Shown here piece by piece: positions 1 through 64,000 of a DNA stretch of 64,000 bases. Position 1 is the stretch's first letter, and every line of letters starts with the position of its first letter. The stretch is from positions 7,703 to 71,702 of the forward strand of contig DASVSP010000061.1 in assembly GCA_036388065.1 (NCBI GenBank). Reading direction: 5' to 3'. The DNA is from Allosphingosinicella sp. (GTDB taxonomy: Bacteria; Pseudomonadota; Alphaproteobacteria; Sphingomonadales; Sphingomonadaceae). Both the position numbers and the translations under genes were made by a program. A model generated the notes under the pieces. It was not told the DNA's origin. It worked only from the letters and a program-made list of their open reading frames with translations, and made no database searches.

Positions 1-2
1 TT

Positions 3-692
3 CCGATCGAGCAGGCCGATTTCGTCGCCGGGCACAGCCTGGGCGAATATAGTGCGCTCTGCTCGGCGGGCAGCTTCGATCTCGCGACTACCGCCCGACT
101 CCTCAAGCTTCGCGGCCAGGCGATGCAGCGCGCGGTGCCGGTGGGGCAGGGGGCGATGGCCGCGGTTCTCGGCGCCAGCGTCGAGATCGCTCGGGCCATC
201 GCCGATGCCGCCGCGCAGGGCGAGGTCTGCACCGTGGCCAACGACAACGATCCCACGCAGGTCGTCATCTCCGGGCATCGCGGCGCCGTCGAGAGGGCGC
301 TCGGAATCGCCAAGGAGAAAGGGGCCAAGCGCGCCGTCCTGCTCCCGGTTTCGGCGCCTTTCCACTCGCCGCTGATGGAGCCCGCCGCTCGAGAGATGGA
401 GCAGGCCCTCGCCGAAGTCGCGGTCGAAGAGCCGGCGGTGCGGCTCTACGCCAACGTCACGGCCGCGCCGGTCGAGGAGCCCGACGAAATCCGCCGGCTG
501 CTCGTCGAGCAGGTCACCGCAATGGTTCGCTGGCGCGAGAGCGTCGCGGCCATGGCCGAGGCGGGAGTGGACCATTTCGTCGAGTTCGGAGGCAAGGTGC
601 TGGGCCCCATGGTCAAGCGCATCTGCCCGGACGCGCGGGTGAGCAGCGTGGTGACGATGGCGGACATCGAAGCTCTCGTGAAGGAGATCTGA
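3..692 (+). CDS. fabD: Malonyl-CoA:ACP transacylase (5' truncated by window)
   Basis: Frame from nt 3 reads ...FVAGHSLGEY (GHSLG catalytic motif), LPVSAPFHS; upstream of fabG. Confidence 0.96.
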   Translation, partial: PIEQADFVAGHSLGEYSALCSAGSFDLATTARLLKLRGQAMQRAVPVGQGAMAAVLGASVEIARAIADAAAQGEVCTVANDNDPTQVVISGHRGAVERALGIAKEKGAKRAVLLPVSAPFHSPLMEPAAREMEQALAEVAVEEPAVRLYANVTAAPVEEPDEIRRLLVEQVTAMVRWRESVAAMAEAGVDHFVEFGGKVLGPMVKRICPDARVSSVVTMADIEALVKEI

Positions 693-699
693 CGCGAGG

Positions 700-776
700 C
701 GTCACCCCGGCGAAAGCCGGGGACTTAGGGTGAAGCGCCGGGTCTCGCCGGGGTACCGGCTTTCGCCGGGATGACG
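700..776. repeat. REP-like palindrome family A (GTCAcCCCGGCGAAAGCCGGG...CCGGCTTTCGCCGGGATGAC)
   Basis: Inverted repeat, recurs at 14895, 15704, 16324, 47094, 63034. Confidence 0.85.
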
Positions 777-788
777 GAGAAGGATGAC

Positions 789-1529
789 ATGTTCGACCTT
801 TCAGGAATGACCGCCCTCGTGACCGGAGCCTCCGGCGGAATCGGCTCCGCTATCGCCGCAGCGCTGGCTGGGCAGGGAGCGCGGCTCGCGGTGTCGGGTT
901 CCAACTCGGAGAAGCTGGAGGCCTTTCGAGCCGGGCTAGGCGGCGACCACGTCGCACTGCAGGCCAATCTGTCGGACTCCGCGGCGGTGGACGCACTGGT
1001 GCCCCAGGCCGTCGAGGCGCTCGGCGGCAAGCTGGATATCCTGGTCAACAACGCGGGCGTCACTCGCGACAACCTCGCCATGCGGATGAAGGACGAGGAA
1101 TGGTCCGACGTCCTTCGAATCAACCTGGAAGCGGCCTTCCGCCTGGCCCGCGCCGCGCTGAAGCCGATGATGCGCGCCCGGCATGGACGGATAATCTCGA
1201 TCACGTCGGTCGTCGGTTCGACCGGCAACCCCGGTCAGGCCAATTACGCGGCCTCGAAGGCCGGCCTGGTCGGGATGTCGAAGGCGCTCGCCCAGGAGGT
1301 CGCGAGCCGCGGAATTACAGTCAATTGCATCGCTCCCGGATTCATCCGGTCCCAGATGACCGATGCCCTTCCGGACGCCCAGAAGGAGTCGCTGCTCGGC
1401 CGCATCCCCGCCGGCAAGCTCGGAGAGGGGAACGACGTGGCGGCCGCCGCCGTTTACCTCGCCAGCCGGGAGGCCGGCTACGTCACGGGCCAGACCTTGC
1501 ACGTCAACGGCGGCATGGCGATGCTGTGA
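789..1529 (+). CDS. fabG: 3-oxoacyl-ACP reductase
   Basis: TGASGGIG, NNAG, YAASK SDR motifs; fab operon; start MFDLSG after AGGA. Confidence 0.96.
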   Translation: MFDLSGMTALVTGASGGIGSAIAAALAGQGARLAVSGSNSEKLEAFRAGLGGDHVALQANLSDSAAVDALVPQAVEALGGKLDILVNNAGVTRDNLAMRMKDEEWSDVLRINLEAAFRLARAALKPMMRARHGRIISITSVVGSTGNPGQANYAASKAGLVGMSKALAQEVASRGITVNCIAPGFIRSQMTDALPDAQKESLLGRIPAGKLGEGNDVAAAAVYLASREAGYVTGQTLHVNGGMAML

Positions 1530-1628
1530 CGGAGCTGGAATGACCGTTTCCGTTGCCGCCCCTTGCCAGCCCCGGCAGGGAGCGGCTAGGGCATCGCAAA
1601 ACTACCGCCAGGGAAGAAGGGCATACAC

Positions 1629-1865
1629 ATGAGCGAGACGTCCGATCGCGTGAAGAAAATCGTCGTCGAGCATCTCGGCGTCGAGGCCGAGAAGGTCACC
1701 GAGGAAGCGAGCTTCATCGACGATCTCGGCGCCGACAGCCTCGACATCGTCGAGCTGGTCATGGCGTTCGAAGAGGAGTTCGGAGTCGAGATTCCGGACG
1801 ACGCGGCCGAGAAGATCAGCACCGTCAAGGACGCGATCGACTATATCGAGGCCCACAAGGCTTAA
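1629..1865 (+). CDS. acpP: Acyl carrier protein
   Basis: [20 protein letters not shown]. Confidence 0.98.
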
Positions 1866-1908
1866 CCGCCTCGTTCGTCGGCCCGGCCGTGACCGAGCCG
1901 CTTGACAT

Positions 1909-1950
1909 GAACGGCTCCCCGCCCAAGGCGGGGGGCCGTTCGTCTTTTTG
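1909..1950 (+). terminator. Rho-independent terminator/attenuator after acpP
   Basis: GAACGGCTCCCCGC-ccaag-GCGGGGGGCCGTTC followed by TCTTTTT. Confidence 0.7.
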
Positions 1951-1969
1951 CGCTTTGAGGAGCTAGGCC

Positions 1970-3229
1970 ATGCGCCGCGTAGTCGTGACGGGTCTCGGGA
2001 TGGTGTCGCCGCTCGGCGCCGACGTCGAGACCAGCTGGAAGAACATCCTGGCGTCGAAGAGCGGCGCGACCCGCATCACCCGGTTCGATCCTACGGATTT
2101 CGCCTGCCAGGTCGCTTGCGAGGTGAAGCCGCCGGAGCATGAATATGGCTTCGACCCGGCGAAGCGCGTCGACCACAAGGTGCAGCGGCAGGTCGATCCG
2201 TTCATCATCTACGGCCTAGACGCGGCCGGCCAGGCGCTCGAAGATTCCGGCCTCACCGACATGACCGAGGAACAGAGGTTGCGCGCCGGGGTCTCGATCG
2301 GCTCGGGCATCGGCGGCCTTCCGGGGATCGAGAAGGAATCGATCGTCCTCCACGAAAAGGGTCCGCGCCGGGTCAGCCCGCACTTCGTCCACGGGCGCCT
2401 GATCAACCTCATTTCGGGCCAGGTCTCGATCAAATACGGGCTGATGGGCCCCAACCACGCGGTCGTCACCGCCTGCTCGACCGGCGCCCATTCGATCGGG
2501 GACGCGGCCCGCATGGTCGCTCTCGACGATGCCGACGTGATGGTCGCAGGCGGTGCCGAGAGCGCGCTGTGCCCGCTGGGGATCGCCGGCTTCGCCCAGG
2601 CGCGGGCGCTTTCGACCCGGTATAACGACCAGCCCGAAAAGGCCTCGCGCCCCTACGACAAGGATCGCGACGGCTTCGTCATGGGCGAAGGCGCGGGAGT
2701 CGTCGTCCTCGAGGAATATGAGCACGCCAAGAAGCGCGGCGCCAAGATCTACGCCGAGCTGGTCGGCTACGGCATGTCCGGCGATGCCTACCACGTCACT
2801 GCGCCGCATCCGGAAGGCGCGGGCGGCTATCGCGCCATGGAAGCGGCGATGAGGCGCTCCGGCCTCGATCTGTCGGACATCGACTATATCAACGCCCACG
2901 GCACCTCGACCCCGATGGGCGACGAGCTCGAGCTTGGCGCCGTCCGCCGGCTGTTCGGCAACGCCGTGGGCAAGCTGTCGATGAGCTCGACCAAGTCGGC
3001 CATCGGCCACCTGCTCGGCGGCGCCGGAGCGGTCGAGGCGATCTTCTGCATGCTGGCAATCCGCGACCAGATCGTTCCACCGACCCTCAACCTCGACAAT
3101 CCTAGCGACGGTACGGCCGGGGTCGATCTCGTTCCCCATTTCCCCAAGGAGCGGCAGGTGAAGGCAGTGCTGAACAACAGTTTCGGCTTCGGCGGCACCA
3201 ATGCCAGCCTGGTGATGCGGGCCGTCTGA
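1970..3229 (+). CDS. fabF: Beta-ketoacyl-ACP synthase II
   Basis: TACSTG, NAHGTST, GHLLG, NSFGFGG. Confidence 0.97.
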   Translation: MRRVVVTGLGMVSPLGADVETSWKNILASKSGATRITRFDPTDFACQVACEVKPPEHEYGFDPAKRVDHKVQRQVDPFIIYGLDAAGQALEDSGLTDMTEEQRLRAGVSIGSGIGGLPGIEKESIVLHEKGPRRVSPHFVHGRLINLISGQVSIKYGLMGPNHAVVTACSTGAHSIGDAARMVALDDADVMVAGGAESALCPLGIAGFAQARALSTRYNDQPEKASRPYDKDRDGFVMGEGAGVVVLEEYEHAKKRGAKIYAELVGYGMSGDAYHVTAPHPEGAGGYRAMEAAMRRSGLDLSDIDYINAHGTSTPMGDELELGAVRRLFGNAVGKLSMSSTKSAIGHLLGGAGAVEAIFCMLAIRDQIVPPTLNLDNPSDGTAGVDLVPHFPKERQVKAVLNNSFGFGGTNASLVMRAV

Positions 3230-3236
3230 GGCCGGC

Positions 3237-4202
3237 ATGAAGAAGCTCGTAGCGCTCGTCCTGCTGCTGGCGGCCGGGCTCGCCGTCGGCCTCTGGTTCG
3301 TCCAGGGATGGAGCGGCGCTGGCCCCTCCCGCCAGCCGACGGCGGTCCTGATCGCTCCCGGCACCAGCATGGTGGCCGCGGCCAACCAGCTGGAAAAGGC
3401 CGGAGTGATCGCTTCGGCCGAGCGCTTCCTCCTCCAGGCCAAATTGTTCGGCGGCGGCGAGTCGATCAAGGCCGGCGAATATGAGATTCCGGCCGGCGCC
3501 AGCCACTCCCAAATTCTTTCCCTGCTGCAGAGGGCCAAGACCCTTCAGCGCATGGTGACCGTTCCGGAAGGCCTTCCCTCGGTCCTCGTTCACGAGCGGC
3601 TGATGAAGGCCCCCGCTCTGACCGGCGAGGCGCCCGTGCCCGAGGAGGGAAGCGTCCTCCCCAACAGCTACAGCTACCAGCGCGGCGAGCCGCGCGCCGC
3701 GGTCGTGAAGCGGATGCAGGCGGCGATGGAGCGGACCCTCGCCGAGCTTTGGCCGAAGCGAAACCCTTCGACCGTGGTCAAGACCCCGGCCGAGGCGGTG
3801 ACCCTCGCGTCCATCGTCGAGAAGGAGACCGGCAAGGCCTCGGAGCGGCGGATGATCGCCGGAGTCTATTCCAACCGGCTTCGGCAGGGAATGAAGCTCG
3901 ATGCCGATCCGACCGTCATCTACCCGATCACCAAGGGCAGGCCGCTGGGCCGGCGGATCCTTCGGTCGGAGCTGAACTCCAACAACGGCTACAATACCTA
4001 TGCGATGGCCGGTCTGCCGGTCGGCCCGATCGCCAATCCCGGCAAGGAGTCGATCGCCGCGGTGCTCAACCCGGCGGACACTCAGGCGCTCTACTTCGTC
4101 GCCGACGGCACCGGGGGGCACGTCTTCGCCAACACTCTGGCGGAGCATAATGCCAACGTCGCCAAATGGTTCGCGCTCAGGCGCGCGCGCGGCGAGATGT
4201 AG
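3237..4202 (+). CDS. mltG: Endolytic transglycosylase MltG (YceG)
   Basis: N-terminal TM, LASIVEKET, DPTVIY, YNTY..GLP.GPIANPG; follows fabF. Confidence 0.94.
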   Translation: MKKLVALVLLLAAGLAVGLWFVQGWSGAGPSRQPTAVLIAPGTSMVAAANQLEKAGVIASAERFLLQAKLFGGGESIKAGEYEIPAGASHSQILSLLQRAKTLQRMVTVPEGLPSVLVHERLMKAPALTGEAPVPEEGSVLPNSYSYQRGEPRAAVVKRMQAAMERTLAELWPKRNPSTVVKTPAEAVTLASIVEKETGKASERRMIAGVYSNRLRQGMKLDADPTVIYPITKGRPLGRRILRSELNSNNGYNTYAMAGLPVGPIANPGKESIAAVLNPADTQALYFVADGTGGHVFANTLAEHNANVAKWFALRRARGEM

Positions 4203-4295
4203 CCGTCATTGCGAGGAGGGCAGCGACGCGGCAATCCACCGCGGCGTACGCGCCAGGCGCAGCACTGGATTGCTTCGCTACGCTCGCAATGACGG
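4203..4295. repeat. REP-like palindrome family B (GTCATTGCGAG...GCAATCC...GGATTGCTTCG...CTCGCAATGAC)
   Basis: Recurs at 12860, 15067, 44050, 50979, 56746, 57383. Confidence 0.85.
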
Positions 4296-4299
4296 AAGC

Positions 4300-5238
4300 C
4301 TACAGCGTCAGCCTGCGCTTTTCGATCGCCGCGCCGCTGCCCGGCGCCCGGGCGCAGGTGAAGGGCTCGACCGTGACCTTCAGCGCCTGGTGGCTGACCT
4401 GGATCGCCATTCGGTCGTCGACCATCATCCCGACATGGTCCTCGCAGAAGAGGAGGTCCCCGCGCTTCAGCGGCGCGTCTTCACCCAGCGGCTCGCCGAG
4501 CGCACGCTGCTCCTTTGAGTCGCGCGGCGCGTCGATGCCGCAAAGCTGCAGCGCAAGCTGGACGAGACCCGAGCAGTCGATTCCGTGACAGGTCCGCCCC
4601 CCCGGGCGGTAAGGCGCCCCGAGCAGCCGCTGGGCGACCGCGACCGGATCCTCCTCATGTTCGCCCACCGGCCGCAGGTAGGACAAGGGCACGAAGCCGC
4701 CCTCGAACTCGAGCGAGGCGCCGCGCGCTTCGCCGTGGATTCGCGAGCCGAGCGGGAGATAAGAGAGGGTGGCGGCGAGCGGGTCGGGCCCGGACTGGAT
4801 CGGCGCCTGAGCCTCGATCACGACGTGGGTGGCCTCAAGCGGCTCGGCGAGCCTGATCGCCTCGACATAGCCGACCCGGTGATCGGCCGTGCAATAGCCC
4901 CAGGCCCAGCCGGCGGTGAGATCGAGCATTGCGAAGCTCTCGCCCGGGAGGAGCTCGGAGACCGCCTCCGCTCCGTCCGCCGGCTCGAGCAGGACCGGAG
5001 CGGGGATCAGGCCGCACGCACGCAGGAGAGGGGCGGCATAATGAGGAGCGAACAGGCGGCCGGCGAGTGCGATGTCGGCAATGTCTCTTCGCCAGGCATA
5101 GAGTCGCGGATCGAGCCGGACCGAAGGCCCGCCGAGGGAGATCCTCCGGTCAGTGCTGGAGGAGGATGCCCCGTTCCTTGGCCGCGCCCCGGCGGCTCGA
5201 GCTTTCCTGCTGCTCGATATTGCGTTCGAAGCGCTCAA
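4300..5238 (-). CDS. NlpC/P60 (C40) peptidase with SH3-like N-terminal region; start uncertain
   Basis: GAPYRPGGRTCHGIDCSGLVQ and DHVG catalytic motifs. Confidence 0.88.
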   Translation of the reverse strand: MSASNAISSSRKARAAGARPRNGASSSSTDRRISLGGPSVRLDPRLYAWRRDIADIALAGRLFAPHYAAPLLRACGLIPAPVLLEPADGAEAVSELLPGESFAMLDLTAGWAWGYCTADHRVGYVEAIRLAEPLEATHVVIEAQAPIQSGPDPLAATLSYLPLGSRIHGEARGASLEFEGGFVPLSYLRPVGEHEEDPVAVAQRLLGAPYRPGGRTCHGIDCSGLVQLALQLCGIDAPRDSKEQRALGEPLGEDAPLKRGDLLFCEDHVGMMVDDRMAIQVSHQALKVTVEPFTCARAPGSGAAIEKRRLTL

Positions 5239-5521
5239 GGAACTCCTGTCCTATGCTGGTCTGGGCGACGAAGACGTTGCGGCGGTCCGCTTCGTCGCGC
5301 ACTCGGCGCAGATAGCCGAGCGTACCCAGCGTATTCAAGGCGCGCGTGATCACCGGCTTCGATACGCCCAATATGTGGGCCAGGCCGCGTACCGTATGCG
5401 GCCCCGGGCTGAGATAGACGAGGAGCATCAGCGCCATCTGGCGATTGGTGAGGTCCGGCTGGCCTGACCGCACGTAGCTGATCAGCGTCTGCATCCAGCT
5501 CCTGAGAGCGCGCTCTGACAC
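5150..5521 (-). CDS. MarR-family transcriptional regulator
   Basis: DLTNRQMA...TVRGLA...SKPVITRALN...RDEADRR winged helix. Confidence 0.88.
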   Translation of the reverse strand: MSERALRSWMQTLISYVRSGQPDLTNRQMALMLLVYLSPGPHTVRGLAHILGVSKPVITRALNTLGTLGYLRRVRDEADRRNVFVAQTSIGQEFLERFERNIEQQESSSRRGAAKERGILLQH

Positions 5522-5628
5522 TGGCTTGTCTCCAAATTTCCAGGCAGCTTGTTCCGGGTCCTAAACCAGTCAGGACGGTTTTCGTTTCGTTAAATATTGA
5601 GAATTCGACACAAAAACCGCTCGGCCCG

Positions 5629-7017
5629 TCAATCGCCGTAACGACCGGACAGGGCGGACCACGATGCTCGAAGGCCGAAAGCATCGCCGCCCTTGGGCCT
5701 TCCGGGCTTCGCCGAGCCCCGCCAGGCGTAGGTGTCGAAATGCGCCCAGGGCAGGCCGTCCGGAACGAATTTCTTGAGGAACAAGGCGGCGGTGACGGCG
5801 CCCGCCATCGGCGAGTCGCCCGAATTGCTCAGGTCGGCGATGTCGGAGGAGAGCATTTCTTCGTAGGGGGCCCAGAGCGGCATCCGCCAGACCGGGTCGG
5901 ACGAAGCCTCCGCTCCGGCGAGCAGGGCGGCGGCGAGCGGATCGTCGTTCGCGAACAGTGCGGGCAGGTCCGGCCCGAGCGCCGTGCGGGCCGCTCCCGT
6001 CAGGGTGGCGAAGTCGAGGATCAGCTCGGGCGCGCCTTCCGCCGCCTTGGCGAGGGCGTCGCCGAGGATGAGCCGGCCTTCCGCGTCGGTATTGTCCACT
6101 TCGACGGTGAGGCCCTTGCGGCTCGCCAGAACGTCGCCCGGCCGGAAGGCGGCCGCGGAAACCGAATTCTCGACCGCGGGGATGAGCAGATGGAGCCGGA
6201 CGGGCAAGCGGCTCTTCATCGCCAGGCTGGCGAGGGCCAGCGCATGGGCGGCGCCGCCCATATCCTTTTTCATGATCCGCATTCCCGACGCCGGCTTGAT
6301 GTCGAGGCCGCCGGAATCGAAGCAGACGCCTTTCCCCACCAGGGCGATCCGGGGATGACGGCGATCGCCCCATTCCAGCTCGATCAGCCGCGGGGCGCGC
6401 TCCGCCGACGCGGCTCGGCCCACCGCGGCGATCATCGGATAGCCTTCGTCGAGGGCGGCGCCGGAAGTGACGGAAACCTCGGCCCCGAACGCTTCCGCGA
6501 CCGCCCGGACTGCCGACTCGAGCTGGGCCGGACCGAGGTCGCCGGCCGGCAGGTTGACCAGGTCGCGCACGAGGCCGGTCGCTTCCGCGAGGTTCAGGAT
6601 TTCCTGGATTCGCGCGGGCTCCGAAGTGAGGAGGACTCGCGGCCCGGCCTTGCCTTGAGCCTTCTTGAATCGCTCGAACCGATATTGACCGAGCAGCCAG
6701 CCCAGCGCGGAGATGCCGGGCGGTCGGCCGTCCAGGCGGTATCGGCCCTCCGGCAGGGCCTCCGCCGCCTTGGCCAGGCACCATGGACCGAGTTCGGCCA
6801 CCTCGGCGACTCCGAGCACCACCGACCACCTGGACTGCTCTCCAGGAAGGATCGCCATCTGAAAGGCTTCCCCGCGGAATCCCTGAGCGCTGACGGAGCT
6901 CCGGACGCGCTCCGGCTGACCCTTCAGCCAGTCGGCAAAGCCTTTCTTGTCGATGAGATGGAGCGCCGTCGCGGACTGTGCGCGGTCCGGCTGAAGCAGG
7001 TCGGTGAAGGTGTTCAT
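5629..7017 (-). CDS. Leucyl aminopeptidase (M17)
   Basis: VGKGVCFDSGG, MKKDMGGAA, NTDAEGRL; start MNTFTD. Confidence 0.93.
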   Translation of the reverse strand: MNTFTDLLQPDRAQSATALHLIDKKGFADWLKGQPERVRSSVSAQGFRGEAFQMAILPGEQSRWSVVLGVAEVAELGPWCLAKAAEALPEGRYRLDGRPPGISALGWLLGQYRFERFKKAQGKAGPRVLLTSEPARIQEILNLAEATGLVRDLVNLPAGDLGPAQLESAVRAVAEAFGAEVSVTSGAALDEGYPMIAAVGRAASAERAPRLIELEWGDRRHPRIALVGKGVCFDSGGLDIKPASGMRIMKKDMGGAAHALALASLAMKSRLPVRLHLLIPAVENSVSAAAFRPGDVLASRKGLTVEVDNTDAEGRLILGDALAKAAEGAPELILDFATLTGAARTALGPDLPALFANDDPLAAALLAGAEASSDPVWRMPLWAPYEEMLSSDIADLSNSGDSPMAGAVTAALFLKKFVPDGLPWAHFDTYAWRGSAKPGRPKGGDAFGLRASWSALSGRYGD

Positions 7018-7211
7018 CTGGATACCTGAAACAAGGAAGTGAATGAGCGGAATCAAATTCATTACGTACATAAATCGGGTGAAGACAACGACCTGCATAG
7101 GTCAAGACAGGCTCAAAGTTGGTCTACTTTACCTCATCGAGGGAAAATGTTAACTTGTGACCGCGGGTCATGGAAAGATCTTGCCCCGTCAACGACAGTG
7201 GGGAGGTTATT

Positions 7212-7502
7212 ATGATGCTTGCCTTTGCAGCGATGATGGGATGGTGCGGAACCAAGTGGCCGGGCTGGTGGCGTCCGGGTCCGCGGCCGGGACCGGGCGA
7301 TCCGTGGTATGTACCGGTGCTTGGAGCGATCGGCGGCATAGGCGCCTGGATCGTGTTCGGCCCCGAACTGGGCCGCGGCGGCGGGCTGGTCCCGGTCGCG
7401 ACGCTCGGCTTCTTCGGCGGCATGTTCCTGGGCTCGCTCGGCGACATGGTCGGCGGGCTCGCCAATCGGGGCGCCAACATCAACGCCGGCCCGACCGGCT
7501 GA
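7212..7502 (+). CDS. Small Gly-rich membrane protein with WCGT/Pro-rich motif
   Basis: GGAGG RBS; MMLAFAAMMGWCGTKWPGWWRPGPRPGPGDPW plus 2 hydrophobic Gly-rich helices. Confidence 0.7.
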   Translation: MMLAFAAMMGWCGTKWPGWWRPGPRPGPGDPWYVPVLGAIGGIGAWIVFGPELGRGGGLVPVATLGFFGGMFLGSLGDMVGGLANRGANINAGPTG

Positions 7503-7535
7503 CGGCGGCGCGCAGCGGCACCCGCCGCTGCCGTC

Positions 7536-8867
7536 TCAACGGAGGGGGACGCCGAAGAGGTCATGCTCGTCGGCGTCCTCGATCCGGACCGATAGCAGGT
7601 CGCCCGGCTTCGCGCCGGGCGCGTCGCGAAGGTGGACTTCGCCGTCGATCTCGGGCGCGTCGGCCTTGGACCGGCCGGTGGCGCCCCCTTCGCCGTCCGC
7701 GAAGTCGATTAGGACGTCGATCTCGCGGCCGATCTTCGCCTGCAGCTTGGCGGCGGAGATCCGGGCGGTGAGCTCCATCAGCCTGGCGTAGCGCTCTTCC
7801 TTGACCTCTTCGGGCACCGCTCCGGGCAGGGTGTTGGCAGCCGCGCCCTCGACCGGCTCGAAGCGAAAGGCACCGACCCGGTCGAGCTGGGCTTCTTCGA
7901 GCCACTGCATCAGATATTCGAAATCCGCTTCCGTCTCGCCCGGGAAACCGACGACGAAGGTCGAGCGGATGGCAATGTCCGGGCAGATCCGCCGCCAGCC
8001 GCGGATCCGCTCGAGCACCTTGGCTTCGTTGGCGGGCCTGCGCATCGCTTTCAGGACGGTTCGGGAGGCATGCTGGAAGGGGATGTCGAGATAGGGAAGG
8101 ACCAGGCCCTCGGCCATGAGCGGGATGACCTGATCGACGTGCGGATAGGGGTAGACGTAGTGGAGGCGAACCCAGGCACCGAGCTTGCCGAGCTCCCGGG
8201 CCAGGTCCGTCATGTGGGCCCGCGCTTCGCCGCCTTTCCAGGGCCATGAGGCATGCCGGACGTCGACCCCATAGGCCGAGGTGTCCTGGCTGATGACCAG
8301 CAGCTCCCTGGTTCCGGCGGCGATCAGCTTCTCGGCTTCGCGCAGGATCGCGTCGGGGCGGCGGCTGACCAGGTCGCCGCGAAGGCTCGGGATGATGCAG
8401 AAGCTGCAGCGATGGTTGCAGCCTTCCGAGATCTTCAGGTAGCTGTAGTGGCGCGGAGTGAGCTTGAGGCCGCCGTCCGGCACCAGGTTGAGGAAGGCCG
8501 AGGGCGGCATCGGAGCGGCGACGTGGACCGCTCCGACGACCTGCTCATATTGGTGGGCGCCGGTGACCGCGAGCACCTGCGGGAAGCGCTCCCGGATGAC
8601 CTCCGCTTCCCTGCCCATGCAGCCGGTGACGATGACCCGTCCGTTCTCGGCAATGGCTTCGCCGATGGCCGCGAGGCTCTCCTCCTTGGCGCTGTCCAGG
8701 AACCCGCAGGTATTTACAAGAACGACGTCGGCGCCCGCATAATCGGGCGACATCTGGTAGCCGTCCGACCGGAGCTTGGTCAGGATGCGCTCGGAATCGA
8801 CGAGGTTCTTCGGACAGCCGAGCGAAACCATGCCGACCTTGGGCGGGGAGGGGAGGATGGTGGCCAT
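7536..8867 (-). CDS. rimO: Ribosomal protein S12 methylthiotransferase
   Basis: [20 protein letters not shown] radical SAM motif, C-terminal TRAM (DAPEIDG). Confidence 0.96.
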
Positions 8868-8904
8868 GGGAAGGGCGCTAGATAGGCGCCCCGGACGGAT
8901 TTTC

Positions 8905-9096
8905 CTAGGGGGCGACGTCCAGGTCGCCGTCCTCGGCGCGGAAGCGGTGCAGCGCGGCCTTCAATTCGTCCCGCTTCCTGTCCAGGGCGAAGTCGAATTC
9001 GAGCCACACGTTTTCGGTCGGAGTGACCGGAGTCGCGGCCGAAATCGAGCCGCCGACCTCGAGCCCCGAGGAGAAATCGGAAAAGGAGAAGCTCAT
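8905..9096 (-). CDS. Small hypothetical protein
   Basis: Short ORF filling the intergenic gap; no motif recognised. Confidence 0.35.
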
Positions 9097-9321
9097 ATGC
9101 ACACCCGCCGGCTGCCCGTTCGAGGCCGATCATAAGGCGGAAGGGTTAAGTCGGCGCTAAGCCACGGGCGGGACTCTTCCCCTCCCTGGAAGGGAGAGGC
9201 TAGGGTTGGGTCCGCCGAGTGCGGTCGAAACTCCAAGTTTCGTAAGGTATCGCTTGGCTCGCCTACCCAACCCAGCCCCCTTCCTTCCAGGAAGGGGAGT
9301 CAAGGAGGGACACTTTCTCCG

Positions 9322-10512
9322 ATGCCGTCCCGTCCCGCCCTCCCGCGCTCGGTGATCGCGCTCGGATTCGTCAGCCTGGCGATGGATCTGTCGTCGGAGA
9401 TGATCCACGCCCTCCTTCCGCTCTTCATGGTCGGGACCCTGGGGCTCAGCGTGGCCGCAGTCGGGCTGATCGACGGGATCGCGGAATCGACCGCCTCCAT
9501 CACCAAGCTGTTCTCGGGCTGGCTCTCCGACCGGATTGGCCGGAGGAAACCGCTGATCCTGCTCGGCTACGGCCTTGCGGCGTGCTCGAAGCCGCTCTTC
9601 CCGATCGCCACCGGAGCTCTGCCGGTGCTCGCGGCACGCTTCGCCGACCGGATCGGAAAGGGGATAAGGGGCGCCCCTCGCGACGCCCTCATCGCCGATT
9701 CGACTCCGGCCGCGATCCGCGGCCGGGCGTTCGGGCTTCGCCAGTCGATGGACACGGCCGGCGCCTTCGCCGGGCCGCTCCTCGCCATCGGACTGATGCT
9801 GCTGCTTTCGAACGACATCCGCTCGGTCTTCTGGATCGCCGTCGTCCCGGCCGCGCTCGCGGTCCTGATCGTGCTCTTCGCGGTCGAGGAACCGGCCGCG
9901 GCCCCGGACGCCGCCGCCCGGGTCCCGCTCCGGCTCGCCGACCTGAAGCGGCTCGACCGCGCCTATTGGGCCGTGGTCGGAATCGGGCTGCTCTTCACCT
10001 TGGCTCGGTTCAGCGAGGCCTTCCTGATCCTCAAGGCCTCGGACCAGGGCCTTCCGCTCTGGCTGGCTCCGGCGGTCCTGGTGGTGATGAACCTGGTTTA
10101 CTCGGCAGCGGCCTATCCGGCCGGGATCGCGTCGGACCGGATCGGGACCCGGGGGCTGCTTCTGGCGAGCCTCGCCGTGCTGGCCGCCGCCGACCTGCTG
10201 CTCGCCCTCGTTCCGGGCTTGTCGGCCGCCTTTGCCGCAATCGCCTTGTGGGGCCTTCACATGGGCCTGAGCCAGGGCTTGCTGTCGCGCCTCGTCGCGG
10301 ACCGCTCGCCGCCTGCGCTGCGCGGCTCCGCCTTCGGCCTGTTCAACCTCGTTTCCGGAATCGCGATGCTTGCGGCGAGCGTGACGGCGGGTCTGCTCTG
10401 GGACCGCTTCGGGCCGGCGGCGACCTTCCTGGCGGGGGCCGGATTTGCGGCGGCAGCGATGGTGGCGCTTCTAATCCTCTCCCGCGAAAGCGAGAGAGGG
10501 TCGGCTGCCTAG
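9322..10512 (+). CDS. MFS transporter
   Basis: ~12 TM, GWLSDRIGRRK motif A. Confidence 0.92.
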   Translation: MPSRPALPRSVIALGFVSLAMDLSSEMIHALLPLFMVGTLGLSVAAVGLIDGIAESTASITKLFSGWLSDRIGRRKPLILLGYGLAACSKPLFPIATGALPVLAARFADRIGKGIRGAPRDALIADSTPAAIRGRAFGLRQSMDTAGAFAGPLLAIGLMLLLSNDIRSVFWIAVVPAALAVLIVLFAVEEPAAAPDAAARVPLRLADLKRLDRAYWAVVGIGLLFTLARFSEAFLILKASDQGLPLWLAPAVLVVMNLVYSAAAYPAGIASDRIGTRGLLLASLAVLAAADLLLALVPGLSAAFAAIALWGLHMGLSQGLLSRLVADRSPPALRGSAFGLFNLVSGIAMLAASVTAGLLWDRFGPAATFLAGAGFAAAAMVALLILSRESERGSAA

Positions 10513-11552
10513 CCCAGCTCCGCCTCTTTGTCCGCGGTCGGCAATATCTCCACGATGCAATCACCGGGACGAAGGGCCTGGGCTTCCGTTTCCCAGAAGC
10601 CGTAGGGCTTACCGTCGCGGTAGATGCGCACTCCGATGCCCTTGGCGAGCGCGGCGAGGGGCCTGCCGCATTCCTCGTCGGTAACCGTCCGCTCCGACAG
10701 CTTCACCCGGCCGCTCGAGGAGGCGAGGTCGGCGATATAGTCGGAGATGTGGAGCCCCTGGGTCGAGCCGGCGAGGAGCAGCCCGGCGAAGCTGACCGGA
10801 TTGATCACCGTCGTCGCCCCGGCCTGGCGGGCGAGAAGCTCGTTGTCCTCGTTCCTGACCGCGATGCTGATCGGAAGGTCGGGCGCCAGGTGGCGCGCGG
10901 TGAGGGTGATCAGGATCGAGGTGTCGTCGCGGCCGGCGGTGACGATCATTGCCCGGGCCCGCTGTATGTGCACGGCTTGGAGGGTCTTGTCGCGGGTGGC
11001 GTCCGCGTCGACGATCGCGCAACCGAGCGATTCGGCGCGCTCGAGCGCGTCCTCGCTGGCGTCGATGACGACGATCTCCTCGGGCGCGACCCCGCGCGCG
11101 ATGAGCTCGTCCACCGTCTCGGAGCCGCTGGTGCCGAAGCCGGCGACCACGACATGATCGCAAAGTGACCTCTGAAGCCTTTTCATTCGATATTTGTCCC
11201 AGGTGCGCCTGAACACGAACGTGTAGGCGGTGCCGATGAAGATGAGGACGAAGAAGATCCGGATCGGGGTGACCACCAAGGCATCGAACAGCCGGGTGTT
11301 GGTGGCGACCGGTACGATGTCGCCATAGCCGGTGGTGGTGATGCTGATCATCGTGAAATAGACGACGTCGAGGAAGCTGATGTGGCCGTCGTAATTGTCC
11401 CTGAGCCCGTCGCGCTCGAACCAGTGAAGCGCGACGGTGAAGGCGAGCAGGCCAACGACCAGGGCTGCGCGCCAGCCGAGCTGAGCCCAGACGGGAAGAC
11501 GGCCGCGGCGGCGCATGTTGACCTCGTCGGGACCGCGGTGGCGCCGGGGCAT
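10509..11552 (-). CDS. Potassium channel protein with TrkA-N (RCK) domain
   Basis: TTTGYGD selectivity filter, GFGTSG Rossmann motif. Confidence 0.92.
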   Translation of the reverse strand: MPRRHRGPDEVNMRRRGRLPVWAQLGWRAALVVGLLAFTVALHWFERDGLRDNYDGHISFLDVVYFTMISITTTGYGDIVPVATNTRLFDALVVTPIRIFFVLIFIGTAYTFVFRRTWDKYRMKRLQRSLCDHVVVAGFGTSGSETVDELIARGVAPEEIVVIDASEDALERAESLGCAIVDADATRDKTLQAVHIQRARAMIVTAGRDDTSILITLTARHLAPDLPISIAVRNEDNELLARQAGATTVINPVSFAGLLLAGSTQGLHISDYIADLASSSGRVKLSERTVTDEECGRPLAALAKGIGVRIYRDGKPYGFWETEAQALRPGDCIVEILPTADKEAELG

Positions 11553-12316
11553 CAGCCGTACCGCTCCGCCAGCCGGTCCAGCGACTCGCCGTGGGTCAGG
11601 TCGAAATGAAGCGGAGTGACCGCGACATAGCCGTCTGCGACGACCTCGAGGTCGGTCATATGGCCCGGGGTCTCGATCATCGGTGCGAGCCCGAACCAGA
11701 AATAATCGAATCCGCGCGGGTCGGTTCGGCGTACGATCCGGAGGCGGCCATAATCGTGGCGGCCCTGCCGGGCGACCCTGATCCCCTTGACGGCCTCGGG
11801 CGCAAGCGCGGGGAAGTTCACGTTGACGAGGGTGCGCGGCGCCATCCCGCCCTCGACGATCGGCCGGAGCACCTGCTCCGCCCAGGCCTCGGCCGCGGCG
11901 AACGGCACCGAATCGCCCATCGCCTCGCGGGCGGAGGCCTGGCTCAGAGCGATCGCCGGGAAGCCCGCCATCGCCCCTTCCATCGCCGCCGAGACGGTTC
12001 CCGAATAGGTGACGTCCTCGCCGAGATTGGCCCCTCGATTCACGCCCGAGAGGACGAGATCGGGCGGCTCGTCCTTCATCAGATGGGCGACCGCCATCAT
12101 CACCGCGTCGGTAGGCGTTCCGGTGACGCAGTAGCGGCGATCGCCAACTTTCCTCAGGCGCACCGGGCGGGCGAGGGTGAGCGAGTGGCCGGCGCCCGAT
12201 TGCTCCTCGGTGGGGGCCACCGTCCAGATGTCGTCGGAGAAGAGCCGGGCGATCTTCTCGAGCACCTTGAGGCCGGTCGCGTTGATGCCGTCATCGTTGG
12301 TGAGGAGGATCCGCAT
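11552..12316 (-). CDS. surE: 5'/3'-nucleotidase SurE
   Basis: MRILLTNDDG, GTPTD, SGVNRGANLG, YSGTVSAA. Confidence 0.96.
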   Translation of the reverse strand: MRILLTNDDGINATGLKVLEKIARLFSDDIWTVAPTEEQSGAGHSLTLARPVRLRKVGDRRYCVTGTPTDAVMMAVAHLMKDEPPDLVLSGVNRGANLGEDVTYSGTVSAAMEGAMAGFPAIALSQASAREAMGDSVPFAAAEAWAEQVLRPIVEGGMAPRTLVNVNFPALAPEAVKGIRVARQGRHDYGRLRIVRRTDPRGFDYFWFGLAPMIETPGHMTDLEVVADGYVAVTPLHFDLTHGESLDRLAERYG

Positions 12317-12408
12317 GGCCTTCCGAGCTAGGGCGGCGGGGACGGCTGCGCAAGCGTGGCAACCATCGCCGCGATTCGTGAGTTGGTCGGGAGAAGAAGG
12401 AGAGAGCT

Positions 12409-12855
12409 ATGCAGGTTCCGCACGGAAGTTTCGTCGTCGTCGCCGACGGCAAGAAGATGCTGTTCTTCCGCAACGAGGGGGATTCCGAATATCCCAAGCT
12501 CGAGGTCGAACGTAAGCGCGAGCAGGTCAATCCGTCCGATCTCGACCAGAAGACCGATCAGGCGGGCCAGGCGCCCTCGGGCTCCGGGGGCGCCGGCTAC
12601 AGCTCCTACGGGGAAGTCGACTTCCATCAGCTCGAAGAAGATCGCTTCGCGGCCGAGACCGCCGAGCTCCTGCGCAAGCGGGCGCTGAAGAACGACTTCG
12701 AATCGCTGATCATCGTCGCTCCGCCCAAGACGCTCGGCGAGCTCAGGAAGCATTATCACAAGGAGGTCGAGAAGCGCCTCACGGGCGAGATCGCCAAGGA
12801 TCTGACCGGGCATCCGGTCGCCGAGATCGAGAAGATCATCCAGGCGGCGGACTGA
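12409..12855 (+). CDS. Host attachment protein (AtsE/baeRF-like)
   Basis: VVVADG...LIIVAPPKTLGELR...EIAKDLT. Confidence 0.85.
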   Translation: MQVPHGSFVVVADGKKMLFFRNEGDSEYPKLEVERKREQVNPSDLDQKTDQAGQAPSGSGGAGYSSYGEVDFHQLEEDRFAAETAELLRKRALKNDFESLIIVAPPKTLGELRKHYHKEVEKRLTGEIAKDLTGHPVAEIEKIIQAAD

Positions 12856-12859
12856 CCGC

Positions 12860-12941
12860 CGTCATTGCGAGCGAAGCGAAGCAATCCAGTGCCTCCCGCG
12901 GCGCGCTGGATTGCTTCGTCGCTTCGCTCCTCGCAATGACG
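12860..12941. repeat. REP family B copy, followed by a 24-bp tandem duplication (12930-12977)
   Basis: CTCGCAATGACGACGGACATGGAA occurs twice in tandem. Confidence 0.8.
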
Positions 12942-12976
12942 ACGGACATGGAACTCGCAATGACGACGGACATGGA

Positions 12977-13011
12977 AAAGGCCGCGGGGCGAAGGGTCCC
13001 CGCGGCCTTTT
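12977..13011. terminator. Probable bidirectional terminator
   Basis: AAAGGCCGCGGGG-loop-CCCCGCGGCCTTTT between convergent genes. Confidence 0.75.
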
Positions 13012-13025
13012 CGCTGTCCGCGCCG

Positions 13026-13898
13026 TCAGCCTTCGGCTCGGCCAACCCTCCGGCGGGCGACCAGGGCAGCGGCCGCCGCTCCGAAAAGAAGGATCATCGG
13101 CGGTGCCGGAACGTCGGTTCCGCCGCTCGTGCTGGTCGAGCTTCCGCTGGAGGTCGAGCTGCTGGTGCTGCTCGACGTGCTGCTCGACGTGCTTCCCGAG
13201 GTGGACGAGCTGGTCGAGGTGCTGGTGCCGCCTCCGAAGCTCGACGACGAGGAGGTGGTCGACACGTTGCCCGTCGACGTCGACGAGGTGGTCGAAACGC
13301 CGCCGGTCGAGGTCGAGGTCGATCCGCCGCTTGTGCTGGTCGATCCGCCGCTGCTGCTGGTCGAGACTCCGCTGCTGGTCGAGCTCCCGCCGGTGGACGT
13401 GGAGCTTCCGCCGGTGGACGTCGAGCTTCCGCCGGTCGAGCTTCCGCCGGTCGAAGTGCTCGTCGAGGCGGTGAAGATGGCGTTGCCGCTCGATCCGCCG
13501 AAGAAGCCTCCGCTGAAGAAGCCTCCGCCGAAGCCGCCGCCGAAGCCGCCGCTACCGCCGATCACGGTGACTCCGCCGCCGCCGCCGGTGCCTCCGGCCA
13601 TGGGCGGAAGCGGTGCCAGCGGTACCGGCATCGAGCCCGGATAGGTGATGGTCCGGGTCTTGGTGATCGTGCCCGGGGTCTTGACGACGCAGGCCGTCCG
13701 GACCCTCTTGTAGCGCTTCGCCGCCTTGACCCGGGCGTAGCGCCGAGGCGCCTGCTTCACCGTTCCGGCCGCATGGGCCCGCTTGACGAAGGAGGGCCGC
13801 GAGGGCGGGTTCTCGGCGACATGGACTGCGCCGCCACCGATGATCGCGCCGCCGCAAGTGCAGGCGCAGAGTTTAGCGAGAGCCATTCTAACCGACAT
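13026..13898 (-). CDS. Ser/Thr/Gly-rich PEP-CTERM-type (exosortase target) surface protein
   Basis: N-term MSVRMALAKLCAC; STSTGGS repeats; C-term VPAPPMILLFGAAAAALVARRR. Confidence 0.85.
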   Translation of the reverse strand: MSVRMALAKLCACTCGGAIIGGGAVHVAENPPSRPSFVKRAHAAGTVKQAPRRYARVKAAKRYKRVRTACVVKTPGTITKTRTITYPGSMPVPLAPLPPMAGGTGGGGGVTVIGGSGGFGGGFGGGFFSGGFFGGSSGNAIFTASTSTSTGGSSTGGSSTSTGGSSTSTGGSSTSSGVSTSSSGGSTSTSGGSTSTSTGGVSTTSSTSTGNVSTTSSSSSFGGGTSTSTSSSTSGSTSSSTSSSTSSSTSSGSSTSTSGGTDVPAPPMILLFGAAAAALVARRRVGRAEG

Positions 13899-14398
13899 GA
13901 CAGCGCACCTTGTTCTCAGGTTCCGATGCGTGGCCGAAAGTCCTGGATGGAAGATCGGCTTCAGCGTCGGGCTACACCCACAGATGCAAAGGAATGCTTT
14001 AAGTGCAAGCGCGTTAACCACGAAGGCCCCTCAGAATGCCCGCCAAATGGCCGTTCGGGCGACTTGTGTCCCATTCGAGGACAGGCGCGGACGACCCGTG
14101 AACGAATAGGCGCCGTCCGGGCGGTGCCGAACATGGTTAACGGACGACCGGCGGCGCGATTCGCAACTGTTCGGGACCGGGCTGCGGCGAATCGGGCCGC
14201 GGCCTCGAAACCGGTAAAAAAGTCACTCCCTCTTCCCGATTCCGAGTGCACTTTTGACCGCTATTTGAGTGACTTGTACTCCCCCTTGGCGACGCGTATA
14301 GGCGCGCTGGGGCAAGCTTCGACATTTCCGGACGACTCGGAAGCGGAGCTTCAGGAGGTTTGCGTGACGCTACGGCGCGCGTGAAGGATGGAGGGGTT

Positions 14399-14854
14399 AT
14401 GGCGACGGCTTTGAGTGACGTTTACGGCTCGGTTTATGCTCTGGGCGGAGTGCCCGACAGCTATCGGCCGAGTGCCAACGAAGAGTTCATGAATCCCGAT
14501 CAGCTGGCGTATTTCCGCCAGAAGCTGCTCGGCTGGAAGGACGAGATCCTTCGCGAATCGCAGGGAACGATGGCGTCGCTGAAGAGCGGCCCGATCCGCG
14601 AGGCGGACGTCACCGACCGCGCTTCCTCGGAGACGGACTGGGCGATCGAGCTTCGCACCCGCGACCGGCAGCGCAAGCTCATCTCGAAGATCGACTCGGC
14701 GCTGCGCCGGATCGACACCGGCGAGTACGGCTTTTGCGAAGTGACCGGCGAGCCGATTTCGCTGGCCAGGCTGGAAGCCCGCCCCATCGCGACGATGACG
14801 GTCGAGGCGCAGGAGCGCCACGAACGCAACGAACGGATCACCCGCGACGATTGA
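14399..14854 (+). CDS. dksA: RNA polymerase-binding factor DksA (one-Cys type)
   Basis: EEFMN, DVTDRASSE, RDRQRKLISKI, GFCEVTGEPISLARLEARP. Confidence 0.95.
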   Translation: MATALSDVYGSVYALGGVPDSYRPSANEEFMNPDQLAYFRQKLLGWKDEILRESQGTMASLKSGPIREADVTDRASSETDWAIELRTRDRQRKLISKIDSALRRIDTGEYGFCEVTGEPISLARLEARPIATMTVEAQERHERNERITRDD

Positions 14855-14894
14855 CGGCGGTTCGACCCGCCGTCGCCGCGTCCGTGGAGGAACC

Positions 14895-15021
14895 CGTCGC
14901 CCCGGCGAAAGCCGGGGCCTCGGGGAGACCCGCCCACGCCGTCGCCCCGGCGAAAGCCGGGGTCTCGGGGAGACCCGCTGAGACTTCTTGTCCTGAGGTC
15001 CCGGCTTTCGCCGGGATGACG
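14895..15021. repeat. REP family A, with duplicated left arm
   Basis: GTCGCCCCGGCGAAAGCCGGGG...CGGGAGACCCGC twice, then CCGGCTTTCGCCGGGATGAC. Confidence 0.85.
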
Positions 15022-15066
15022 GGGGGGGGCGCCGGCAGTCGATCAGCGGCGCGTCATCCTTTTCCG

Positions 15067-15156
15067 GTCATTGCTAGCGCAGCGAAGCAATCCAGTGCTC
15101 AGCCGAACGCATGCGCCGCGACTGGATTGCCGCGTTGCTACGCTTCTCGCAATGAC
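15067..15156. repeat. REP family B
   Basis: GTCATTGC...GCAATGAC. Confidence 0.8.
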
Positions 15157-15175
15157 GGTGGTGGGGAGGCCGCGC

Positions 15176-15334
15176 CTAGTGGAGGCCGGCAATCTCTTCC
15201 TTGATCCAGAGCTTCTCTTTCTTGAGCCTGGCGAGGGCGGCTGTATCCGGCAGCGGCCGCTGACTTTCTTCTTCGATCCGAGCTTCGATGTCCGCGTGGC
15301 GGTGTTGCAATGCCGAGATATGCGCCGTTTGCAT
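15176..15334 (-). CDS. YdcH/DUF465 family small protein (not in ORF track)
   Basis: Hand translation MQTAHISALQHRHADIEARIEEESQRPLPDTAALARLKKEKLWIKEEIAGLH; AGGAG RBS. Confidence 0.88.
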   Translation of the reverse strand: MQTAHISALQHRHADIEARIEEESQRPLPDTAALARLKKEKLWIKEEIAGLH

Positions 15335-15488
15335 TCCCATCTCCTTGCTGTGCTGGGCGAAGTTCTCAACGTCTGGAGGCGTGGCCTGTCTCCCGTCGAT
15401 AGGACGGTCGTCGCATTATGTACGACAGACCGTTAATGGGCTATCCATAGCGCGTTTCGAAGCGCTTGAGTAGCGCTGTGAGGAGGGC

Positions 15489-15701
15489 ATGGAAGCCATC
15501 GACGGAAACCCCCTCCCGGCGGCTGCGCGCCTGGTCCAGATGCGGCAGGAGCATCGCGATCTCGACTCCGCGATCGAGGCGCTGCGAGTATCGCCGGCCA
15601 CCGACCAGCTCCAGCTCGCCCGCCTGAAGAAGCGGAAGCTCAGGCTCAAGGACGAGATCGCGCAGATGGAGGACCAGCTGATCCCGGACATCATCGCGTA
15701 A
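15489..15701 (+). CDS. YdcH/DUF465 family small protein
   Basis: EHRDLDSAI...DQLQLARLKKRKLRLKDEI...PDIIA. Confidence 0.9.
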   Translation: MEAIDGNPLPAAARLVQMRQEHRDLDSAIEALRVSPATDQLQLARLKKRKLRLKDEIAQMEDQLIPDIIA

Positions 15702-15703
15702 CC

Positions 15704-15783
15704 CGTCGCTCGGCGAAAGCCGGGCCTCGGGGAGACCCGCGAAGCGTTCGCGGCCTGAGGTCCCGGCTTTCGCCGAGATGACG
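15704..15783. repeat. REP family A
   Basis: CGGCGAAAGCCGGG...CCCGGCTTTCGCCG. Confidence 0.8.
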
Positions 15784-15860
15784 TGTCCCTTCACGGCACA
15801 GACCCGCCTTTACCTTCTTTGCCACTCGCCGCCTGCCCGGCTCTGTGGCAGCATGGCCCC

Positions 15861-16319
15861 ATGTCCGAACCGCGACTCCCGCTGACCGCCAAGCTCGTAG
15901 CCTCGCTCTACACCGAGGCGATGCTTCTGGCCGACGAGGCCCGGTCCTATTTCGACATGAGCGGCCGCGCCGACCGCGACTCGCTGGACCCGATCGACCG
16001 GGTCGGCTTTTCCTGCGAATCTCTCAAGGTCACGACCCGGCTAATGCACGTCATCGCCTGGCTGCTGACCCAGCGCGCGGTCGAGGCCGGCGAGCTGAGC
16101 CGAAGTCAGGCGCGAAAGCCGGCCCGGCGCCTCGGCGAAGCGCCGGAGTCCGACGAGGCCCTGCTGCCGAAGCTTCCGCAAGCCGCCGTCGCTCTTATCG
16201 ACGCAAGCCGCGATCTCCATGCGCGGGTCAAGAGGCTGGACGATGTGCCGGCCGGGGGCGCGGAGCCTCAGGCCAGTCCGGCAAGGAGCCTGATGAGCCG
16301 GCTGGAGCGGTCGTTCTAA
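15861..16319 (+). CDS. rcdA: DUF1465 / regulator of CtrA degradation
   Basis: LYTEAMLLADEARSYFD, ESLKVTTRLMHVIAWLL. Confidence 0.85.
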   Translation: MSEPRLPLTAKLVASLYTEAMLLADEARSYFDMSGRADRDSLDPIDRVGFSCESLKVTTRLMHVIAWLLTQRAVEAGELSRSQARKPARRLGEAPESDEALLPKLPQAAVALIDASRDLHARVKRLDDVPAGGAEPQASPARSLMSRLERSF

Positions 16320-16323
16320 CAAC

Positions 16324-16405
16324 CGTCGTCCCGGCGAAGGCCGGGATCTCGGGGAGACCCGCCGAGACTTCTTGTACTGAGATCCCGGCTTTCGCCGGGA
16401 TGACG
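16324..16405. repeat. REP family A
   Basis: GTCGTCCCGGCGAAGGCCGGG...CCCGGCTTTCGCCGGGATGAC. Confidence 0.8.
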
Positions 16406-16406
16406 G

Positions 16407-17363
16407 TCAGCCGCAAAGCCCCGCCCTGGCTTCCTCATATTGCCCGATGAGCTCCGCCACATATTCGCCCGCCGGCCTTACCCGGTCGATGGCGCCGATG
16501 CCTTGGCCGGAGCCCCAGATGTCCCGCCACGCTTTCTTCGCGCTCTCCCCTCCGCCGAAGTCCATGGTCTTGAGATCGCCCTCCGGCAGCTTGTCCGGGT
16601 CGAGGCCGGACGCGGCGATGGAGGCGCGCAGATAGTTGCCGTGAACTCCGGTGAAGAGGCTGGAATAGACGATGTCGGCCGCCCGTCCGTCGCATATCCC
16701 CTGCTTGTAGGCCTCGGCGGCATTGGCCTCCTCGGTGGCGATGAAGGGCGAGCCGATATATCCAAGGTCCGCCCCCATCGCCTGCGCCGCGAGAATTGCG
16801 CGCCCGGTGGCGATCGCGCCCGAAAGGGCCAGGGGCCCGTCGAACCATTGGCGGATCTCCTGGACGAGCGCGAAGGGCGAGAGGGTCCCGGCATGGCCGC
16901 CGGCTCCGGCCGCGACCGCGATCACTCCGTCCGCGCCCTTCTCCACGGCCTTTCGTGCGAAGCGGTCGTTGATGATGTCGTGGAGTGCGATCCCGCCCCA
17001 CCCGTGAACCGCCTGGTTGACCTCGACGATCGCGCCCAGCGACGTGATGACGATCGGCACCTTCCATTTGGCGCAGGTCGCCATGTCCTGCTGGAGCCGG
17101 TCGTTGGAGCGGTGGACGATCTGGTTGACCGCGAAGGGCGCCGCGGGGCGGTCGGGATTGCCCCGGTCCCAGGCGGCGAGCTCTTCGGTGATCCGGTGGA
17201 GCCATTCGTCGAGCAGGCTCTGCGGACGGGCGTTGAGCGCCGGGAATGAGCCGACGATCCCCGCCTTGCACTGGGCGATGACGAGGTCCGGGTTGGAGAC
17301 GATGAAGAGAGGGGCGCCGATCGCCGGGAGGCGAAGGCGCTGGAGGACGGCTGGGAGGGTCAT
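16407..17363 (-). CDS. Nitronate monooxygenase family flavoprotein
   Basis: GAPLFIVS, AVNQIVH, AGAGGHAG, WGSGQG. Confidence 0.9.
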   Translation of the reverse strand: MTLPAVLQRLRLPAIGAPLFIVSNPDLVIAQCKAGIVGSFPALNARPQSLLDEWLHRITEELAAWDRGNPDRPAAPFAVNQIVHRSNDRLQQDMATCAKWKVPIVITSLGAIVEVNQAVHGWGGIALHDIINDRFARKAVEKGADGVIAVAAGAGGHAGTLSPFALVQEIRQWFDGPLALSGAIATGRAILAAQAMGADLGYIGSPFIATEEANAAEAYKQGICDGRAADIVYSSLFTGVHGNYLRASIAASGLDPDKLPEGDLKTMDFGGGESAKKAWRDIWGSGQGIGAIDRVRPAGEYVAELIGQYEEARAGLCG

Positions 17364-17426
17364 TGCGTTGCCTTAACGGAACCGGGCGGGGAGGCAAGGA
17401 GGAGAGGGGAGGGAGGCGCTACCAAG

Positions 17427-17512
17427 ACCGTTCGGGCTGAGCTTGTCGAAGCCCCTCCCTTCACCTCGGAAGGAAAGAAGGAAAGCCCTTCGACAGGCTC
17501 AGGGCGAACGGT
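17427..17512. repeat. REP-like family C (CCGTTCGGGCTGAGCTTGTCGAAGCCC...CCTTCGACAGGCTCAGGGCGAACGG)
   Basis: Recurs at 21339-21411 and 52156-52243. Confidence 0.85.
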
Positions 17513-17525
17513 GTTTCCGTGTCTT

Positions 17526-19181
17526 TCACTCCATCTCCCGCCCCCGGGTCTCCGGCAGCAGGAAGAGGCCGACGATCAGCGTGAGCACCGCGATCCCGAT
17601 TGGGTACCAGAGGCCGTAATAAATGTCCCCGGTCGCGGCGACCATGGCGAAGGCCGTGGTGGGGAGGAAGCCGCCGAACCAGCCGTTGCCGATATGGTAG
17701 GGGAGCGACATCGAACTGTAGCGGATCCGGCTCGGGAAAAGCTCGACCAGCAAAGCCGCGATCGGACCGTAGACCATGGTAACGTAGAGGACGAGCAGGA
17801 AGAGGATCCCGACGACGGCGGGCTTGTTCACTCGGCCGGGATCGGCCTTGGAAGGATAGCCGGCGCGCGCCAGGCCCGCCTTGATATCGGCTTCGGCGGT
17901 CGCCGCCCAGCGCGCATGTCCTTCCCAAACGCCAGCCGACGGGGCATTGGGGATGTCGACGAACGCGTTGCCGATCTTGAGCCGCGCTCCCGTTTCAAAT
18001 TCGGTGTCGACCGAGACGTAGCCGATGCCCGCCTTGGCAAGAATGCTCTTCGCGATGTCGCAGCCGTTCCGGTTGAAGCTCTTCTTGCCGATCGGATCGA
18101 ACTGAAGCGAACACACCCGCGAATCGGCCATCACCTCCACGGGGGCCTGTCGCTGAGCTTCGTAAAGGGCCGGGTTCGCGGCCCGGGTGAGGCCTTCGAA
18201 CAGCGGAAAATAAGTCAGCGCCGCGAGCGCGCAGCCGGTGAGGATGATCGGCTTCCTCCCGATCCGGTCGGAGAGCCAGCCGAAGAAGACGAAGAAGGGC
18301 GTGGCCATGGCCAAGGCGATCGCGATCAGGATGTTGGCGGTGGCGCCGTCGACCTTGAGAGTCTTCTCGAGGAAGAAGAGGGCGTAGAACTGCCCCGTAT
18401 ACCAGACCACGGCCTGGCCGGCGACGGCCCCGAACAGGGCGATGAGGACGATCTTGGCATTGCCCCAGCGGCCGAAGCTCTCGCGGAGAGGCGCCTTCGA
18501 CGTGGTTCCTTCCGCCTTCATCTTCTTGAAGACCGGGCTCTCCTCGAGTTGCATCCGGATCCACAGCGAGACCGCCAGGAGCAGGATGGAGAGCAGGAAG
18601 GGGACCCGCCAACCCCATTCGGCGAAAGCGGCCTCGCCGAGCAGCGTACGGGTCCCGATCACGACGAGCAAAGCGGCGAAGAGGCCGAGTGTGGCCGTCG
18701 TCTGGATCCAGCTCGTATAGAAGCCGCGGCGCCCCGGCGGCGCATGCTCCGCCACGTAGGTCGCCGCTCCGCCATATTCGCCTCCGAGCGCCAGCCCCTG
18801 GAGGAGGCGAAGGGTCACCAGCGCCACGGGGGCGGCGACTCCGGCGGTCGCGTAGCTGGGCAGAAGCCCGACGAGGAAGGTCGAGAGGCCCATGAGCGCC
18901 ATGGTGACGAGAAAGGTATATTTGCGCCCAACGAGGTCGCCGATCCTTCCGAACACCAAAGCGCCGAACGGGCGGACGGCGAAGCCCGCGGCGAAGGCGG
19001 CGAGTGCGAAGATGAAACCCGTCCTCTCGTCGACCCCTGAGAAAAACTGGCTCGAGATGATCGTGGCGAGCAGCCCGTAAAGGTAGAAATCATACCATTC
19101 GAAGACGGTGCCGAGCGAGGCGGCGGCGATGACACGCCGGTCGCGGCGGGCGGTCGATGGGGCTGGGACTTGGGTGGCCAT
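17526..19181 (-). CDS. MHS-family MFS transporter
   Basis: GTVFEWYDF, RPFGALVFGRIGD, GGEYGGA, ELFPSRIRY. Confidence 0.92.
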   Translation of the reverse strand: MATQVPAPSTARRDRRVIAAASLGTVFEWYDFYLYGLLATIISSQFFSGVDERTGFIFALAAFAAGFAVRPFGALVFGRIGDLVGRKYTFLVTMALMGLSTFLVGLLPSYATAGVAAPVALVTLRLLQGLALGGEYGGAATYVAEHAPPGRRGFYTSWIQTTATLGLFAALLVVIGTRTLLGEAAFAEWGWRVPFLLSILLLAVSLWIRMQLEESPVFKKMKAEGTTSKAPLRESFGRWGNAKIVLIALFGAVAGQAVVWYTGQFYALFFLEKTLKVDGATANILIAIALAMATPFFVFFGWLSDRIGRKPIILTGCALAALTYFPLFEGLTRAANPALYEAQRQAPVEVMADSRVCSLQFDPIGKKSFNRNGCDIAKSILAKAGIGYVSVDTEFETGARLKIGNAFVDIPNAPSAGVWEGHARWAATAEADIKAGLARAGYPSKADPGRVNKPAVVGILFLLVLYVTMVYGPIAALLVELFPSRIRYSSMSLPYHIGNGWFGGFLPTTAFAMVAATGDIYYGLWYPIGIAVLTLIVGLFLLPETRGREME

Positions 19182-19537
19182 CGCCACGGTGTCACGCGTC
19201 CGGGGCCGGAGCGCAAGCCGCCAAGGGTCCGGCGCTCGTTCGGCCATGCCCTGCGAACCCATTTTCAACGCAAAGACGCAAAGACGCAAAGACGCAAAGA
19301 GCGCGGAGCGCCCCGAACAACCGCGCGTCGCGGGAGACGCGGTGCGGCTCGCCACGCAGTGACTTGGTCCGCGTCGCGGAATCTTTGCGTCTTTGCATCT
19401 TCGCGTCGAATCCTCCGGCCAGACCCGTCCTTGGAAGGCGGGCACGGATGGCACCGGGGTCCTTCAGTCGGGCCTTTGCTCGCTTCGGCTTGCCCCCCGC
19501 GCCACGCCTGCTATATCCCCGCGCGACCGGCGGCCCG

Positions 19538-19622
19538 GCGGGCGTGGCGGAACTGGTAGACGCGCCAGGTTTAGGTCCTGGTATCGAAAGATGTGGGGGT
19601 TCGAGTCCCTTCGCCCGCACCA
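19538..19622 (+). tRNA. tRNA-Leu (anticodon TAG)
   Basis: GCGGGCG acceptor, CCAGG-TTTAGGT-CCTGG anticodon arm, long variable arm, GGTTCGAGTCC, encoded CCA. Confidence 0.97.
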
Positions 19623-19683
19623 GTCCCGCCAGGCTGAATTCGTCCAGGGCCCGCACTCCCGCAGAAGGTAAGAGCTTTCAATC

Positions 19684-21336
19684 ATGCAGACCGTCGAGAC
19701 GTTGAACCAGGGCCTCTAGCGCGCCTACCGGATCACCATCCCCAAGAAGGAGATCGACGCCCGGGTCGACGGCGAACTGAAGAAGGTCGCTCCTCAGATC
19801 CGGATGCCCGGCTTCCGCCCCGGCAAGGTGCCCGCCAATCTCGTGCGCAAGATGCACGGGCCCGCGATCGAGCAGGAAGCGCTCAACACCGCGGTGCAGG
19901 AGGGCGTTCAGCAACTGATCGCCGAGCAGAAGCTTCGGCCGGCGATGAACCCGCAGGTCCAGCTCGAGGAGGGCGGACCCGGCCAGGACGCGGTCGTCAA
20001 GGTAGAGATCGAGACTTTGCCCGAGGTGCCGGCGCCCCAGATCGACGACCTGAAGCTGGAGCGGCTTCTCGTCGAGCCGAGCCCCGAGGAGGTCGATTCG
20101 GCGATCGCCCGGCTGGCCGAGGGCCAGAAGAGCTTCGATCCGGCCCCCGCCGGAGCGGCGGCCGAATCCGGCGATCTCGTCATCATCGACTATGAAGGAA
20201 GCGTCGACGGCGAGCCGTTCGAAGGCGGCAAGGGCGAATCTATGCGGGTCGAACTCGGCTCGGGCCGGCTCATTCCGGGCTTCGAGGATCAGTTGATCGG
20301 CGCCAAGGCGAACGAGCAGCGCACTTTGAACGTCACCTTCCCGGAGGAATATCCGGTCGCCTACCTGAAGGGCCGCGAGGCCGTGTTCGAAGTCACCGTC
20401 GGCGAGGTCCAGAAGCCGCGGGCGATGCAGATCGACGACAGCTTCGCCCAGTCGATGGGCCTCGAGGGAATCGACCAGCTGCGCGAGCTGATGAAGGGCC
20501 AGGTCGAGCAGGAGCTTGGCGGCCTCACCCGGACCCACATGAAGCGCAGGCTCCTCGACCAGCTCGCCAATAGCCATGATTTCGAGGTCCCGGCCTCGAT
20601 GGTCGAGGCGGAGTTCGCGCAGATCTGGCAGCAGCTCGAGCAGGAAGCGGCCCAAGAGGAGGATCCGGCCGCGGCCCGCGCCGAGATGGAGAGTGAGCGT
20701 GAGGAATATCGGGCGATCTCCGAGCGCCGGGTGCGCCTCGGACTGCTCCTCTCCGAGATCGGGACTCGAAACAACATCTCGATCAACGACAACGAGATGA
20801 ACCAGCTGATCATGCAGGCCTCCCAGCAATACCGCCCGGAGGATCGCCAGAAGTTCGTCGAATATGTGCGCAACGAGCCGATAGCGGCGGCCCAGCTGAG
20901 GGCCCCCTTGTTCGAGGACAAGGTCGTCGACTTCCTCTTCGCAAGGGCCGAGGTCACCGAACGAAAGGTGAGCCGGGAGGCGCTCCAGGCTGAGATCGAG
21001 TCGACGGACGGCGGCCCGGATTCCGGCCACGTCCACGGCCCCGATTGCGACCACGGCCACGACCACGGCCACGTCGAGGCCCCCAAGGCGAAGAAGCCGG
21101 CGTCGAAGAAGGCCAAGGCCGAAGCCGTTCCCGCCGAGACGGGCGAAGCTGAGGCCAGGCCCGCCAGGAAGGGCAAGGCGAAGGCCGTTGCGGCCGAAGC
21201 GGCTCCTGCCGAGGAAGCTGCAGCGGCGGAGGCGCCCGTGAAGAAGGGCAAGGCGAAGAAGGCCGAAGCAGCTGAAGCCGCTCCGGCGGACCAGGCTTCA
21301 GCCAAGAAGCCCAAGGCGAAAAAGAAGGACGCTTGA
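19684..21336 (+). pseudogene. tig: Trigger factor with in-frame TAG at codon 12 (19717-19719); real nonsense allele or sequence error
   Basis: MQTVETLNQGL*RAYRITIP...RMPGFRPGKVP in frame with the 19804 ORF; FKBP domain; His-rich and Lys/Ala-rich tail. Confidence 0.85.
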
Positions 21337-21338
21337 GG

Positions 21339-21411
21339 CCGTTCGGGCTGAGCTTGTCGAAGCCCTCTCCTTCACTCAAAGAGGGGCCTTCGACAGGCTC
21401 AGGCCGAACGG
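21339..21411. repeat. REP family C
   Basis: Same arms as 17427. Confidence 0.85.
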
Positions 21412-21432
21412 TTGAGGGGGCAGGGGTTGCCG

Positions 21433-22374
21433 GTGGATCAGTCGCAGCTCAGAATCGCCGTCCTTCTCCCTTGCTTCAACGAGGAAGCGGCGATCGGCCA
21501 GACGGTGGCGGCGTTCAAGGCGGCCCTGCCGTCGGCGCGGCTCTACGTCTACGACAATAACAGCCGTGATCGAACGCGCGAACTCGCCGAGGGGGCAGGC
21601 GCGACCGTCCGCGAAGAGCGGATGCAGGGCAAGGGCCATGTCGTACGGCGGATGTTCGCCGACATCGAGGCGGACGTCTATGTCATGGCCGACGGCGACT
21701 CGACCTACGACGCGGCCGCGGCGCCCGAGCTCGTCCGGCGTCTCGTCGAGGAGCGGCTCGACATGGTCGTCGGAGCCCGCAAATCCGAGGTCGAGGAGGC
21801 GTATCGGCGCGGCCACCGACTCGGCAACCGGCTGTTCACCGGGATCCTCGCCGGCTTGTTCGGCCGGAGCTTCACCGACATCTTCTCGGGCTATCGGGTG
21901 TTCTCCCGCCGCTTCGTCAAGAGCTTCCCCGCTCTCTCTCGCGGCTTCGAGACCGAAACCGAGATCAGCGTCCACGCGCTCGAGCTGGCAATGCCGGTCG
22001 CCGAGGTGGTGACCGCCTACGGCGCCCGCCCCGAAGGCTCCGAGTCGAAGCTTTCGACCTACCGCGACGGCTGGCGGATCATGCGCACCATCCTGCACCT
22101 GTTCCGGATCGAGCGCCCGGACCTCTTCTACGGCGGCTTCGCGGCCTTCCTCGCAGCGCTTGCCCTGGTCCTCGCCGTCCCGCTCGTCGTCACCTACGCC
22201 GCGACCGGGCTGGTGCCCCGCTTCCCCACCGCCATCCTGGTCACCGGGCTGATGGTCGTCGCCTTCCTGAGCTTCGGAGTAGGGCTGATCCTGGACACCG
22301 TGGTCCGCGGGCGGCGCGAAGTGCGGCGGCTGGCCTATCTGAGCTTCCCGGCGGTGGGCGAGGGGACGGATTAG
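21433..22374 (+). CDS. GT2 glycosyltransferase (DPM/GtrB-like, 2 C-terminal TM)
   Basis: LPCFNEE, YDNNSRD, MADGD, SGYRVF. Confidence 0.9.
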   Translation: MDQSQLRIAVLLPCFNEEAAIGQTVAAFKAALPSARLYVYDNNSRDRTRELAEGAGATVREERMQGKGHVVRRMFADIEADVYVMADGDSTYDAAAAPELVRRLVEERLDMVVGARKSEVEEAYRRGHRLGNRLFTGILAGLFGRSFTDIFSGYRVFSRRFVKSFPALSRGFETETEISVHALELAMPVAEVVTAYGARPEGSESKLSTYRDGWRIMRTILHLFRIERPDLFYGGFAAFLAALALVLAVPLVVTYAATGLVPRFPTAILVTGLMVVAFLSFGVGLILDTVVRGRREVRRLAYLSFPAVGEGTD

Positions 22375-22441
22375 CGCCAAGGTAACGCTCTCGCGCTAAA
22401 CCGCTTCGGCGAGCCCGCTGTCGGGGGATGGGGAGGGAATC

Positions 22442-22699
22442 TTGGCGCTCTACAAATATTCGAACTATTTGAAGCCGAGCAAGAATTCGACTTTCGACCA
22501 GGTGCTTCCCGCCGGCCTTCACATACCGAGCGGAGGAATCTACCGCTGCGTCGGTTGCGGCAACGAGATCGCTCAGGAAGGCAACACCGTCCTGCCCGAC
22601 CGCCAGCACCATCCGCACAATCCGGGCCAGGGCGAAGTCCGCTGGCAGCTCGTCCTCGCCACCGAGTCGAACGTCCCGGTCCCTTATCTCCACGGTTGA
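22442..22699 (+). CDS. Small metal-binding protein ('protein L'/YjzC-like)
   Basis: TTG start after GGAGGG; PSGGIYRCVGCGNE...QHHPH...VRWQLV. Confidence 0.7.
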   Translation: MALYKYSNYLKPSKNSTFDQVLPAGLHIPSGGIYRCVGCGNEIAQEGNTVLPDRQHHPHNPGQGEVRWQLVLATESNVPVPYLHG

Positions 22700-22774
22700 T
22701 CGACGGGCGGGAACGCGTTCCACGGCTCCGGCGGAAAAGATGTATGATGCCGCGGAGATTCGGCCGGCGGGAGA

Positions 22775-23173
22775 ATGAGAGTGGACCGATTCACCGGCTC
22801 ATGCCTGTGCGGAAACGTCCGGATCGAAGCGGCGGGCCGTCCCTATCGGGTGGGGCTTTGCCATTGCCTCGGCTGCCGCAAGCATCATGGGGCCCTTTTC
22901 CATGCATCCGCCGTCTTCCCCGAGGCTTCGGTCGAGGTGGAAGGCGAGACTCGCGATTATGCCGGCCGGTTCTTCTGCCCGCGCTGCGGCTCGTCGGTCT
23001 TCGGACGAACCGGGGACGAGGTCGAAGTCAATCTGGGGTCGCTCGATTCGCCGGGCCCGCTCGTCCCAACCTACGAACTCTGGACCGTCCGCCGCGAATC
23101 TTGGTTGCCTGAGTTCCCGCTCCTCCGAAGGAATGCGCGCGACCGCGAGTCGACGGGCCGCCTCGAGGAATAA
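22775..23173 (+). CDS. GFA/CENP-V family Zn protein
   Basis: GSCLCG, CHCLGCRK, FCPRCGS. Confidence 0.9.
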   Translation: MRVDRFTGSCLCGNVRIEAAGRPYRVGLCHCLGCRKHHGALFHASAVFPEASVEVEGETRDYAGRFFCPRCGSSVFGRTGDEVEVNLGSLDSPGPLVPTYELWTVRRESWLPEFPLLRRNARDRESTGRLEE

Positions 23174-23200
23174 CGCGGACTCGCGAAAAGCGGCCCTGCC

Positions 23201-23674
23201 TCAGTAGTCGAACAGCATTACGGTCAGCATCACGCAGGCCAGCCAGACGACGACCAGCACGGCGGGCAGATAGAGATACTTTTTCCGCCACGGGCGGTTG
23301 CGGTGCCAGAAGGTGATGGGCGGAACCGTGTCGAGGAAGCGCATGAAGCGCAGATGGTCCGCGTCGGTGCGGCCGCCGATCGGGGCCGGCGGGTCGATGT
23401 CCCTTTTGTAGCGCGGCCGCCGCGCGTCGAGGCCCTCGATATCGCCGTTGGCGTGAAGCACCAGGTCGGGCGCGAGTCCGAGATGGCGGAGCACCACTCG
23501 GTCGGGATTGGCGGAAGCGCCGAGCTGGGCCGTGTAGCCGCGCCGGACCAGGGCGTGAAGCCGCTCCAGCGCCGGCGAAGAGCCCGCCTCCACCGGAGCA
23601 AGGCGGCCGCCCGTTTCCTCCCGAAATACGGTCGTCCGGGTCCTGACGGGGGCGATCTCAATCTCGTCGGTCAT
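23201..23674 (-). CDS. Hypothetical protein with C-terminal TM
   Basis: 157 aa ORF with hydrophobic C-terminus. Confidence 0.6.
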   Translation of the reverse strand: MTDEIEIAPVRTRTTVFREETGGRLAPVEAGSSPALERLHALVRRGYTAQLGASANPDRVVLRHLGLAPDLVLHANGDIEGLDARRPRYKRDIDPPAPIGGRTDADHLRFMRFLDTVPPITFWHRNRPWRKKYLYLPAVLVVVWLACVMLTVMLFDY

Positions 23675-24024
23675 TCGGCAGGCCTAGCATGAGAGTGTTA
23701 GCCTTGCAACACACCTTGAAGGCGCTGCGGCGCCGCCATCCCTCACTGCCCATTGGCTTGATCTCGCTGGTGTGGCTTTTAAGACCCCGCGCTACCTTTA
23801 AGACCACGCGCTACTTTTTCTAGAATCCATCGCGAGCGACCATCGTACTCGCTGGAAAGCAGGGAGCATTCGTCGGCAAGGGGGCCAAATAGACTGGGCC
23901 AAAGGCGAGTTCCTCAAGTCCCCTCGGCCGCCGTCTTTGCTGGAACACAGAAAAACCGAAATACACTTGCAAGTATTGGATTGTAGCATCACTAGGCGAG
24001 CCTGCCCGGGCGAGGTGTGCGTCT

Positions 24025-24222
24025 ATGGAAATCCGGAAAATGCAGGCGGCCGCAATGCGCCAGCGCGCGCAAAGCCTTCGCAAGGCCGCCAGCGGCTTTT
24101 CGACAGGAGTCTCCCGAACCCTGATCGAGCTCGCCGATTCGATCGAGGCCGAAGCGGCCTTGCTGGAATCCAAGGCGGCAGGGAAGGGCGGTGGGCGAGA
24201 TGGCGACGGCCCTGCCGGGTAA
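24025..24222 (+). CDS. Small helical hypothetical protein
   Basis: AMRQRAQSLRKAA...LIELADSIEAEA; GAGG upstream. Confidence 0.5.
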   Translation: MEIRKMQAAAMRQRAQSLRKAASGFSTGVSRTLIELADSIEAEAALLESKAAGKGGGRDGDGPAG

Positions 24223-24407
24223 CGCCGGCCGGCCATCGTCGAGCAGTATCAACGGTTTAGCATTGATCCCAGACGCTGCGGCCCAGCCAGTCCGAGTTGA
24301 ATGGCTTCGTCCCCATGGCGGGATCGGGCGCTTGCGGACGAAGCGCCCGGTCCTCTGTCATGCCTGATCGGGATTGCGACCGCGATCGCCCCGAGCGGTC
24401 TGCGTCG

Positions 24408-25091
24408 TCACTCCTGAGGCGCCGCCTTGAGCAGCAGATCGAGCTGGGATTGGCAGCCATTGTCGATGAGCGTCTTGGCAAGCACGGTCGGGTCCTCGCT
24501 CACCGCGGCCAGGGTCTTGAATTTGAGCCTCGTCGACTGGCCCGCCTCCTCCCACTTCAGTGAAAATTCGTCGCCGTCGGCGATCGGAAGCTGCTGCGGC
24601 CAGCGCTGCACCAATCGACCGGCGGGCCAGGCGACGGGCTGCCCTGCGCCTCCGGCGGGAATCACCTGGAGCGTGCCGTCGTCGGCGGCGGCGGGGCGCC
24701 AGAGGACGACCCGGGCGGGATCGGAGAGGCAGACATTGCCGCTCTTCGATACGTCGACGTCCCAAAGGCCCGGAGACGGCGGCACTTCCGGCCCGCGCAT
24801 CGCGCTGAAGCGGGAACGCGCGTTGAACGCCGGTGCGGTGCCTCCCCCGGCCACCCTGAAGGTGCCGGGCCCGCGCAGGGTCCGAGCTCCGGACGGGGCA
24901 AGCACGGTGACGACGTCGCCGGCCTTCAAGATCACGGGCGTGTTCTCGCCGACCGCCCGGCCCGGCGGATAGGATTTGGCCGACGGTCCGGCCGAACGAA
25001 CCACCAGCGGAGTCGCCACCAGGGCGGCGGGAGCCGCAACCATGGCCGCCGCCGCGGCCGCCCTGAACGCTGTGCGCGCGAAACTTTCCAT
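24408..25091 (-). CDS. Secreted hypothetical protein
   Basis: Ala-rich signal peptide; VVRSAGPSAKSYPPG...LKAGDVVTVL...RTLRGPG; C-terminal NGCQSQLD. Confidence 0.75.
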   Translation of the reverse strand: MESFARTAFRAAAAAAMVAAPAALVATPLVVRSAGPSAKSYPPGRAVGENTPVILKAGDVVTVLAPSGARTLRGPGTFRVAGGGTAPAFNARSRFSAMRGPEVPPSPGLWDVDVSKSGNVCLSDPARVVLWRPAAADDGTLQVIPAGGAGQPVAWPAGRLVQRWPQQLPIADGDEFSLKWEEAGQSTRLKFKTLAAVSEDPTVLAKTLIDNGCQSQLDLLLKAAPQE

Positions 25092-25190
25092 CGATCTGCC
25101 TTCCATCCCGGAATTGCGTAAAACCACTTCGGAAAGACCGGTTAATCCTGCCCTGTTGCAGCTTCATGCCGGAGCCCGCGGGCGAGTGTT

Positions 25191-27101
25191 TCAATTGTGT
25201 CCGGGCGGGCTCGCAGCGAAGCGGGACAGGAGCGCGTCGATCTGTCTTTGCTGGCGGGCGATCGCGTCCGTCACCTCGGCCTCGCGCGCCTGGCGCGCCA
25301 GGACCACCCGGACGGCGCGCGCGATCGGGGCGGCAAGCTCGTCGAGCGCGTCGAGCTCCGCCGTGCTGAGCCTCGACCGGTCGGGGTGTGGGCCGAGCAG
25401 GATCCAGCCTAGGCACGTGCCGTCGTCGAGGCTGAGCGGTCGCCGGAGCGGAAAGAAGGAATCGCCCGTCTCGACGCCCGAGGAGCAGGCGGGATCCAGC
25501 GCAGTCCTGTGCAGCCAGGCCTCCACCTCCGCCGCCCCGGTCCCCCGGCTCCCTGCGACCGTGCCGTCGAGAACCAGCGCCAGCCGGGCCGAGCGAACGC
25601 CCGAAGAAATCCGCTTCAGTATCTCTTCGACGAGTTCCGGGAGGGTGGCGAAGTGGCGGAGGTCGCGAAGGCAGTCGGGAAGGTCGCGGCGCATCTCGAC
25701 CAGCTTGCGCTGGAAGCGCCGCTCGGCCCAGCCCTGGACCCGCTCGTAGATCGGATTGATCATCACCGTCGACAAGGCGGCCCCGACGATCGGAGCGATC
25801 GAGCCCGCGTCGCGCCCGAAGAAGCGAAGGATCACCTCCTTAACGCCCTCCATCGTCGCGGCGAAGATCCCCGCCAGGATGACCGCGATGAGGGCGAAGG
25901 AGGCGGAGCGGCTGATCGCCACCTCGGCGTCGTAGAGCCGGTAGCGGAGCAGCGCGACAAGCAGTCCGGCCTGGAGCAGCAGGAAGGCCAGCCCGAATGC
26001 GAAGCCGGCCGCGACCTCGAGGAAAAGCTGCTGGGCGAGGCCCGAGGCCCCCGCCTTCAGGATGTCGGCGGTGATCGAGACCCCGACGAAGAAGACGTAG
26101 CCCGAAAAGCCGAATACCGCCCATTTGAGCTGCTGGCGTTCGTCGCCCGAAGCGCTTCTCAGCCGCCATAGGAAGAGGAGGACCGAGGCGGCCATCGCCG
26201 CGATCAGCACCGCGCGGTAGAAATCGCCCTCGAGGAACAGCAGCAGCGGCAAGGCGGCGAGAAGCCCGATCGTGATCCTCGGCGACAGCCGGCCGTGCGG
26301 GAAGAGCAATATTCCGCCGATCAGGAGGATGTTGGCGAGGTCGTAGAGCGCCTGATGGACTCCTTCGGGCAGCTCGAGGACGAGCGCGAGGAAGGTCGCC
26401 GAGGGCTGCTCGGTCGCCATGGTGAGCAGGATCGCCAGCGAGACGACCGAGCTGACCACATCCTCGCGCTTGCGGCGGAACAGCAGCCAGGCCGAGATCA
26501 GCAGGAAGGGGTAGGTTGCGAGGTGGATGAGGTCGATGAAGCTCAAAAGCCCCGGCGGCAGTCCGATCGATCGGGCGGCGCGCTCGATATGGGCCTCGCC
26601 GGTCCGAATCGCGAGCTCGCGTGTCCGCCCGTCGCTCGAGCGCAGGGTGAGCGAGACCTCCCGGTCCTCCGAGCCGCTCATAAGGTCGTTGAACAGCAAT
26701 CGGTCGGTCTCGTTGCCCGCCCCCGCCGCACCGGCGCGCGAGCCCGGCATGGCCACCACGTCGGACACCGGGATGGTGTCGATCGCGACGATGTCGTCGC
26801 CGGCGCGGATCCCGGCCGAGGCCGCGGCCGGCCCGACCGGGAATCGGATCCGAGTCAGATCCTGTTCGGCCAGAGCCACCCCGGCGCGGCTCCCGGAGAC
26901 GAGGCCGCTGTTTCGCCCCGCCTCGTCGAAACGCTGCCAGGTCCCGGCGATTGGCCCGATCATTGCCAGCGCGAAGGCCGCGAACCAGACGATCCTGAAG
27001 AGGAAGAAGCCGCGCGGCCCGAAATCGGGGATCCGGCTCGGAAGCCTCAGCGGCAAGCGCCGTGCGGGCGGCCCGCTCTCGGACGCGATTTCAACTGCCA
27101 T
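25191..27101 (-). CDS. Multi-TM membrane protein with PDZ-like periplasmic and GAF-like C-terminal regions
   Basis: PAASAGIRAGDDIVAID (PDZ), multiple TM, LLRYRLYD, LGWILLGP. Confidence 0.75.
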   Translation of the reverse strand: MAVEIASESGPPARRLPLRLPSRIPDFGPRGFFLFRIVWFAAFALAMIGPIAGTWQRFDEAGRNSGLVSGSRAGVALAEQDLTRIRFPVGPAAASAGIRAGDDIVAIDTIPVSDVVAMPGSRAGAAGAGNETDRLLFNDLMSGSEDREVSLTLRSSDGRTRELAIRTGEAHIERAARSIGLPPGLLSFIDLIHLATYPFLLISAWLLFRRKREDVVSSVVSLAILLTMATEQPSATFLALVLELPEGVHQALYDLANILLIGGILLFPHGRLSPRITIGLLAALPLLLFLEGDFYRAVLIAAMAASVLLFLWRLRSASGDERQQLKWAVFGFSGYVFFVGVSITADILKAGASGLAQQLFLEVAAGFAFGLAFLLLQAGLLVALLRYRLYDAEVAISRSASFALIAVILAGIFAATMEGVKEVILRFFGRDAGSIAPIVGAALSTVMINPIYERVQGWAERRFQRKLVEMRRDLPDCLRDLRHFATLPELVEEILKRISSGVRSARLALVLDGTVAGSRGTGAAEVEAWLHRTALDPACSSGVETGDSFFPLRRPLSLDDGTCLGWILLGPHPDRSRLSTAELDALDELAAPIARAVRVVLARQAREAEVTDAIARQQRQIDALLSRFAASPPGHN

Positions 27102-27463
27102 CCCCGCAAGCGCCCCAGCTGCAACGATCCTTCGGCATCGGTGGATAGCATAAGCGGGGGCGGCGACCATCGGGATAATCGCGGGTGCCTCAGCGAGGTC
27201 CGTGACGGGCAGTCGCGAGGGCGCCTTTGTCTTCCCTCCTTCAAGGGAGTGCAGCTACTCCCGGCGGCGCCGCCCTCTCCCTTCCCTGGAAGGGACGGGC
27301 GGCGGGTTGTTAGCCGAGCGCAGCGAGCAGTTGTGCTTCACGGCCGACCGGGCCTGGATTTTTGGAAAGACGTACCCGAAGGTACAAGGGCCGCACCACG
27401 CGATCCGGTCAAGACGGACCTTGAACGCGCTCTGGTGAAGGGAGCAGGTCAGGGCCTCAGGGT

Positions 27464-28177
27464 TCAGCGGTCGCGGTCGCGCTTGCTGCGCTCCACGGCA
27501 TAGCCATCCACGTGGGTTTCGCGGACCGGCACTCCTATTGCATGCAGGCGGTTCCGGATCACGGCCCGATCGGGTTCCGCCATTCTTGCGCCGAGATAGA
27601 CGGATGAGACGGCAGCGTTGTCGTAGCGGACCCTGCCGCTTCGCTCCGCGAACAGTCGCCATTCCCGCTCGTACGACCATCTCAGGCTCTTGGTGGAGAG
27701 AATGGAACGCGGCCGCTCGTCGCGCTCCAGATCGGCAGTGATCAGGTGGTAGGGCTTGTCCCCGTAGGCAATGCGCGAAAGCGCACAGCTTTCCGGCAGC
27801 CCTTCCAGCAGCCTTGTGAAAGAGTAGCTGATGCAGATGCCGCGGAAGCTGTCCGCGTAATGGGCCCACATCAATTCATTGCTCCACGACTCGCACAAGG
27901 AGGCGATTCCGAGCCTGACCTTCTGGCGTCGGATCGACTCCACCAGGTCCTCATAGTCCGGTCGCCGGGCCAGCCGGGTGCTTGCCCGGTAGAAACCCTC
28001 CATCGGATCATTCATTCGGGTGAATATCGGACAATAAATATATCTGTTTTCGATCGCGTCCAATTCGCGGTCGAGCAGTTTCGGATTCACTCGGGCCTCG
28101 TCGCCGATGGTAGTGCTGCCCAAGCTGCGATAACGGTAGAGACGCCCGGGTCTGGCATAAGTCTCGATGGTCGCCAT
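27464..28177 (-). CDS. DUF2971 domain protein
   Basis: MNDPME, LMWAHYADSFRGICI, KSLRWSYEREWR. Confidence 0.85.
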   Translation of the reverse strand: MATIETYARPGRLYRYRSLGSTTIGDEARVNPKLLDRELDAIENRYIYCPIFTRMNDPMEGFYRASTRLARRPDYEDLVESIRRQKVRLGIASLCESWSNELMWAHYADSFRGICISYSFTRLLEGLPESCALSRIAYGDKPYHLITADLERDERPRSILSTKSLRWSYEREWRLFAERSGRVRYDNAAVSSVYLGARMAEPDRAVIRNRLHAIGVPVRETHVDGYAVERSKRDRDR

Positions 28178-28524
28178 ATTACCTCTGAGCCGCGGGCGCT
28201 CGGTCCTCATAGCAGAAAGAGAGGCGCCGCGCGCGCCCCTTGGGCGCGCCGGGCGGAGCCGGTCGCGCTTTGGTTCGAGACCGGCCGCACGAAAGCTTGC
28301 GGGCGCCTTTCCCGAGCTCGAGGACGCGTTGTGCGCGATGACTTATTCGGGATTCGAAGGCGCCTCCGATTCGCGCGACCGGGCCGACGGGATGGTCTGG
28401 GGATGACCGCGCTGTTCTAGCCGAGGGCCGAGCCTAGGATCAGGCGGCTTCGAGGCTTTGCGAAAAACGGTGCCAGGCACCGATGTCTAAAGCGTTGATT
28501 TTGCTGGGCGGGGCGGGGCTGTCT

Positions 28525-28550
28525 GGAACGAAGCGTGGCGGATTCCCATT
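28525..28550 (+). promoter_or_regulatory. Putative EcfG/sigma-T (general stress) promoter
   Basis: GGAAC-N17-CATT about 30 nt upstream of the TraR/DksA-family gene. Confidence 0.55.
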
Positions 28551-28578
28551 TAGACGGGAGACGAAAAGGAGCTTGGCC

Positions 28579-28848
28579 ATGGCGGGCGGATGGGCGCGCG
28601 ACGGCGCGGTGCAGGATCAGATCGACGATACGGTGAAGGACGCGGTGCTGAGCGCGCGCGCCCGGCTGCCGGCCGGGGAGGGCTCGGAATATTGCGAGGA
28701 TTGCGGCGAGCTCATTCCGGAGCGGCGCCGGGAAGCGCTTCCCGGGACCCGGACCTGCGTGGCCTGCCAGTCGGAGCGCGACGCGGAGTCGAGGCGCTCG
28801 GGCGCCGGGTTCAACCGGCGCGGAAGCAAGGACAGCCAGTTGCGCTGA
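28579..28848 (+). CDS. DksA/TraR C4-type zinc finger protein (YbiI-like)
   Basis: MAGGWARDGAVQDQID, CEDC...CVAC, RRGSKDSQLR. Confidence 0.9.
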   Translation: MAGGWARDGAVQDQIDDTVKDAVLSARARLPAGEGSEYCEDCGELIPERRREALPGTRTCVACQSERDAESRRSGAGFNRRGSKDSQLR

Positions 28849-28866
28849 TTTTTGCCTGGAAGGGAG

Positions 28867-29268
28867 TTAGCCCTGCTCGCTGAAGCCGGAATATCGGATG
28901 GTGAGCTCATCCCCCTCGGCGATGTCGCGGCGTGCGACGAAGCAGAGATCGGCGGTGCTTTCGACATTGGCCTCGGCGCCGGGCGCCGGCTCGTTCAGGT
29001 ACCAGCCCGGGGTGAGATTGTGGAAATTGGCCGGACAGCCGATCCGGTCGCCTCGGTGGATCCCGAAATCGTGATAGAAAGCGCGTTGGGCCGAAGTGAG
29101 GTTCGAGCGGTCCAGCTCGGCCTTGCTCACCCAGACGAGCGGCACCAGATCGTTGGCGAAGATGTCGGTCCCCGCAGGGATCGCGCGGATCGCGAACACT
29201 CCGATTCCGTGCACCGCCGACAGGCCGAGCCGGACATAGACTTGCTCATGGGGCAGCTTGGCGGTCAT
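28867..29268 (-). CDS. SET domain protein
   Basis: SAVHGIGVFA, YLNEP...ANV, ARRDIAEGDELTIRY. Confidence 0.85.
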   Translation of the reverse strand: MTAKLPHEQVYVRLGLSAVHGIGVFAIRAIPAGTDIFANDLVPLVWVSKAELDRSNLTSAQRAFYHDFGIHRGDRIGCPANFHNLTPGWYLNEPAPGAEANVESTADLCFVARRDIAEGDELTIRYSGFSEQG

Positions 29269-29322
29269 CTGCTCTCCCGGGGGCAAGCCGGACCGGCCGA
29301 GCGCCCGCAAACGGCAATGGGC

Positions 29323-30426
29323 TCAGCCGAGGCCGCGGGCAAGGAGTGGGCCTATTCGGTTGGCGACCCGAAGAGGCAGCCTGCGCCAGGCCGCCGTCTG
29401 AAGCCGGTAACGGGCGCTGTTGGGGTTCAGGTCGCGGTGGGCCCCCTTCGTCGCATAGGCGAGAGGGCGCGGCGCGAACCCCCAGTTCTTCTTGAACGCG
29501 AAGGCTCCGGTCCCGACCTTGGAGCGGCCGAAATCGAAGCCGGTGCAGCCGCGCTCGGCCGAGCGGCGCATCAGCGAGTAATAAAGGAGGTCGTTGGCCC
29601 GCAGGCGCCGGGCCTGGCTGGTTCCTCCGCCCCAATAGGGATGGACGATGCCCTTGAAATAGAGGCTTAGCACCGAGGCGACCGGACTGTCGCCGGCCCG
29701 GACCGTGAGGATTTCGCAATCCTCGCCCCATTCTCGGGCCATGGCCTCGAACAGGGTCCGCGGGAAGACCGGGGTGCCGAGGTTGCGCACGCTTTCGGAA
29801 TAGACTCGGTAATGGTCGTCGAGCGCCCGCCGGTCCCGGCCCTCGCTCGATTCGAGCCCGAGGGAGAGCGAGCGCCGCACCTCGGCGCGCTGCTTGCGCG
29901 GAATGGACAAAAGGATCGCCTCCTCGCTGCCGGGCAGCTCGCGCAGGAAGCCGGCATAGATTCCTTCCTCCCGGTTCCAGCATTCCGGAAGCCGGCCGCC
30001 CCGGAGGGTGACCGAGGGGCACCCCTCGCGCCCGGCAAGCGACCAGGCGGCGGCGGCGAGCGCCTCGACCGCCATCCCGGTGCCGGCGAGGATTCCGCCG
30101 CCGACTCCGAAGCCGGTCGAGACCAGAGCCGAGCCGAAGACGGGCGAGCGGATCCGGGTCAGCGGAAGCAGCCCGGTAAGCCGCCCGGCGGAGTCCTCGG
30201 CGACGAGATAGCGGCCCGCCTGGCCCGTCCCGAGTTCGACCCCCCTCGTCCAGGCGGGCCGATGGAAGAGCTCGGAGTCGGGATGGTCGGCGACGAAGGA
30301 ATCGATCCGCCGGCACTCGCTCGGGTCCCGCAGGTCCGCGAGCCGGACGCTGAACCCGCCGAAATGGGCGACGATGTTGAGCAGCTCGCAACAGAGCTGC
30401 AGGTCGAGCAGGATTGCAGCCAGCAT
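29323..30426 (-). CDS. FemAB-family XrtA/PEP-CTERM system-associated protein; start uncertain
   Basis: FHRPAW, SVRNLGTPVFP, YWGGG, FDFGRSK..TG...FKKNWG. Confidence 0.87.
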   Translation of the reverse strand: MLAAILLDLQLCCELLNIVAHFGGFSVRLADLRDPSECRRIDSFVADHPDSELFHRPAWTRGVELGTGQAGRYLVAEDSAGRLTGLLPLTRIRSPVFGSALVSTGFGVGGGILAGTGMAVEALAAAAWSLAGREGCPSVTLRGGRLPECWNREEGIYAGFLRELPGSEEAILLSIPRKQRAEVRRSLSLGLESSEGRDRRALDDHYRVYSESVRNLGTPVFPRTLFEAMAREWGEDCEILTVRAGDSPVASVLSLYFKGIVHPYWGGGTSQARRLRANDLLYYSLMRRSAERGCTGFDFGRSKVGTGAFAFKKNWGFAPRPLAYATKGAHRDLNPNSARYRLQTAAWRRLPLRVANRIGPLLARGLG

Positions 30427-30525
30427 GGTTCGGCCTCCTTCCCGGATCGCGGTGGCGAGGCTCGAAGCGTTAAGTCGGGCCCGAGCGCCGGGACAAGCGG
30501 CGGAAAATGACTGTCCCGATTTGAT

Positions 30526-30897
30526 TCAGCCGCCGCGCCGGGGCTTGCCGACCGAGTCGCGCAGATAAGCGGCGCGCGCTTCCAGCTCGGCGCGCTCGGA
30601 GGGCGACAGGCCGTCGCGGCCGAAGCGGCGGGCGAGCCGGCCGATCGCCCGGGCCTCGCGCTCGAGGCGCCGGGCGTCCCGCCCGGAGAGCCTGCCCGAC
30701 TCGCGGGCACGGTCGATCCGCTTGTCGATGTCGCGCAATTCCCTTCCGACCCCCGGGCCGGGCAGCCGGCTGTCCTCGAGGAAGGGGCTCGACGGAGGCA
30801 CCCGGCCGTAATCGCGCTTGCCGGCGATTTGGGCGGGCAGGGGGGCGCCGGCGGCACAGGCCAGAAGAATGAAAGCGGATAGGCGGAGGGTGCGCAT
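30526..30897 (-). CDS. Secreted helical hypothetical protein
   Basis: Signal peptide MRTLRLSAFILLACAAG; RIDRARESGRLS...GLSPSER. Confidence 0.7.
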   Translation of the reverse strand: MRTLRLSAFILLACAAGAPLPAQIAGKRDYGRVPPSSPFLEDSRLPGPGVGRELRDIDKRIDRARESGRLSGRDARRLEREARAIGRLARRFGRDGLSPSERAELEARAAYLRDSVGKPRRGG

Positions 30898-31007
30898 CTC
30901 AACGCTCCTGATCGAGGCGTGAAGGGGCCCCGATTTTTCGTTACGAAAGCTGAACGACAGCCGAACCACGGCGAGACCGGCGCTGGGCCCTTCGCGCAGC
31001 TGGCCGC

Positions 31008-32834
31008 TCAGGCCGAGTCGCCGGCCGCGAGCGCCTGGTCCCGAAGCTCTCCACGCTCCGCAGCGCGCTTCTGGCGGCGCCACATCGCGGCGTAGAGGCC
31101 GCCGCGGGCAAGCAGCTCATGATGGCGGCCCCGCTCCGCGACTTCGCCGCCGGCGAGCACGAGTATCTCGTCCGAATCGACGATCGTCGAGAGGCGGTGG
31201 GCGATGACGAGCACCGTTCGTTCGGCGGAGATGGAGTGGAGGCTCTCCTGGATCTCCCGCTCGGTCTGGCTGTCGAGGGCGCTGGTCGCCTCGTCGAAGA
31301 CGAGGATCGCGGGATCCTTCAGGACGACCCGGGCGATCGCCACCCGCTGCTTCTCGCCTCCCGACAGCTTCAGCCCGCGCTCGCCCACTCTCGTCTCGTA
31401 ACCGTCGGGAAGCGTGAGGATGAAGTCGTGGATGCTGGCGGCCCGAGCCGCGGCTTCGATCTCCCGGGCCGTCGCGCCCGGGCGGGCGTAGCCGATATTG
31501 TAGCCGATCGTGTCGTTGAACAGGACCGTGTCCTGCGGCACCATTCCGATCGCCCGGCGAAGGCTCTTCTGCGACACCTCGCGCAGATCCTGGCCGTCGA
31601 TGCGTATGGCGCCGCCCCGGACGTCGTAAAAGCGGAACAGGAGGCGCGCGAGCGTGGACTTGCCGCCGCCGCTATGGCCGACGATCGCCACCGTCTTCCC
31701 GGCCGGAACGTCGAACGACACATCTTTCAGGATGGGCCGGCGCGGATCGTAGGCGAAAGTGACGGCGTCGAACGAGACTTCGCCGCCGGTGACCACCAGG
31801 TCGGGTGAGCCCGGCGCATCCGTCACGTCCGGCTGCACCTCGAGCAGCTGGACCAACGACTCGACGTCGGTGATCGATTGCCTCGTTCCGCTGTAGCTCG
31901 ACGCGAGCATTCCGAGCGGCACGTAGAGCTGGAGCAGATAGGCGTTGACCAGAACGAAATCGCCGACCGTCATCGTGCCGGCGGCGACCTCGCGGCCGGC
32001 CATGACCATGACCGCGATCATCCCGGCGGCGATGATCGCCGCCTGGCCGGCGGCGGACAGAGCCTCGACCCTTTCGGCGCGGACCGCGGCCTCCTCGTAG
32101 GCGCGCTTGGCCTGCTCGTAACGTTGCGCTTCGTTCGCCTCGGCGCCGAAATATTTCACCGTCTCATAGTTGAGAATGCTGTCGACGGCGATCGAGATCG
32201 CCGCCACGTCGCACGTGTTGCGGTAGCGCCTTGCGCGGATCTGCCGGCCTGTTGCGGCGATGGTCAGGCCGGCATAGCAAAGCACGGTGGCAAGCACCGC
32301 GACCGCGAAGTCCGCGCTGTAGAAGCCCCACAGGATGGCCGAGACCAGCACCAGCTCCAGAAACGTCGGAACGACGTTGAACAGCATGAGCTCGAGCAGA
32401 AACTCGATTCCGGAGACTCCGCGGTCCACGACCCGGGCGAGGCCGCCGGTCTGCCGATCGAGGTGGACTCGGAGCGACAGCGAATGGATGTGGTTGAACA
32501 TCTGGAGCGCGGTCGACCGGATCGCGCGCTGGGCCACCCTGATGAAGACCAGGCTTCGAACCGCCTCGACCAGCTGCCCGCCGACCTGGGCCACCCCGTA
32601 AGCGAGGATCAGGGCGATCGGGATCGCGGCGAGCGCCGGACCGGACAGTGAGTCGATGATCTGCTTGTAGAGAAAGGGCGCCGCGACCGCGACCAGCTTG
32701 GCCGCGAAGATCAGCGCGACCGAGACGACGACTCGCACCTTCATGCCCGCCTCGCCGCTCGGCCACATCAGCGCCAGCAACTGGCTCAGCGCCCACCGGG
32801 CGGGCGATTGGGGGATGGATTTCGGGTCGTTCAT
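31008..32834 (-). CDS. ABC transporter ATP-binding/permease (ATM1-like half transporter, no C39 peptidase domain)
   Basis: TM domain plus GHSGGGKST, LSGGEKQR, DEATSALD; divergent from the precursor array. Confidence 0.93.
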   Translation of the reverse strand: MNDPKSIPQSPARWALSQLLALMWPSGEAGMKVRVVVSVALIFAAKLVAVAAPFLYKQIIDSLSGPALAAIPIALILAYGVAQVGGQLVEAVRSLVFIRVAQRAIRSTALQMFNHIHSLSLRVHLDRQTGGLARVVDRGVSGIEFLLELMLFNVVPTFLELVLVSAILWGFYSADFAVAVLATVLCYAGLTIAATGRQIRARRYRNTCDVAAISIAVDSILNYETVKYFGAEANEAQRYEQAKRAYEEAAVRAERVEALSAAGQAAIIAAGMIAVMVMAGREVAAGTMTVGDFVLVNAYLLQLYVPLGMLASSYSGTRQSITDVESLVQLLEVQPDVTDAPGSPDLVVTGGEVSFDAVTFAYDPRRPILKDVSFDVPAGKTVAIVGHSGGGKSTLARLLFRFYDVRGGAIRIDGQDLREVSQKSLRRAIGMVPQDTVLFNDTIGYNIGYARPGATAREIEAAARAASIHDFILTLPDGYETRVGERGLKLSGGEKQRVAIARVVLKDPAILVFDEATSALDSQTEREIQESLHSISAERTVLVIAHRLSTIVDSDEILVLAGGEVAERGRHHELLARGGLYAAMWRRQKRAAERGELRDQALAAGDSA

Positions 32835-33004
32835 CCGTTTCGGACCAAAGGCTCCGGCGCCGGCGAAGCGCAATTGGAAGCCCGGATCATGTAATTCGCC
32901 TCGGGCACGGGTCGGCGCACCGCAGTCAGGGGAAAGAATACGCCGATAGGGTTGAAGACACTGAGCACCGGTGTCAGCCTTGGTTTCGGTGAAGCTCCGA
33001 GTCG

Positions 33005-33037
33005 CCGGATGTAATTATATCCGGAAGCGGATATAAT
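33005..33037. promoter_or_regulatory. Palindromic operator and TATAAT -10 box upstream of the precursor array
   Basis: CCGGATGTAATTATATCCGG (20-bp, 1 mismatch) then CGGATATAAT. Confidence 0.6.
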
Positions 33038-33059
33038 ACGCAACTTAGGAGAAGTAGAG

Positions 33060-33221
33060 ATGGAAAGAAAGACCTTTGCGTTTAAGCTGGCGGACAAGGC
33101 CGCGAACAGGACGTCGAAATGGAAGGCGCGCGACGGAGTCTCCATTGCGGGATGCAGCGAGCGTTCCGAAGGGGATTATCGCGATTACGTCAGAGGGGGT
33201 GATAACGGCTACCATTGCTAA
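33060..33221 (+). CDS. RiPP precursor peptide A1 (53 aa)
   Basis: MERKTFAFKLADKAANRTSKWKARDGVSIAG-CSERSEGDYRDYVRGGDNGYHC*; AGGAG RBS. Confidence 0.93.
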   Translation: MERKTFAFKLADKAANRTSKWKARDGVSIAGCSERSEGDYRDYVRGGDNGYHC

Positions 33222-33326
33222 CAGGTAGCTTGAGAGCTCCGACGGAAGTCGGACTCCCCCTCCGGGCGAGTCGAAGGGCGGATTTGATCCAATGCGGATG
33301 AAACTGCCACAGCAGGAGAAGTAGAG

Positions 33327-33491
33327 ATGGAAAAGAAGACCTTTGCGTTCAAGCTGGCCGACAGGGCCGCGAACGGCGCCTCCAAATGGAGGACTCGCGA
33401 CGGCGTTGCTGTCGCCGGATGCACCGACGTCACCGGAGACGGAGATTTGCGCTACAAGCTCAGGCTGGGTGACAACGGAGAGTATTGCTAG
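33327..33491 (+). CDS. RiPP precursor peptide A2 (54 aa)
   Basis: MEKKTFAFKLADRAANGASKWRTRDGVAVAG-CTDVTGDGDLRYKLRLGDNGEYC*; AGGAG RBS. Confidence 0.93.
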   Translation: MEKKTFAFKLADRAANGASKWRTRDGVAVAGCTDVTGDGDLRYKLRLGDNGEYC

Positions 33492-33596
33492 CAGCAGAAC
33501 GTCCTGGAGCCCTCGACTAAAAATCGGGGGCTCCTCGGGTGTCCTTGTCACCCGATCACGTACGAACCGCATAATTTATTGAGCCCGGAGGATAAG

Positions 33597-33758
33597 ATGC
33601 AAAAGAAGACCTTTGCTTTCAAATTGGCCGACAAAAACGCGAACGCCGTTTCCAAATGGAGTGCGCGCGACGGAGTTCCGCTCGCGGGCTGCACTGAAGT
33701 CAGGCTTGGCAATTATCGCGAGTCGAGCAGGTTCGGAGACAACGGCGTTTATTGCTAG
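33597..33758 (+). CDS. RiPP precursor peptide A3 (53 aa)
   Basis: MQKKTFAFKLADKNANAVSKWSARDGVPLAG-CTEVRLGNYRESSRFGDNGVYC*; GGAGG RBS. Confidence 0.93.
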   Translation: MQKKTFAFKLADKNANAVSKWSARDGVPLAGCTEVRLGNYRESSRFGDNGVYC

Positions 33759-33852
33759 ACTCTACTGACCCCGGAGCGACGCTGGCACTGTAGCTGTCCA
33801 ATGAGCCGCAGCAGCTAATGTCGCTCCGATTTACAAACCGTGGAGAATTAAA

Positions 33853-34014
33853 ATGGAAAAGAAGACTTTTGCATTCAAGCTGTCCGACAAGGCCGCCAGG
33901 GGCGCTTCCAAATGGACGGCCCGCGACGGAATCTCGCTCGCCGGCTGCAGCAACGTCGGCGACTACAATTATCGCGCTAGCCGCTTAAGAGGCGACGACG
34001 GGATATATTGCTAG
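33853..34014 (+). CDS. RiPP precursor peptide A4 (53 aa)
   Basis: MEKKTFAFKLSDKAARGASKWTARDGISLAG-CSNVGDYNYRASRLRGDDGIYC*; GGAG RBS. Confidence 0.93.
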   Translation: MEKKTFAFKLSDKAARGASKWTARDGISLAGCSNVGDYNYRASRLRGDDGIYC

Positions 34015-34135
34015 GATCGCTACGTCGCGGAGTCTCCGGCTCAGGCCGGGGGCTCCTTGGCCCGGTCGACCCCGAGACGGTGCGGTCGGTTACCGAAATC
34101 TGACCGAACTCTGAAAAGAATGGCCAGCAAAGGAG

Positions 34136-34285
34136 ATGGAAATGAGGACTTTTGCCTTCAAGCTCGCCGGCAAGACAGCCGGAACCGATTCCAAATGGAT
34201 GGCGCGCGACGGCGTTTCTCTCGCCGCCTGCACTTATGTCGGCGACGGTCAGTATCGTTGGAGAGACAACGGCTACTATTGCTGA
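34136..34285 (+). CDS. RiPP precursor peptide A5 (49 aa; 47 aa if started at ATG 34142, which has better RBS spacing)
   Basis: MEMRTFAFKLAGKTAGTDSKWMARDGVSLAA-CTYVGDGQYRWRDNGYYC*. Confidence 0.92.
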   Translation: MEMRTFAFKLAGKTAGTDSKWMARDGVSLAACTYVGDGQYRWRDNGYYC

Positions 34286-34298
34286 CGGCGGAGCGCAG

Positions 34299-35300
34299 GT
34301 GTCAAAGCGCGTTCTGATCGTCACCAACAGCGACGATCTTCACGCCGACCTGGTGGCGGCCCGGATCGAGTCCGAGGGCGGGGCCGCCTTTCGGCTCGAT
34401 CTCGACGAATATCCCGCCGGCTTCGAAATCGGCTTCGGCTTTTCCGGCGGCCGCTGGGACGGCTCGCTCGTCCGGACGGCGGGCGGGGAGTCGCTCGCGT
34501 TGCAGGACGTCGGAGCGGTCTGGATGCGCAAGCGCGCGTCCTTCCGCTACCGTTCCGACGGCATGGGCGCGCACGAGAAGGCGCATGCCGACGCCGAAAC
34601 CGACCACATGCTGCTGGGCATTCTTCGGTCGCTCGATTGCCGGTGGATGAGCCATCCCGACGCCGTGCGCGGATCGCACTGGAAGCCCGAGCAGCTTCGG
34701 CGCGCGGCGCGAATGGGCTTTGCCGTTCCGGAATCGCTGATGACCAATATCCGTGCGGAAGTGGACCGGTTTTCCGCCACGGCCGAACATGGCATCGTCT
34801 TCAAGCTGCTCTCCTCGATGCTCGACGCGGCCGACTCGGTCGGTCCGCAGGAAGAGCTGGCGCGGGGGGTCCCGACCACCCTGATCGGCCCGGAGCATGA
34901 GGATATGCTCGATTCGGTGGCGGAGCTGCCCTGCTTCTTCCAGCATTATGTTCCAAAGCGCCACGAGCTTCGGGTGACGGTCATCGGCGGATCCGTGTAC
35001 GCCGCCCGGATCCATTCGCAGGACGATCCTCGGACGACGACGGACTGGCGCGACATGTCGGCGGAGATCCGCTACGAGGCCGAGACCCTTCCACCCGAAG
35101 TGGCGAGGCGCTGCCTCGACTTCGTCCACAGCTACGGCCTGACCTTCGGCGCCATCGACCTCGTCGTGACTCCGTCCGGCGACCACGTTTTCCTGGAAAA
35201 CAACCCCGTCGGCCAGTTCCTCTTCGTCGAGCAGCTGGTTCCCGAGCTGGACATGACCGGGGCCGTCGCCCGGTGGCTCGTCGACTCCGCCCGTTCGTGA
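34299..35300 (+). CDS. MvdC/MvdD-family ATP-grasp ligase (graspetide synthetase)
   Basis: GTG start after GGAG, 13 nt after A5; VLIVTNSDDLHAD, KPEQL..A...G..VP...MTN, FQHYVPKRHELRVTVIG, DWR, FGAIDL, FLENNPVGQF. Confidence 0.9.
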   Translation: MSKRVLIVTNSDDLHADLVAARIESEGGAAFRLDLDEYPAGFEIGFGFSGGRWDGSLVRTAGGESLALQDVGAVWMRKRASFRYRSDGMGAHEKAHADAETDHMLLGILRSLDCRWMSHPDAVRGSHWKPEQLRRAARMGFAVPESLMTNIRAEVDRFSATAEHGIVFKLLSSMLDAADSVGPQEELARGVPTTLIGPEHEDMLDSVAELPCFFQHYVPKRHELRVTVIGGSVYAARIHSQDDPRTTTDWRDMSAEIRYEAETLPPEVARRCLDFVHSYGLTFGAIDLVVTPSGDHVFLENNPVGQFLFVEQLVPELDMTGAVARWLVDSARS

Positions 35301-35311
35301 CTCGAGGCCGA

Positions 35312-36184
35312 ATGAACCTTCACCACCACATCGTCGATATCGAACGCCGGCGGCGCAGCCGGCTTCTCGTTTTCGCGGCTTCGAACCTGGAGACGGATCT
35401 GCTTCCCGCACTGTACGACACGTTGCGGGAAATCGGACGCACCGAGCGTCTCGACGTCCTGCTCCACTGCCACGGCGGCGAAGTGACCGCGGCGAGGGCC
35501 ATCGCCCTGCTTCTCCACCAGTTCACCGACCATCTCGCCTTCATCGTCCCGGAGCGGTGCACCTCCTCGGGAACGATCCTCGCGCTCTCGGGCCACGAGA
35601 TCGTCGCCGGGCCGGCCGCTTTGTTCTCGCCGGTCGATCCCCTGCTGCAGGGTCCCACGTCCGGGGCGGACGATCCGCTCGGGTCGATTTCGGCACAGGA
35701 CGTGCGGCTGTTCGGAGTCATGAGCCGGGATTGGTTCGGTCTTCCCGAGGGCGAAGCCGGGCCCAAAGCTCTCTCGGTTCTGTGCGACAACGTCTTCCCG
35801 ACGACCCTGACCTCTTTCTACCGCTCCACGCTCGAGGTCGAGGCCGTCTGCCTCGAATTGCTTTCGCTGCACATGGGCGCAGGCTCGGCGGCGGAGAAAA
35901 AGACGATCGTCGACAGCCTCCTCTACGGCCATCATTCGCACGGCTTCGCGCTGATGCGCGGCGACCTGGCCGCCCTCGGGCTGCCGCTCCGGGGCGACCC
36001 GGAAACCGAAGACATTGCGTGGGAAGTGGCGCGGACGGTCCGCCAGTCCGTCGGGGGCAGCTCGCGGCGGGCAGCGGAGGACGACTGGACCGACGTTCTG
36101 CTCGCGACCCGCTCGGCTTCCCGTCGCCGGCGGCGAAGCCGGGAGGGCATCGGTCCGGCCTGGGAAAGCGGCGAGATCGAATGA
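35312..36184 (+). CDS. SDH-family (ClpP/S49-fold) serine proteinase; alternative start GTG 35297 overlapping the ligase stop
   Basis: DVLLHCHGG, VPERCTSSGTILAL, SPVDP, SHGFAL.R.DL..LGL. Confidence 0.82.
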   Translation: MNLHHHIVDIERRRRSRLLVFAASNLETDLLPALYDTLREIGRTERLDVLLHCHGGEVTAARAIALLLHQFTDHLAFIVPERCTSSGTILALSGHEIVAGPAALFSPVDPLLQGPTSGADDPLGSISAQDVRLFGVMSRDWFGLPEGEAGPKALSVLCDNVFPTTLTSFYRSTLEVEAVCLELLSLHMGAGSAAEKKTIVDSLLYGHHSHGFALMRGDLAALGLPLRGDPETEDIAWEVARTVRQSVGGSSRRAAEDDWTDVLLATRSASRRRRRSREGIGPAWESGEIE

Positions 36185-36687
36185 CGAGCCTGGCCGCGTT
36201 TTCGGGCGAGGCGTGCCGGCTCTACGTGATGGTCGCCCTTGCCGCCGCCGTTGCCGGCAAGTCGATGGCGATCGACGATTTCAGGGACACGCTTCTCGAC
36301 CTGCCGGGACTGTCGCCGCGCAATTCCGGTGCCGCGGCGCTTGCGGTGATCGGCAGCGAGGCCGTGATCCTGGGCTGGGCGGCGGTCGCGCCGCGGACCG
36401 GAATGGTCGCGGCCCTGGCGGCCTTCGCGCTGATGTCGAGCGCGATCCTTGCCGCCCTTCTCACGGGCCGGCCGCTGATGTGCAATTGCTTCGGGGGACG
36501 GGCACGGCCGGTCTCCTGGCTGGACCTGGTCCGCAACCTGGCGCTGATCGGCGCCTGCGCGTCCTTCCTTCTGGCGCCGCCCTTGGGCGCGCCCGGCCTT
36601 GCAGGATGGCTGCTGCTCCTCGGCCTGGCGTTCATCGCCTTCCTGGTTTCGGCCAACCTCGACGAGATCGCGGCGCCGGCCCGCTGA
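36181..36687 (+). CDS. MauE/DoxX-family redox membrane protein
   Basis: ATGA overlap with protease stop; 4-5 TM; CNCFG motif then VSWLDLVRN. Confidence 0.87.
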   Translation: MTSLAAFSGEACRLYVMVALAAAVAGKSMAIDDFRDTLLDLPGLSPRNSGAAALAVIGSEAVILGWAAVAPRTGMVAALAAFALMSSAILAALLTGRPLMCNCFGGRARPVSWLDLVRNLALIGACASFLLAPPLGAPGLAGWLLLLGLAFIAFLVSANLDEIAAPAR

Positions 36688-37229
36688 TGGACTCCGATCT
36701 CATCGTCCTCGTGCTCGTCGTGGTGACGTTCGCAGCCGCGTTCAACCTGTGGCTGACCTTTCGCCTCTCCGCTCGAATCCGGGAGATGACGGCGCCCGCC
36801 TTCACCGTCACCCTCGGTGATCCGGTACCTTCGTTCGAGGGCACGGCGTCGGCCGGGAGCCGGGCGATCCGGTCCTCGGATCTCGCCGGGCAGCCGGCGG
36901 TGCTGGTGTTCCTCTCGGCCGGGTGCAGCACCTGCGCGGGGCACATCCCGGAGCTGGCCGCGATCCTGGACGGAGCGGGGCGGCTCGGTGTGAGCCTCTG
37001 GATCGTTCCGGCCGACGACGTCCACGACATCGCCCGCCTCGTCGGCGGAACGCCGCTGGCGGAGCGCGTGCTGGTCCTCGAACCGGCTCACCGCCTTCGC
37101 CTCAATCCGATGAGATCGGCGCCCTTCTACCTGTTCATCGACGAGAATTCGGTCGCCCGGGCGAGCAACAATCTCGGCGACGAGGATTGGACAACGTTCG
37201 TCGAGCAGATGTTGGAAGGGGCTGGATAG
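36687..37229 (+). CDS. MauD-like membrane-anchored thioredoxin (CxxC)
   Basis: TGATG overlap; N-terminal TM; GDPVPSF, LVFLSAGCSTC, APFYLFID. Confidence 0.85.
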   Translation: MDSDLIVLVLVVVTFAAAFNLWLTFRLSARIREMTAPAFTVTLGDPVPSFEGTASAGSRAIRSSDLAGQPAVLVFLSAGCSTCAGHIPELAAILDGAGRLGVSLWIVPADDVHDIARLVGGTPLAERVLVLEPAHRLRLNPMRSAPFYLFIDENSVARASNNLGDEDWTTFVEQMLEGAG

Positions 37230-37419
37230 CCCGGCCCCGAAAGCGACCGCTCGAGTAGCCTCCCGGGCGAGGCGCGCCTATACAGCAGGCGCTCCCGACG
37301 GCGGGCATACGAGGAGGGCGGGCAAAGCTCCGCGCGGCCTCCTGCCGGCGCGCCTTCGGCGGCTTTGGCGCGTCGGCCTCGGGGAGCGCTGCGAGGGCAG
37401 CAGAAAAGGGGAGATCGAG

Positions 37420-37836
37420 ATGCCGAAGGGAGCCTGTCTTTGCGGCGCCGTCAGCTTCGAGGTGGAGGGAGACCTGCCGCCGCCCGACGCGTGCCATTGC
37501 ACGGCCTGCCGCAAGTCGTCCGGCCATTATTTCGCCTCCACGGACGTTCCGCGGGATTCGCTCACGATCCGCGGCGCCGAGCATGTCACCTGGTACGGCT
37601 CGTCCGAGAAAGCGAGGCGTGGTTTTTGCTCCGTCTGCGGCTCGTCGCTTTTCTGGGATCCGCTGCACCGCAACTGGACGGCGGTGGCCATGGGCGCCTT
37701 CGAAGGGACCACGGGCACTTCGCTCGACAAGCACATCTTCGTCCACGAGAAGGGAGATTATTACGACCTCGAGGACGGATTGCCGCGCTTCGGGTCCGAT
37801 CCGACGAGGGAGTGGAGTCCGGAGACGGACGGCTGA
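37420..37836 (+). CDS. GFA family protein
   Basis: GACLCG, CHCTACRK, FCSVCGS. Confidence 0.9.
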   Translation: MPKGACLCGAVSFEVEGDLPPPDACHCTACRKSSGHYFASTDVPRDSLTIRGAEHVTWYGSSEKARRGFCSVCGSSLFWDPLHRNWTAVAMGAFEGTTGTSLDKHIFVHEKGDYYDLEDGLPRFGSDPTREWSPETDG

Positions 37837-38082
37837 GAGGCGGAGCTCTCCGGTGGCTTCGAGCCTTCCTCGCCCGGTCGCCGAATAAGGGAAAGCGATC
37901 GGTTCGCACCGAGACCAGCACGGGCACGAAGATCCCGCGAAGCGGCTTGTCCACGACAGCTCGGGAAGGCCGCGACCTTCGCCCGCGAGGCGCCTTTGTG
38001 CCCTTCGTGCCCTTTGTGCGAAACCGTTGCGGCCTTCGGCCGCCGCTCGACCCCGGCCGCTAGGACCGGAGGCCCGAGGGCG

Positions 38083-38721
38083 CTAGCCGACGAACGGGTC
38101 GGTGGCGGCGAGGACGTCCAAGGCGGATGTCCGGTCCCACCATCTCCGCAAGGCCGAGTGAGGGGAAAGAGCCGCTTTTCCTTCCCCGGCCCGGACGAAA
38201 TAATCCATCATCGGAGCCAGGTGACAGTCGACCAGGGTAAAATCGCGCCCATTGAGGACGAGTCCCTCGCCCGCCACTGAGTCCAGGAACGACAGAATCT
38301 TCACGGACGCTTCGAGGCCGGAATCGACCTCGTCCCGGCTGGACGGCTCCCCGAAGAAGGGGCGGAAAAAGGAATGGGAGGCAACCTGCCTGACCATCGG
38401 CCGGTAGGCGTAGGAGTCGATGACCGAGATCACTTGGTCCATCCTCGCCAGGGCCGCGGCACTTTCCGGCTGGAGCGGCGGGCCCGGGAAGGTCCGATCG
38501 AGGTAGCGCGTGATCGCGCCCGTCTCGAAAAGCGTGAACCCACCATGAGCGAGCACCGGAACCCGGCCGAACGGGTGAAGCTTCCAATAGGCCTCGGGAA
38601 GCTCAGCGAAGGGGTCGACCTCGACCGTGCGATGATCGACCTCCTTCCACACCAGGGCCATTCGGGCGGTTCGGGTGTAGACGCTGTATCGGTATCCATG
38701 AAGAAGGACCGGGTCCGCCAT
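38083..38721 (-). CDS. Glutathione S-transferase
   Basis: HPFGRVPVL, FETGAITRYL, FTLVDCH. Confidence 0.9.
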   Translation of the reverse strand: MADPVLLHGYRYSVYTRTARMALVWKEVDHRTVEVDPFAELPEAYWKLHPFGRVPVLAHGGFTLFETGAITRYLDRTFPGPPLQPESAAALARMDQVISVIDSYAYRPMVRQVASHSFFRPFFGEPSSRDEVDSGLEASVKILSFLDSVAGEGLVLNGRDFTLVDCHLAPMMDYFVRAGEGKAALSPHSALRRWWDRTSALDVLAATDPFVG

Positions 38722-38806
38722 CCGAGTCTCCTTGAGTTTCCTCGCGACCCGAGGCCGGCCCGACCTGTGGCCACGGCTTTGATTTCGAGTGATCGGCTCG
38801 CGAGAG

Positions 38807-38881
38807 TGGCTCCCCGGGACGGATTCGAACCATCGGCCATCCGATTAACAGTCGGATGCTCTACCGCTGAGCTACCGGGGA
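38807..38881 (-). tRNA. tRNA-Asn (GTT)
   Basis: Reverse complement TCCCCGGTAGCTCAGCGGTAGAGCATCCGACTGTTAATCGGA...GGTTCGAATCC...GGGGAGCCA. Confidence 0.96.
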
Positions 38882-38945
38882 GCAGCCTCTCGGGCGAGGC
38901 GCGCCTATAGCAGCGGGTTTCTCGGGCTGGCAAGGGCCTGGGGCC

Positions 38946-39728
38946 TCAGGCCGCGAACTGCTCCATCGAGATCCGTTCGTCGAGCGCGTGCTCGGGATCG
39001 AACAGCAAGGTGAGCGCCTGGCTCCGGTCGACCCGGACCTCCACCGTCGCGACGTCGCGGACCTCGCGCTGGTCGGCGACCGCCGAGACGGGCCGCTTCT
39101 CCGCGTCGAGGACCCGAAGGAAGATGGTGAGATCGTCGGGGACGAGCGCGCCCTTCCAGCGCCGCGGGCGGAAAGGGCTGATCGGAGTCAAGGCGACGAG
39201 GTTCGCCCCGAGCGGAAGGATCGGCCCCTGGGCGGAGAAATTATAGGCGGTCGAGCCGGCGGGGGTCGCCACCAGCACCCCGTCGCAGACCAGCTCGGGA
39301 AGAACCGTCCGGCCGTTCACCGAGACCTCGATCCGGGCTGTCTGCCTCGTCTCCCGAAGAAGCGACACTTCGTTGATCGCCGGGCTGGAGACGGTCTCGC
39401 CCGAGACGGTCACCGCCTCCATCCGGAGGGGCGCCACCGACACCGCCTTGGCCCGGTTGACCCGTTCCCTCAGTCCGTCGATCCGCCATTCGTTCATCAG
39501 GAAGCCGACCGTCCCCCGGTTCATGCCGAAGATCGGCAGGGTGCGTCCGCAGTTGAGCATGTCGTGAAGGGTCTGGAGCAGGAAGCCGTCGCCGCCGAGC
39601 GCGATGACCTGCTCGGCCTCGGCCAGCGGCACGAAGTCGTAGACCTCGCGGAGCAGGGCCTCGGCCGACTGAGCCGCTTCCGCGGGGGAAGCGAGCAGCG
39701 CGGTGGGGAGGTCGGCGTTGGCCGTCAT
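38946..39728 (-). CDS. nadK: NAD kinase
   Basis: ALGGDG, GTVGFL, INE, DGVLVATPAGSTAY. Confidence 0.93.
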   Translation of the reverse strand: MTANADLPTALLASPAEAAQSAEALLREVYDFVPLAEAEQVIALGGDGFLLQTLHDMLNCGRTLPIFGMNRGTVGFLMNEWRIDGLRERVNRAKAVSVAPLRMEAVTVSGETVSSPAINEVSLLRETRQTARIEVSVNGRTVLPELVCDGVLVATPAGSTAYNFSAQGPILPLGANLVALTPISPFRPRRWKGALVPDDLTIFLRVLDAEKRPVSAVADQREVRDVATVEVRVDRSQALTLLFDPEHALDERISMEQFAA

Positions 39729-39788
39729 GACCTGCTTGCTAGCGGCAAGGTGGGACCGGCGCTAGTGGAGGGTGGATCGGAGAATTGG

Positions 39789-41129
39789 ATGCGCTGGCTC
39801 GAACGTCGCGAGGGATGGAGCCCGCAGGGGGAGGACGCGCGGGGCGCGGCCGATGTGGATTATGCCCGGGTCATCCATTCCGCGTCGTTCCGGCGGCTGC
39901 AGGGAAAGACCCAGATCCTCAACCTCGGGGACAGCGATTTCTACCGGACCCGGCTCACCCACTCGCTCGAGGTCGCCCAGGTGGCGAACGGGATCGCGCG
40001 CCAGTTCGAGAAAGATCAGGCCGGCCATCCTGCGCACTCCGTGCTTCCGCCAAGGAGCATGATCCAGGCCTGCGGGGCCACCCACGATCTGGGGCATCCG
40101 CCCTTCGGCCATGGCGGGGAGGTCGCGCTCAATTACTGCATGCGCGACGACGGCGGCTTCGAAGGCAACGGCCAGACCCTGAGGATTCTCGGCCGCCTCG
40201 AGAAATTCTCCAAGGACGCGGGCTCCAACCTCACCAGGCGAACCCTGATGAGCGTATTGAAATATCCCGCGCCCTTCAGCAGGGTCGCGAATGCCGAATC
40301 CTCGCCGAGGCTGGCGGCCGGAACGACCGCGGTTTCGCTGCTCGACCGCAAGGCCTGCAAGCCGCCCAAATGCTATCTCGACAGCGAGGAAGACCTGGTG
40401 GCGTGGATCTTGGAGCCGCTGAGTGATGCCGATCGCGATCGGTTCACTTCGGTCGAGACGCTCGAGGGCGGGCACGCACGCACCCGGCACAAGTCGTTCG
40501 ACTGCAGCATCATGGACCTGGCCGACGACATCGCTTTCGGAGTCCACGACCTCGAGGACGCGCTCGACCTTCGGCTGATCGAGCGAGCCGATTTCGAGCG
40601 GCTCGTTCCTCCGGAAAGCTGCGCCGGCTTCCTCGACGCCTTGAAAGCCAAATATAAGGACGAGTTCGGCAACGACGTCTACGGCACCTTCGTCGACGCG
40701 CTGTTCGGCGAAGGCGGCGAGCGCAAGCACTTCGTCAACCGGCTCGTGGGCCACTTCATCACCCGCTGCCGGATCGACACCCTCAACGAGTTCGAAGAGC
40801 CGCTGATCCGCTATCGGGCTGCGATGGCCGAGGCGCCGAGACGCTTCCTGACGGCGCTGATCGCCGCCGTGAGGGAGACGGTGATACTGAGCCCGGAAGT
40901 CCAGCATCTCGAGCTCAAGGGCCAGACTCTGGTCGTGGCGGTGTTCGAGACCCTGGCCTCCGATCCCAAGGCGCTCCTTCCGCGACCGACCTACCGGCGC
41001 TTCGAGCAATCGGGGGGCGACCGGCGGGTGATATGCGATCACATCGCGGGAATGACGGATTCCTTCCTTCTCAAGACCTACGACCGCCTGTTCAGCCCGC
41101 GGATGGGCTCGGTTTTCGACAGGATCTAG
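39789..41129 (+). CDS. dgt: dGTP triphosphohydrolase (HD family)
   Basis: DYARVIHSASFRRLQGKTQ, RTRLTHSLEV, HDLGHPPFGH, ADDIA, DHIAGMTD. Confidence 0.92.
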   Translation: MRWLERREGWSPQGEDARGAADVDYARVIHSASFRRLQGKTQILNLGDSDFYRTRLTHSLEVAQVANGIARQFEKDQAGHPAHSVLPPRSMIQACGATHDLGHPPFGHGGEVALNYCMRDDGGFEGNGQTLRILGRLEKFSKDAGSNLTRRTLMSVLKYPAPFSRVANAESSPRLAAGTTAVSLLDRKACKPPKCYLDSEEDLVAWILEPLSDADRDRFTSVETLEGGHARTRHKSFDCSIMDLADDIAFGVHDLEDALDLRLIERADFERLVPPESCAGFLDALKAKYKDEFGNDVYGTFVDALFGEGGERKHFVNRLVGHFITRCRIDTLNEFEEPLIRYRAAMAEAPRRFLTALIAAVRETVILSPEVQHLELKGQTLVVAVFETLASDPKALLPRPTYRRFEQSGGDRRVICDHIAGMTDSFLLKTYDRLFSPRMGSVFDRI

Positions 41130-41166
41130 CCTGCATCGACATTCAACCTTGGACGAGCTTGCAAAT

Positions 41167-41288
41167 CCTCCCCTGCATTTGCAGGGGAGGGGACCATGCG
41201 AAGCATGGTGGAGGGGACTTACCGACTCCGAGAACCCCTCCACCGCGCTTCGCGCGGTCCCCCTCCCCGAGAATCTCGGGGAGGATTC
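41167..41288. repeat. GC-rich multi-hairpin REP-like element (CCTCCCC...GGGGAGGGGACC...GGTGGAGGGG)
   Basis: Stacked inverted repeats between convergent genes; related CCCTCCCTGGAAGGGAG-type elements near 9180 and 27280. Confidence 0.65.
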
Positions 41289-41297
41289 AGGCGGTCG

Positions 41298-43949
41298 TCA
41301 CCCCGCCCGCCGGTCATCGAGGGCCGCCGCCATCGCCTCGATCAGGCTGTTTGCGTCATAGGGCTTGGGCAGGACCCTGAAATCGTGGTCGGTCTTGAGC
41401 AGCTCCGCGCTATATCCCGTCGCGAGGAGCACCGGCAGCCCGGGCATTTGCCGGCGGATGGTCGTCGCGAGCTCGACCCCGCTCGCTCCGGGCATGACGA
41501 CGTCGGTGAACACCAGGTCGAATTTCTCCGCCTTCAGCAGCTCCAGGGCCGACCGCGCGTCCTCGGCCGCAAGGACCCGGCAACCCAGATCCGTCAGAAG
41601 CTCGTGCGCGAATTCGCGCACCTGGCGGTTGTCCTCGACGAGCAGGACCCGGCAGTCCTTCGGAAGTGCGGCGTGACCCGGACCCTCGGCCTGAGCCGAC
41701 AAGGCTTCGTCGGTGACCGGGAGGAGGATGTGGATGGTCGTGCCGGCGCCTTCGCGCGATTCTATCTCGGCCCTGCCCCCCGCCTGGGCGGCGAAGCCGT
41801 GAATCTGGGAGAGGCCGAGGCCCGTGCCCTTGCCGACCTCCTTGGTGGTGAAGAAGGGCTCGAACGCGCGCTCGACCACGCGCGGCGGCATTCCCAGGCC
41901 GTCGTCGCTGACCGAGAGGCGAAGGAAGCGCTTGCCGCCTTCCTCGAAGCTCCGGGTCGCGAGTCCCAGCCTGCCGCCCTTGGGCATGGCGTCGCGCGCG
42001 TTGACGGCGGCGTTGAGCACCGCCGCCTCCAGCTGCGTTCGGTCGACCCGAACGGGACTCCGGGCGGCGTCGAGGTCCAGCGAAACCTGGATCCGGCTGC
42101 CGAGCGTCCGGCTGAGCACTTCGGCGAAGGCGTCGAGAGTGACGTCGACGTCGAGCACCTCCGGCTTGATCGCCTGCCGCCGGCCGAAGGCGAGGAGCTG
42201 CTGGGTGAGCGTGGTGGCGCGCTTGGCCGTGTCGCCGATCGCCTGGAGATACTGGCGCCGCTTGGCGTCGGGCAGGTCGGAACGGCGGAGAAGGACGTCC
42301 GCCGACCCGGAGACCACCGTCATGAGGTTGTTGAAATCGTGGGCGATCCCGCCTGTGAGCTCACCGAGCGCCTGAAGCTTCTGGGCCTGGGCGAGCGCCT
42401 CGTGGACGTTCCGGAGCTCGGCGGTACGCTCCTCGACCCTTTGCTCCAAGGTTTCACGCGCCTGCTGGACCGCTTGATAGAGCCGGGCATTGTCGATCGC
42501 GACCGCCGCCTGGGCGGCTATTCCGACGACCAGCCGCTCGTGGCGTTCGGTGAAGCGCCCCGGCTCCGGATAGCCGAAGAACAGGCCTCCCATCACTTCG
42601 CCCGAGCGGCTCCGCACCGGGACCGCGAGGTAGGAGACGACCGGCAGATGGCCTTTGGGCATTCCGAAATGCGGAGCGGTGTGGCCGTAGCGCGGGTCGC
42701 TGGTGATGTCGTCGGAACGGATGATGCATTCGCCGGCGAAGGTCGGGTGGAAGACCGCGGTGTTGCGCGGCATTCCGAAGTCGAACTGGGACGGGTGGGC
42801 GCCCGAGAGCGTGTAGAGCATGTAGCTCTCGCCGCTGGAGCTGAGGACGTTGTAGAAGAAGGCCCCGAACTGGGCGCCGGTCAGCTCCACTCCGGCGTCG
42901 GTGACGGTCTGGACGATGCTTTCGAGGTCGAGTTGGGCGGCGAGGGCGGCGCCCGTCTTGTTGAGCGCCTCGAGGATCCGGGTTTCTTCCCTGAGAGCCT
43001 CCTCGGCGGCGCGTTCCTCGGTGACGTCGTTATGGACCCCGACCCATTCCGCGACGCTTCCGTCGGGCCTGAGGACGGGCATGGCCCTGACCGAGCACAG
43101 CCGCCAGTCGCCGTCGAAGCGCCTGACCCGATGCTCGAAGACGAACGAGTCGCGCCTTCGGACCGCTTCGTCCCAGGCTTGGAGCGTCGGCTGGACGTCG
43201 TCCGGATGGATCGCAGCCGACCAGCCGTAACCCTGATATTGATCGAAGCATTGCCCGGTCAGTGCCGCCCAGCCCGATTGCTCGCCGACCATCCGGCCTT
43301 CGGAATCGTTGGTCCAGAGCACTCCGCGGGTCGCCTGGACCGCGGCACGGAAACGCTCGTGGCTGGAGCGCAGCTCGGCTTCCGCCCGAACCCGCTCGAC
43401 ATGCGCCCAGGACCGTTCGGTAACCTCGCGTATCGCTTCCAGCTCGAAGGCCGACCAGGGGTGGGGAATTTTGTCGTGGATCGCCATCAGAGCGCTGAGC
43501 CGGCCCGCCTTGACCAGCGGCATGCAGATGGTGGCGGCGAACCCGATGTCCTGGAAGGTCTTCGCCTCGTGCGGCGCGATCTCGGCGAGGTTGTCGTTGA
43601 TGATGAGCGGCCGTCCCGCCTTGAGCTCCGTCACCGCGAGCGCGCCGAAGTCCGCCAGCCGGTAATGTCCGACGATCGAGGGCGATCCCGGCGCGTTCCA
43701 GTCGCCGCGGATGGTGAAGCCGTCCTCGTCCTCGTCCATGTCAGCATAGGCGCAATTGGTGACGCCGAGATGCTCGGCGGTGAGCCTGGTCGTGATGGTG
43801 AGGATCTCGTCCGCGTCGGTCGACCTGGAAGTGGCCTGGCTGAGCCGGTCCAGGAAGCTGAAGAGCGATTCGCGGCTCATCGAGCCTTGCGCCGGGTTCC
43901 GTCCGCGGGGCTCAGCGTCGACGTAATCCTTGTCAGCCAACGCACGCAC
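41298..43949 (-). CDS. Hybrid sensor histidine kinase (GAF-PAS-GAF-HisKA-HATPase-REC); start 43949 or 43880
   Basis: IAHDFNNL, NARDAM, PFFTTK..GKGTGLGL, LVFTDVVMPG. Confidence 0.92.
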   Translation of the reverse strand: MRALADKDYVDAEPRGRNPAQGSMSRESLFSFLDRLSQATSRSTDADEILTITTRLTAEHLGVTNCAYADMDEDEDGFTIRGDWNAPGSPSIVGHYRLADFGALAVTELKAGRPLIINDNLAEIAPHEAKTFQDIGFAATICMPLVKAGRLSALMAIHDKIPHPWSAFELEAIREVTERSWAHVERVRAEAELRSSHERFRAAVQATRGVLWTNDSEGRMVGEQSGWAALTGQCFDQYQGYGWSAAIHPDDVQPTLQAWDEAVRRRDSFVFEHRVRRFDGDWRLCSVRAMPVLRPDGSVAEWVGVHNDVTEERAAEEALREETRILEALNKTGAALAAQLDLESIVQTVTDAGVELTGAQFGAFFYNVLSSSGESYMLYTLSGAHPSQFDFGMPRNTAVFHPTFAGECIIRSDDITSDPRYGHTAPHFGMPKGHLPVVSYLAVPVRSRSGEVMGGLFFGYPEPGRFTERHERLVVGIAAQAAVAIDNARLYQAVQQARETLEQRVEERTAELRNVHEALAQAQKLQALGELTGGIAHDFNNLMTVVSGSADVLLRRSDLPDAKRRQYLQAIGDTAKRATTLTQQLLAFGRRQAIKPEVLDVDVTLDAFAEVLSRTLGSRIQVSLDLDAARSPVRVDRTQLEAAVLNAAVNARDAMPKGGRLGLATRSFEEGGKRFLRLSVSDDGLGMPPRVVERAFEPFFTTKEVGKGTGLGLSQIHGFAAQAGGRAEIESREGAGTTIHILLPVTDEALSAQAEGPGHAALPKDCRVLLVEDNRQVREFAHELLTDLGCRVLAAEDARSALELLKAEKFDLVFTDVVMPGASGVELATTIRRQMPGLPVLLATGYSAELLKTDHDFRVLPKPYDANSLIEAMAAALDDRRAG

Positions 43950-44049
43950 TCCGAGGAACCACCCGGCCCCGGGGTAGCGTTTATCGACGCGATATCAATA
44001 GCCGAGCCCCGGATTGCCTAGAGCGGGATCAGGCTTAGCTGTTACAGCT

Positions 44050-44181
44050 CGTCATTGCGAGCGAAGCGAAGCAATCCATGGCGGTCTCCCGAGTCCGCTG
44101 GATTGCTTCGTCGCTGCCGCGTCGCGGAAGTTTATCCTGAGCGCCGCCGCAGTCGGCGTCGAAGGGCTCCTCGCAATGACG
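44050..44181. repeat. Composite REP family B with internal CCTGAGCGCCGCCGCA...GTCGAAGGG insert
   Basis: Same composite at 57383-57522. Confidence 0.75.
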
Positions 44182-44607
44182 GTTGGCTTAGACAATCAAG
44201 CTACGCGCTCAGCACTGCTCGCAGATCAGCCGCGACGGCTGGCAGATCGCCGGCCGCCGGCGAGTGACGTGCCCGCATTCGAGCAGCATCGACATCGCGC
44301 CCCGGCCGCACGGAGTCCGGGCGGTTACCGCACGGCTTCGCCGGTCCCGGGGACGCAGCAGCGCCTCCTCTTCGATGATCATGTCTCATTCCCCCCTGCT
44401 TCCCGTAAAAAACGGCTCGCAATCAATGCTGTAGCAACCTTTCTTGCCGACACCAAGGCGCTTTCTCAACGGATTCGAATGAATAAGAAGAAGAAGTGCT
44501 TCGTCCCGAGCCGGTACTCGCGCGATCTAAACCGATTGTTGAGGGGAAGGGCGCAGAGTAGAGCGATGGGGTTCGAAGCGCCGTCTTGCGGAAAGGGAGA
44601 GGGAGGC

Positions 44608-46665
44608 ATGGCCGCGTCCGGCGCACCGCTCTTCCTGTTGTCCTTCCGGCATCGCGACGAGCTCACCGCCACAGCCGAGCGGGCGGGATGGCTGGCCATC
44701 GCCGCCCGGCGGGCCGACAATGCGGAGGGGCGGTTCATCGCGTCGGGCGCTTCGGTGGCGGTGGTCGACGCCCGCGGCGCCCTTCCGGAAGGCAAGGAGG
44801 CGGTCCGAAGCCTCGCCGATCCGGTCGAGGCCAATTGCTCGGCGCTTCTGGTCCTGCTTTCGCGCGGAGATTCCGAATCGCTGGACACCCTCTATGCCGA
44901 CGGCGCCACCCATTTCCTGGTCAGCCCGTTCAGCGATTCCCAGTTCCTGCAGGCGCTTCAATATGCGCACCGCCACTCCGAACGGGTAGGAGGCCGAAGG
45001 CCGCTTCGCCGCGGCGAGGCGGAGGGACAGAAGGGCAAGCCAGGAAGCGCCTCGTGGCGTTGGACTCCCGGCTCGCAGTCCATCGAGCTCAGCCCGGCGC
45101 TTGCCCGGCGGGCGGGCCTGGGCGACGAGGCCGGCCAGAGGATCAGCCTGATGGAGCTTTTCCGAAAGCTCGACCCGGACGGACGCAAGGCGGCGCGCGG
45201 CGCGATCGACCGGCTGCTCGCGACCGGCCAGTCGACCGCTTTCGCCCATACGGATTCGGAAGCCGAGGGCGCCCGGCTCGCCCACCATGTCCGAGTCGAA
45301 GGGAAGGGCGTGGTCGGCCGGACCGAGGCGATCGTGCCGCTCGAGGGCGCGGCCTGGCAGTCGCGCGATCCGATGACCGGGGTGCGCGACGGCCGGGCGG
45401 CGCGCGCCTGGATCCAGCGTCAGCTCAAGCTGGAAGGGCAGGGGCGCCCGGCCCTGGTGGTCCTGCTTCTCGCTGTCAGCCGATTCGACACGATCAACGC
45501 CGCCTTCGGCCGGCCGACCGGCGACGCGGTGCTTCAGGCCGCCGCCCGCCGGATCGAGCGGCTCGCCGATTCGGACGGCCGCCGAAGGCTCGTCGCCCGG
45601 ATCGCGGGCGCCGAATTCGCGATCCTGCTCGCCGCTCCGACCAGTCTCGGCGAGGGCCGGTTCCTCGCGGGGCAGCTGGTCGAGGCGATCGGCAGACCCT
45701 TCATGTCGGGCGACCATGTCATCACCCTCGGCAGCCGGGTGGGGGTCGTGGCTTCCGAAGACGATGAGGACGCGGCGGGCCTGCTCCGCAGAGCCAGCGC
45801 CGCGCTCGCCGAGGCCAAGTCGAGCGAGGCCGGGCCGGTCAAGGTCGTCGACGCCGGAGCGGCGAGCGACAGCGCGCTCGGCGACCAGCTCGAGATCGAC
45901 TTGAGGCGCGCCCTCGACCAGGACGAGATCGAGATATTGTTCCAGCCTCAGGTCTCGGTTGCGACCCGGCGGATCGTCGGCGCCGAGGCGCTTGCCCGCT
46001 GGCGCCATCCGCGCTTCGGCGAGCTTGGAGCGATGACCCTGTTCAGCGTTGCCGAACGCTCCGACTATCTCGTCCAGCTGTCCGACCACGTGCAGAGGAA
46101 GGCGGTGGCCGCGGCCGCCGCCTGGCCGGAAGCGCTTTCCGGCCTTCGGCTGTCGGTCAACATCACCGCGGCCGACATCGTCCGTCCCGGCTTCGCGGAG
46201 CAGTTCATCGCCCTGGTCGCCGAAGGGGGTTTCGATGCCGGCCGGCTCACGGTCGAAGTCACCGAGAGCGGACTGATCGAGGATCTCGGCGCGGCCGGGA
46301 ACCTGCTCGCACGGCTGCGCGAAGGCGGGCTTCGAGTGGCGATCGACGATTTCGGGACCGGCTATTCGAGCCTCGCCTATCTGAAGGCGCTTCCGCTCGA
46401 CTATCTCAAGATCGACAAGCGCCTCGTCGAGGACATCAGCGGCAGCCCACGCGACCAGGTGGTGATCCGGAGCGTCATCGACATGGCGCGGTCCCTCGGG
46501 CTCGAGGTGATCGCGGAAGGTGTCGAAACCGAAGAGCAGCTGACCCTGCTCGCGAGGGAGGGCTGCAACCTCTACCAAGGCTTCCTGTGCTCGCCGCCTG
46601 TGGATGTGGAGACTTTGGTGAAGTTGATGGGTCAGGTCGAGGAATCGACGTCATCCCGGACTTGA
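44608..46665 (+). CDS. Degenerate GGDEF plus EAL c-di-GMP phosphodiesterase
   Basis: AGAEF in place of GGDEF; AEAL and DDFGTGYSS intact. Confidence 0.9.
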   Translation: MAASGAPLFLLSFRHRDELTATAERAGWLAIAARRADNAEGRFIASGASVAVVDARGALPEGKEAVRSLADPVEANCSALLVLLSRGDSESLDTLYADGATHFLVSPFSDSQFLQALQYAHRHSERVGGRRPLRRGEAEGQKGKPGSASWRWTPGSQSIELSPALARRAGLGDEAGQRISLMELFRKLDPDGRKAARGAIDRLLATGQSTAFAHTDSEAEGARLAHHVRVEGKGVVGRTEAIVPLEGAAWQSRDPMTGVRDGRAARAWIQRQLKLEGQGRPALVVLLLAVSRFDTINAAFGRPTGDAVLQAAARRIERLADSDGRRRLVARIAGAEFAILLAAPTSLGEGRFLAGQLVEAIGRPFMSGDHVITLGSRVGVVASEDDEDAAGLLRRASAALAEAKSSEAGPVKVVDAGAASDSALGDQLEIDLRRALDQDEIEILFQPQVSVATRRIVGAEALARWRHPRFGELGAMTLFSVAERSDYLVQLSDHVQRKAVAAAAAWPEALSGLRLSVNITAADIVRPGFAEQFIALVAEGGFDAGRLTVEVTESGLIEDLGAAGNLLARLREGGLRVAIDDFGTGYSSLAYLKALPLDYLKIDKRLVEDISGSPRDQVVIRSVIDMARSLGLEVIAEGVETEEQLTLLAREGCNLYQGFLCSPPVDVETLVKLMGQVEESTSSRT

Positions 46666-46787
46666 TTCTGGATCCAGGAACACGGTCCGAGGCGATTACC
46701 CATTACGATGTCACCGGATTCCGCCTTCGCCGGAATGAAGGCAAGGGATGGGGACACGCACCCGTGGAAAAGTACGTGTCCCCTCTG

Positions 46788-46991
46788 CTACATACCCTTG
46801 GGGCCGGCGCCGTGACCTTGCTCCGCAGCGGCGAGAGGAAGCGATCTAACCGCGGCTTCGAGCTCGATCAGGCGTTTCGACCTGTTGATGGAGGGTGCCG
46901 GGCGCGCACGGGAAGCTTCGCGGCGCTGGACGATGTCGGGCTTGACCGCAGACGTGGGAGCAGCGGCAAGCATCAATGAAATCAACAACAT
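46788..46991 (-). CDS. Small secreted hypothetical protein
   Basis: GGAGG RBS; MLLISLMLAAAP. Confidence 0.5.
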   Translation of the reverse strand: MLLISLMLAAAPTSAVKPDIVQRREASRARPAPSINRSKRLIELEAAVRSLPLAAAEQGHGAGPKGM

Positions 46992-47093
46992 CGCGGCATT
47001 TCCTCCAGGTATGGGGGTGGTTAACCGCGAAACTTGAGTTAAGTTGCAAAATTGGGGACGAAGCGTTGTCGGAGCGGGATGCGCCGGGCAAAT

Positions 47094-47176
47094 CGTCATC
47101 CCGGCCGCAAGCCGCGACTTCCAGACGAGAAGTCTCGTCGGGTCTCCCCGAGGCCCCGGCTTTCGCCGGGGTGACG
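47094..47176. repeat. REP family A
   Basis: GTCATCCCGGC...CCGGCTTTCGCCGGGGTGAC. Confidence 0.8.
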
Positions 47177-47177
47177 G

Positions 47178-50100
47178 TCAACCCAATATCCGCGCCAGGC
47201 CTCGCGACAGCTGGATTGCGCCGTTGACCCGGCTCGGAGCGTCCGGCCAGCTTCGGGAGATGACGAGCTTGCTGTCGGGCCTGAGCTTCGCCGTACCCTT
47301 CAGCCTCTGGACGTAGGCGATCAGGCCCTCGAGGTCCGGGAAGGTGTCGTTGTGGAAATGAACGAGCGCGCCCTTGGGGCCGACGTCGAGCTTCACCACC
47401 TGGGCCGCCCGGCAATTGAGCTTGATCTCGATGACCTTGAGGAGGTTGTCGGTCTCGTCCGGGAGCTTTCCGAACCGGTCGATCAGCTCGGCCGCGAAGG
47501 CCTCGATCTCGCCGCTCGACTCGAGCTCGTTCATCCGCCGGTAGAGGCCCATCCGGAGGTCGAGGTCGGGGACGTAATCCTCAGAAATAATGATAGGCGC
47601 GTCGACCGTGATCTGGGGCGAGAATTCGCCGCTCGTCTTGAGCTCGCCGCCGCTCTTGGCGGCCATGATCGCTTCCTCGAGCATCGATTGGTAGAGCTCG
47701 AAGCCGACCTCCTTGATATGGCCCGACTGCTCGTCGCCGAGCAGGTTGCCCGCGCCCCTGATGTCGAGGTCGTGGCTTGCGAGCTGGAAGCCGGCGCCGA
47801 GGGAATCGAGGTTGGCGAGCACTTTCAGCCGCTTGTCGGCGGACTCCGTGATGGTGCGAGTCGCGGGCGTGGTCAGATAGGAATAAGCGCGGGTCTTCGA
47901 ACGGCCGACGCGGCCCCTCAGCTGGTAGAGCTGGGCGAGCCCGAACCGGTCGGCGCGGTGGACGATGAGGGTGTTGGCCGACGGGATGTCGAGCCCGCTT
48001 TCGACGATCGTGGTCGACAGGAGAACGTCGTACTTGCGGTCGTAGAAGGCGCTCATCCGTTCCTCGACCTCGGTCGGCGACATCTGGCCGTGGGCGGTGA
48101 CGGCGTTCACCTCGGGCACCTCGTCGCGAAGATATTGCTCGAGGTCGGCGAGGTCGGCGACCCGGGGTGCGACGAAATAGGTCTGGCCGCCGCGATAATG
48201 CTCGCGAAGCAGGGCCTCCCGGATGACCACCGGGTCCCAGGGCATGACGTAGGTTCGGACCGCCAGGCGGTCGACGGGCGGGGTCTGGATAACCGATAGC
48301 TCGCGCAGCCCCGACATCGCCATCTGAAGGGTGCGCGGAATGGGAGTGGCGGTCAGGGTCAGGACGTGGACGTTGGCCCGCATCGCCTTGAGGCGCTCCT
48401 TGTGGGTCACTCCGAACCGCTGCTCCTCGTCGACGATGACGAGTCCGAGATTCTTGAACTCGACCGTCTTGGCGAGAAGCGCGTGGGTGCCGATGACGAT
48501 GTCGACCTTGCCCGCCTTGAGCCCTTCCTTGGTCTGCCTGGCTTCCTTGGGAGCGACGAGCCGGGAGAGCCGGCCGATCTCGATCGGGAAGCCCCGGAAG
48601 CGTTCGGAAAAAGTGTTGTAATGCTGGCGGGCGAGAAGGGTCGTCGGGCAGACCAAAGCGACCTGGTGCCCGGCCATCGCCGCGGTGAAGGCGGCGCGAA
48701 GGGCGACTTCGGTCTTGCCGAAGCCGACGTCGCCGCAGACCAGCCGGTCCATCGGCCGACCGGCGGCGAGATCGTCGAACACGTCGGAAATGGCGCGGTC
48801 CTGGTCTTCCGTCTCCTCGTAGGGGAAGCGGTCGGCGAAGGCGGCGTAGCTCGTATCGGGCTCGACCACCGCGCCGGGGCGAAGAGCGCGCTCGGCGGCG
48901 GTCTTGATCAGCTCGCCCGCAATCTCGCGGATCCGCTCCTTCATCCGCGACTTGCGCCGCTGCCACGCCTCGCCGCCCAGGCGGTCCAGCGCTACTCCGT
49001 CGCTCTCGCTTCCATAGCGCGAGAGGATGTCGATATTCTCGACCGGAACGTAGAGCTTGTCGCCGCCCGCATATTCGAGGGCGACGCAATCGTGGGGGGA
49101 GGTCCCGACCGGGATTTGGGTCAGTCCCTCGTAGCGGCCGATTCCGTGGTCAGCGTGGACGACGAGGTCGCCGGGGCTGAGCGTCGCGAGCTCGCTCATG
49201 AAGGCGTCGGCGGACTTGCGGCGCTTGCGGCGGCGGACGAGCCGGTCGCCGAGCATGTCCTGCTCGGTGAGGAGTGCGACGTCTGAGGTGGTGAAGCCGT
49301 GGTCGAGCGGAAGGACGGCGAGGGCCACTCCGGAGGCGCCCTGGGCTTCCTGCCAGGTGTCGACCTCCCTCGCATTCTTCAGGCCGTGGTCGGTGAGGAG
49401 GCCCTTCAGGCGTTCGCGGGCGCCGGCCGAATAGCTTGCCAGAACGACCTTCTTCTTGCCGCGGCGGAGCGCCGAGACATGATCGACCACGGCTTCGTAG
49501 ACATTGGCGTTCTGCGACCGCTCGGGCGCGAAGTCGCGGGCCGGGTCGACCTCGAAATCCAGAACCGTGCCGCTTTCCGGCTCGTGGAACGGAGTCGCCA
49601 GATGAAGCGGCCGGGCCGCGATCAGCTTTTCCCACTCGGCCTGAGCCAGATAGAGCGTTTCCGGCTCGAGCGGCCGGTAGCTGCCCGGATCGGACGACTG
49701 GGCCCTTTTGCGGTTTTCGTAATAATCGGCGATCGCCTCGAAGCGCGCATCGGCGGCGCCGGCGTCGTGAGCGTCGCGAACGACGAGGTCGTCCTCCGCG
49801 AGATGCTCGAACAAGGTGTCGAGCCGCTCCTCGAACAGCGGAAGCCAATGGTCGATCCCGGCCAGCCGCCGGCCTTCGGACACCGCCTGGTAGATCGGAT
49901 CCCCCGTGGCGGTGGCCCCGAAGCGCTCCCGGTAGCGGGAGCGGAAGCGCTTGACGCTGTCCTCGTCGAGAAGGGTCTCGGCGGCGGGGAGGAGGGTGAA
50001 GCCGCCGGCCATGTTGCCGCTGGTGCGCTGGGTCGCCGGATCGAAGCGGCGGACGCTCTCGATCTCGTCACCGAAGAAGTCGAGCCGAAGGCCCTCGCTC

Positions 50101-50627
50101 TCGCCTGCCGGGAACAGGTCGACGATTCCGCCGCGCACTGCGAACTCGCCGGCGTCCTGGACGGTGTCGGTTCGGTGATAGCCGTTGGCGCTGAGCAGGG
50201 CCGAGAGCTTCGCCATGTCGATCCGCTCGCCCGGAGCGAGCCTCGCCACGAGCTGGCGGACCCGGAAGGGAGACAGGGTCCGCTGGGTCGCGGCGTTGAC
50301 GGTGGTAACGAGAAGCTGGGGCTTGTCGGCCTTGCGCTGGAGCGCGTGAAGGGTCGCGAGCCGCTCGGACGAGGCTCGAAGCGAGGGCGAGGCGCGGTCG
50401 TAGGGCAGGCAATCCCAGGCCGGGAAGGACAGGACTTCCAGCTCCGGGGCGAAATAGGCGGCGGCGTCCTGCAGGTGCCGCATCGCCGCCTCGTCGGGAG
50501 CGACGAACACGGCACGGCCCTTCGCGGCCCGGGCGAGGTCGGCGGCGAGCCAGGGCAGGAAGCCGGCCGGAGCCCCGGCCAGAGTCATCGGCCGCTTCGC
50601 CGACAGGATCTTGTGGATGGCGGTCAC
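47178..50627 (-). CDS. mfd: Transcription-repair coupling factor
   Basis: GDLVVHADHGIGRY, CGDVGFGKT, DEEQRFG, QLRGRVGR; GTG start overlapping sdhE stop. Confidence 0.96.
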   Translation of the reverse strand: MTAIHKILSAKRPMTLAGAPAGFLPWLAADLARAAKGRAVFVAPDEAAMRHLQDAAAYFAPELEVLSFPAWDCLPYDRASPSLRASSERLATLHALQRKADKPQLLVTTVNAATQRTLSPFRVRQLVARLAPGERIDMAKLSALLSANGYHRTDTVQDAGEFAVRGGIVDLFPAGESEGLRLDFFGDEIESVRRFDPATQRTSGNMAGGFTLLPAAETLLDEDSVKRFRSRYRERFGATATGDPIYQAVSEGRRLAGIDHWLPLFEERLDTLFEHLAEDDLVVRDAHDAGAADARFEAIADYYENRKRAQSSDPGSYRPLEPETLYLAQAEWEKLIAARPLHLATPFHEPESGTVLDFEVDPARDFAPERSQNANVYEAVVDHVSALRRGKKKVVLASYSAGARERLKGLLTDHGLKNAREVDTWQEAQGASGVALAVLPLDHGFTTSDVALLTEQDMLGDRLVRRRKRRKSADAFMSELATLSPGDLVVHADHGIGRYEGLTQIPVGTSPHDCVALEYAGGDKLYVPVENIDILSRYGSESDGVALDRLGGEAWQRRKSRMKERIREIAGELIKTAAERALRPGAVVEPDTSYAAFADRFPYEETEDQDRAISDVFDDLAAGRPMDRLVCGDVGFGKTEVALRAAFTAAMAGHQVALVCPTTLLARQHYNTFSERFRGFPIEIGRLSRLVAPKEARQTKEGLKAGKVDIVIGTHALLAKTVEFKNLGLVIVDEEQRFGVTHKERLKAMRANVHVLTLTATPIPRTLQMAMSGLRELSVIQTPPVDRLAVRTYVMPWDPVVIREALLREHYRGGQTYFVAPRVADLADLEQYLRDEVPEVNAVTAHGQMSPTEVEERMSAFYDRKYDVLLSTTIVESGLDIPSANTLIVHRADRFGLAQLYQLRGRVGRSKTRAYSYLTTPATRTITESADKRLKVLANLDSLGAGFQLASHDLDIRGAGNLLGDEQSGHIKEVGFELYQSMLEEAIMAAKSGGELKTSGEFSPQITVDAPIIISEDYVPDLDLRMGLYRRMNELESSGEIEAFAAELIDRFGKLPDETDNLLKVIEIKLNCRAAQVVKLDVGPKGALVHFHNDTFPDLEGLIAYVQRLKGTAKLRPDSKLVISRSWPDAPSRVNGAIQLSRGLARILG

Positions 50628-50893
50628 TATTCGGGGTGCTTGATATAGTCGAGTTGCTGGAGTCGGCGCATCATCGCCCCGCGGTAGCGTTCCGGCGGCT
50701 CCGCGGTTCCGATGGCCCAGGCCATGATGTCGGCGTCCTGCTCCTCGAGCAGGGCCTCGAACCAGCCCATTTCCGACTCGCCCCAGCGCTCGCCTTGGGC
50801 GTCGAAGAAGCCGCCGATCATGAAGTCCGCTTCCCTCACGCCCCGGTGCCAGGCACGGAAGCGCAGGCGTTTGAGGCGGTCGGCGGGGGTCAA
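50627..50893 (-). CDS. sdhE: Succinate dehydrogenase assembly factor 2
   Basis: RLRFRAWHRGVREAD; TTG start. Confidence 0.9.
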   Translation of the reverse strand: MTPADRLKRLRFRAWHRGVREADFMIGGFFDAQGERWGESEMGWFEALLEEQDADIMAWAIGTAEPPERYRGAMMRRLQQLDYIKHPE

Positions 50894-50978
50894 GCGAGCT
50901 CCAAGCGGAAAAGGCCACCGGGAAAATCCCGGCGGCTCGAGAGCGGCCGATGTAGGTGAGCATTGGCGGTATTTGAAC

Positions 50979-51063
50979 CCGTCATTGCGAGGAGCGCAGC
51001 GACGAAGCAATCCAGCGGCGTCGGAGGCCGGACTGGATTGCTTCGCTGCGCTCGCAATGACGG
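50979..51063. repeat. REP family B
   Basis: GTCATTGCGAG...CTCGCAATGAC. Confidence 0.85.
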
Positions 51064-51064
51064 T

Positions 51065-52036
51065 TCAGTGCGTCGTTCCTCGGGTCTTCCAGAGCGACCA
51101 GCCCACGCCTGAAGCGAGGATCGCGAAGGTGATCGAGAGCGAGGCCGCCGGCGGGACCTTGGCGAGCCCCAGCGCGTCGGCCACGAATATCTTGGAGCCG
51201 ATGAACACGAGAAGCACCGCCAGCGCATATTTGAGATAGTGGAATCGGTGAACCATCGCCGCCAGCGCGAAATAGAGGGCCCGAAGGCCGAGGATCGCGA
51301 AGATGTTGGAGGTGTAGACGATGAAGGCGTCGGACGTGATCGCGAAGATCGCCGGTACCGAATCCACCGCGAAGACGACGTCGACGATCTCCACCATCGC
51401 AAGCGCCAGGAAGAGCGGGGTGATGAACCAGGCCGGCTTCCCCGTCCCGGGATCGGTCCTGCGCACCCAGAAACTGTCGCCGTGCAGGCCTTCCGTCACC
51501 GGAAGCCGCTTGCGCAGCCAGCGAAGAACCGGGCTCGATCCGACGTCATATTCCTTCTCCGCCATCAGCCACATCTTGATCCCCGTGAAGATCAGGAAGG
51601 CGGCGAAGAGGTAGAGGACCCAGCCGAACTGCTGGACCATGGCGGAGCCGACGCCGATCATGATCGCCCGAAGCACGATCACGCCCAAAATGCCCCAGAA
51701 CAGCACCCGGTGCTGGTAGAGCCGCGGAACGGCGAAATAGGTGAAGATCATCGCGATGACGAAGACGTTGTCCATCGCCAGGCTCTTCTCGATCACGAAC
51801 CCGGTGAGGTAGGCGAGCCCGGCGCCCTCGCCCATGTACCACCAGACCCAGCCTCCGAAGCCGACGCCGAGCGCGATGTAGACGGCGGAAAGGGCAAGGC
51901 TCTCCCGGACTCCGATCTCGCGCTGCTTTCGGTGAAGGACGCCGAGATCGAGCGCGAGAAGGACGGCGACGATGGCCAGGAAGGCGAGCCACATCCAGAG
52001 CGGCTTGCCCAGCCAGAGCAAGGTGAGAAATTCCAA
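51065..52036 (-). CDS. TerC/Alx family membrane protein
   Basis: AGGAGG plus TTG; EKSLAMDNVF, DVVFAVDSVPA, SNIFAILGLR. Confidence 0.93.
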   Translation of the reverse strand: MEFLTLLWLGKPLWMWLAFLAIVAVLLALDLGVLHRKQREIGVRESLALSAVYIALGVGFGGWVWWYMGEGAGLAYLTGFVIEKSLAMDNVFVIAMIFTYFAVPRLYQHRVLFWGILGVIVLRAIMIGVGSAMVQQFGWVLYLFAAFLIFTGIKMWLMAEKEYDVGSSPVLRWLRKRLPVTEGLHGDSFWVRRTDPGTGKPAWFITPLFLALAMVEIVDVVFAVDSVPAIFAITSDAFIVYTSNIFAILGLRALYFALAAMVHRFHYLKYALAVLLVFIGSKIFVADALGLAKVPPAASLSITFAILASGVGWSLWKTRGTTH

Positions 52037-52062
52037 TTGGGCCTCCTGTTGACGATGTGCGG

Positions 52063-52105
52063 CCGACATCGCGATCCGGTGGATCGCCAGAGGGGCCCGG
52101 TCCGC
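52063..52105 (-). ncRNA. Putative cis-regulatory leader RNA (terC-motif-like), copy 1
   Basis: GCGGACCGGGCCCCTCTGGCG...GATGTCGG directly upstream of the terC RBS. Confidence 0.6.
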
Positions 52106-52155
52106 GGGATAGGGAGCCGGCGGGGCATGGAGTGAAGGCGGGGTCTGATCCGCTC

Positions 52156-52243
52156 CCGCTCGGGCTCAGCTTGTCGAAGCCCCTCCCTTTTCCTGCCTTC
52201 GAGAACAGGAAGGCAGGCCCTTCGACAAGCTCAGGGCGAACGG
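52156..52243. repeat. REP family C
   Basis: GCTCAGCTTGTCGAAGCCC...CCCTTCGACAAGCTCAGGGCGAACGG. Confidence 0.8.
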
Positions 52244-52290
52244 TGCAGTGGGTCAGGCCGAGCCTTCGCTCCAGCCCGCCGGCCGGAAGT

Positions 52291-52464
52291 TCAGATGCCG
52301 ACGGGGTGCCGCATCTTGGCGTAGAGCCTGTCCTTGACGGCCAGCCTCAGCTTCTTGAGCCGGAGGAGCCTCGTGCTGTCGGGCCAACGCCGCTTCAGCT
52401 CGCGCCGGATCTCGTCGTCGAGACGGCGGTGGACGACGCTCAGGCGGTAGACGAATGCATTCAT
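52291..52464 (-). CDS. YdcH/DUF465 family small protein
   Basis: HRRLDDEI...PDSTRLLRLKKLRLAVKDRL; GGAG RBS. Confidence 0.85.
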   Translation of the reverse strand: MNAFVYRLSVVHRRLDDEIRRELKRRWPDSTRLLRLKKLRLAVKDRLYAKMRHPVGI

Positions 52465-52565
52465 AGCCACTCTCCAAAATCGATATGTCATCGAAATCGG
52501 GCGAAGCTTGCGGTGCAGGGGGGCGAATGGGCCGTGGAACTGCACCGGGCCAAGCCCGATGCGGT

Positions 52566-52615
52566 CCGACATCACGGTCGTCCAGGTGGACGCCCGCCAG
52601 AGGGGCCCGGTCCGC
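52566..52615 (-). ncRNA. Putative terC-motif-like leader RNA, copy 2
   Basis: Identical 21-nt block and GATGTCGG shared with copy 1. Confidence 0.55.
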
Positions 52616-52802
52616 AGGGGAGCGTGTATATCGGGACGGGGGTGTAATCAAGATAGTTCGCCATCGGCGCGACGAACCGTCGTCATTCCGGCCAAAGCCG
52701 GATCCATGAACATTGGGGTTCGGACTGGAGTCGCCGCCGTGTTCATGGATGCTGGATCAAGTCCGGCATGACGAAAGAAGGGCGCCACGCTAACAACCCC
52801 CC

Positions 52803-54860
52803 ATGCGCCCCGACATCCTCAACCCGCTGTTCGCCGAAGTGGAGGTGCTGAAAGGGATCGGCCCTGCTTTGGCCAAGCCCCTGAAGCGGCTCGGCCTGAA
52901 CCGGGTCGTCGACATCCTCTTCCACATTCCGGTGAGCTGGATCGAGCGCAAGAAGGTGGACGTGCTCGACATGGCCGACGCCGGGGGCGTGGTCACGGTG
53001 GTGGTGACTCCGGTCGACTATCGCCAGGCGGGCCAGCGCGGCCCGTTCCGGGTCTATGCCTCCGACCGCGAGGGCAATTATCTCTCGCTGACCTATTTCC
53101 ACAATCCGGGCTGGGCGAAGAAACAGTTTCCGCTCGGGGTCCCGAAGGTCGTTTCAGGCCGGATGGAGATGTACGGGCAGGAATTGCAGATGGTCCATCC
53201 GGACTATGTGCTCGAACCGGGGGAGGCGCTGGATTTGCCCGAGCGCGAGCCGGTCTATCCGCTTTCCGAAGGGCTGACCAATCGGCGGATGGCCGATCTC
53301 GCCGGCCAGGCTTTGGGCCGGGCTCCGGTTCTCGCGGAATGGATCGAACCCAGCTTGCTGGCCTCGCGAGGCTGGCCCTCGTGGCAGGAGGCGCTGGGGA
53401 GCGTTCATCGAAGCGCCGCGCTTGGGCCGGCGCGCGAGCGGCTCGCTTATGACGAGGTGTTCGCCAACCAGCTCGCTTTGATGCTCGTGCGGGCGTCGTC
53501 GAAACGGCGCCGGGGCGTCCCGCTGAAGAGCGACGGCCGGCTCCGCGATTCGCTCAAGCTTCCCTACGTGGGGACCGGCGCCCAGCGCCGCGCCGTCGCC
53601 GAGATCGAGGGCGATCTGCAGCAGGAAACGCCGATGCTCCGGCTGCTCCAGGGCGACGTCGGCTCGGGCAAGACCCTGGTCGCCCTGATGGCGATGCTCA
53701 TCGCCGTCGAGGCCGGCACCCAGGCGGCGCTTCTGGCGCCGACCGAGATCCTCGCGCGGCAGCATTTCGACACCCTGTCGCGCCAGCTGGCCGGCCTTCC
53801 GGTCAACGTCGCCATCCTGACCGGACGGGAGAAGGGAAGGGCGCGGGAATCGACCCTGATGGGGCTCGCCGACGGGTCGATCGACATTCTCGTCGGAACC
53901 CACGCCATCTTCCAGCAGGCCGTCGCCTACAAGAGGCTGGGCCTCGCGGTGGTCGACGAACAGCATCGCTTCGGAGTGGCGCAGCGGATGATGCTCGCGT
54001 CAAAGGCCGAGCGGCCGCCCCACCTCCTCGTCATGACCGCGACTCCGATCCCCAGAACCCTCACCCTCACCCAATATGGCGAGATGGATGTCAGCCGCCT
54101 CGACGAGATGCCGCCGGGCCGCCAGCCGATCGAGACCCGGGTGCTCAGCCTGGACAAGCTGCCCGAGGTCGCGGACGCTCTGGCCCGCCACATCGCCCGC
54201 GGCGGCCAAGCTTACTGGGTCTGCCCCCTGGTCGAGGAGAGCGAGGCTTCCGACCAGGCCGCCGCGGAGGAGCGCGCGCGGGCCCTTCGCCTTCGCTTCG
54301 GCGACAAGATCGGACTCGTCCACGGCCGGATGAAGGGTCCCGAGAAGGACGAGGTGATGGCAGCCTTCCAGCAGGGCTCCCTGTCGGTCCTCGTCGCCAC
54401 CACCGTCATCGAGGTCGGGGTGGACGTTCCCAACGCGACCTTGATGATCGTCGAAGGCGCCGACCGCTTCGGCCTCGCCCAGCTCCACCAGCTTCGCGGC
54501 CGGGTCGGGCGAGGGGAGGGGCGTTCGATCTGCCTGCTGCTTCGCGGCAATGCGCTGAGCGAGACCGGCCGGGCCCGGCTCGCTTTGATGCGCGAGACCA
54601 ATGACGGCTTCCGGATCGCCGAGGAGGATCTCCGGCTTCGCGGCGCGGGCGAGATATTGGGGACGAAGCAGTCCGGCGAGGCGCAGTTCCGGCTGGCGAG
54701 CGTCGAGCAGATTTCGGCCCTCGCCCAGGCGGCGAGCGACGATGCCCGCCTGCTGGTAGACCGGGACGGCGGGCTCGAGGGGCCGAGAGGGCAGGCGGCG
54801 AGGGTGCTGCTCTATCTGATGGAGCGCGATTCGGCGGTGGGGTTGTTGAGGGGGGGGTGA
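52803..54860 (+). CDS. recG: ATP-dependent DNA helicase RecG
   Basis: QGDVGSGKT, DEQHRFG, MTATPIPR, HQLRGRVGR. Confidence 0.96.
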   Translation: MRPDILNPLFAEVEVLKGIGPALAKPLKRLGLNRVVDILFHIPVSWIERKKVDVLDMADAGGVVTVVVTPVDYRQAGQRGPFRVYASDREGNYLSLTYFHNPGWAKKQFPLGVPKVVSGRMEMYGQELQMVHPDYVLEPGEALDLPEREPVYPLSEGLTNRRMADLAGQALGRAPVLAEWIEPSLLASRGWPSWQEALGSVHRSAALGPARERLAYDEVFANQLALMLVRASSKRRRGVPLKSDGRLRDSLKLPYVGTGAQRRAVAEIEGDLQQETPMLRLLQGDVGSGKTLVALMAMLIAVEAGTQAALLAPTEILARQHFDTLSRQLAGLPVNVAILTGREKGRARESTLMGLADGSIDILVGTHAIFQQAVAYKRLGLAVVDEQHRFGVAQRMMLASKAERPPHLLVMTATPIPRTLTLTQYGEMDVSRLDEMPPGRQPIETRVLSLDKLPEVADALARHIARGGQAYWVCPLVEESEASDQAAAEERARALRLRFGDKIGLVHGRMKGPEKDEVMAAFQQGSLSVLVATTVIEVGVDVPNATLMIVEGADRFGLAQLHQLRGRVGRGEGRSICLLLRGNALSETGRARLALMRETNDGFRIAEEDLRLRGAGEILGTKQSGEAQFRLASVEQISALAQAASDDARLLVDRDGGLEGPRGQAARVLLYLMERDSAVGLLRGG

Positions 54861-54920
54861 GCAGCAGTGATAGGAAACACTGCACATTGCATTTAATGAG
54901 GGAATTAGTATTCAAAACCG

Positions 54921-55490
54921 GTGAGTGAGGAAGATCACAAAAAACGCAAGCTGCCCACAATTTTCGCCGTCTTCGGATGGCTCATGGGCAGCTTAAGCTT
55001 GCTCAACTTGGCTAAAGACTTAACGCCCTTAGAACTCCATGGAGCTCTCAAGCAATGGGTTATAGCGTATGGAGTTTTTGTCCACTCCCTTTCGGATTTA
55101 CTATTTGGATGGCTGAGTTGGCGATGGATCGCCCTCGACAGAGTTGAGGCCCACTTAACCGTTATCATGGTTCTGCTGACATCCGCTGTCGTAAAAGCCC
55201 TCTTCGTGGAAAACCGGTATCGCGGTGGGAGTAAAATCCTTGCAGCTGGGGTTTCGGGAGGCATTGTACTATTCTTATTGCCATTTCTGGCTATTGTCCT
55301 ATTGCTCCCCTCGTACTTTGGAACAATCTTGGGTGCTCTTTATCTCGTTATTCAAGGCTACGTTTGGAATTTTGTTTCCGTAAAAGAGGATTTAGCTCCA
55401 CCAGAAAATGTTCGGCAGCAGATTATAACAGTTATTGCGACGTTTGCGCTTGTAGTTATTGTAAATTATCTTTTTCTCCGTCCACATTAA
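54921..55490 (+). CDS. Low-GC multi-TM hypothetical protein
   Basis: AT-rich codons, about 5 hydrophobic helices; overlaps the tyrS 3' end. Confidence 0.7.
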
Positions 55491-56721
55491 CTGATGAGGG
55501 AGGTCCAGGGGTCAGAAGCCCGTGCTTCTTCTTGCCCGCCGAGATTCGCACGTCCCCGCTCACGGCGACGCTGACGTCCTCGCCCGCCGGCTCGCCATCG
55601 ATCCGGGCGCCGCCCTGGGCGATGAGCCGTCGGGCCTCGTTCTTCGAAGCGCAAAGGCCAAGGCCGATCAGAGCATCGACCAGCGTAATCTCGCCCTCGA
55701 CCTTGAGCGTCGGCAAAGCCTCGCCCGATGCGCCTTCCTCGAAGGTCAGCCTCGCCGTGTCCGCCGACTCCCGAGCCGCGTCTTCACCGTGAAGCAGCGC
55801 CGTCGCGGCGTCCGCCAGAATCTTCTTCGCCTCGTTGATCTCGGCTCCGCCAAGCGCCTCGAGCCGCTCGATCTCGCCCAGCGGCATGTCGGTGAAGCGG
55901 CGAAGGAACTTGCCGACGTCGGCGTCCTGCGCGTTCCTCCAGAACTGCCAGTAATCATAGGGCCCGAGCTGGTCGGCGTTGAGCCAGATCGCGCCCTTCT
56001 CCGTCTTGCCCATCTTGCCGCCGTCGGCGGTGGTGATGAGCGGTGTGGTGAGGCCGAAGACCTGGGTCGAATCGACCCGTCGGCAAAGCTCGATTCCGTT
56101 GACGATATTGCCCCATTGGTCCGATCCGCCGAGCTGGAGGCGGCAATCGGCGCGGCGCGACAGTTCGAGGAAGTCGTAGCCCTGGAGGATCATGTAGTTG
56201 AACTCGAGGAACGACAGCGACTGCTCGCGGTCCATCCTCAGCTTGACGCTGTCGAAGCTGAGCATCCGGTTGACGGAGAAATGCTGGCCGATCTCCCGGA
56301 GGAAAGGGATATATTCGAGCTTGTCGAGCCATTCGGCATTGTCGAGCAGGACCGCGTCGGTGGGGCCGTCGCCGAAGATCAGGAAGCGCTCGAAGACCCG
56401 CTTGATCGAGGCGATGTTGGCCTCGATCGTCTCGCCGTCGAGAAGCTTGCGCGCCTCGTCCTTGAAGCTCGGGTCGCCGATCTTCGAAGTGCCGCCGCCC
56501 ATCAGGACTATCGGCTTGTGCCCCGACTGCTGGAGCCGGCGAAGCATCATGATCTGGATGAGGCTTCCGACGTGGAGCGAAGGCGCGGTCGCGTCGAAGC
56601 CGATATAGCCGGGGATGACCTGTCGCTGTGCCAGGGCGTCGAGGCCCTCGGCATCGGTGAGCTGGTGGATGAAGCCGCGTTCTTCGAGGGCACGCAGGAG
56701 CTGGGATTTGTAGTCGGACAT
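55456..56721 (-). CDS. tyrS: Tyrosine--tRNA ligase
   Basis: [31 protein letters not shown]4 domain. Confidence 0.97.
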
Positions 56722-56745
56722 GGCGCGGCGGTTAGCATCGCCTCG

Positions 56746-56839
56746 CCGTCATTGCGAGCGCAGCGAAGCAATCCGGCGCCGAAGTCGCAACGAGCGCAGA
56801 GACTGGATTGCTTCGTCGCTTCGCTCCTCGCAATGACGG
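56746..56839. repeat. REP family B
   Basis: GTCATTGCGAG...CTCGCAATGAC. Confidence 0.85.
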
Positions 56840-56842
56840 GCA

Positions 56843-57379
56843 ATGTCCTTGCGCTTATCCCTGAGTCCGCACCCCGCCGCCCCCGGCGCGAAAGTCACGG
56901 CGGTGGAGGTCGATCTGATCGTTTCTGCCGACCATCTCCTGATCAGCTATTTCGTCGGCGGCACCGAGGACCTGATCGTGCCGGAACCCGCGGCCGGGGA
57001 TCGGCGTGACGGGCTCTGGGAGACGACCTGTTTCGAAGCCTTCCTCAAGCCGGAGGGCAGCGAGGGCTATTTCGAGTTCAACTTCTCCCCCTCGACCGAT
57101 TGGGCCGCGTATGAGTTCGAGCGCTACCGGGAAGGGAGAAGCGATCTTCGGCGGCCCGTCGATCCGTTCTCGACACGCGGCGAGGAGCCTTCGGGCCCTT
57201 TGCTGGAAGTCGATCTCGACCTGTCCGGCCTGCCGCATGGCGCGCTGCGCCTCGGTCTTTGCGCCGTCGTCGAGGAGCGGGGCGGCGTCAAATCCTACTG
57301 GGCACTCGCCCATCCGCCCGGCGACCCGGATTTCCATCATCCGTCTTGCTTCGCGCTCGAACTCCCGGCAGCGATTTGA
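56843..57379 (+). CDS. DOMON-like domain protein
   Basis: LWETTCFEAF, YFEFNFSPS, SYWALAH...PDFH. Confidence 0.85.
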   Translation: MSLRLSLSPHPAAPGAKVTAVEVDLIVSADHLLISYFVGGTEDLIVPEPAAGDRRDGLWETTCFEAFLKPEGSEGYFEFNFSPSTDWAAYEFERYREGRSDLRRPVDPFSTRGEEPSGPLLEVDLDLSGLPHGALRLGLCAVVEERGGVKSYWALAHPPGDPDFHHPSCFALELPAAI

Positions 57380-57382
57380 CTT

Positions 57383-57522
57383 CGTCATTGCGAGGAGCGA
57401 AGCGACGCGGCAATCCAGCTTCGAAGCTTGTCACGGCCGAGCGCTGGATTGCTTCGCTGCCGCGTAGCGGCAAGTTTATCCTGAGCGCCGCCGCAGGCGG
57501 CGTCGAAGGGCTCGCAATGACG
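57383..57522. repeat. Composite REP family B
   Basis: Same composite as 44050. Confidence 0.75.
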
Positions 57523-57530
57523 GGATTTCA

Positions 57531-58739
57531 ATGGTTCGCTTCGGTATCGACCGCCTCCTCGCCGATCCCGCGCTTCGCAAGCCGCTCGAGGGCAAGCGAA
57601 TCGCTCTGCTCGCCCATCCGGCCTCGGTGACGAAGGACCTCACCCATTCCCTGGACGCACTGGTCGCGCTCGGCCTCAACGTCACCGCCGCGTTCGGGCC
57701 GCAGCACGGCCTGAGGGGCGATAAGCAGGACAATATGGTGGAATCGGAGGATTTCACCGATCCCGCCCACAACATCCCGGTGTTCAGTCTCTACGGCGAG
57801 GTCCGCCGGCCGACCGGCCAGTCGATGGGCACGTTCGACGTCCTGCTGGTCGACCTGCAGGACCTCGGCTGCCGGATCTATACCTTCATCACCACTCTCC
57901 TCTACGTGCTCGAGGCGGCGGCGGCGCACGGCAAGGCGGTCTGGGTGCTCGACCGCCCCAACCCCGCCGGGCGGCCGGTCGAGGGGCTGACCCTTCGCCC
58001 GGGCTGGGAGAGCTTCGTCGGAGCCGGCCCGATGCCGATGCGCCACGGCCTGACGCTGGGCGAGCTCGGCCGCTGGTTCGTCGAGTCGATGAAGATCGAC
58101 GTGGAATATCGGGTGATCGAAATGGAGGGCTACGAGCCAGACGCTTCGCCCGGCTTCGGCTGGCCGCCCAGCCGGATCTGGATCAACCCGAGCCCCAACG
58201 CCGCCAATCTGTGGATGGCCCGCGCCTATGCCGGAACGGTGATGCTGGAAGGCACGACCTTGTCGGAGGGGAGGGGGACGACCCGTCCCCTCGAGCTGTT
58301 CGGAGCCCCCGACATCGACTCCGCAGCGGTCCTCGCGGAGATGCGCCGGCTGGCGCCGGAATGGCTGGAGGGCTGCGCGCTTCGCCAGATCGCCTTCGAG
58401 CCGACGTTCCACAAGCATAAGGGCGAGACCTGCCACGGGATCCACATCCACCCGGAAGGCGCGTTCTACGACCACGACACCTTCCTGCCCTGGAGGCTTC
58501 AGTCGCTGGCCTTCAAGGCGATCCGGCGGCTTCAGCCCGGTTACGACCTGTGGCGCGACTTTCCTTACGAATATGAGTTCGGCAAGCTCGCCATCGACGT
58601 CATCAACGGCGGCCCCGCGCTTCGCGAATGGGTGGACGATTCGGGCGCGGTCCCGGCCGATCTCGACTCGCTCGCACTGCCGGACGAGGAGGCCTGGCTG
58701 GAGCAGCGGCGGCCCTTCCTCCTCTACCCGACGCGTTGA
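57531..58739 (+). CDS. DUF1343 / NamZ-like exo-beta-N-acetylmuramidase
   Basis: FGPQHG, DLQDLGCRIYTF, LDRPNP, PSPN, SEGRGTTRP. Confidence 0.88.
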   Translation: MVRFGIDRLLADPALRKPLEGKRIALLAHPASVTKDLTHSLDALVALGLNVTAAFGPQHGLRGDKQDNMVESEDFTDPAHNIPVFSLYGEVRRPTGQSMGTFDVLLVDLQDLGCRIYTFITTLLYVLEAAAAHGKAVWVLDRPNPAGRPVEGLTLRPGWESFVGAGPMPMRHGLTLGELGRWFVESMKIDVEYRVIEMEGYEPDASPGFGWPPSRIWINPSPNAANLWMARAYAGTVMLEGTTLSEGRGTTRPLELFGAPDIDSAAVLAEMRRLAPEWLEGCALRQIAFEPTFHKHKGETCHGIHIHPEGAFYDHDTFLPWRLQSLAFKAIRRLQPGYDLWRDFPYEYEFGKLAIDVINGGPALREWVDDSGAVPADLDSLALPDEEAWLEQRRPFLLYPTR

Positions 58740-58770
58740 CGAAAAGAGCTGGAATACCTAGATAAACGCC

Positions 58771-59298
58771 ATGGCCATCCGCCCCATCATCGAAGCTCCG
58801 GACCCGTTGCTGCGCCAGATCTCGACTCCGGTCGAGACGATCACGCCCGAGATCCAGACCCTCATCGACGACATGTTCGAGACGATGTACGCAGCCCCCG
58901 GAATCGGCCTCGCCGCGATCCAGGTCGGGGTGCCCAAGCGAATCCTCGTCATCGACCTTCAGGATCCGGAGGAAGAGGGCGGCGAGCCGGTGCGAAACCC
59001 GATGGTCTTCATCAATCCGGAGATCCTTCGAAGCTCCGAGACTCCGCGCCCCTATAACGAGGGCTGCCTGTCGGTCCCCGATCAATATGCCGAGGTGGAG
59101 CGGCCCGATTCCGTCAGGCTGCGCTGGCTCGACCGCGACGGCACGGTTCGCGAGGAAGAGCTCGAGGGAATGCTGGCCACCTGCATCCAGCACGAGATGG
59201 ACCATCTCGAGGGCATACTCTTCATCGACTATCTCTCGCGCCTGAAGCGCGACATGATCCTGAGGAAGCTCGCCAAGCAGCGCAAGCTGGCCGCCTGA
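58771..59298 (+). CDS. def: Peptide deformylase
   Basis: GIGLAAIQ, EGCLS, QHEMDH. Confidence 0.97.
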   Translation: MAIRPIIEAPDPLLRQISTPVETITPEIQTLIDDMFETMYAAPGIGLAAIQVGVPKRILVIDLQDPEEEGGEPVRNPMVFINPEILRSSETPRPYNEGCLSVPDQYAEVERPDSVRLRWLDRDGTVREEELEGMLATCIQHEMDHLEGILFIDYLSRLKRDMILRKLAKQRKLAA

Positions 59299-59384
59299 TC
59301 GTCCCTCCGGGAAGGGCGGCAGGGCCGCCCGGGCTTTACGCGCGCCGTCCCCCGCCTCTATCGCTCGCTTATGGGAAGTGACGC

Positions 59385-60587
59385 GTGACTCTGGCCGCCT
59401 TGATTTCCGCCTATCACGAAGCGGACGACGGAGGGCTGCGCGCCACTCTTCAGGTCGCCGGGCGAACCCTGGTTGAGCGCCAGGTGAGGCTCGCCCTCGC
59501 GACCGGGGCCGATCCGGTCGTGGTCCTCGTTGAGCGGGTGACCGCGGAGCTGAGCGCGGCTCTCGACTCGGTGAGGGCCGAAGGGGCGCCGATCGTCCTT
59601 GCCAGAAGCGCCGAGGAAGCCGCCGAGGCGGTGCACTCCAGCGACCGCGTCCTGCTCGTCGGCGACGGCCTGGTCGCGCCCGAAGCGGTGATCGCCCGCC
59701 TCGTCGCTCTCGACGGCCCGGCGATCCTCGTCGTTCCGGACCTTCGGGTCGACGACCGCTACGAACGGATCGACGCCCAGAGCCGCTGGGCCGGCCTGGC
59801 GCTCATCGACGGCCAGATGCTGAAGCAGACCGCCTCGATGCTCCAGGACTGGGACCTGCAGTCGACCCTGCTTCGCCGGGCGGTTCAGGCCGGCGCCCGG
59901 CAGATCAGCGTCAGGGGCGAGGCGGAGGACGAATTGCCGCTGGTCGCGGAGACCTCGGAGGACCTCGTCGAGCTCGAGGCGCAGATCGTGGCCGGCGCCC
60001 ATGTCCGCCGGAGCGACTGGGTCTCGCGCTATCTGCTTGCTCCCGTCGAGCGGCTCGCGACCCAGACCCTGATGCCGACCGCGGCTACTCCAACCGCTCT
60101 CGGCCTCGGGGCGACGTTGCTGATGGCGTTGGCCGGGCTGGCCTTCGCGAAGCAGTGGCTCGGCCTCGGACTCGCCTTCCTCCTTCTCTCCACCCCGCTC
60201 GACGGGATCGCGGAGCGTCTTGGCTCGCTCCGGCTCCAGGGGACGAAGGGGCCGAGCTGGTGGGGAACGCTTCTTCCCGCCGTCTCGGCCGGAGTGCTGC
60301 TCATCCTCGCGCATTCCCTCTCGGAGACTCGCGGCTGGGGCTGCGTCGCACTTGCAGCGACGATCATAGCCTTCTGCGTGGCGCTGCGGATCGAGGTCGA
60401 GGGCCGCGAATTGCCGGGGAGGCTCTGGCTGGCGGAGCGCAAGGGCATGACCTGGCTGATGCTTCCGTTCGCGATTCTCGATTGGTGGGCGACCGGCCTG
60501 ATCCTCCTCGCCGCCTACGCCGGCGCCAGCTTCTTCTGGGCCCAGCACGATGCCCACGCACCGGCGCCGCCCGCTCCACAGGATTAG
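59385..60587 (+). CDS. Conserved membrane protein with degenerate nucleotidyltransferase-like N-terminus
   Basis: VAGRTLVERQ, WDLQSTLLR, C-terminal TMs. Confidence 0.7.
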   Translation: MTLAALISAYHEADDGGLRATLQVAGRTLVERQVRLALATGADPVVVLVERVTAELSAALDSVRAEGAPIVLARSAEEAAEAVHSSDRVLLVGDGLVAPEAVIARLVALDGPAILVVPDLRVDDRYERIDAQSRWAGLALIDGQMLKQTASMLQDWDLQSTLLRRAVQAGARQISVRGEAEDELPLVAETSEDLVELEAQIVAGAHVRRSDWVSRYLLAPVERLATQTLMPTAATPTALGLGATLLMALAGLAFAKQWLGLGLAFLLLSTPLDGIAERLGSLRLQGTKGPSWWGTLLPAVSAGVLLILAHSLSETRGWGCVALAATIIAFCVALRIEVEGRELPGRLWLAERKGMTWLMLPFAILDWWATGLILLAAYAGASFFWAQHDAHAPAPPAPQD

Positions 60588-60622
60588 CGCGGCTTTAACC
60601 CTGACGGGTTTATGGACCGCCA

Positions 60623-61666
60623 ATGTCCGAAGTGCGCGCGAACGGGGGTGAGCTGGACGGCGCGGCGCAGCTGCTCGCGTCGGCGCATGCGCGCGTCGCG
60701 GCGGCGATCGCCGATCTCGCCCTTCCGGAAGCTTTCCGGCTCAGCGACAGGCAGCGTTTCACGGTCTCGCATCTCCTGCGCCGGCTGGTCGGGGACGTGG
60801 AGGACGAGCTTCGCTCCGCGCTCGTCGCGCATTTCGCCGGGGAGGAGGACTTTCCGCTTCGAGCCGCTTTGTCCTCGGCCAGCCTTGCGATCGCCTTGCC
60901 GGTCCTGGAGGGCGGCGGAGTCGTCCCCGATCCGGCGCTGTTCGCGATCCTGCTTCGGCGCGCCGAGGAGCATCGGCTCGCCCGGGCCGCGGCCCACGAG
61001 CCCCGGCTCCTCACGGAGCTTGCCGGAGACGAGGATCCGGCGGTCGCGGCGGCGGCGGTCTCGCTCCTGATCGCCCAGAGCCGGCGCCTCGACTCCTTCC
61101 ACGAACCGCTCCTCGCCAGCGGGGACCTTCCGGCCGAGGTCGCCCACGGCCTCGCCTGGACCGTCGCCGCCGCGCTTCGAACCTATCTGGTCGCCCGCCA
61201 CTCGGTCGCCCCGGCCGCCGCCGACGGCGCGGTCACGGCGGCGGCGGCCGCCCTTCTGGGCCGCTATGACGAAGGCGCCGGGGCCGATTCCCTGGCGCGC
61301 CGGCTCGCGCTCCGGCTCGAGGAGCGATCCCGCCTCGTCGACGACCTGCTCGTCCGTTCGGCGGGCGAAGGGGTTCTGCCCCTCCTGCTGGCTGGGCTGT
61401 CGCTTCGCACCGGGCTCGAGCCCCAGGCCTCGTGGGAGCTGCTTTCCGACGGGTCGGGCAGGGGCCCCGCCATCGTTCTTCGGGCGGCGCATCTCGAGCG
61501 CGAGGCCGCGGCTTCGATCCTTCTCGATCTCGCCGGCCGCGAGGAGGCGGTCGCGGCGCGGCTCGACCTTTTCGACTCGCTCGACCCGGGGGAGGCCCGG
61601 CACCACATACTCCTGTGGAGCCTCGATCCGGCTTATCGCTCAGCCGTGGCGAGGCTCGCATCATGA
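60623..61666 (+). CDS. DUF2336-like protein
   Basis: Helical Ala/Leu-rich ORF, ATGA-coupled to the kinase. Confidence 0.65.
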   Translation: MSEVRANGGELDGAAQLLASAHARVAAAIADLALPEAFRLSDRQRFTVSHLLRRLVGDVEDELRSALVAHFAGEEDFPLRAALSSASLAIALPVLEGGGVVPDPALFAILLRRAEEHRLARAAAHEPRLLTELAGDEDPAVAAAAVSLLIAQSRRLDSFHEPLLASGDLPAEVAHGLAWTVAAALRTYLVARHSVAPAAADGAVTAAAAALLGRYDEGAGADSLARRLALRLEERSRLVDDLLVRSAGEGVLPLLLAGLSLRTGLEPQASWELLSDGSGRGPAIVLRAAHLEREAAASILLDLAGREEAVAARLDLFDSLDPGEARHHILLWSLDPAYRSAVARLAS

Positions 61667-63033
61667 GCGGGGAGACGGCGGTTCGGGGCCGGATCGACTT
61701 CGAAGGGCGGCTGGTAGAGGCCGACCCGCGCCTGATGGCGCTTCAACGTTCCGCCGGCGGCGAGGAAGGCGGGCCGCTTGCGGTTCCGCAGATCTCCGCG
61801 CTCGCCCGGCTCGCCCGTCGGCTCGGGATCGTCATCTCGCGCGGCGCCGTCGCCGCCGAAGGGGAGTTTGACCTCGACCTGTGGGTTCGGGCCGAGCCGA
61901 AGGAAGGCTGGGTCGAGCTCGAAGTCACCGGCTGGGCGGCCCGACCGGCGCGAGCGCCCGCGCCGGCGTCCGACGCCGAGCGCCAGGCCGATTTCCTTCG
62001 CGCCGGCGCCGACTGGATGTGGGAAACCGACTCGGCGCTTCGGCTGACGGTCGTCTCGCCCGCCGCCGCCGCCGCTGCCGGCAAGGCTCCCGCGCAGCTG
62101 GTCGGGCAGCAGCTCACCCGGCTGTTCCGTCTGGAGGAAGGAGAGGAAGGCGAGCTTCCGCTTCTCACCGCTCTGGCCGAGCAAAGGCGTTTCGACGGTC
62201 AGTGCGCCGAGCTTCGCGGCGGCCGCGGCGGCCGCTACCGGCTGGCCGGGATCCCGCTCATCGATGGCGCGGGCCGATTCGCCGGCTTTCGAGGCTCGGC
62301 GGCGGCGCTTCCCGGAGGGAGCGCCGTGTCTGCGCCGCCCGCGGCAGAGGCCCGTCCGGAGCCCGGAGCGTTCGGGGAGAGGCTCGACAAGGCGCTTCGG
62401 ACTCCGCTCGCCCGGATCATCGCAAGCGCCGAGACGATCGGAGCCCAGGGCGACGGGCCGATCAAGAGCGATTATGCCGGTTATGCCGGCGACATCGCGA
62501 CCGCCGGACGGCATCTTCTCGCTCTCGTCGACGATCTCGTCGATCTCCAGGCGATCGAGCGGCCCGATTTCCATCCCGAGACGGAGGAGATCGATCTCGC
62601 CGACGTCGCCCGCCGCGCCGCGGGCCTGCTCGCGGTTCGAGCCGGCGAGCGCCCGGTCAAGATAGACTCGCCCGCCCCCGGGGACAGCCTCCCGGCCTCC
62701 GGGGATTTCCGCCGGGCGCTGCAGATCGTCGTCAACCTGCTCACAAACGCGATCCGCTACTCGCCCGAGGGCGGCCAGATCTGGGTTCGAACCGACCGGG
62801 AGGGCGATCTTGCCGCCTTGATCATCGCGGACCAGGGCAAGGGCATTTCGGACGAGGACCAGGCCCGGATCTTCGAGAAGTTCGAACGGGTCGACCCCAC
62901 CGAAGCGGGGGGAACCGGCCTCGGCCTCTACATCGCGCGCCGACTCGCCCGGGCGATGGGCGGCGACGTCGCCGTCGACAGCGCCCCCGGCCAAGGGGCG
63001 AGGTTCACGTTCACGTTGCCGTTGCGGCCCTGA
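61663..63033 (+). CDS. PAS sensor histidine kinase-like protein lacking the phospho-His
   Basis: WMWETD PAS; LDKALRTPL H-box; NLLTNAIRY, DQGKG, GTGLGL. Confidence 0.85.
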   Translation: MSGETAVRGRIDFEGRLVEADPRLMALQRSAGGEEGGPLAVPQISALARLARRLGIVISRGAVAAEGEFDLDLWVRAEPKEGWVELEVTGWAARPARAPAPASDAERQADFLRAGADWMWETDSALRLTVVSPAAAAAAGKAPAQLVGQQLTRLFRLEEGEEGELPLLTALAEQRRFDGQCAELRGGRGGRYRLAGIPLIDGAGRFAGFRGSAAALPGGSAVSAPPAAEARPEPGAFGERLDKALRTPLARIIASAETIGAQGDGPIKSDYAGYAGDIATAGRHLLALVDDLVDLQAIERPDFHPETEEIDLADVARRAAGLLAVRAGERPVKIDSPAPGDSLPASGDFRRALQIVVNLLTNAIRYSPEGGQIWVRTDREGDLAALIIADQGKGISDEDQARIFEKFERVDPTEAGGTGLGLYIARRLARAMGGDVAVDSAPGQGARFTFTLPLRP

Positions 63034-63115
63034 CGTCACCCCGGCGAAAGCCGGGGCCTCGGTGAGACCCGCCGAGACTTCTCGTCCCGAGGTCCCGGCT
63101 TTCGCCGGGATGACG
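63034..63115. repeat. REP family A
   Basis: GTCACCCCGGCGAAAGCCGGGG...GATGAC. Confidence 0.85.
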
Positions 63116-63117
63116 GG

Positions 63118-63732
63118 CTAATGGCCCGAATGCTCCGCGCCCGGCTTCCCAGCCACCACCACCGGCTTGTGGAACCGGCAGGTCACCGTCGGATTGAACT
63201 GGGCGAACATGCCGTTGGAGTTCGGCCGGTACAGCCAGACGTGGCGGTCGTAATGCGGCTCGAACATATGGGCTTCGTCGGTCGGGGTCGCCGGATCGTC
63301 GGCCATGGAATCATAGTCGACCCCATGGAAGGTCGGCAGGCCCTCGTTTCCGGCCGCGTGCCACGCTTTCTTGAAGACCAGGTTCTCGACCGCGACCAGC
63401 TCCAGGCTGCCGTCGGCGCGCGGCTCGTAGATCAGGATCGCGGGCTTTCGGAAGTCGGTATGGGTTCCGTCGCCGTCGACCCTCGGGTTGGGCGGGCCCT
63501 TGATTGCGAGCAGGTCCGGCCGGAAGAAATGAATCCCCATTCCGCCCAGCGCCGCAGGGCGGCCCATCATCGGCGCGGTGTCGCACATATTGCCCGGGTC
63601 CCGGACATAGCCCTCGGCAAGGGCAGCCTCGACATTGCGGAAGCGCGCTGTGGCGGCGCGGACCTCGTCGAGCGTCGGCTCCCCGGGGGCGGGCGCGGCG
63701 GCCGCCAGAGCGGCGGCGATGATCGTCAACAT
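63118..63732 (-). CDS. Secreted hypothetical protein
   Basis: Signal peptide; AATARF..VE.ALAEGY, GMGIH, PAILIYEP, HVWLY..N..GMFA.FNP. Confidence 0.8.
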   Translation of the reverse strand: MLTIIAAALAAAAPAPGEPTLDEVRAATARFRNVEAALAEGYVRDPGNMCDTAPMMGRPAALGGMGIHFFRPDLLAIKGPPNPRVDGDGTHTDFRKPAILIYEPRADGSLELVAVENLVFKKAWHAAGNEGLPTFHGVDYDSMADDPATPTDEAHMFEPHYDRHVWLYRPNSNGMFAQFNPTVTCRFHKPVVVAGKPGAEHSGH

Positions 63733-63876
63733 AAGCAACTCCGATCGTTGAACAGGATCGCAATTGGATAGGCCCGGCTAGTCGCCGGCCTATGCCGCGG
63801 CGCCGGCCGGAGTGTTTCAACTGTTGCGCGGGCCGGGCCGCCTTGGCAGTTTCGCCCCAAGACAAAGGGGGGCGCG

Positions 63877-64000
63877 ATGATTCAGCTGACCGACTCGGAT
63901 TTCCAGACCCTGTGCGCCGCCGGAACGGTGCACGAGCGGATCGGAGCGCTCGAGGGGGAGCGAAAGGCGGCGGTGCGCAAATTCTGGCTGAGGCTGACGA
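63877..64000 (+). CDS. Hypothetical protein, truncated by window end
   Basis: AAGGGGGG RBS; MIQLTDSDFQTLC... open to the end. Confidence 0.55.
   Translation, partial: MIQLTDSDFQTLCAAGTVHERIGALEGERKAAVRKFWLRLT

Follow-up and report, generated by a model that had tools for sequence, protein, structure and literature searches.

What does an operon make when it sets five homologous short open reading frames (ORFs) ahead of an ATP-grasp ligase, a ClpP-fold serine protease and two putative redox proteins, and has such an operon been seen before? The question arises from the window, the whole 64,000-nucleotide stretch of an Allosphingosinicella sp. contig (DASVSP010000061.1) that was analyzed. A sequence-only reading had described an ABC exporter divergent from the five ORFs and four enzyme genes, and all of these were recovered, at the following coordinates:

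31008-32834, minus strand: ABC exporter, 608 aa, Atm1-type half-transporter
33014..33037, no strand: perfect 10-bp inverted repeat, directly upstream of the A1 ribosome-binding site
33060-33221, plus strand: precursor A1, 53 aa; predicted core 22 aa, C-S...D-x4-C
33327-33491, plus strand: precursor A2, 54 aa; predicted core 23 aa
33597-33758, plus strand: precursor A3, 53 aa counted from ATG; predicted core 22 aa
33853-34014, plus strand: precursor A4, 53 aa; predicted core 22 aa
34136-34285, plus strand: precursor A5, 49 aa; predicted core 18 aa
34299-35300, plus strand: graspetide synthetase (MvdD-type ATP-grasp), 333 aa, GTG start, PF21068
35312-36184, plus strand: SDH-family ClpP-fold serine protease, 290 aa, PF01972
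36181-36687, plus strand: MauE-family membrane protein, 168 aa, five helices, PF07291
36687-37229, plus strand: MauD-like membrane-anchored thioredoxin-fold protein, 180 aa, PF00578, motif CSTC

The tight coupling described earlier was likewise found on reading the sequence: 13 nt separate A5 from the ligase GTG, and the junctions are GTGA (35297-35300), ATGA (36181-36184) and TGATG (36685-36689), the first of which holds an alternative in-frame GTG start for SDH (35297). Each precursor ORF is preceded by a purine-rich, ribosome-binding-site-like stretch. A consensus scan of 32800-34400 returned neither a sigma-70 promoter nor a terminator. The inverted repeat, kept in relatives through changes on both sides, is a candidate operator or RNA hairpin.

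The cluster is real, and it is already catalogued, as graspetide group 9 (Carter 2026, PMC13097080) and cluster 281 (Makarova 2022, PMC8939145). The literature that we searched holds no characterized pathway with this gene set, as the sequence-only reading had supposed, but the novelty that it implied fails, both groups having been listed before. Placement of the ligase in a similarity network, proposed as a check, was read from cluster membership: at 90% identity the ligase groups with HEX8468264.1, which is listed in group 9, and it is 79% identical to MEA3011145.1. The precursors fit the cluster-281 consensus FAFKL...W..RDG...AGC[T/S]...R...D.G..C. The window's ligase and precursors are members, with no difference in membership. 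The portions of the two papers available to us contain no MauE, thioredoxin, disulfide, leader-peptidase role or tests for this family. Our literature searches found no experimental work on it, nothing linking graspetides to MauE or SDH/ClpP proteases to RiPP leader peptides, and nothing on MauE/MauD as cytoplasmic before twin-arginine export. By title or abstract start, none of the graspetide and disulfide papers listed concerned the family, Ramesh 2021 and Lee 2020 lying outside that search. With moderate confidence, we read the whole pathway as a conserved group-9/cluster-281 graspetide operon whose likely output is a small library of bicyclic peptides that are then exported.

Do the accessory genes belong with the ligase? 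In related loci the order ligase-SDH-MauE-thioredoxin is kept, with SDH in 36/36, MauE in 35/35, thioredoxin in 33/33 and the ABC gene in 19/21, each denominator counting only related loci with room to show that gene; the three enzyme genes do travel with the ligase. The full set occurs in 8 of the 9 regions taken from host-genus genomes. Because the same gene order was found again in dozens of unrelated loci, the cluster is far beyond chance. The precursor profile had no match among 400 genomes sampled from the phylum; within the genus it matched 10 of 150, one of these weakly and with a stop. The sole match in a plasmid search was one distant Deinococcus ligase. The flanking FemAB-like, GFA and GST genes and ORF 30526 were rejected as cluster parts, having no tblastn match in loci L001-L010.

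The ligase had been called MvdC/MvdD-type, and profiles, structure matches and catalytic residues all bear this out. It scores 202.7 bits with MvdD, 164.2 with MvdC and 21.7 with RimK (TIGR00768; cut-off 143.4), and it is neither a RimK nor a glutathione synthetase. PF21068 is above its cut-off; the top NCBIfam matches (TIGR04187, MvdD, MvdC) are all below theirs. The best structure matches are 5IG9, an ATP-grasp ligase which we take to be microviridin MdnC, and CdnC (7MGV). K129, K169, K220, E223, R225, D249-x-R251, D287, E300 and N302 are invariant in 41/41 ligases. It is the one ligase in the cluster, and tblastn gave no further hit in the genome. By class it is a graspetide synthetase. It would bind the FAFKL leader motif and connect the hydroxyl at core position 2 with the Asp at -6, a linkage that we infer.

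What the precursors conserve is consistent with such chemistry. A2 to A5 are 58-64% identical to A1, and across the five the leader is 69% identical and the loop 38%. Besides FAFKL, another motif is conserved in the leader, W-x-x-R-D-G...A-G, beside the predicted cut site. From 191 precursor sequences, 13 of them unparsed, we obtained 157 distinct cores. In 156 of these a Cys stands in terminal or subterminal position, and in 153 Ala-Gly precedes Cys1. Among 156 cores, position 2 is Thr in 103, Ser in 52 and Cys in 1; Asp stands at -6 in all 156; exactly two Cys occur in 150. In a more distant set, 133/139 cores are Cys-terminal, and of those 133, 128 have Thr or Ser at position 2 and 131 have Asp or Glu at -6 (D 128, E 3). 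The Thr/Ser and Asp/Glu exchanges point to chemical roles for these two positions, and the grammar C-[T/S]...D-x4-C points to one ester and one disulfide around a variable loop, in agreement with the ester- and disulfide-constrained product proposed earlier. The lactam that had been offered as an option is unlikely, because only 36/156 cores have any Lys. That cluster 281 might form just one ester had been remarked before (PMC8939145). Additional or other esters are possible, given surplus Ser/Thr in 142/156 cores and surplus Asp/Glu in 154/156. Each peptide is predicted to carry one Thr/Ser-to-Asp ester and one disulfide, from first to last residue.

Disulfide bonds normally do not form inside the cell. 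Where, and by what, might this one be made? MauE Lys27, Glu60 and C101-x-C103-FG are invariant (36/36), as are thioredoxin C80-x-x-C83 and Pro146; 6/32 thioredoxins match the MauD profile weakly, at a similarity far under MauD level. Counting Lys+Arg, we found a bias toward the CxC side of MauE (7.6 versus 0.9; 36/36) and toward the C-flank of the thioredoxin anchor (3.1 versus 0.125; 32/32), the anchor being predicted N-out/C-in; these are charge counts across membrane boundaries set by the analyst, on sequences that are related and hence not independent. As a control, 20 of 25 parsed MauE of another phylum show the opposite bias. Both the MauE CxC and the thioredoxin CxxC are predicted to face the cytoplasm, so that the disulfide would form before export. 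The anchored thioredoxin would oxidize Cys1 and the terminal Cys and hand the electrons to the MauE CxC, from which they would pass to quinone, a function modeled on tested MauE homologs, in which the CxC, the Phe-Gly, a Lys in helix 1 and a Glu in helix 2 are the named residues, as kept here (bioRxiv 10.64898/2026.03.05.709764).

Could the product be the same and the pair nevertheless periplasmic, oxidizing after export or helping chiefly with export or quality control? In the same preprint, two tested MauE have a periplasmic CxC and replace DsbB, complementing dsbB; in a lasso system, SviF is required for export and not for the disulfide (PMC9266682, available portion). A preprint passage also notes that the positive-inside rule is not followed by some VKOR enzymes. 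Against this, the charge bias is opposite to that of the generalist MauE type throughout (36/36 and 32/32), MauE-thioredoxin fusions (L008, L016) link the thioredoxin to the CxC side, and a DsbB match is present in each of the five other genomes that carry the cluster, the one in G423 being broken by a stop. The genome from which the window comes, 89% complete, yielded no DsbB; this weakens the redundancy argument there and speaks for the periplasmic reading. We consider a periplasmic pair unlikely and retain the predicted cytoplasmic relay. A fold search with the fusion model returned mostly thioredoxin-like chains, with no DsbB or VKOR chain among the matches listed. The membrane part gave one match, NACHO/TMEM35A (Z 13.0, rmsd 2.4, 117 aligned), which is uninformative on function.

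Which enzyme removes the leader? The SDH triad, Ser85/Asp109/His210 in the order Ser, Asp, His, is intact in 120/120, and the protein has neither signal peptide nor membrane anchor. PF01972 is above cut-off and NF047768 below; the model (pLDDT 90) matches the folds of ClpP, SppA and stomatin-specific protease. Cys83 is invariant in the family; the idea that it is unique to cluster SDH was weakened by an unrelated SDH (L116) that has Cys too, four others having Ala. Since the triad is kept in 120/120 and the 29 compared exporters are too short for a peptidase domain, SDH is likely the leader peptidase, a soluble enzyme that would cut after the conserved Ala-Gly and free Cys1. Complex prediction of SDH with a precursor scored 0.01 and gives no verdict.

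An association of group 9 with a serine protease is already in print, and the available part of that paper suggests self-resistance as its role (Carter et al., PMC13097080). SDH would then be a self-resistance copy or decoy of a ClpP-like protease target, and a host protease would trim the leader. Microviridins and plesiocin are indeed serine protease inhibitors. However, a genome search found no second SDH gene for SDH to duplicate, and its likeness to ClpP is distant (12-17% identity). Moreover, no other peptidase occurs among the mapped genes, the compared exporters have no room for a C39 domain, and a conserved leader motif adjoins the predicted cut site. Self-resistance is improbable to us, and we keep SDH as leader peptidase.

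Perhaps the ligase instead uses the Cys1 thiol as donor? Leader cleavage would then let a thioester shift to an N-terminal macrolactam on Asp, resembling class I lasso peptides, which have an N-terminal Cys ring. Cys1 is invariant and N-terminal after cleavage, graspetide ligases make thioesters on engineered substrates, followed by an S-to-N shift, and class I lasso peptides are served by the same kind of redox pair (PMC9266682, available portion). Yet this model leaves unexplained why 155/156 and 128/133 cores retain a hydroxyl residue at position 2, where Thr and Ser exchange freely, and we regard it as very improbable beside the Thr/Ser2 ester.

The exporter calls for a correction to the first reading: by its domains it is Atm1-type and without a peptidase domain, ABC_membrane and ABC_tran being the only domains present and an N-terminal C39 peptidase domain absent. 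It is closest to Atm1, and the other Atm1-like gene of the host, on contig C116, is a paralog with about 52% identity. As extracted, the compared exporters all measure 537-598 aa; a quick tree, used only to show that there are several lineages, separates them into at least three. An Atm1-type exporter as a requirement, reflecting a disulfide or metal preference, was rejected: most loci have other exporters. That both cysteines remain free thiols and hold a soft metal, making a chelator for an exporter nearest ATM1-type heavy-metal exporters, is highly unlikely given those unrelated exporters, the oxidase activity of tested MauE with intact CxC, and the presence of as many as six copies with a variable loop, which suits binding diversity better than chelation. 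Under the bicyclic-peptide reading, the peptidase-free exporter would secrete the finished product.

That product would be a fixed 8-residue clamp displaying a variable loop, usually with an aromatic-Arg pair; natural cores run from 18 to 29 residues with very different loops, and a locus carries up to six precursor copies. By analogy, its most likely role is to inhibit or bind outside proteins, for example proteases. Only tentatively do we go further: this may be the first kind of graspetide to carry a native disulfide, with a dedicated, inverted cytoplasmic MauE-thioredoxin relay and an SDH/ClpP-fold enzyme as a new kind of leader peptidase. Classical MauE/MauD would then be inverted too, so that methylamine dehydrogenase small subunits are oxidized before twin-arginine export and MauE is a dual-orientation family.

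If true, a one-enzyme macrocyclase plus disulfide clamp tolerating 18-29-residue cores would be a scaffold for bicyclic peptide libraries. SDH-family proteases would gain a first physiological substrate. Leader removal in graspetides, which a 2026 abstract still calls enigmatic, would have dedicated peptidases of two types, this being the second. The redox pair would be a natural two-gene module for cytoplasmic disulfides in Gram-negative bacteria, of use in protein production, and would help settle the site of MauE/MauD action. Should the ester and disulfide alone hold, the result is a new graspetide subtype, solid but incremental.

How does the cluster compare with known systems? Its ligase shares the ATP-grasp subfamily, the catalytic residues and the D-x-R motif with microviridin and chryseoviridin ligases (MvdD/MdnC, CdnC; 5IG9, 7MGV). 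Microviridins have a PFFARFL leader, a TxKxPSD core and two ligases; A1 to A5 contain neither motif. The cluster instead has one ligase, which is predicted to form a single ester in place of three links; its leader motif is FAFKL, a disulfide is predicted, and it lacks a peptidase-containing transporter. As a cluster of the ligase network, group 9 itself is mixed: unrelated precursors from Actinobacteria and Chloroflexota fall in it as well (PMC13097080). SviE/SviF and MslE/MslF of class I lasso peptides likewise pair a DoxX-type membrane protein with a CxxC thioredoxin for a disulfide-bearing ribosomal peptide with N-terminal Cys; ring chemistry and host phylum differ, and, in the portion of PMC9266682 available, these pairs are dispensable for the disulfide and more important for yield or export. 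With the DsbB-like MauE oxidases the cluster protein has CxC-F-G, Lys, Glu and thioredoxin fusions in common, but the tested ones, known by description, have four helices and are periplasmic, whereas cluster MauE has five and the opposite charge bias (bioRxiv 10.64898/2026.03.05.709764). MauA, MauB and MauG are absent beside the window's MauE-thioredoxin pair, which lies between SDH upstream and a GFA-family gene downstream. The pair shares its charge bias with the MauE/MauD of mau clusters, where the substrate is an enzyme subunit; here it is predicted to be a short peptide.

The genes and junctions that a sequence-only reading had described as a graspetide-type cluster with its own disulfide and protease modules were all found in the window, at 31008-37229:

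Minus strand, divergent from the precursor ORFs: ABC exporter, 608 aa
Plus strand: precursors A1-A5, five short ORFs of 49-54 aa, with 58-64% identity to A1
Plus strand, after the precursors, in order: MvdD-type ATP-grasp ligase, SDH-family protease, MauE-family protein, CxxC thioredoxin-fold protein

The precursor array has a GC content of 54-60%, against 67% for the whole window; that of the enzyme genes is typical of the host. A tblastn search of the genome returned no second copy of the precursors, the ligase, SDH, the cluster MauE or the cluster thioredoxin. Upstream of A1 lies a perfect inverted repeat (33014-33037), which may be an operator or a translation-control hairpin. Six related loci retain it, with 3 of 11 pairs altered on both sides. 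Elsewhere in the window, a GC dip (56%) at 55001-56000 resembles that over the precursor array, and two minus-strand genes were noted: 25191-27170, encoding a 659-aa membrane protein whose N-terminal part looks PDZ-type and is followed by several helices and a soluble tail, and 29323-30426, a FemAB-like GNAT gene outside the cluster, whose paralog on contig C125 of the genome is 52% identical.

Has this family been described before? The leader motif 'FAFK' has at least 149 matches in supplement file 2 of Carter et al. 2026 (PMC13097080), and among the 30 matching rows listed, all 30 belong to group 9. The window ligase shares a 90% cluster with HEX8468264.1, a group-9 enzyme of the same study, where the group 9 network cluster is mixed and also takes in unrelated precursors. 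The same precursor family appears in Makarova et al. 2022 (PMC8939145) as cluster 281, with 48 entries marked 'new' and a single ester called possible; the words 'thioredoxin', 'disulfide' and 'ClpP' are absent from the main text of that paper. By every sequence feature tested, the window cluster is a member of group 9/cluster 281. The sequence-only reading had not recognized the gene combination as a characterized graspetide pathway. This held insofar as our literature search, mostly of titles and abstract starts, found no experimental study of the group-9/cluster-281 precursor family; the family and its protease link, however, are already in print. The search found no paper joining graspetides to MauE, though earlier graspetide surveys may still list partner genes. 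To what is in print, the analysis adds a candidate leader peptidase, a predicted inverted oxidase and the predicted ester/disulfide chemistry.

We gathered 55 loci on precursor similarity alone and then mapped them; one duplicate was removed, and 46 had a ligase match. Where the contig had room, SDH followed the ligase in 36/36 loci, MauE was present in 35/35 and thioredoxin in 33/33, always in the order ligase-SDH-MauE-thioredoxin; the loci counted are not independent, close relatives being among them. The neighborhood co-occurrence that had been proposed as a check was thus borne out. The ABC exporter lay inside the locus in 19 of 21 cases; near the related loci L028 and L007, no exporter was seen. 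Loci carry one to six precursors, and in eight the precursors lack a ligase; five of these eight loci are short or end near the precursors. Among the named hosts of complete clusters are Allosphingosinicella, Parvularcula, Psychrosphaera and Lysobacteraceae, to which the precursor rows of Carter et al. 2026 (PMC13097080) add Massilia, Janthinobacterium, Phenylobacterium and a myxobacterium. Occurrence is patchy: 10 of 150 host-genus genomes, and none of 400 genomes sampled from the phylum.

Several loci depart from this layout. Precursor genes lie distant from any ligase at L004/L141 (genome G423, contig C1), L009 and L044. The three orphan precursors of G423 are on a contig other than that of its complete cluster, L142, and could serve as substrates in trans. 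No SDH of the cluster's family was found in G551, the genome of L009. At L010 and L028, genes directly adjoining the cluster look, by translation, like those of histidine biosynthesis and of a histidine ammonia-lyase-like protein. P0225, an 827-aa protein with a PAS/GGDEF diguanylate cyclase annotation, clustered with a 55-aa precursor, possibly through chance read-through or a clustering artifact.

We collected 191 precursor sequences; 13 were unparsed, and the remainder gave 157 distinct cores of 18 to 29 residues. A terminal or subterminal Cys is present in 156 of the 157, and Ala-Gly stands ahead of the first Cys in 153. Among the 156, position 2 is Thr (103) or Ser (52) with one exception, Asp occupies position -6 (six from the end) without exception, and 150 have exactly two Cys. 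In a second set of 139 new, more distant precursor representatives, 133 were Cys-terminal; of these, 131 had Asp/Glu at -6 and 128 had Thr/Ser at position 2, three of the five exceptions being mis-parsed at an earlier Cys. Such exchange of Thr with Ser and Asp with Glu would be expected of a donor and an acceptor. MvdD is ester-forming and MvdC amide-forming. The ligase profile is closer to MvdD than to MvdC, and the ligase catalytic residues are invariant. The suggested comparison with RimK placed the enzyme far from it, its nearest solved relatives being graspetide ligases. Ligases that depend on a partner are known, and SDH may be such a partner here. Only 36 of the 156 cores contain Lys; hence a lactam is unlikely. 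We propose that the ligase would form a Thr/Ser-Asp ester and that a disulfide would close the terminal cysteines. The product would be an 8-residue clamp (Cys1, Thr/Ser2 and the last six residues) bearing a variable loop, within which 135 cores have an aromatic-Arg pair. An ester-plus-disulfide product is, in our judgment, quite probable. For cores that begin at Cys1 and carry both links (-H2O and -2H), the calculated monoisotopic masses are A1 2516.98, A2 2542.12, A3 2504.10, A4 2476.07 and A5 2197.87.

Two MauE proteins are known to replace DsbB and to require their CxC motif; the tested proteins also conserve Phe-Gly, Lys and Glu near the predicted quinone site (2026 preprint, bioRxiv 10.64898/2026.03.05.709764). 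All four features are invariant in 36 cluster MauE proteins, and the cluster thioredoxins keep CxxC and a Pro at 146. In two related clusters, the proteins are naturally fused in a single chain (L008:9111-10052 and L016:6552-7544), with the last MauE helix taking the place of the thioredoxin anchor. In a model of the fusion, the thioredoxin domain comes after five long helices and a short one, a layout that would put both cysteine motifs on one membrane side. Which side? Lys plus Arg came to 7.6 on the cysteine-motif side of MauE versus 0.9 opposite (36/36), and to 3.1 versus 0.125 around the thioredoxin anchor (32/32). As a control, 30 MauE loci were fetched from another phylum and 25 parsed: 20 had a charge bias opposite to that of the cluster MauE and 5 the same. 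Of the five same-bias controls, four were inspected and have MauD or a twin-arginine small subunit as a neighbor; the fifth was borderline. Given this split, the MauE family seems to occur in two orientations. Whereas the tested MauE enzymes are periplasmic, the cysteine motifs of the cluster pair are predicted from sequence to face the cytoplasm, where the disulfide would be oxidized.

Could the pair instead face the periplasm, or have a role other than disulfide formation? Some VKOR enzymes violate the charge-side rule, and analogous lasso-peptide pairs are dispensable for the disulfide (review PMC9266682). However, a DsbB match occurred in 5/5 other hosts checked (one broken by a stop), where an outward-facing MauE copy would be redundant; the window's own genome, 89% complete, yielded no DsbB match. 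We consider these alternatives unlikely and favor a cytoplasm-facing oxidase.

The classical mau-type MauE/MauD of L061, L062, L151, L154, L160 and L161 share the cluster's cytoplasm-facing charge bias, and at L151 they have a twin-arginine small subunit as a neighbor, a hint that subunits of this kind may get disulfides ahead of export. A common longer MauE type (L064-L074; own-genome copy at G000:C24:21371-21748) has an N-terminal extension, read as glutaredoxin-like, and a CACVGG motif; in 10/10 parsed, its CxC likewise lies where the positive charge is.

Ser85, Asp109 and His210 of the SDH protein match the catalytic motifs of its family in alignment, and 120/120 homologs have them. Equally invariant is Cys83 (35558-35560), two residues before the catalytic Ser; the position is Ala in four canonical SDH proteins and Cys in one unrelated SDH (L116). 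The SDH model (pLDDT 90) matches ClpP, SppA and stomatin-specific protease at 10-17% identity. Neither a hydrophobic signal or anchor nor a twin-arginine consensus was found in 37 SDH proteins and 63 precursors, from which both would stay cytoplasmic. The window exporter is Atm1-like, with at least two further exporter lineages at other loci; the 29 exporters extracted measure 537-598 aa, which leaves no room for an additional peptidase domain. Since no other peptidase was seen among the genes mapped, and since a second conserved leader motif adjoins the Ala-Gly/Cys junction, leader removal would be the simplest role for SDH. Carter et al. 2026 (PMC13097080) found a serine proteinase in over half of group 9 and suggested self-resistance, a role we think quite improbable here, as the window's own genome is without a housekeeping SDH to duplicate.

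Starting from what was observed (the genes and how they are conserved, the catalytic residues, membership of a catalogued family), we would build one chain: ester and disulfide formation, the latter by cytoplasmic oxidation, cleavage of the precursor by SDH in the cytoplasm, and export of the product by the ABC exporter. Taken whole, this chain has perhaps slightly better than an even chance of being right; any target of the product we can only infer. In its working, the cluster would resemble a graspetide pathway to which the class I lasso peptide module for disulfides had been added.

What the first reader, a model, noticed from the sequence alone, without database searches (positions are those of the whole stretch)
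33060..34285. Five tandem precursor genes invisible to the ORF track: conserved 31-aa leader plus variable Cys-bounded core
Seen by hand translation: all five contain TFAFKL-x8-SKW-x-[AT]RDG[VI]-x-[ILV]A[GA] followed by Cys32, and each has its own RBS. A1 and A2 share the identical upstream AGGAGAAGTAGAGATGGAAA, a sign of duplication. Cores: CSERSEGDYRDYVRGGDNGYHC; CTDVTGDGDLRYKLRLGDNGEYC; CTEVRLGNYRESSRFGDNGVYC; CSNVGDYNYRASRLRGDDGIYC; CTYVGDGQYRWRDNGYYC. The FAFKL motif is reminiscent of the aromatic PFFARFL ligase-binding motif of microviridin leaders (inference).
Basis: seen in the sequence. Interest (0 to 1): 0.92.

Follow-up and report, generated by a model that had tools for sequence, protein, structure and literature searches.

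The report
Disulfide-stapled graspetide peptide cluster
Five small genes encode precursors of a catalogued but unstudied family of ring-shaped bacterial peptides, and the neighbouring genes suggest each is likely closed by one ester bond plus one disulfide bond, a combination I found in no paper I could read.

Summary
Five ATG-started genes of 49-54 aa, each with a ribosome-binding site, are under purifying selection (dN/dS 0.28 against orthologues). They lie directly upstream of a graspetide-type ATP-grasp ligase.

The family is already catalogued as a prediction: Makarova 2022 cluster 281 and Carter 2026 RODEO group 9. Carter's table lists A1 and A2 letter for letter. I found no characterised member.

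The ligase is followed by a Clp-fold serine protease, MauE and a thioredoxin; a peptidase-less ABC exporter lies upstream on the other strand. The protease is present in 51 of 51 and MauE/thioredoxin in 49 of 51 clade loci with enough flank, against 0 of 12 outside the clade. Cores read C-[S/T]...D-x4-C in 87 of 91 locus precursors. Actinobacterial relatives keep the cassette, with 2- or 6-Cys cores.

Likely product: a stem-loop peptide with one Ser/Thr2-Asp ester and a terminal Cys-Cys disulfide, displaying a variable loop. No chemistry or expression is shown. Rare variants with Cys at the donor position hint at a natural thioester. The scan's index showed no earlier finding of this.

The parts
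31008..32834 (-). ABC exporter, Atm1/HMT1-like, with no C39 peptidase domain; divergently transcribed; likely exports the peptides
   Evidence: Pfam ABC_membrane + ABC_tran only; best PDB hit is an ATM1-type exporter, 562 bits; same position in L001, L003, L005, L006 (62-92% range of identity to window genes, 67-92% for this one)
33060..33221 (+). Precursor A1 (53 aa); 22-aa core, predicted donor Ser2 and acceptor Asp17
   Evidence: listed letter for letter as a group 9 precursor in PMC13097080 supplement file 2, row 4928; no orthologue among L001's four (core identity 50% or less)
33327..33491 (+). Precursor A2 (54 aa); 23-aa core, predicted Thr2/Asp18
   Evidence: row 4929 of the same table; orthologous core 83% identical in L001
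33597..33758 (+). Precursor A3 (53 aa); 22-aa core, predicted Thr2/Asp17
   Evidence: core 100% identical in L001
33853..34014 (+). Precursor A4 (53 aa); 22-aa core, predicted Ser2/Asp17
   Evidence: orthologous core 82% identical in L001
34136..34285 (+). Precursor A5 (49 aa from 34136; probably 47 aa from the ATG at 34142); 18-aa core, predicted Thr2/Asp13
34299..35300 (+). ATP-grasp ligase of the graspetide-synthetase type (333 aa, GTG start)
   Evidence: PF21068 60 bits, cut-off 27; TIGR04187 229.5 bits, below its cut-off of 350; CdnC 7MGV 218 bits; K129, K169, Q215, R225, D249, R251, D287, E300, N302 invariant in 10
35312..36184 (+). SDH-type ClpP/SppA-fold serine protease (290 aa); candidate leader peptidase
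   Evidence: PF01972 42.7 bits, cut-off 31.3; G55-G56, S85, D109, H208, H210 invariant in 10, with H208 replaced in L045/L064; model pLDDT 82 matches SppA and ClpP folds
36181..36687 (+). MauE-family membrane protein with a CNC-FG site; predicted DsbB-like oxidase; start overlaps the protease stop
   Evidence: PF07291 61.9 bits; C-x-C-F-G in 55 of 55 cassette MauE hits; sequence
36687..37229 (+). Membrane-anchored thioredoxin-fold protein (CSTC), MauD-like; start overlaps the MauE stop
   Evidence: AhpC-TSA 33.6 bits; CxxC in 48 of 52 hits, four missed a strict pattern and were not inspected; fused to MauE in L010 and L132

Best explanation
The five genes are precursors in a conserved graspetide gene cluster, and each core is predicted to become a two-ring stem-loop peptide, closed by one Ser/Thr-Asp ester and one Cys-Cys disulfide. 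Steps: (1) the ATP-grasp ligase likely binds the FAFKL/W-x-x-R-D-G leader, phosphorylates the Asp six residues from the end and joins it to Ser/Thr2 (inferred from the family's chemistry and from conservation). (2) The Clp-fold serine protease likely cuts at A-G|Cys (inferred; the weakest step). (3) The MauE/thioredoxin pair likely oxidises Cys1 and the last Cys to a disulfide (inferred; the side of the membrane is unresolved). (4) The peptidase-less ABC transporter likely exports the product. The constant stem displays a 10-15-residue loop (10-25 in the family) that nearly always carries an Arg. Duplication gave five loops, each then held by purifying selection, so they are probably a panel aimed at different targets. 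My best guess for the targets is trypsin-like proteases, by analogy with other graspetides (about 35%).
For: Shown. (a) The gene order ligase-protease-MauE-thioredoxin, with overlapping stop/start codons. (b) Protease in 51 of 51 and MauE and thioredoxin in 49 of 51 clade loci with at least 2 kb downstream, against 0 of 12 outgroup loci; a precursor in 61 of 62 clade loci against 0 of 22. The clade has SH-aLRT 98 on a quick tree. (c) C-[S/T]...D-x4-C-stop in 87 of 91 anchored locus precursors and 103 of 118 anchored representatives; exactly two Cys in 90 of 91; Ser/Thr2 and Asp(-6) are the only near-invariant donor and acceptor. (d) Actinobacterial members with a different leader keep the cassette and have either the same C-[S/T]...D-x4-C core (L010, L132) or 6-Cys cores starting C-T (L133, L134), all even Cys counts. 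(e) Active-site residues are intact in the ligase, protease, MauE and thioredoxin. (f) None of five exporters scanned has a C39 domain. From papers: Makarova 2022 predicted a single ester for cluster 281; MauE replaces DsbB through its CXC site (bioRxiv 10.64898/2026.03.05.709764); MauE/MauD beside Cys-rich RiPP precursors was proposed as a modifier (PMC7794033); a related ligase tolerates loops of 0-72 aa in a stem-loop (PMC12291112).
Against: No product, transcript or binding is shown. L045 and L064, two near-identical loci, keep a 2-Cys precursor but lack MauE and thioredoxin within about 6 kb, so the pair is not strictly required. In bufferins the related DoxX gene was dispensable (PMC11626156). 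Four of 91 and 15 of 118 precursors break the pattern, and some lack the Asp or the last Cys. The profile that found the precursors included the cores, so the pattern counts are inflated. Loci were fetched through the ligase and many are close kin, so the counts are not independent events. Carter 2026 suggests the group 9 proteinase may serve self-resistance. The cores hold further Ser/Thr/Asp/Glu residues, so extra rings are possible.
Confidence: 0.6

Rival explanations
1. Same ester and disulfide, but the Clp-fold protease is a self-resistance or decoy target, or a peptide-degrading immunity protein, and a housekeeping protease removes the leader.
For: Carter 2026 floats self-resistance for group 9's serine proteinase. 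A passage search of a review of RiPP leader proteases found no ClpP, S49 or SppA mention (PMC10885120). The fold matches SppA, a peptide-degrading enzyme.
Against: The protease is the most constant partner (51 of 51) and no other peptidase was seen: the exporters lack C39. The site before Cys1 is strongly conserved (Ala 91 of 91, Gly 84 of 91), as a dedicated cut site would be.
Confidence: 0.15
2. The ligase uses Cys1 as the nucleophile and makes a thioester to Asp. Leader removal then exposes an N-terminal Cys that rearranges to a lactam (S-to-N shift), and MauE/thioredoxin keep the thiols reduced instead of oxidising them.
For: Cys1 sits exactly at the predicted cut. Ester-forming ligases accept Cys donors, and an engineered thioester rearranges this way (PMC12291112 passages). 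The MauE preprint cites a report of MauE as a possible reductase.
Against: It leaves the near-invariant Ser/Thr2 and the terminal Cys unexplained. Cys counts are even in nearly all cores. MauE was shown to be oxidising in two assays.
Confidence: 0.1
3. The peptides are thiol-based metal or redox buffers (bufferin-like), with the two Cys held close by the ester to bind copper or another soft metal.
For: The window's exporter is Atm1-type, whose best PDB match is named a heavy-metal exporter. Bufferin clusters pair Cys-rich RiPPs with a DoxX protein.
Against: The Atm1-type exporter is confined to one subclade; other loci use exporters only 32-41% identical. No metal-resistance or MNIO gene was seen among the neighbours scanned. 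Five divergent, individually conserved loops fit target recognition better than chelation.
Confidence: 0.1
4. The array is a decaying set of duplicates and most copies are not made.
For: No expression data were obtained.
Against: Intact frames, ribosome-binding sites, dN/dS 0.19-0.35 against orthologues, and intact enzymes.
Confidence: 0.03

Closest known systems
Graspetide precursor cluster 281 (Makarova et al. 2022, PMC8939145)
   Same: Its consensus LFAFKLA...WKxRDGVAVAGCT...R...DxGxYC matches all five; 48 cluster281 hits in supplement file 1; a single ester was predicted.
   Different: Prediction only. The paper suggests that conserved Cys in new precursors serve radical-SAM thioethers. 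Its main text has no MauE, thioredoxin, disulfide or ClpP.
RODEO graspetide group 9 (Carter et al. 2026, PMC13097080)
   Same: A1 and A2 are listed letter for letter; 144 FAFKL occurrences in the held part of the table; a serine proteinase is noted in over half of group 9.
   Different: Group 9 is a mixed ligase-similarity group that includes Cys-free cores. A3-A5 did not come up under that genus in the held, cut file. The main text has no 'disulfide' or 'Cys'. Table S4 on co-occurrence could not be read.
Stem-loop graspetides: fuscimiditide, amycolimiditide, OEP6-1
   Same: Nested cross-links forming a stem with a tolerant loop, made by one ATP-grasp ligase (PMC12291112 passages).
   Different: Those stems are made of ligase-installed cross-links (two to four), with an aspartimide in the loop of the first two. 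Here only one donor/acceptor pair is conserved, and the outer link is predicted to be a disulfide.
Microviridins/chryseoviridin (group 1)
   Same: Same ligase class (best PDB hits CdnC 7MGV, 5IG9, 5IG8) and an aromatic leader motif.
   Different: One ligase, not two; no PFFARFL; no microviridin core (TxKYPSD, recalled); the three ligase models all score below their cut-offs.
MauE/MauD disulfide pathway, and MauE-linked candidate RiPPs (Kloosterman 2020, PMC7794033)
   Same: MauE with CXC-FG followed by an anchored CxxC thioredoxin, next to Cys-containing small substrates.
   Different: The substrate here is a graspetide precursor with two Cys, not methylamine dehydrogenase or a precursor with 8 or more Cys. 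The passages seen do not tie MauE to a graspetide ligase.

Membership tests
Graspetides (ATP-grasp RiPPs) | Adjacent ATP-grasp ligase of the graspetide-synthetase type | tested here: met
   PF21068 over cut-off; PDB hits are all graspetide-type ligases; TIGR04187/04184/04185 match but below their cut-offs
Graspetides (ATP-grasp RiPPs) | Intact ATP-binding and D-F-R-type residues | tested here: met
   K129, K169, Q215, R225, D249-W-R251, D287, E300, N302 invariant in 10; the DFR motif is named in PMC13097080; the roles of the other residues are recalled
Graspetides (ATP-grasp RiPPs) | Precursor with a conserved leader and a core holding a donor (Ser/Thr/Lys) and an acceptor (Asp/Glu) | tested here: met
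Graspetides (ATP-grasp RiPPs) | Side-chain ester or amide actually installed by the ligase | not testable with these tools
   needs co-expression and mass spectrometry
Makarova cluster 281 / RODEO group 9 | Match to the cluster consensus; listing in the group | tested here: met
Microviridins (group 1) | PFFARFL leader, microviridin core, two paralogous ligases | tested here: not met
   sequences; one ligase in the genome as assembled, 89% complete; core motif recalled
PCAT / double-glycine-processed RiPPs | C39 peptidase domain on the ABC exporter | tested here: not met
   no C39 hit in 5 of 5 exporters scanned; no C39-like motif in 16 of 16
Radical-SAM thioether RiPPs (Makarova's suggestion for conserved Cys) | Radical SAM/SPASM enzyme in the cluster | tested here: not met
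   none among the window genes scanned between 27.4 and 38.7 kb; other loci were not scanned for it
MauE/MauD disulfide-forming pair | MauE CXC-F-G site plus partner thioredoxin CxxC | tested here: met
   55 of 55 and 48 of 52; site defined
MauE/MauD disulfide-forming pair | Active sites facing the periplasm | tested here: inconclusive
   Lys/Arg bias points to the cytoplasm (0.1 before against 3.1 after the anchor, n=38), but five canonical MauD show the same pattern (0 against 2)
MauE/MauD disulfide-forming pair | Oxidase activity on the substrate | not testable with these tools
   bench test

The most novel reading that the evidence does not exclude
This ligase clade is a hybrid RiPP pathway with its own disulfide-forming machine and a Clp-fold leader peptidase. 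In the rare precursors that carry Cys at the donor position it makes a natural thioester graspetide, a linkage Carter 2026 still calls non-native. The clearest case is L065, whose core has three Cys and no Ser, Thr or Lys; P0054 and P0088 are similar. The charge bias further allows that the MauE/thioredoxin pair works on the cytoplasmic face, oxidising the peptide before export.
Probability: 0.2. Interest if true: 0.7.

Novelty: new variant of a known kind. Interest (0 to 1): 0.4.

Why it matters
As catalogued genes these are ordinary: the family has been in genome-mining tables since 2022, and two of the five are listed. The value lies in the mechanism. If right, the cluster would give (a) a graspetide stapled by an enzyme-made disulfide, (b) a Clp/SppA-fold leader peptidase, a type not mentioned in the leader-protease review I searched, and (c) a natural scaffold of constant stem and free 10-25-residue loop, useful for cyclic-peptide display. 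One ligase with five natural substrates makes this a cheap locus for testing all three. The Cys-donor variants make the question of natural thioester graspetides directly testable.

Tried and rejected

Folding the precursor alone gave a low-confidence coil (pLDDT 64, pTM 0.19): no information.

RNA runs: no RNA holder was listed; this is no evidence either way.

Sigma-70 promoter scan: 0 sites; terminators at chance level.

Membrane topology by charge bias did not separate the cassette proteins from canonical MauE/MauD.

No plasmid match for MauE. No PDB sequence match for the protease.

Precursor profile over 400 other genomes of the phylum: 0 matches. Protease profile: 3 of 301 genomes in L010's family and 2 of 401 in its class, each count including L010's own genome. 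The system is rare in those searched.

Not done: an independent test that precursor homologues always lie beside a ligase. Loci were fetched through the ligase or the protease, and the 130 representatives have no context.

Rejected: microviridin membership, PCAT processing, radical-SAM thioether for this locus, artefact.

Papers not held: Ramesh 2021 and the Choi and Link review. Lee 2020 was not looked up. Carter's SI PDF and zip were unreadable, and both large supplement tables were cut. Any of these may already record the MauE link or a characterised group 9 member.

The scan's own index gave nothing relevant.

Full report
Observation. The five ORFs are at 33060-33221, 33327-33491, 33597-33758, 33853-34014 and 34136-34285 on the + strand. 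Each has an ATG and a GGAG-type site upstream, and the motif, Cys32 and cores are as written. A profile of the five scores 101-115 bits on them and 10 or less elsewhere in the genome. The array is about 56% G+C against 67% for the genome. A5 probably starts at the second ATG (34142), 6 nt after its AGGAG. The genes are merely short: they appear at a 30-aa cut-off, and all five exact sequences are in the public collection. None matches Pfam or NCBIfam.

They are real genes. The nearest relative (L001, an Allosphingosinicella assembly) has four precursors, orthologous to A2-A5, with core identity 82-100% on the diagonal. Between orthologues dN/dS is 0.35 for leaders and 0.19 for cores; the ligase control gives 0.17. 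Between the window's paralogues it is 0.22 for leaders and 0.65 for cores (simple counting on 85-310 codons). So the cores diverged after duplication, and each has since been conserved. Five is the highest copy number among 50 clade loci with at least 1.6 kb upstream: 28 have one, 8 two, 9 three, 3 four, and one has none by the profile.

Surroundings. Thirteen bases after A5 begins an ATP-grasp ligase of the graspetide type. It is followed by an SDH-type Clp-fold serine protease, MauE, and an anchored thioredoxin; the last three are coupled by overlapping stop and start codons. An Atm1-like ABC exporter without a peptidase domain is transcribed divergently upstream. I fetched 12 genome loci and 80 metagenome loci through the ligase. 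Of these plus the window, 68 fall in the ligase's clade by score and 25 outside. Of 51 clade loci with at least 2 kb downstream, 51 have the protease and 49 have MauE and thioredoxin; 0 of 12 outgroup loci have any. Of 62 clade loci with at least 400 nt upstream, 61 have a precursor hit; 0 of 22 outgroup loci do. A quick tree of 83 ligases puts the cassette-bearing ones in one clade (SH-aLRT 98, no bootstrap, midpoint root; short and identical rows dropped). Many loci are close kin, so these are not independent events. The two exceptions, L045 and L064, keep a 2-Cys precursor and the protease but lack MauE, thioredoxin and a nearby exporter.

The core. Anchored on the leader Trp, 87 of 91 locus precursors (95 found, 4 unanchored) and 103 of 118 representatives (130 found, 12 unanchored) read C-[S/T]...D-x4-C-stop; 90 of 91 have exactly two Cys. 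The loop between varies in length and sequence but holds an Arg in 86 of 87, preceded by Y/F/W/L/V/M/H in 77. The search profile included the cores, so these counts lean towards the pattern. Independent support comes from four actinobacterial loci, found through the ligase or the protease, whose leaders differ. L010 and L132 have the same C-[S/T]...D-x4-C core and a MauE-thioredoxin fusion. L133 and L134 have 6-Cys cores beginning C-T, with separate MauE and thioredoxin genes. The candidate precursors of outgroup ligases do not show the pattern. The donor position is Thr or Ser in 113 of 118 representatives. It is Cys in P0054, P0088, P0121 and in L065, whose core has no Ser, Thr or Lys. L065 is one short contig, and a single base separates that codon from Ser. 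P0121 has four Cys and could form two disulfides.

Mechanism, all inferred. The ligase makes the Ser/Thr2-Asp(-6) ester, the only conserved donor-acceptor pair, as Makarova also predicted. The protease cuts at A-G|C, since no exporter scanned has a C39 domain. MauE and the thioredoxin oxidise Cys1 and the last Cys, since MauE replaces DsbB through its CXC site and both sites are intact here. The ABC transporter exports. The result would be a nested two-link stem with a displayed loop, like fuscimiditide with one ester replaced by a disulfide. The order of steps and the side of the membrane are open: the charge bias points to the cytoplasm, but canonical MauE/MauD loci show the same bias. The biological role is the least certain step; inhibition of trypsin-like proteases through the loop Arg is my best guess, by analogy only. 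Rivals are scored in their own section.

What is known. Makarova 2022 (PMC8939145; I read section 5, parts 1-2 of section 6, section 7, passage searches and supplement hits) defines this family as new cluster 281. Carter 2026 (PMC13097080; first two of six parts, passages, supplement file 1 and parts of the cut file 2) places it in group 9, lists A1 and A2 exactly, notes a serine proteinase in over half of the group, and calls thioesters non-native. Kloosterman 2020 (PMC7794033, passages) proposed MauE/MauD as modifiers of Cys-rich RiPP precursors. I also read the first half of the MauE preprint and passages of PMC12291112, PMC9576775, PMC10885120 and PMC11626156. Searches for graspetide, alone and with group 9, group 21 or disulfide, for MauE with RiPP, and for ATP-grasp with precursor peptide and MauE showed no characterised member and no description of this cassette; most hits were seen only as listings. 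Ramesh 2021, Lee 2020, the Choi and Link review and Carter's Table S4 were not seen and could reduce the novelty.

Verdict. The feature is real and correctly read as ATP-grasp RiPP precursors, but it is already catalogued as a prediction, so 0.92 is too high. The predicted ester-plus-disulfide chemistry, with dedicated redox and protease genes, sets it apart from the characterised graspetides I could check and is cheap to test. New variant of a known kind; interest 0.4.

Noticed in passing
L065:1385-1575; P0054, P0088, P0121: Precursors with Cys in place of Ser/Thr at the donor position; the L065 core has no Ser/Thr/Lys, making it a candidate natural thioester graspetide.
   Followed up: partly
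L133 (upstream of 7855, - strand); L134 (upstream of 7835, - strand): Actinobacterial clusters with the same ligase, protease, MauE and thioredoxin but 6-Cys cores ending C-D-Y-G; candidates for three disulfides plus an ester.
   Followed up: partly
L010:9597-10601; L132:8265-9371: Natural MauE-thioredoxin fusions, which place both active sites on one side of the membrane.
   Followed up: partly
L098-L103: Canonical mauE-mauD-mauA loci show the same positive-charge bias after the MauD anchor and around the MauE CXC loop, which by the positive-inside rule would face the cytoplasm, unlike the periplasmic topology predicted in the MauE preprint.
   Followed up: no
L045:5500-7900; L064:5500-7900: Reduced clusters (precursor, ligase, protease only), inserted beside his genes by the look of the flanking frames; the protease has lost the first His of the H-S-H motif.
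   Followed up: partly
window 31008-32834: The exporter is an Atm1 paralogue, 51% identical to another Atm1-like gene of the genome; other subclades use exporters only 32-41% identical to it, often placed downstream, which suggests replacement.
   Followed up: partly
window 33222-33326, 33492-33596, 33759-33852, 34015-34135: Each spacer between precursors folds into hairpins (-36 to -49 kcal/mol; no shuffle control run), possibly tuning transcript stability or ligase-to-precursor ratio.
   Followed up: no
window 28867-29310 (-) and 27464-28210 (-): A stand-alone SET-domain gene and a DUF2971 gene lie a few kb upstream; they are not part of the cassette.
   Followed up: no

What the first reader, a model, noticed from the sequence alone, without database searches (positions are those of the whole stretch)
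33153..34285. Predicted double-clasp topology: Ser/Thr2-Asp ester next to a Cys1-Cys(C-terminal) disulfide
Seen: invariant core positions are C1, S/T2, a central [YL]R and terminal D-[ND]-G-x-[YH]-C-stop. That gives one conserved hydroxyl donor, one conserved Asp acceptor and two Cys at the extreme ends. Inference: one macrolactone (16, 17, 16, 16 and 12 residues in A1-A5) plus a terminal disulfide, closing a variable loop. Alternatives: a Cys-Asp thioester, use of the C-terminal carboxylate, or the conserved S-K-W-x-x-R-D segment (Ser/Lys donors, Asp acceptor, loosely like microviridin TxKYPSD) being part of the modified core.
Basis: inference. Interest (0 to 1): 0.82.

Follow-up and report, generated by a model that had tools for sequence, protein, structure and literature searches.

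The report
Ester-plus-disulfide clasped graspetide family
Five small genes encode peptides that the neighbouring enzymes likely close with one ester bond and one disulfide bond around a freely varying loop; the family is catalogued in print with no product found, and its disulfide-handling membrane proteins are predicted to face the cytoplasm, where disulfides normally do not form.

Summary
Five precursors precede an MvdD-type ATP-grasp ligase, an SDH-type protease, MauE and a membrane-anchored thioredoxin. Among 94 distinct precursors found with a leader-only profile, Cys1 and the last Cys are in 94, Ser/Thr2 in 93, Asp(-5) in 93. The loop holds no Cys in 1,509 residues. Three divergent actinobacterial precursors keep the same four residues. 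S-K-W-x-x-R-D is in only 9 of 94, so it is leader. The family is in print: Makarova 2022 cluster 281 (single ester already predicted) and graspetide Group 9 (Carter 2026). I found no characterised member or disulfide proposal, but key papers were unavailable. New here: charge bias predicts that MauE's CxC (48/48) and the thioredoxin (46/47) face the cytoplasm, so the disulfide may form before export. The scan earlier noted a similar MauE cassette on other, actinobacterial DNA. All chemistry is inferred. Verdict: new variant of a known kind.

The parts
31008..32834 (-). Atm1-type ABC exporter without a peptidase domain, divergently transcribed; likely exports the product
   Evidence: Pfam ABC_membrane + ABC_tran only; best PDB hit is an ATM1-type exporter, E 1.6e-167; 59-92% identical orthologs sit on the opposite strand upstream in 13 related loci, and other clade loci carry a different ABC family; a second copy at 52% identity lies elsewhere in the genome
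33060..33221 (+). Precursor A1; predicted core 33153-33218 (22 aa; Cys1, Ser2, Asp17, Cys22)
33327..33491 (+). Precursor A2; predicted core 33420-33488 (23 aa; Cys1, Thr2, Asp18, Cys23)
33597..33758 (+). Precursor A3; predicted core 33690-33755 (22 aa; Cys1, Thr2, Asp17, Cys22)
33853..34014 (+). Precursor A4; predicted core 33946-34011 (22 aa; Cys1, Ser2, Asp17, Cys22)
34136..34285 (+). Precursor A5 (may start at 34142); predicted core 34229-34282 (18 aa; Thr2 is its only Ser/Thr/Lys; Asp13, Cys18)
34299..35300 (+). Graspetide synthetase (MvdD-type ATP-grasp ligase), GTG start
   Evidence: PF21068 E 2.9e-16; TIGR04187 229.5 bits and TIGR04184 202.7 bits, both under their cut-offs; PDB 5IG9, 7MGV, 5IG8, 9BOU, 7M4S, 7DRM
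35312..36184 (+). SDH-type ClpP-fold serine protease, likely the leader peptidase; no signal peptide evident
   Evidence: PF01972 over cut-off; S85, D109, H210 and C83 invariant in 53 of 53 homologs; present in 48 of 48 clade loci with enough DNA
36181..36687 (+). MauE, five-helix membrane protein with C101-x-C103-F-G
   Evidence: PF07291 E 1e-16; both Cys in 48 of 48; AlphaFold2 pLDDT 93.7 with five long helices and CxC between helices 3 and 4
36687..37229 (+). MauD-like thioredoxin-fold protein with N-terminal membrane anchor and CxxC (CSTC); its start overlaps the MauE stop
   Evidence: AhpC-TSA and Redoxin; CxxC in 47 of 47; the clade profile hits canonical MauD at E 4e-11 to 2e-9; fused to MauE in L010/L111 and L123

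Best explanation
Each precursor is likely converted into an 18-23-residue bicyclic peptide: the ATP-grasp ligase likely joins the Ser/Thr2 hydroxyl to the side chain of the Asp five residues before the end, and the MauE/thioredoxin pair likely oxidises Cys1 and the terminal Cys to a disulfide. This would give an 8-residue clasp ring on a variable 12-23-residue loop, a two-rung hairpin whose outer rung is a disulfide. Inferred sequence of events: (1) the ligase binds the leader (F-A-F-K-L and the Trp 11 residues before Cys1), makes an Asp acyl-phosphate with ATP and closes one macrolactone; (2) the thioredoxin accepts two electrons from the peptide thiols and passes them through MauE's CxC to the membrane quinone pool; (3) the SDH protease removes the leader before Cys1; (4) the ABC transporter exports the product. 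Charge bias predicts that both redox sites face the cytoplasm. The disulfide would then form before export, and possibly before the ester, holding donor and acceptor together whatever the loop length and masking Cys1 as a competing nucleophile. Shown: gene content, conservation, co-occurrence. Inferred: every bond, the cleavage site, the topology and the order. The biological target is unknown; five paralogs with divergent loops suggest a diversified secreted effector or signal.
For: Unbiased set (leader-only profile over 96 ligase-anchored sequences; 105 hits, 94 distinct, 62 loci; 15 were profile seeds): first and last Cys 94/94, exactly two Cys 93/94, S/T2 93/94, D(-5) 93/94. No Cys in 1,509 loop residues. 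Four cores have S/T2 as their only Ser/Thr/Lys donor (window A5, L013, L041, L044), and one has D(-5) as its only acid (L068). Three actinobacterial precursors with a different leader type keep W(-11), C1, S/T2, D(-5) and the terminal C beside a fused MauE-thioredoxin; the L010 ligase is 41% identical to the window's. MauE and thioredoxin occur in 46 of 48 clade loci with enough downstream DNA; MauE in 0 of 11 distant ligase loci. Their Cys motifs are invariant. A clade member with a six-Cys precursor has the same cassette (L125). MauE proteins replaced DsbB in E. coli and needed the CXC (bioRxiv 10.64898/2026.03.05.709764). Makarova 2022 says a single ester is theoretically possible for cluster 281. 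Topology: K+R on the CxC side exceeds the other side in 48/48 MauE (means 7.9 vs 0.8), and basic residues follow the anchor in 46/47 thioredoxins.
Against: No experiment exists for any member in what I could read. L040 and L059 (near-identical loci, same precursor) keep both Cys but have no MauE, thioredoxin or exporter on the fetched DNA. One precursor has His instead of D(-5) and no acid at all (L014), and one has Cys at position 2 (L060). Most cores have extra, unconserved donors and acceptors, so additional rings in single members are possible. The MauE proteins shown to be oxidases are four-helix proteins predicted to face the periplasm, unlike these five-helix ones, and an earlier study cited there proposed a reductase role. 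The loci are related, so the counts are not independent. I had no periplasm-facing MauE as a method control. The actinobacterial precursors have Pro, not Gly, before Cys1, so the cut site is not certain.
Confidence: 0.62

Rival explanations
1. Natural native-chemical-ligation relay. The Asp is first linked as an ester or as a Cys1 thioester. After leader removal the acyl group migrates to the new N-terminal amine of Cys1, giving a lasso-type N-terminal-Asp macrolactam, and the freed thiol then forms the disulfide.
For: Cys1 sits at the predicted cut site in 94/94. Ester-forming graspetide ligases make thioesters efficiently with Cys substitutions, and an engineered thioester-linked ThfA underwent an S-to-N shift (PMC12291112 passages). 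L060 has Cys2 and no other donor.
Against: S/T2 is conserved in 93/94 plus 3/3 actinobacterial precursors, which a direct Cys1 thioester would not need. O-to-S or O-to-N transfer from residue 2 to residue 1 needs an 8-9-membered transition state (my reasoning). The L060 Cys codon is one base from a Ser codon.
Confidence: 0.1
2. One macrolactone but no disulfide in the working product. The two thiols stay free or bind a metal, and MauE/thioredoxin act as a reducing or repair system.
For: A reductase role for MauE has been proposed (cited). The window's exporter is Atm1-type, a family annotated as heavy-metal exporters. Glutaredoxin-MauE fusions are common (18 of 26 MauE ORFs listed). L040/L059 lack the pair.
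Against: A dedicated reductant facing an already reducing cytoplasm is redundant (inference). Tested MauE proteins were oxidases. An exported two-Cys peptide would oxidise anyway. The Atm1-type exporter is replaced by another ABC family in many clade loci.
Confidence: 0.11
3. The clasp is as predicted but incomplete: further ester or amide links form among unconserved Ser/Thr/Lys and Asp/Glu in the loop, or the Cys pair links molecules to each other (dimers, mixed paralog pairs).
For: Characterised graspetide ligases typically install several links (PMC13097080). Most cores carry 1-5 more donors and 1-6 more acids; position 3 is D or E in 43/94.
Against: No second donor or acceptor position is conserved, and minimal cores allow only one link.
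Confidence: 0.11
4. The C-terminal carboxylate is the acceptor, or the S-K-W-x-x-R-D segment is part of the modified core.
For: Cys is the last residue in 93/94, and L014's second precursor has no Asp or Glu. R and G of the W-x-x-R-D-G segment are strongly conserved in proteobacteria (92/94 and 86/94).
Against: D(-5) is 93/94. L034 keeps D(-5) and both Cys but extends four residues past the last Cys. Ser at W-2 is 11/94, Lys at W-1 32/94, Asp at W+4 68/94, and the full motif 9/94. Actinobacterial precursors keep only the Trp.
Confidence: 0.06

Closest known systems
Graspetide precursor cluster 281 (Makarova et al. 2022, PMC8939145), listed under Group 9 in Carter et al. 2026 (PMC13097080)
   Same: The published consensus matches the window precursors: FAFKL leader, W-x-x-R-D-G, AG-C-T start and D-x-G-x-Y-C end (48 supplement rows marked cluster281). 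Like precursors are labelled Group 9. A single ester was predicted in 2022, and a serine proteinase is noted for over half of Group 9.
   Different: Not different in membership. The Makarova main text has no 'disulfide' or 'MauE' and suggests conserved Cys as thioether donors for radical SAM enzymes; none of the operon's ORFs scanned here is one. Group 9 is heterogeneous and includes Cys-free precursors. I found no characterised product.
Hairpin (ring-within-ring) graspetides such as plesiocin (PsnB, PDB 7DRM) and fuscimiditide (ThfB)
   Same: Same ligase chemistry and nested two-rung topology; plesiocin is named as the hairpin example.
   Different: Here only one rung can be an ester or amide; the outer rung is predicted to be a disulfide made by separate redox proteins. 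Single-core precursors occur in tandem genes.
Microviridin ligases MdnB/MdnC, CdnC (PDB 5IG8, 5IG9, 7MGV)
   Same: Closest solved ligases (E 4.7e-42 to 1.6e-32); an aromatic-rich leader motif analogous to PFFARFL.
   Different: One ligase instead of two, no TxKxPSD core, and below the TIGR04184/04185 cut-offs.
MauE/MauD of methylamine dehydrogenase clusters, and DsbB-like MauE (bioRxiv 10.64898/2026.03.05.709764)
   Same: MauE with CxC between helices 3 and 4, plus an adjacent anchored CxxC thioredoxin. Canonical pairs are hit by the clade profiles and show the same charge bias (6/6).
   Different: The substrate is predicted to be a two-Cys RiPP. The tested oxidases are four-helix and predicted periplasm-facing; these are five-helix and predicted cytoplasm-facing.
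MauE/MauD-containing candidate RiPP clusters of decRiPPter (PMC7794033)
   Same: MauE (and once MauD) proposed to modify Cys-containing RiPP precursors.
   Different: Those are Streptomyces clusters with precursors of at least 8 Cys; the passages read do not link them to a graspetide ligase.

Membership tests
Graspetides (RiPP class) | Adjacent ATP-grasp ligase of the graspetide-synthetase family | tested here: met
   PF21068 over cut-off; TIGR04187/04184 hits under cut-off; PDB hits to solved ATP-grasp ligases
Graspetides (RiPP class) | Short precursor with a conserved leader and conserved Ser/Thr/Lys donor and Asp/Glu acceptor | tested here: met
   S/T2 93/94, D(-5) 93/94
Graspetides (RiPP class) | ATP-dependent side-chain macrolactone or macrolactam in the product | not testable with these tools
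   needs MS and mutagenesis
Cluster 281 / Group 9 | Precursor matches the cluster 281 consensus | tested here: met
   compared by eye with the published consensus
Cluster 281 / Group 9 | Ligase falls in the Group 9 similarity-network cluster | tested here: inconclusive
   network not recomputed; precursors of this type, including a Sphingomonadales one, are labelled Group 9 in the supplement; own tree shows one clade
Cluster 281 / Group 9 | Co-occurring serine proteinase | tested here: met
   PF01972; 48/48 clade loci; text
Microviridins (Group 1) | TxKxPSD core motif | tested here: not met
   absent from the cores; the S-K-W-x-x-R-D look-alike is in 9/94
Microviridins (Group 1) | Two ligases of MvdC and MvdD type | tested here: not met
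   one ligase in the window operon, below both cut-offs
DsbB-like MauE oxidase | CXC active site between helices 3 and 4, followed by F-G | tested here: met
   C101/C103/F104/G105 48/48; model
DsbB-like MauE oxidase | Thioredoxin-family partner | tested here: met
   adjacent or fused CxxC protein in 46/48
DsbB-like MauE oxidase | CXC faces the periplasm | tested here: inconclusive
   the positive-inside rule predicts the opposite side in 48/48, but this is a prediction without a periplasm-facing control
DsbB-like MauE oxidase | Oxidase activity (dsbB complementation) | not testable with these tools
   shown only for two other MauE proteins

The most novel reading that the evidence does not exclude
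This family uses an inverted, cytoplasm-facing MauE/thioredoxin oxidase to close a Cys1-Cys(terminal) disulfide inside the cell. The disulfide pre-organises Ser/Thr2 and Asp(-5) so that one ligase can close loops of 12 to 23 residues of almost any sequence. It would be the first graspetide with a disulfide rung and a natural cytoplasmic disulfide-forming relay for a RiPP, and the same orientation would apply to canonical MauE/MauD, whose substrate carries a twin-arginine motif.
Probability: 0.35. Interest if true: 0.75.

Novelty: new variant of a known kind. Interest (0 to 1): 0.52.

Why it matters
Known graspetides close several ester or amide rings, and a 2026 paper lists only acetylation, methyl ester/aspartimide and hydroxylation-type secondary changes. 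A one-ester, one-disulfide clasp would be a new ring pattern and a new secondary modification. The family is large (831 database precursors at E <= 0.001) and includes Janthinobacterium and Massilia, so it is directly testable. A clasp that tolerates natural loops of 12-23 residues is a ready scaffold for cyclic-peptide libraries. If the MauE/thioredoxin pair really faces the cytoplasm, it offers a small substrate for settling what MauE/MauD do, a role still disputed (oxidase or reductase). It might also provide a natural tool for cytoplasmic disulfide formation, now done with an oxidase such as Erv1p or inverted DsbB/VKOR.

Tried and rejected
Pfam and NCBIfam have no model for the precursors. 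AlphaFold2 on precursor A1 gave pLDDT 51.8, pTM 0.12 and no usable structure. The SDH protease-precursor complex job returned no verdict (score 0.00) and is not used as evidence. Foldseek of the MauE model found no PDB match at E <= 0.001, and the SDH profile had no PDB match. The 120 database precursors fit all four core positions 120/120, but they were selected by a full-length profile, so I did not rely on them. Random genome samples gave few relatives: 4 of 401 in the own phylum, including the own genome; 2 of 401; 5 of 301. Plasmids gave 26 records, all under 60% identity. A clean contrast with Cys-free Group 9 loci was therefore not obtained: only L110 had a clearly Cys-free candidate precursor and no MauE or SDH, and the L069 candidate has three Cys but no MauE on the fetched DNA. 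Whether the L040/L059 organism has MauE elsewhere could not be checked. No sigma-70 promoter or terminator was found at 32800-34320. Rejected: the microviridin-like reading of S-K-W-x-x-R-D; G(-3), N/D(-4) and the Arg as chemical requirements (not kept in all actinobacterial cores); radical-SAM thioethers (no such family among the operon's ORFs).

Full report
Observation. The region holds five short + strand genes, A1-A5, at 33060-34285. Each has exactly two Cys (C32 and the last residue), Ser or Thr at 33, and an Asp five residues before the last Cys; the implied rings are 16, 17, 16, 16 and 12 residues. None of the five matches a Pfam or NCBIfam model.

Context. Downstream lie an MvdD-type ATP-grasp ligase (34299-35300), an SDH-type ClpP-fold protease (35312-36184), MauE (36181-36687) and a membrane-anchored thioredoxin-fold protein (36687-37229). 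An Atm1-type ABC exporter without a peptidase domain is transcribed divergently upstream. The ligase's nearest solved relatives are ATP-grasp ligases including CdnC, AMdnB and 5IG8/5IG9. The closest ligases (87-90%) are from Allosphingosinicella assemblies.

Conservation test. I gathered ligase loci from genomes and metagenomes. To avoid circularity I searched 96 sequences (95 loci plus the window) with a profile of the leader only. This gave 105 precursors, 94 distinct, in 62 loci; 15 of them seeded the profile. Counts: first and last Cys 94/94; last Cys terminal 93/94; exactly two Cys 93/94; S/T2 93/94; D(-5) 93/94; Trp-to-Cys1 spacing of 11 in 93/94; ring size 12-23. After clustering cores at 60% identity, S/T2, D(-5) and terminal Cys are each 42/43. 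The loop background is 13% S/T, 11% D and 0 Cys in 1,509 residues.

Exceptions and minimal cores. L060 has Cys2 and no other donor. L014's second precursor has His for Asp and no acid. L034 runs four residues past the last Cys. Four cores have S/T2 as their only donor and one has D(-5) as its only acid, so these allow a single link. Three actinobacterial precursors not found by that profile (L010, two in L123) have a different leader type but keep W(-11), C1, S/T2, D(-5) and the terminal Cys.

Disulfide evidence. These ligases form one clade. Of 68 clade loci, 48 had enough downstream DNA; 46 have MauE and the thioredoxin and 48 have the protease. None of 11 distant ligase loci with enough DNA has MauE or the protease. 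The two exceptions, L040 and L059, are near-identical and keep both Cys. Two actinobacterial clade ligases (L124, second ligase of L123) show neither cassette nor a recognisable precursor; another (L125) pairs the cassette with a six-Cys precursor. MauE's C101 and C103 are in 48/48, the thioredoxin CxxC in 47/47, and protease S85, D109, H210 in 53/53. Reading those three as the catalytic triad rests on invariance and on my recall of the family. A 2026 preprint (10.64898/2026.03.05.709764; passages and section 5 read) shows two MauE proteins replacing DsbB through the CXC, and cites an earlier reductase proposal. Related loci are not independent, so these counts show retention, not statistics.

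Which side of the membrane. The AlphaFold2 model of MauE (pLDDT 93.7) has five long helices with CxC between the third and fourth. Lys+Arg on the CxC side exceed the other side in 48/48 homologs (means 7.9 vs 0.8; the two basic residues within helix 1 left out). Basic residues follow rather than precede the thioredoxin's anchor in 46/47. The positive-inside rule (established knowledge, recalled) puts both redox sites in the cytoplasm. Six canonical MauE proteins from MauD loci show the same bias, and two of the seven MauD loci showed a neighbouring Cys-rich ORF with a twin-arginine motif in my simple scan. A common proteobacterial MauE type has an N-terminal glutaredoxin with no evident signal peptide (18 of 26 ORFs listed). 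The preprint's oxidases are four-helix and predicted periplasmic. I had no periplasm-facing control, so this is a prediction.

Mechanism. Most likely (0.62): one Ser/Thr2-Asp(-5) macrolactone by the ligase, a Cys1-Cys(terminal) disulfide by thioredoxin and MauE, leader removal by the protease and export by the ABC transporter. The product is an 8-residue clasp on a variable loop. If the oxidase faces the cytoplasm, the disulfide could come first and pre-organise the ester. Rivals: free or metal-bound thiols with a reducing MauE (0.11); extra rings or intermolecular disulfides (0.11); acyl transfer to Cys1 ending in an N-terminal lactam (0.10; precedent in engineered ThfA, PMC12291112 passages); C-terminal carboxylate or leader-segment chemistry (0.06). 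All bonds are inferred.

Prior knowledge. Makarova 2022 (PMC8939145; passages, sections 5 and 7, supplement searches and one supplement part) lists this family as cluster 281, marked new. It says a single ester is theoretically possible, and treats conserved Cys as possible thioether donors; its main text has no 'disulfide', 'MauE' or 'thioredoxin' (one supplement file was cut when stored). Carter 2026 (PMC13097080; parts 1-2 of 6, supplement search and one part) labels such precursors Group 9 and notes a serine proteinase in over half. Its SI PDF with the co-occurrence table could not be read and may name MauE. decRiPPter (PMC7794033, passages) proposed MauE/MauD as modifiers of Cys-rich RiPP precursors. 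Passages of PMC9576775, PMC11626197, PMC10885120, PMC13001092 and PMC4727284 were read; none describes this family. Ramesh 2021 and Choi and Link 2023 were not held, and Lee 2020 was not seen. Nine literature searches showed no characterised member and no disulfide-containing natural graspetide, within a library that lacks most subscription papers.

Verdict. A real feature and a member of a catalogued but apparently uncharacterised graspetide family. The ester was predicted before. The disulfide rung, its dedicated MauE/thioredoxin pair and their predicted cytoplasmic orientation were not found in print. New variant of a known kind; interest 0.52, and 0.75 if the cytoplasmic oxidase reading (probability about 0.35) holds.

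Noticed in passing
window 33014-33037: Perfect 10-bp inverted repeat with a 4-nt spacer just upstream of A1, between the divergent exporter and the precursor genes; a candidate operator. An 11-bp hairpin follows A2 at 33506-33534.
   Followed up: no
window cores; family-wide: An Arg lies in the loop of 92/94 cores, usually after an aromatic or hydrophobic residue (89/94), at variable distance from both clasp residues. Unexplained; it may be a target-binding or recognition residue. The L010 core lacks a loop Arg.
   Followed up: partly
window 35312-36184 (SDH protease, residue 83): A Cys two residues before the presumed catalytic Ser is invariant in 53/53 homologs; it could contact the substrate's Cys1 or be redox-sensitive.
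   Followed up: no
L060:1381-1572: Precursor with Cys at position 2 and no other Ser/Thr/Lys in the core: a candidate natural thioester graspetide, or a one-base change or error.
   Followed up: partly
L125:1647-7131 (minus strand): Actinobacterial locus with a clade ligase, SDH protease, MauE, thioredoxin and ABC exporter, but a six-Cys precursor of a different pattern.
   Followed up: partly
L124:6514-7566 and L123:13247-14368: Clade ligases with no recognisable precursor and no MauE or protease beside them; possibly orphaned copies.
   Followed up: partly
L105:1069-1911 (own genome, contig C24): Glutaredoxin-MauE fusion, a type seen in 18 of 26 listed MauE ORFs. The own genome (89% complete) gave no DsbB hit.
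   Followed up: partly
L097-L103: Canonical MauE/MauD pairs show the same cytoplasm-facing charge bias, and two lie beside a twin-arginine, Cys-rich ORF, suggesting that amine-dehydrogenase small-subunit disulfides may form before export.
   Followed up: partly
L040:4503-6888 and L059: Reduced cluster (precursor, ligase, protease only) among histidine-related genes; both Cys kept without MauE, thioredoxin or exporter on the fetched DNA.
   Followed up: partly

Follow-up and report, generated by a model that had tools for sequence, protein, structure and literature searches.

The locus analysed here raises the question of what a MauE-like membrane protein and a membrane-anchored thioredoxin do at the end of a peptide operon from which the genes of methylamine dehydrogenase (MADH) are missing. 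The window, by which we mean the whole stretch of 64,000 nucleotides under analysis (Allosphingosinicella sp., contig DASVSP010000061.1), had received an initial annotation in which this pair was read as a dedicated thiol-redox module for the core cysteines of the precursors, one that forms or protects a disulfide or provides self-protection. The absence of mauA, mauB and mauG, claimed there for the window, extends to the whole genome (89% complete): MADH light chain, MADH heavy chain and MauG gave no match, the light-chain model being one that matched 6 of 301 same-phylum genomes and the heavy-chain model one that matched no control.

Organisation of the operon

The operon (33060-37229) is formed, in this order, by five precursors, an ATP-grasp synthetase, an SDH/ClpP-like protease, the MauE protein and the anchored CxxC thioredoxin, and an ABC exporter is encoded divergently from it. 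The features are the following:

31008..32834, minus strand: ABC exporter, MsbA/Atm1-like (Pfam ABC_membrane and ABC_tran; start codon inferred)
33060..33221, plus strand: precursor 1, 53 aa; FAFKL leader; core from C32 to the terminal C53; fits the cluster281 consensus
33327..33491, plus strand: precursor 2, 54 aa, 2 Cys
33597..33758, plus strand: precursor 3, 53 aa, 2 Cys
33853..34014, plus strand: precursor 4, 53 aa, 2 Cys
34136..34285, plus strand: precursor 5, 49 aa, 2 Cys
34299..35300, plus strand: ATP-grasp graspetide synthetase (PF21068, 54.2 bits, above cut-off)
35312..36184, plus strand: SDH-type ClpP-like serine protease (PF01972, 42.7 bits, above cut-off); no signal peptide
36181..36687, plus strand: MauE-family membrane protein, 168 aa (PF07291, 61.9 bits, cut-off 27)
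36687..37229, plus strand: membrane-anchored CxxC thioredoxin-fold protein, 180 aa (AhpC-TSA, 33.6 bits, cut-off 26)

Against NCBIfam the synthetase scored 224 bits with TIGR04187 and 199 bits with TIGR04184, both below cut-off; it is predicted to make a single ester, from the Ser/Thr at core position 2 to the Asp located six residues from the end. The protease is conserved across related clusters and likely removes the precursor leader. No peptidase domain was seen in the exporter, copies of which, 66-91% identical, occupy the same place in loci L001 and L003-L006, and it likely exports the graspetide product.

The initial annotation had described the last two genes as a CNCFG membrane protein and an anchored CSTC thioredoxin, translationally coupled at the operon end, and all of this was confirmed. 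Stop and start codons overlap in ATGA between the protease and MauE genes and in TGATG between the MauE and thioredoxin genes. A GFA-family (CENP-V/GFA) gene lies directly after the operon (window 37420-37836); no counterpart of it was found in 11 related loci from species genomes, so that the MauE/thioredoxin pair ends the conserved block. The G+C content of the precursor region (window 32001-34000) was 0.61, versus about 0.67 for the window, and no promoter or terminator signal rose above shuffled sequences.

Precursors and class of the cluster

Each of the five precursors contains two Cys and no more, one being residue 32 and the other the C-terminal residue, in agreement with the earlier count, and none carries a signal peptide. 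The same layout is kept among the loci related by synthetase, where 106/106 distinct cores have two Cys, start with C[ST] and end in Cys, with Asp at -6 in 104 of them, figures that come from a precursor profile built from two-Cys sequences of this kind and therefore favouring them. One extra precursor that falls outside the core pattern likewise has two Cys. The cores are 18-29 residues long and a twin-arginine leader is absent. This core layout predicts a disulfide located just outside the single Ser/Thr-Asp ester.

The precursors match the consensus FAFKL...W..RDG..AGC[ST]...DxGxYC, which is that of graspetide group 9 / cluster 281. The window synthetase is 80% identical to the enzyme of locus L003, a locus whose first precursor is listed under group 9 in the accessible part of PMC13097080 (section 7, on group 9 graspetides); the accessible part of PMC8939145 predicts a single ester for cluster 281. 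The features that these sources give for the type, namely the FAFKL leader, the AGC[ST]...DxGxxC core and a serine protease neighbour, are also found here. Judging by the precursor consensus, we assign the cluster to graspetide group 9 / precursor cluster 281, a listed type that is apparently uncharacterised. No isolated group 9 peptide was found in the open-access literature. MauE, thioredoxin and disulfide are absent for group 9 from the main texts of PMC8939145 and PMC13097080 (table S4 of PMC13097080, a list of co-occurring proteins, may name MauE), and among the supplements covered MauE turns up for this type solely in the annotation rows of a single one. This identity, as well as the predicted inverted orientation described below, goes beyond the initial annotation.

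Conservation of the pair and its association with Cys

The relatives of the synthetase comprised 11 loci from species genomes and the best 80 of 148 from metagenomes; the 91 loci tallied were the window, 10 species-genome loci and those 80. Both genes of the pair were present in 61 of the 66 loci that could be judged, the other 5 lacking it with at least 3 kb of sequence downstream, while 3 loci were cut after MauE and 22 were too short. Among judgeable loci with a detected two-Cys precursor the pair was present in 57/60. Of 11 actinobacterial regions, 8 had the pair and 3 did not. Where it is present, the precursors have two Cys (L121) or six Cys (L122, L126-L129, L131), and in L125 no precursor was found; where it is missing, the candidate precursors are Cys-free (L124, L130) or the precursor is ambiguous (L123). 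A single Cys is found in two further loci without the pair, L092 and L094, the latter with sequence that stops 3 kb downstream, and all the loci with no Cys or a single one (L092, L094, L124, L130) are thus without the pair.

It had been expected that the cores would be Cys-free where the pair is missing. These four loci follow that direction; three others, L074 and the near-identical L062/L079, do not, and have 2-Cys cores, synthetase and protease with the pair absent within 7 kb. Two lineages thus keep 2-Cys cores without the pair, and they are natural controls for its role. Since no more than 1-2 independent contrasts are available for the Cys trait on the tree of the synthetase, the association between Cys and the pair is suggestive and not significant. 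The search for further Cys-free clusters gave 2 of 351 Actinomycetota genomes, 1 of 301 genomes (the genome itself) and none in plasmids.

The six-Cys loci named above carry group 9-like precursors, predicted to yield peptides with three disulfides plus the ester. One of them, L131, combines at least 4 copies of the precursor with two ATP-grasp genes and what is probably a gene for a methyltransferase.

The MauE protein and the thioredoxin

The MauE active-site motif is C101-N-C103-F-G. In an alignment of 44 rows C101, C103, G105, K27, E60 and R118 are invariant and F104 is nearly so. The structure model shows five long helices (pLDDT 93), and a fifth hydrophobic segment was detected in 36 of the 44 graspetide MauE homologues. 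With this model Foldseek returned no match at E 0.001; the best VIA fold match, NACHO/TMEM35A (Z 8.9, rmsd 3.2, 117 aligned), was discarded, being within the range expected for helical bundles.

A preprint (bioRxiv 10.64898/2026.03.05.709764) describes two four-helix MauEs that replace DsbB in E. coli via the CxC, both Cys of which are required for oxidation. In that work the CxC of the two tested proteins is predicted to lie in the periplasm, MauD is treated as the DsbA equivalent, and conserved Lys, Glu and Phe are located near the quinone, which was placed by docking only. MauE is also reported there to be widespread beyond such clusters, and a study that proposes MauE as a reductase is cited. 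Taking into account that the CxC-FG, Lys and Glu of the preprint are invariant or nearly so in graspetide MauEs, oxidation is the activity supported.

The partner protein has an N-terminal hydrophobic helix and the motif C80-S-T-C83. Of the Pfam families proposed for the two proteins, MauE and AhpC-TSA were matched above cut-off and Redoxin, at 23.9 bits, was not. The name MauE-like therefore holds, whereas the name MauD-like describes the thioredoxin in build only, as judged from an N-terminal anchor and a CxxC thioredoxin fold encoded beside mauE: against TIGR02661 (MauD) it gave no match at E 0.1, where a true MauD scores 209.5, and it is 19% identical to a true MauD. A weak NCBIfam match to ResA was also seen (E 0.069).

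MauE and thioredoxin are fused in 10 loci (9 loci plus L121), with the thioredoxin placed directly after MauE helix 5, on the CxC-loop side. The complex model scored 0.64, versus 0.00 for the best control, and the mark used for this score is reached by 116 of 157 solved pairs and by 2 of 215 mismatched pairs. The runs share at least 88% of contacts, and the pLDDT of the partners is at least 92. MauE helix 5 runs parallel to the thioredoxin anchor at the interface, and no CxxC-CxC contact is listed in the model. Neither Foldseek nor VIA found a solved MauE structure that could explain the passing score. From the modelled complex, MauE and thioredoxin are predicted to bind and act as one unit.

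MauE domains were seen in other fusions. In L013 (G000:C24, in this genome) and in L144 and L145 (two relatives) a glutaredoxin-like domain is fused to a MauE domain with the motif CACVG, L144 being near a metal-sensing repressor-like gene; P0059 joins a MauE domain to a twin-arginine-like segment, behind which lies a Cys-rich tail.

Membrane orientation

The models of MauE and thioredoxin were uninformative on membrane sidedness, and orientation was evaluated as the number of Lys+Arg on the CxC side minus that on the other side, a charge bias that is a proxy for topology. Graspetide MauEs had an excess on the CxC side in 44/44 cases (44 after de-duplication from 62), with a mean of +8.1, and in the sequence of the window MauE that side carries 8 basic residues and the opposite side 1 to 2. 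The same excess was obtained for mau-cluster MauEs (4/4; 5 after de-duplication, 1 not parsed) and for other close MauEs (17/17; 23 after de-duplication, 6 not parsed). The active site of DsbB is periplasmic, and the DsbB control from 20 relatives was negative in 20/20. DsbA-linked four-helix MauEs showed only a weak opposite bias (86 negative, 21 zero and 28 positive among 135 parsed of 150 relatives; mean -1.1), with 118/135 negative when two conserved basic residues were discounted, in a set that derives from a single seed and one clade and has the preprint's two tested MauEs outside it.

Regarding the anchor, its net N-terminal charge was positive in 2/38 graspetide thioredoxins, in 0/5 MauD and in 20/20 periplasmic CcmG. 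The window thioredoxin has an acidic N-terminus, which predicts an N-out anchor with the thioredoxin domain in the cytoplasm. A second measure, more Lys/Arg after the anchor than before it, held for 38/38 graspetide thioredoxins but also for 13/20 periplasmic CcmG; because it failed this control, the N-terminal charge is the sole discriminating anchor measure. Four-helix MauE-DsbA fusions have a basic cluster before the last helix in 11/11 cases, one of them a spurious segment. In a quick unrooted tree of 53 rows the four-helix set lies on one side of a branch (SH-aLRT 99), so that a single inversion would suffice, and the presence of both MauE types in genome G002 argues against a simple taxon effect. 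By charge, the CxC loop of graspetide MauEs is predicted to be on the cytoplasmic side, opposite to DsbB and most DsbA-linked MauEs. Beyond bioRxiv 10.64898/2026.03.05.709764, no paper on MauE/MauD orientation was found in the open-access literature.

Several Actinomycetota entries (L095 / L136 (G002:C1), P0068, P0081, P0098 and P0112) have a four-helix MauE adjoining or fused to DsbA, an arrangement that is the one expected for an outward-facing pathway.

Proposed mechanism and alternative explanations

A disulfide-forming role of the pair, taking both orientations together, is in our opinion quite probable. The proposal of a dedicated thiol-redox module for the core Cys gains support from the conservation of the pair, the fusions, the core Cys counts and the published oxidase activity of MauE. 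As to the precise form of this role, we incline slightly towards a cytoplasm-facing, quinone-linked, DsbB/DsbA-like oxidase relay that would close the core disulfide, between the first and the last Cys, before export. On the signal-less precursor the ATP-grasp enzyme would install a single ester, Ser/Thr2 to Asp(-6), as conservation suggests. From the CxxC of the thioredoxin a disulfide would be transferred to the two Cys flanking the ester, giving a hairpin bicycle, and the ester and disulfide steps could come in either order. The MauE CxC would re-oxidise the thioredoxin, and the electrons would go to the membrane quinone; oxidase activity is shown by the preprint for two other MauEs. Leader removal would fall to the protease, and export of the folded peptide to the ABC transporter.

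Since DsbB is present in 20/20 relatives, an outward-facing MauE oxidase would duplicate it. DsbB was not detected in the host genome itself; the idea that MauE replaces it there was rejected, considering those relatives and the incompleteness of the assembly. Against the cytoplasmic reading count the periplasmic CxC of the preprint, the reductase proposal, the 2-Cys loci without the pair and the lack of a listed CxxC-CxC contact. The main rival is a dedicated periplasm-facing oxidase or isomerase that acts on the reduced peptide after ABC export, and we regard it as rather unlikely. Co-occurrence and fusion fit it equally well, both MauEs tested to date act in the periplasm (bioRxiv 10.64898/2026.03.05.709764), and ResA, the weak match of the thioredoxin, faces outward. 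Six-Cys cores could need an isomerase, and the loss of the pair in two lineages would be easily covered by housekeeping DsbA/DsbB. It is, however, at odds with a charge bias opposite to that of DsbB and DsbA-linked MauE, and with an anchor that lacks the basic N-terminus of CcmG.

That the pair is a reductase keeping both Cys free, for a thioester, metal binding, substrate shape or producer protection, seems improbable to us: alongside the pair the cores hold an even number of Cys (2 or 6), each core has a Ser/Thr donor after its first Cys, both CxC Cys of MauE are required for oxidation in E. coli, and a reductase would be of little use facing an already reducing cytoplasm. The proposal draws on the reductase role suggested for MauE in the study cited by bioRxiv 10.64898/2026.03.05.709764 and on the fact that non-native thioesters are possible with graspetide synthetases. 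In the earlier claim, then, the forming of the disulfide is the favoured part, while its protection and self-protection are less favoured. The overlapping start and stop codons, the position conserved from Alphaproteobacteria to Actinomycetota, the repeated fusion and the absence of the pair beside Cys-poor precursors make it very improbable that the two genes are passengers that serve general redox needs without acting on the peptide, even if three loci keep 2-Cys cores without the pair and MauE is widespread outside such clusters.

Extending the cytoplasm-facing relay, we give an even chance to a broader proposal. Five-helix MauE with an N-out-anchored thioredoxin would be a widespread natural bacterial cytoplasmic disulfide machine for substrates exported folded, these being group 9 graspetides and other Cys-rich peptides via ABC transporters and twin-arginine substrates including methylamine dehydrogenase's small subunit; the four-helix DsbA-linked MauEs would be the inverted counterpart.

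Bacterial disulfide formation is held to occur outside the cytoplasm. If the cytoplasm-facing relay is true, oxidative folding would gain a new branch in the form of a natural pair that is quinone-linked and faces inward; this pair would explain the folded-protein (Tat) route of a six-disulfide enzyme subunit, and it could be a compact tool for disulfide-bonded peptides in the E. coli cytoplasm. Should the pair face outward instead, a graspetide with both an ester and an enzyme-made disulfide is still predicted from the cluster, a combination not found in the literature searched. The replacement of DsbB by MauE (2026 preprint) and mauE/mauD in RiPP clusters (2020, PMC7794033) are already in print. 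The predicted inversion, extending to true MauE/MauD, is what is new; neither this inversion nor a link of MauE to group 9 graspetides was found in the open-access literature.

Other Cys-rich neighbours of MauE

Genomes G001 and G002 have loci (L132-L135) where a five-helix MauE or its thioredoxin partner adjoins peptides or domains with 6 to 12 Cys, which either bear a twin-arginine-like leader or lack a hydrophobic signal. Oxidation of such substrates could take place on either face of the membrane, which fits the cytoplasmic reading without proving it. L133:4368-6803 and L135:4556-7782 (G002) are clusters of 61-66-aa peptides with 6-8 Cys, together with an S26 peptidase, a five-helix MauE and a CxxC thioredoxin, plus an ABC transporter in L135. 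The peptides gave no NCBIfam match, and they are a candidate disulfide-rich RiPP family. In L132:2455-3962 and L134:4369-7002 MauE-type modules stand beside twin-arginine-type Cys-rich proteins, one of 100 aa with 10 Cys and the other a 12-Cys protein with peptidoglycan-binding repeats.

Comparison with known systems

A close arrangement is that of the mau clusters (L114-L120), where a five-helix MauE is followed by an N-anchored CxxC protein with the same charge pattern. A profile search of 301 Pseudomonadota genomes gave 9 non-self matches, 7 of which were mau-cluster loci, and profile matches were obtained at 98.8% and 97.4% probability. The window operon differs in that mauA, mauB and mauG are absent, its thioredoxin misses TIGR02661 and its substrate is a short core without a twin-arginine leader. 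In L119 the small subunit carries a twin-arginine-like leader. Its disulfides may form before export.

The MauEs of bioRxiv 10.64898/2026.03.05.709764 share with the window protein the PF07291 domain, a CxC-FG motif lying between helices 3 and 4, a conserved Lys in helix 1 and a conserved Glu in helix 2, a thioredoxin partner and the existence of fusions. They have four helices, a CxC predicted to be periplasmic and a generalist role, whereas the window MauE differs in its five helices, its reversed charge bias and its place within a peptide operon. In the available part of PMC7794033 (decRiPPter, 2020), mauE/mauD homologues without a mau cluster stand beside Cys-rich precursors and are proposed as modifiers; those are Streptomyces precursors with at least 8 Cys, and that part holds no ATP-grasp link and nothing on orientation.

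Inverted DsbB and VKOR resemble the proposed relay in being quinone-linked membrane oxidases turned for cytoplasmic disulfides. A natural inward-facing archaeal VKOR exists. According to the accessible part of PMC5471842, which cites Hatahet and Ruddock 2013, engineered inverted DsbB and VKOR make cytoplasmic disulfides. Those enzymes belong to another protein family and are engineered or archaeal, whereas here the candidate is a natural bacterial pair that would be specific to one pathway.
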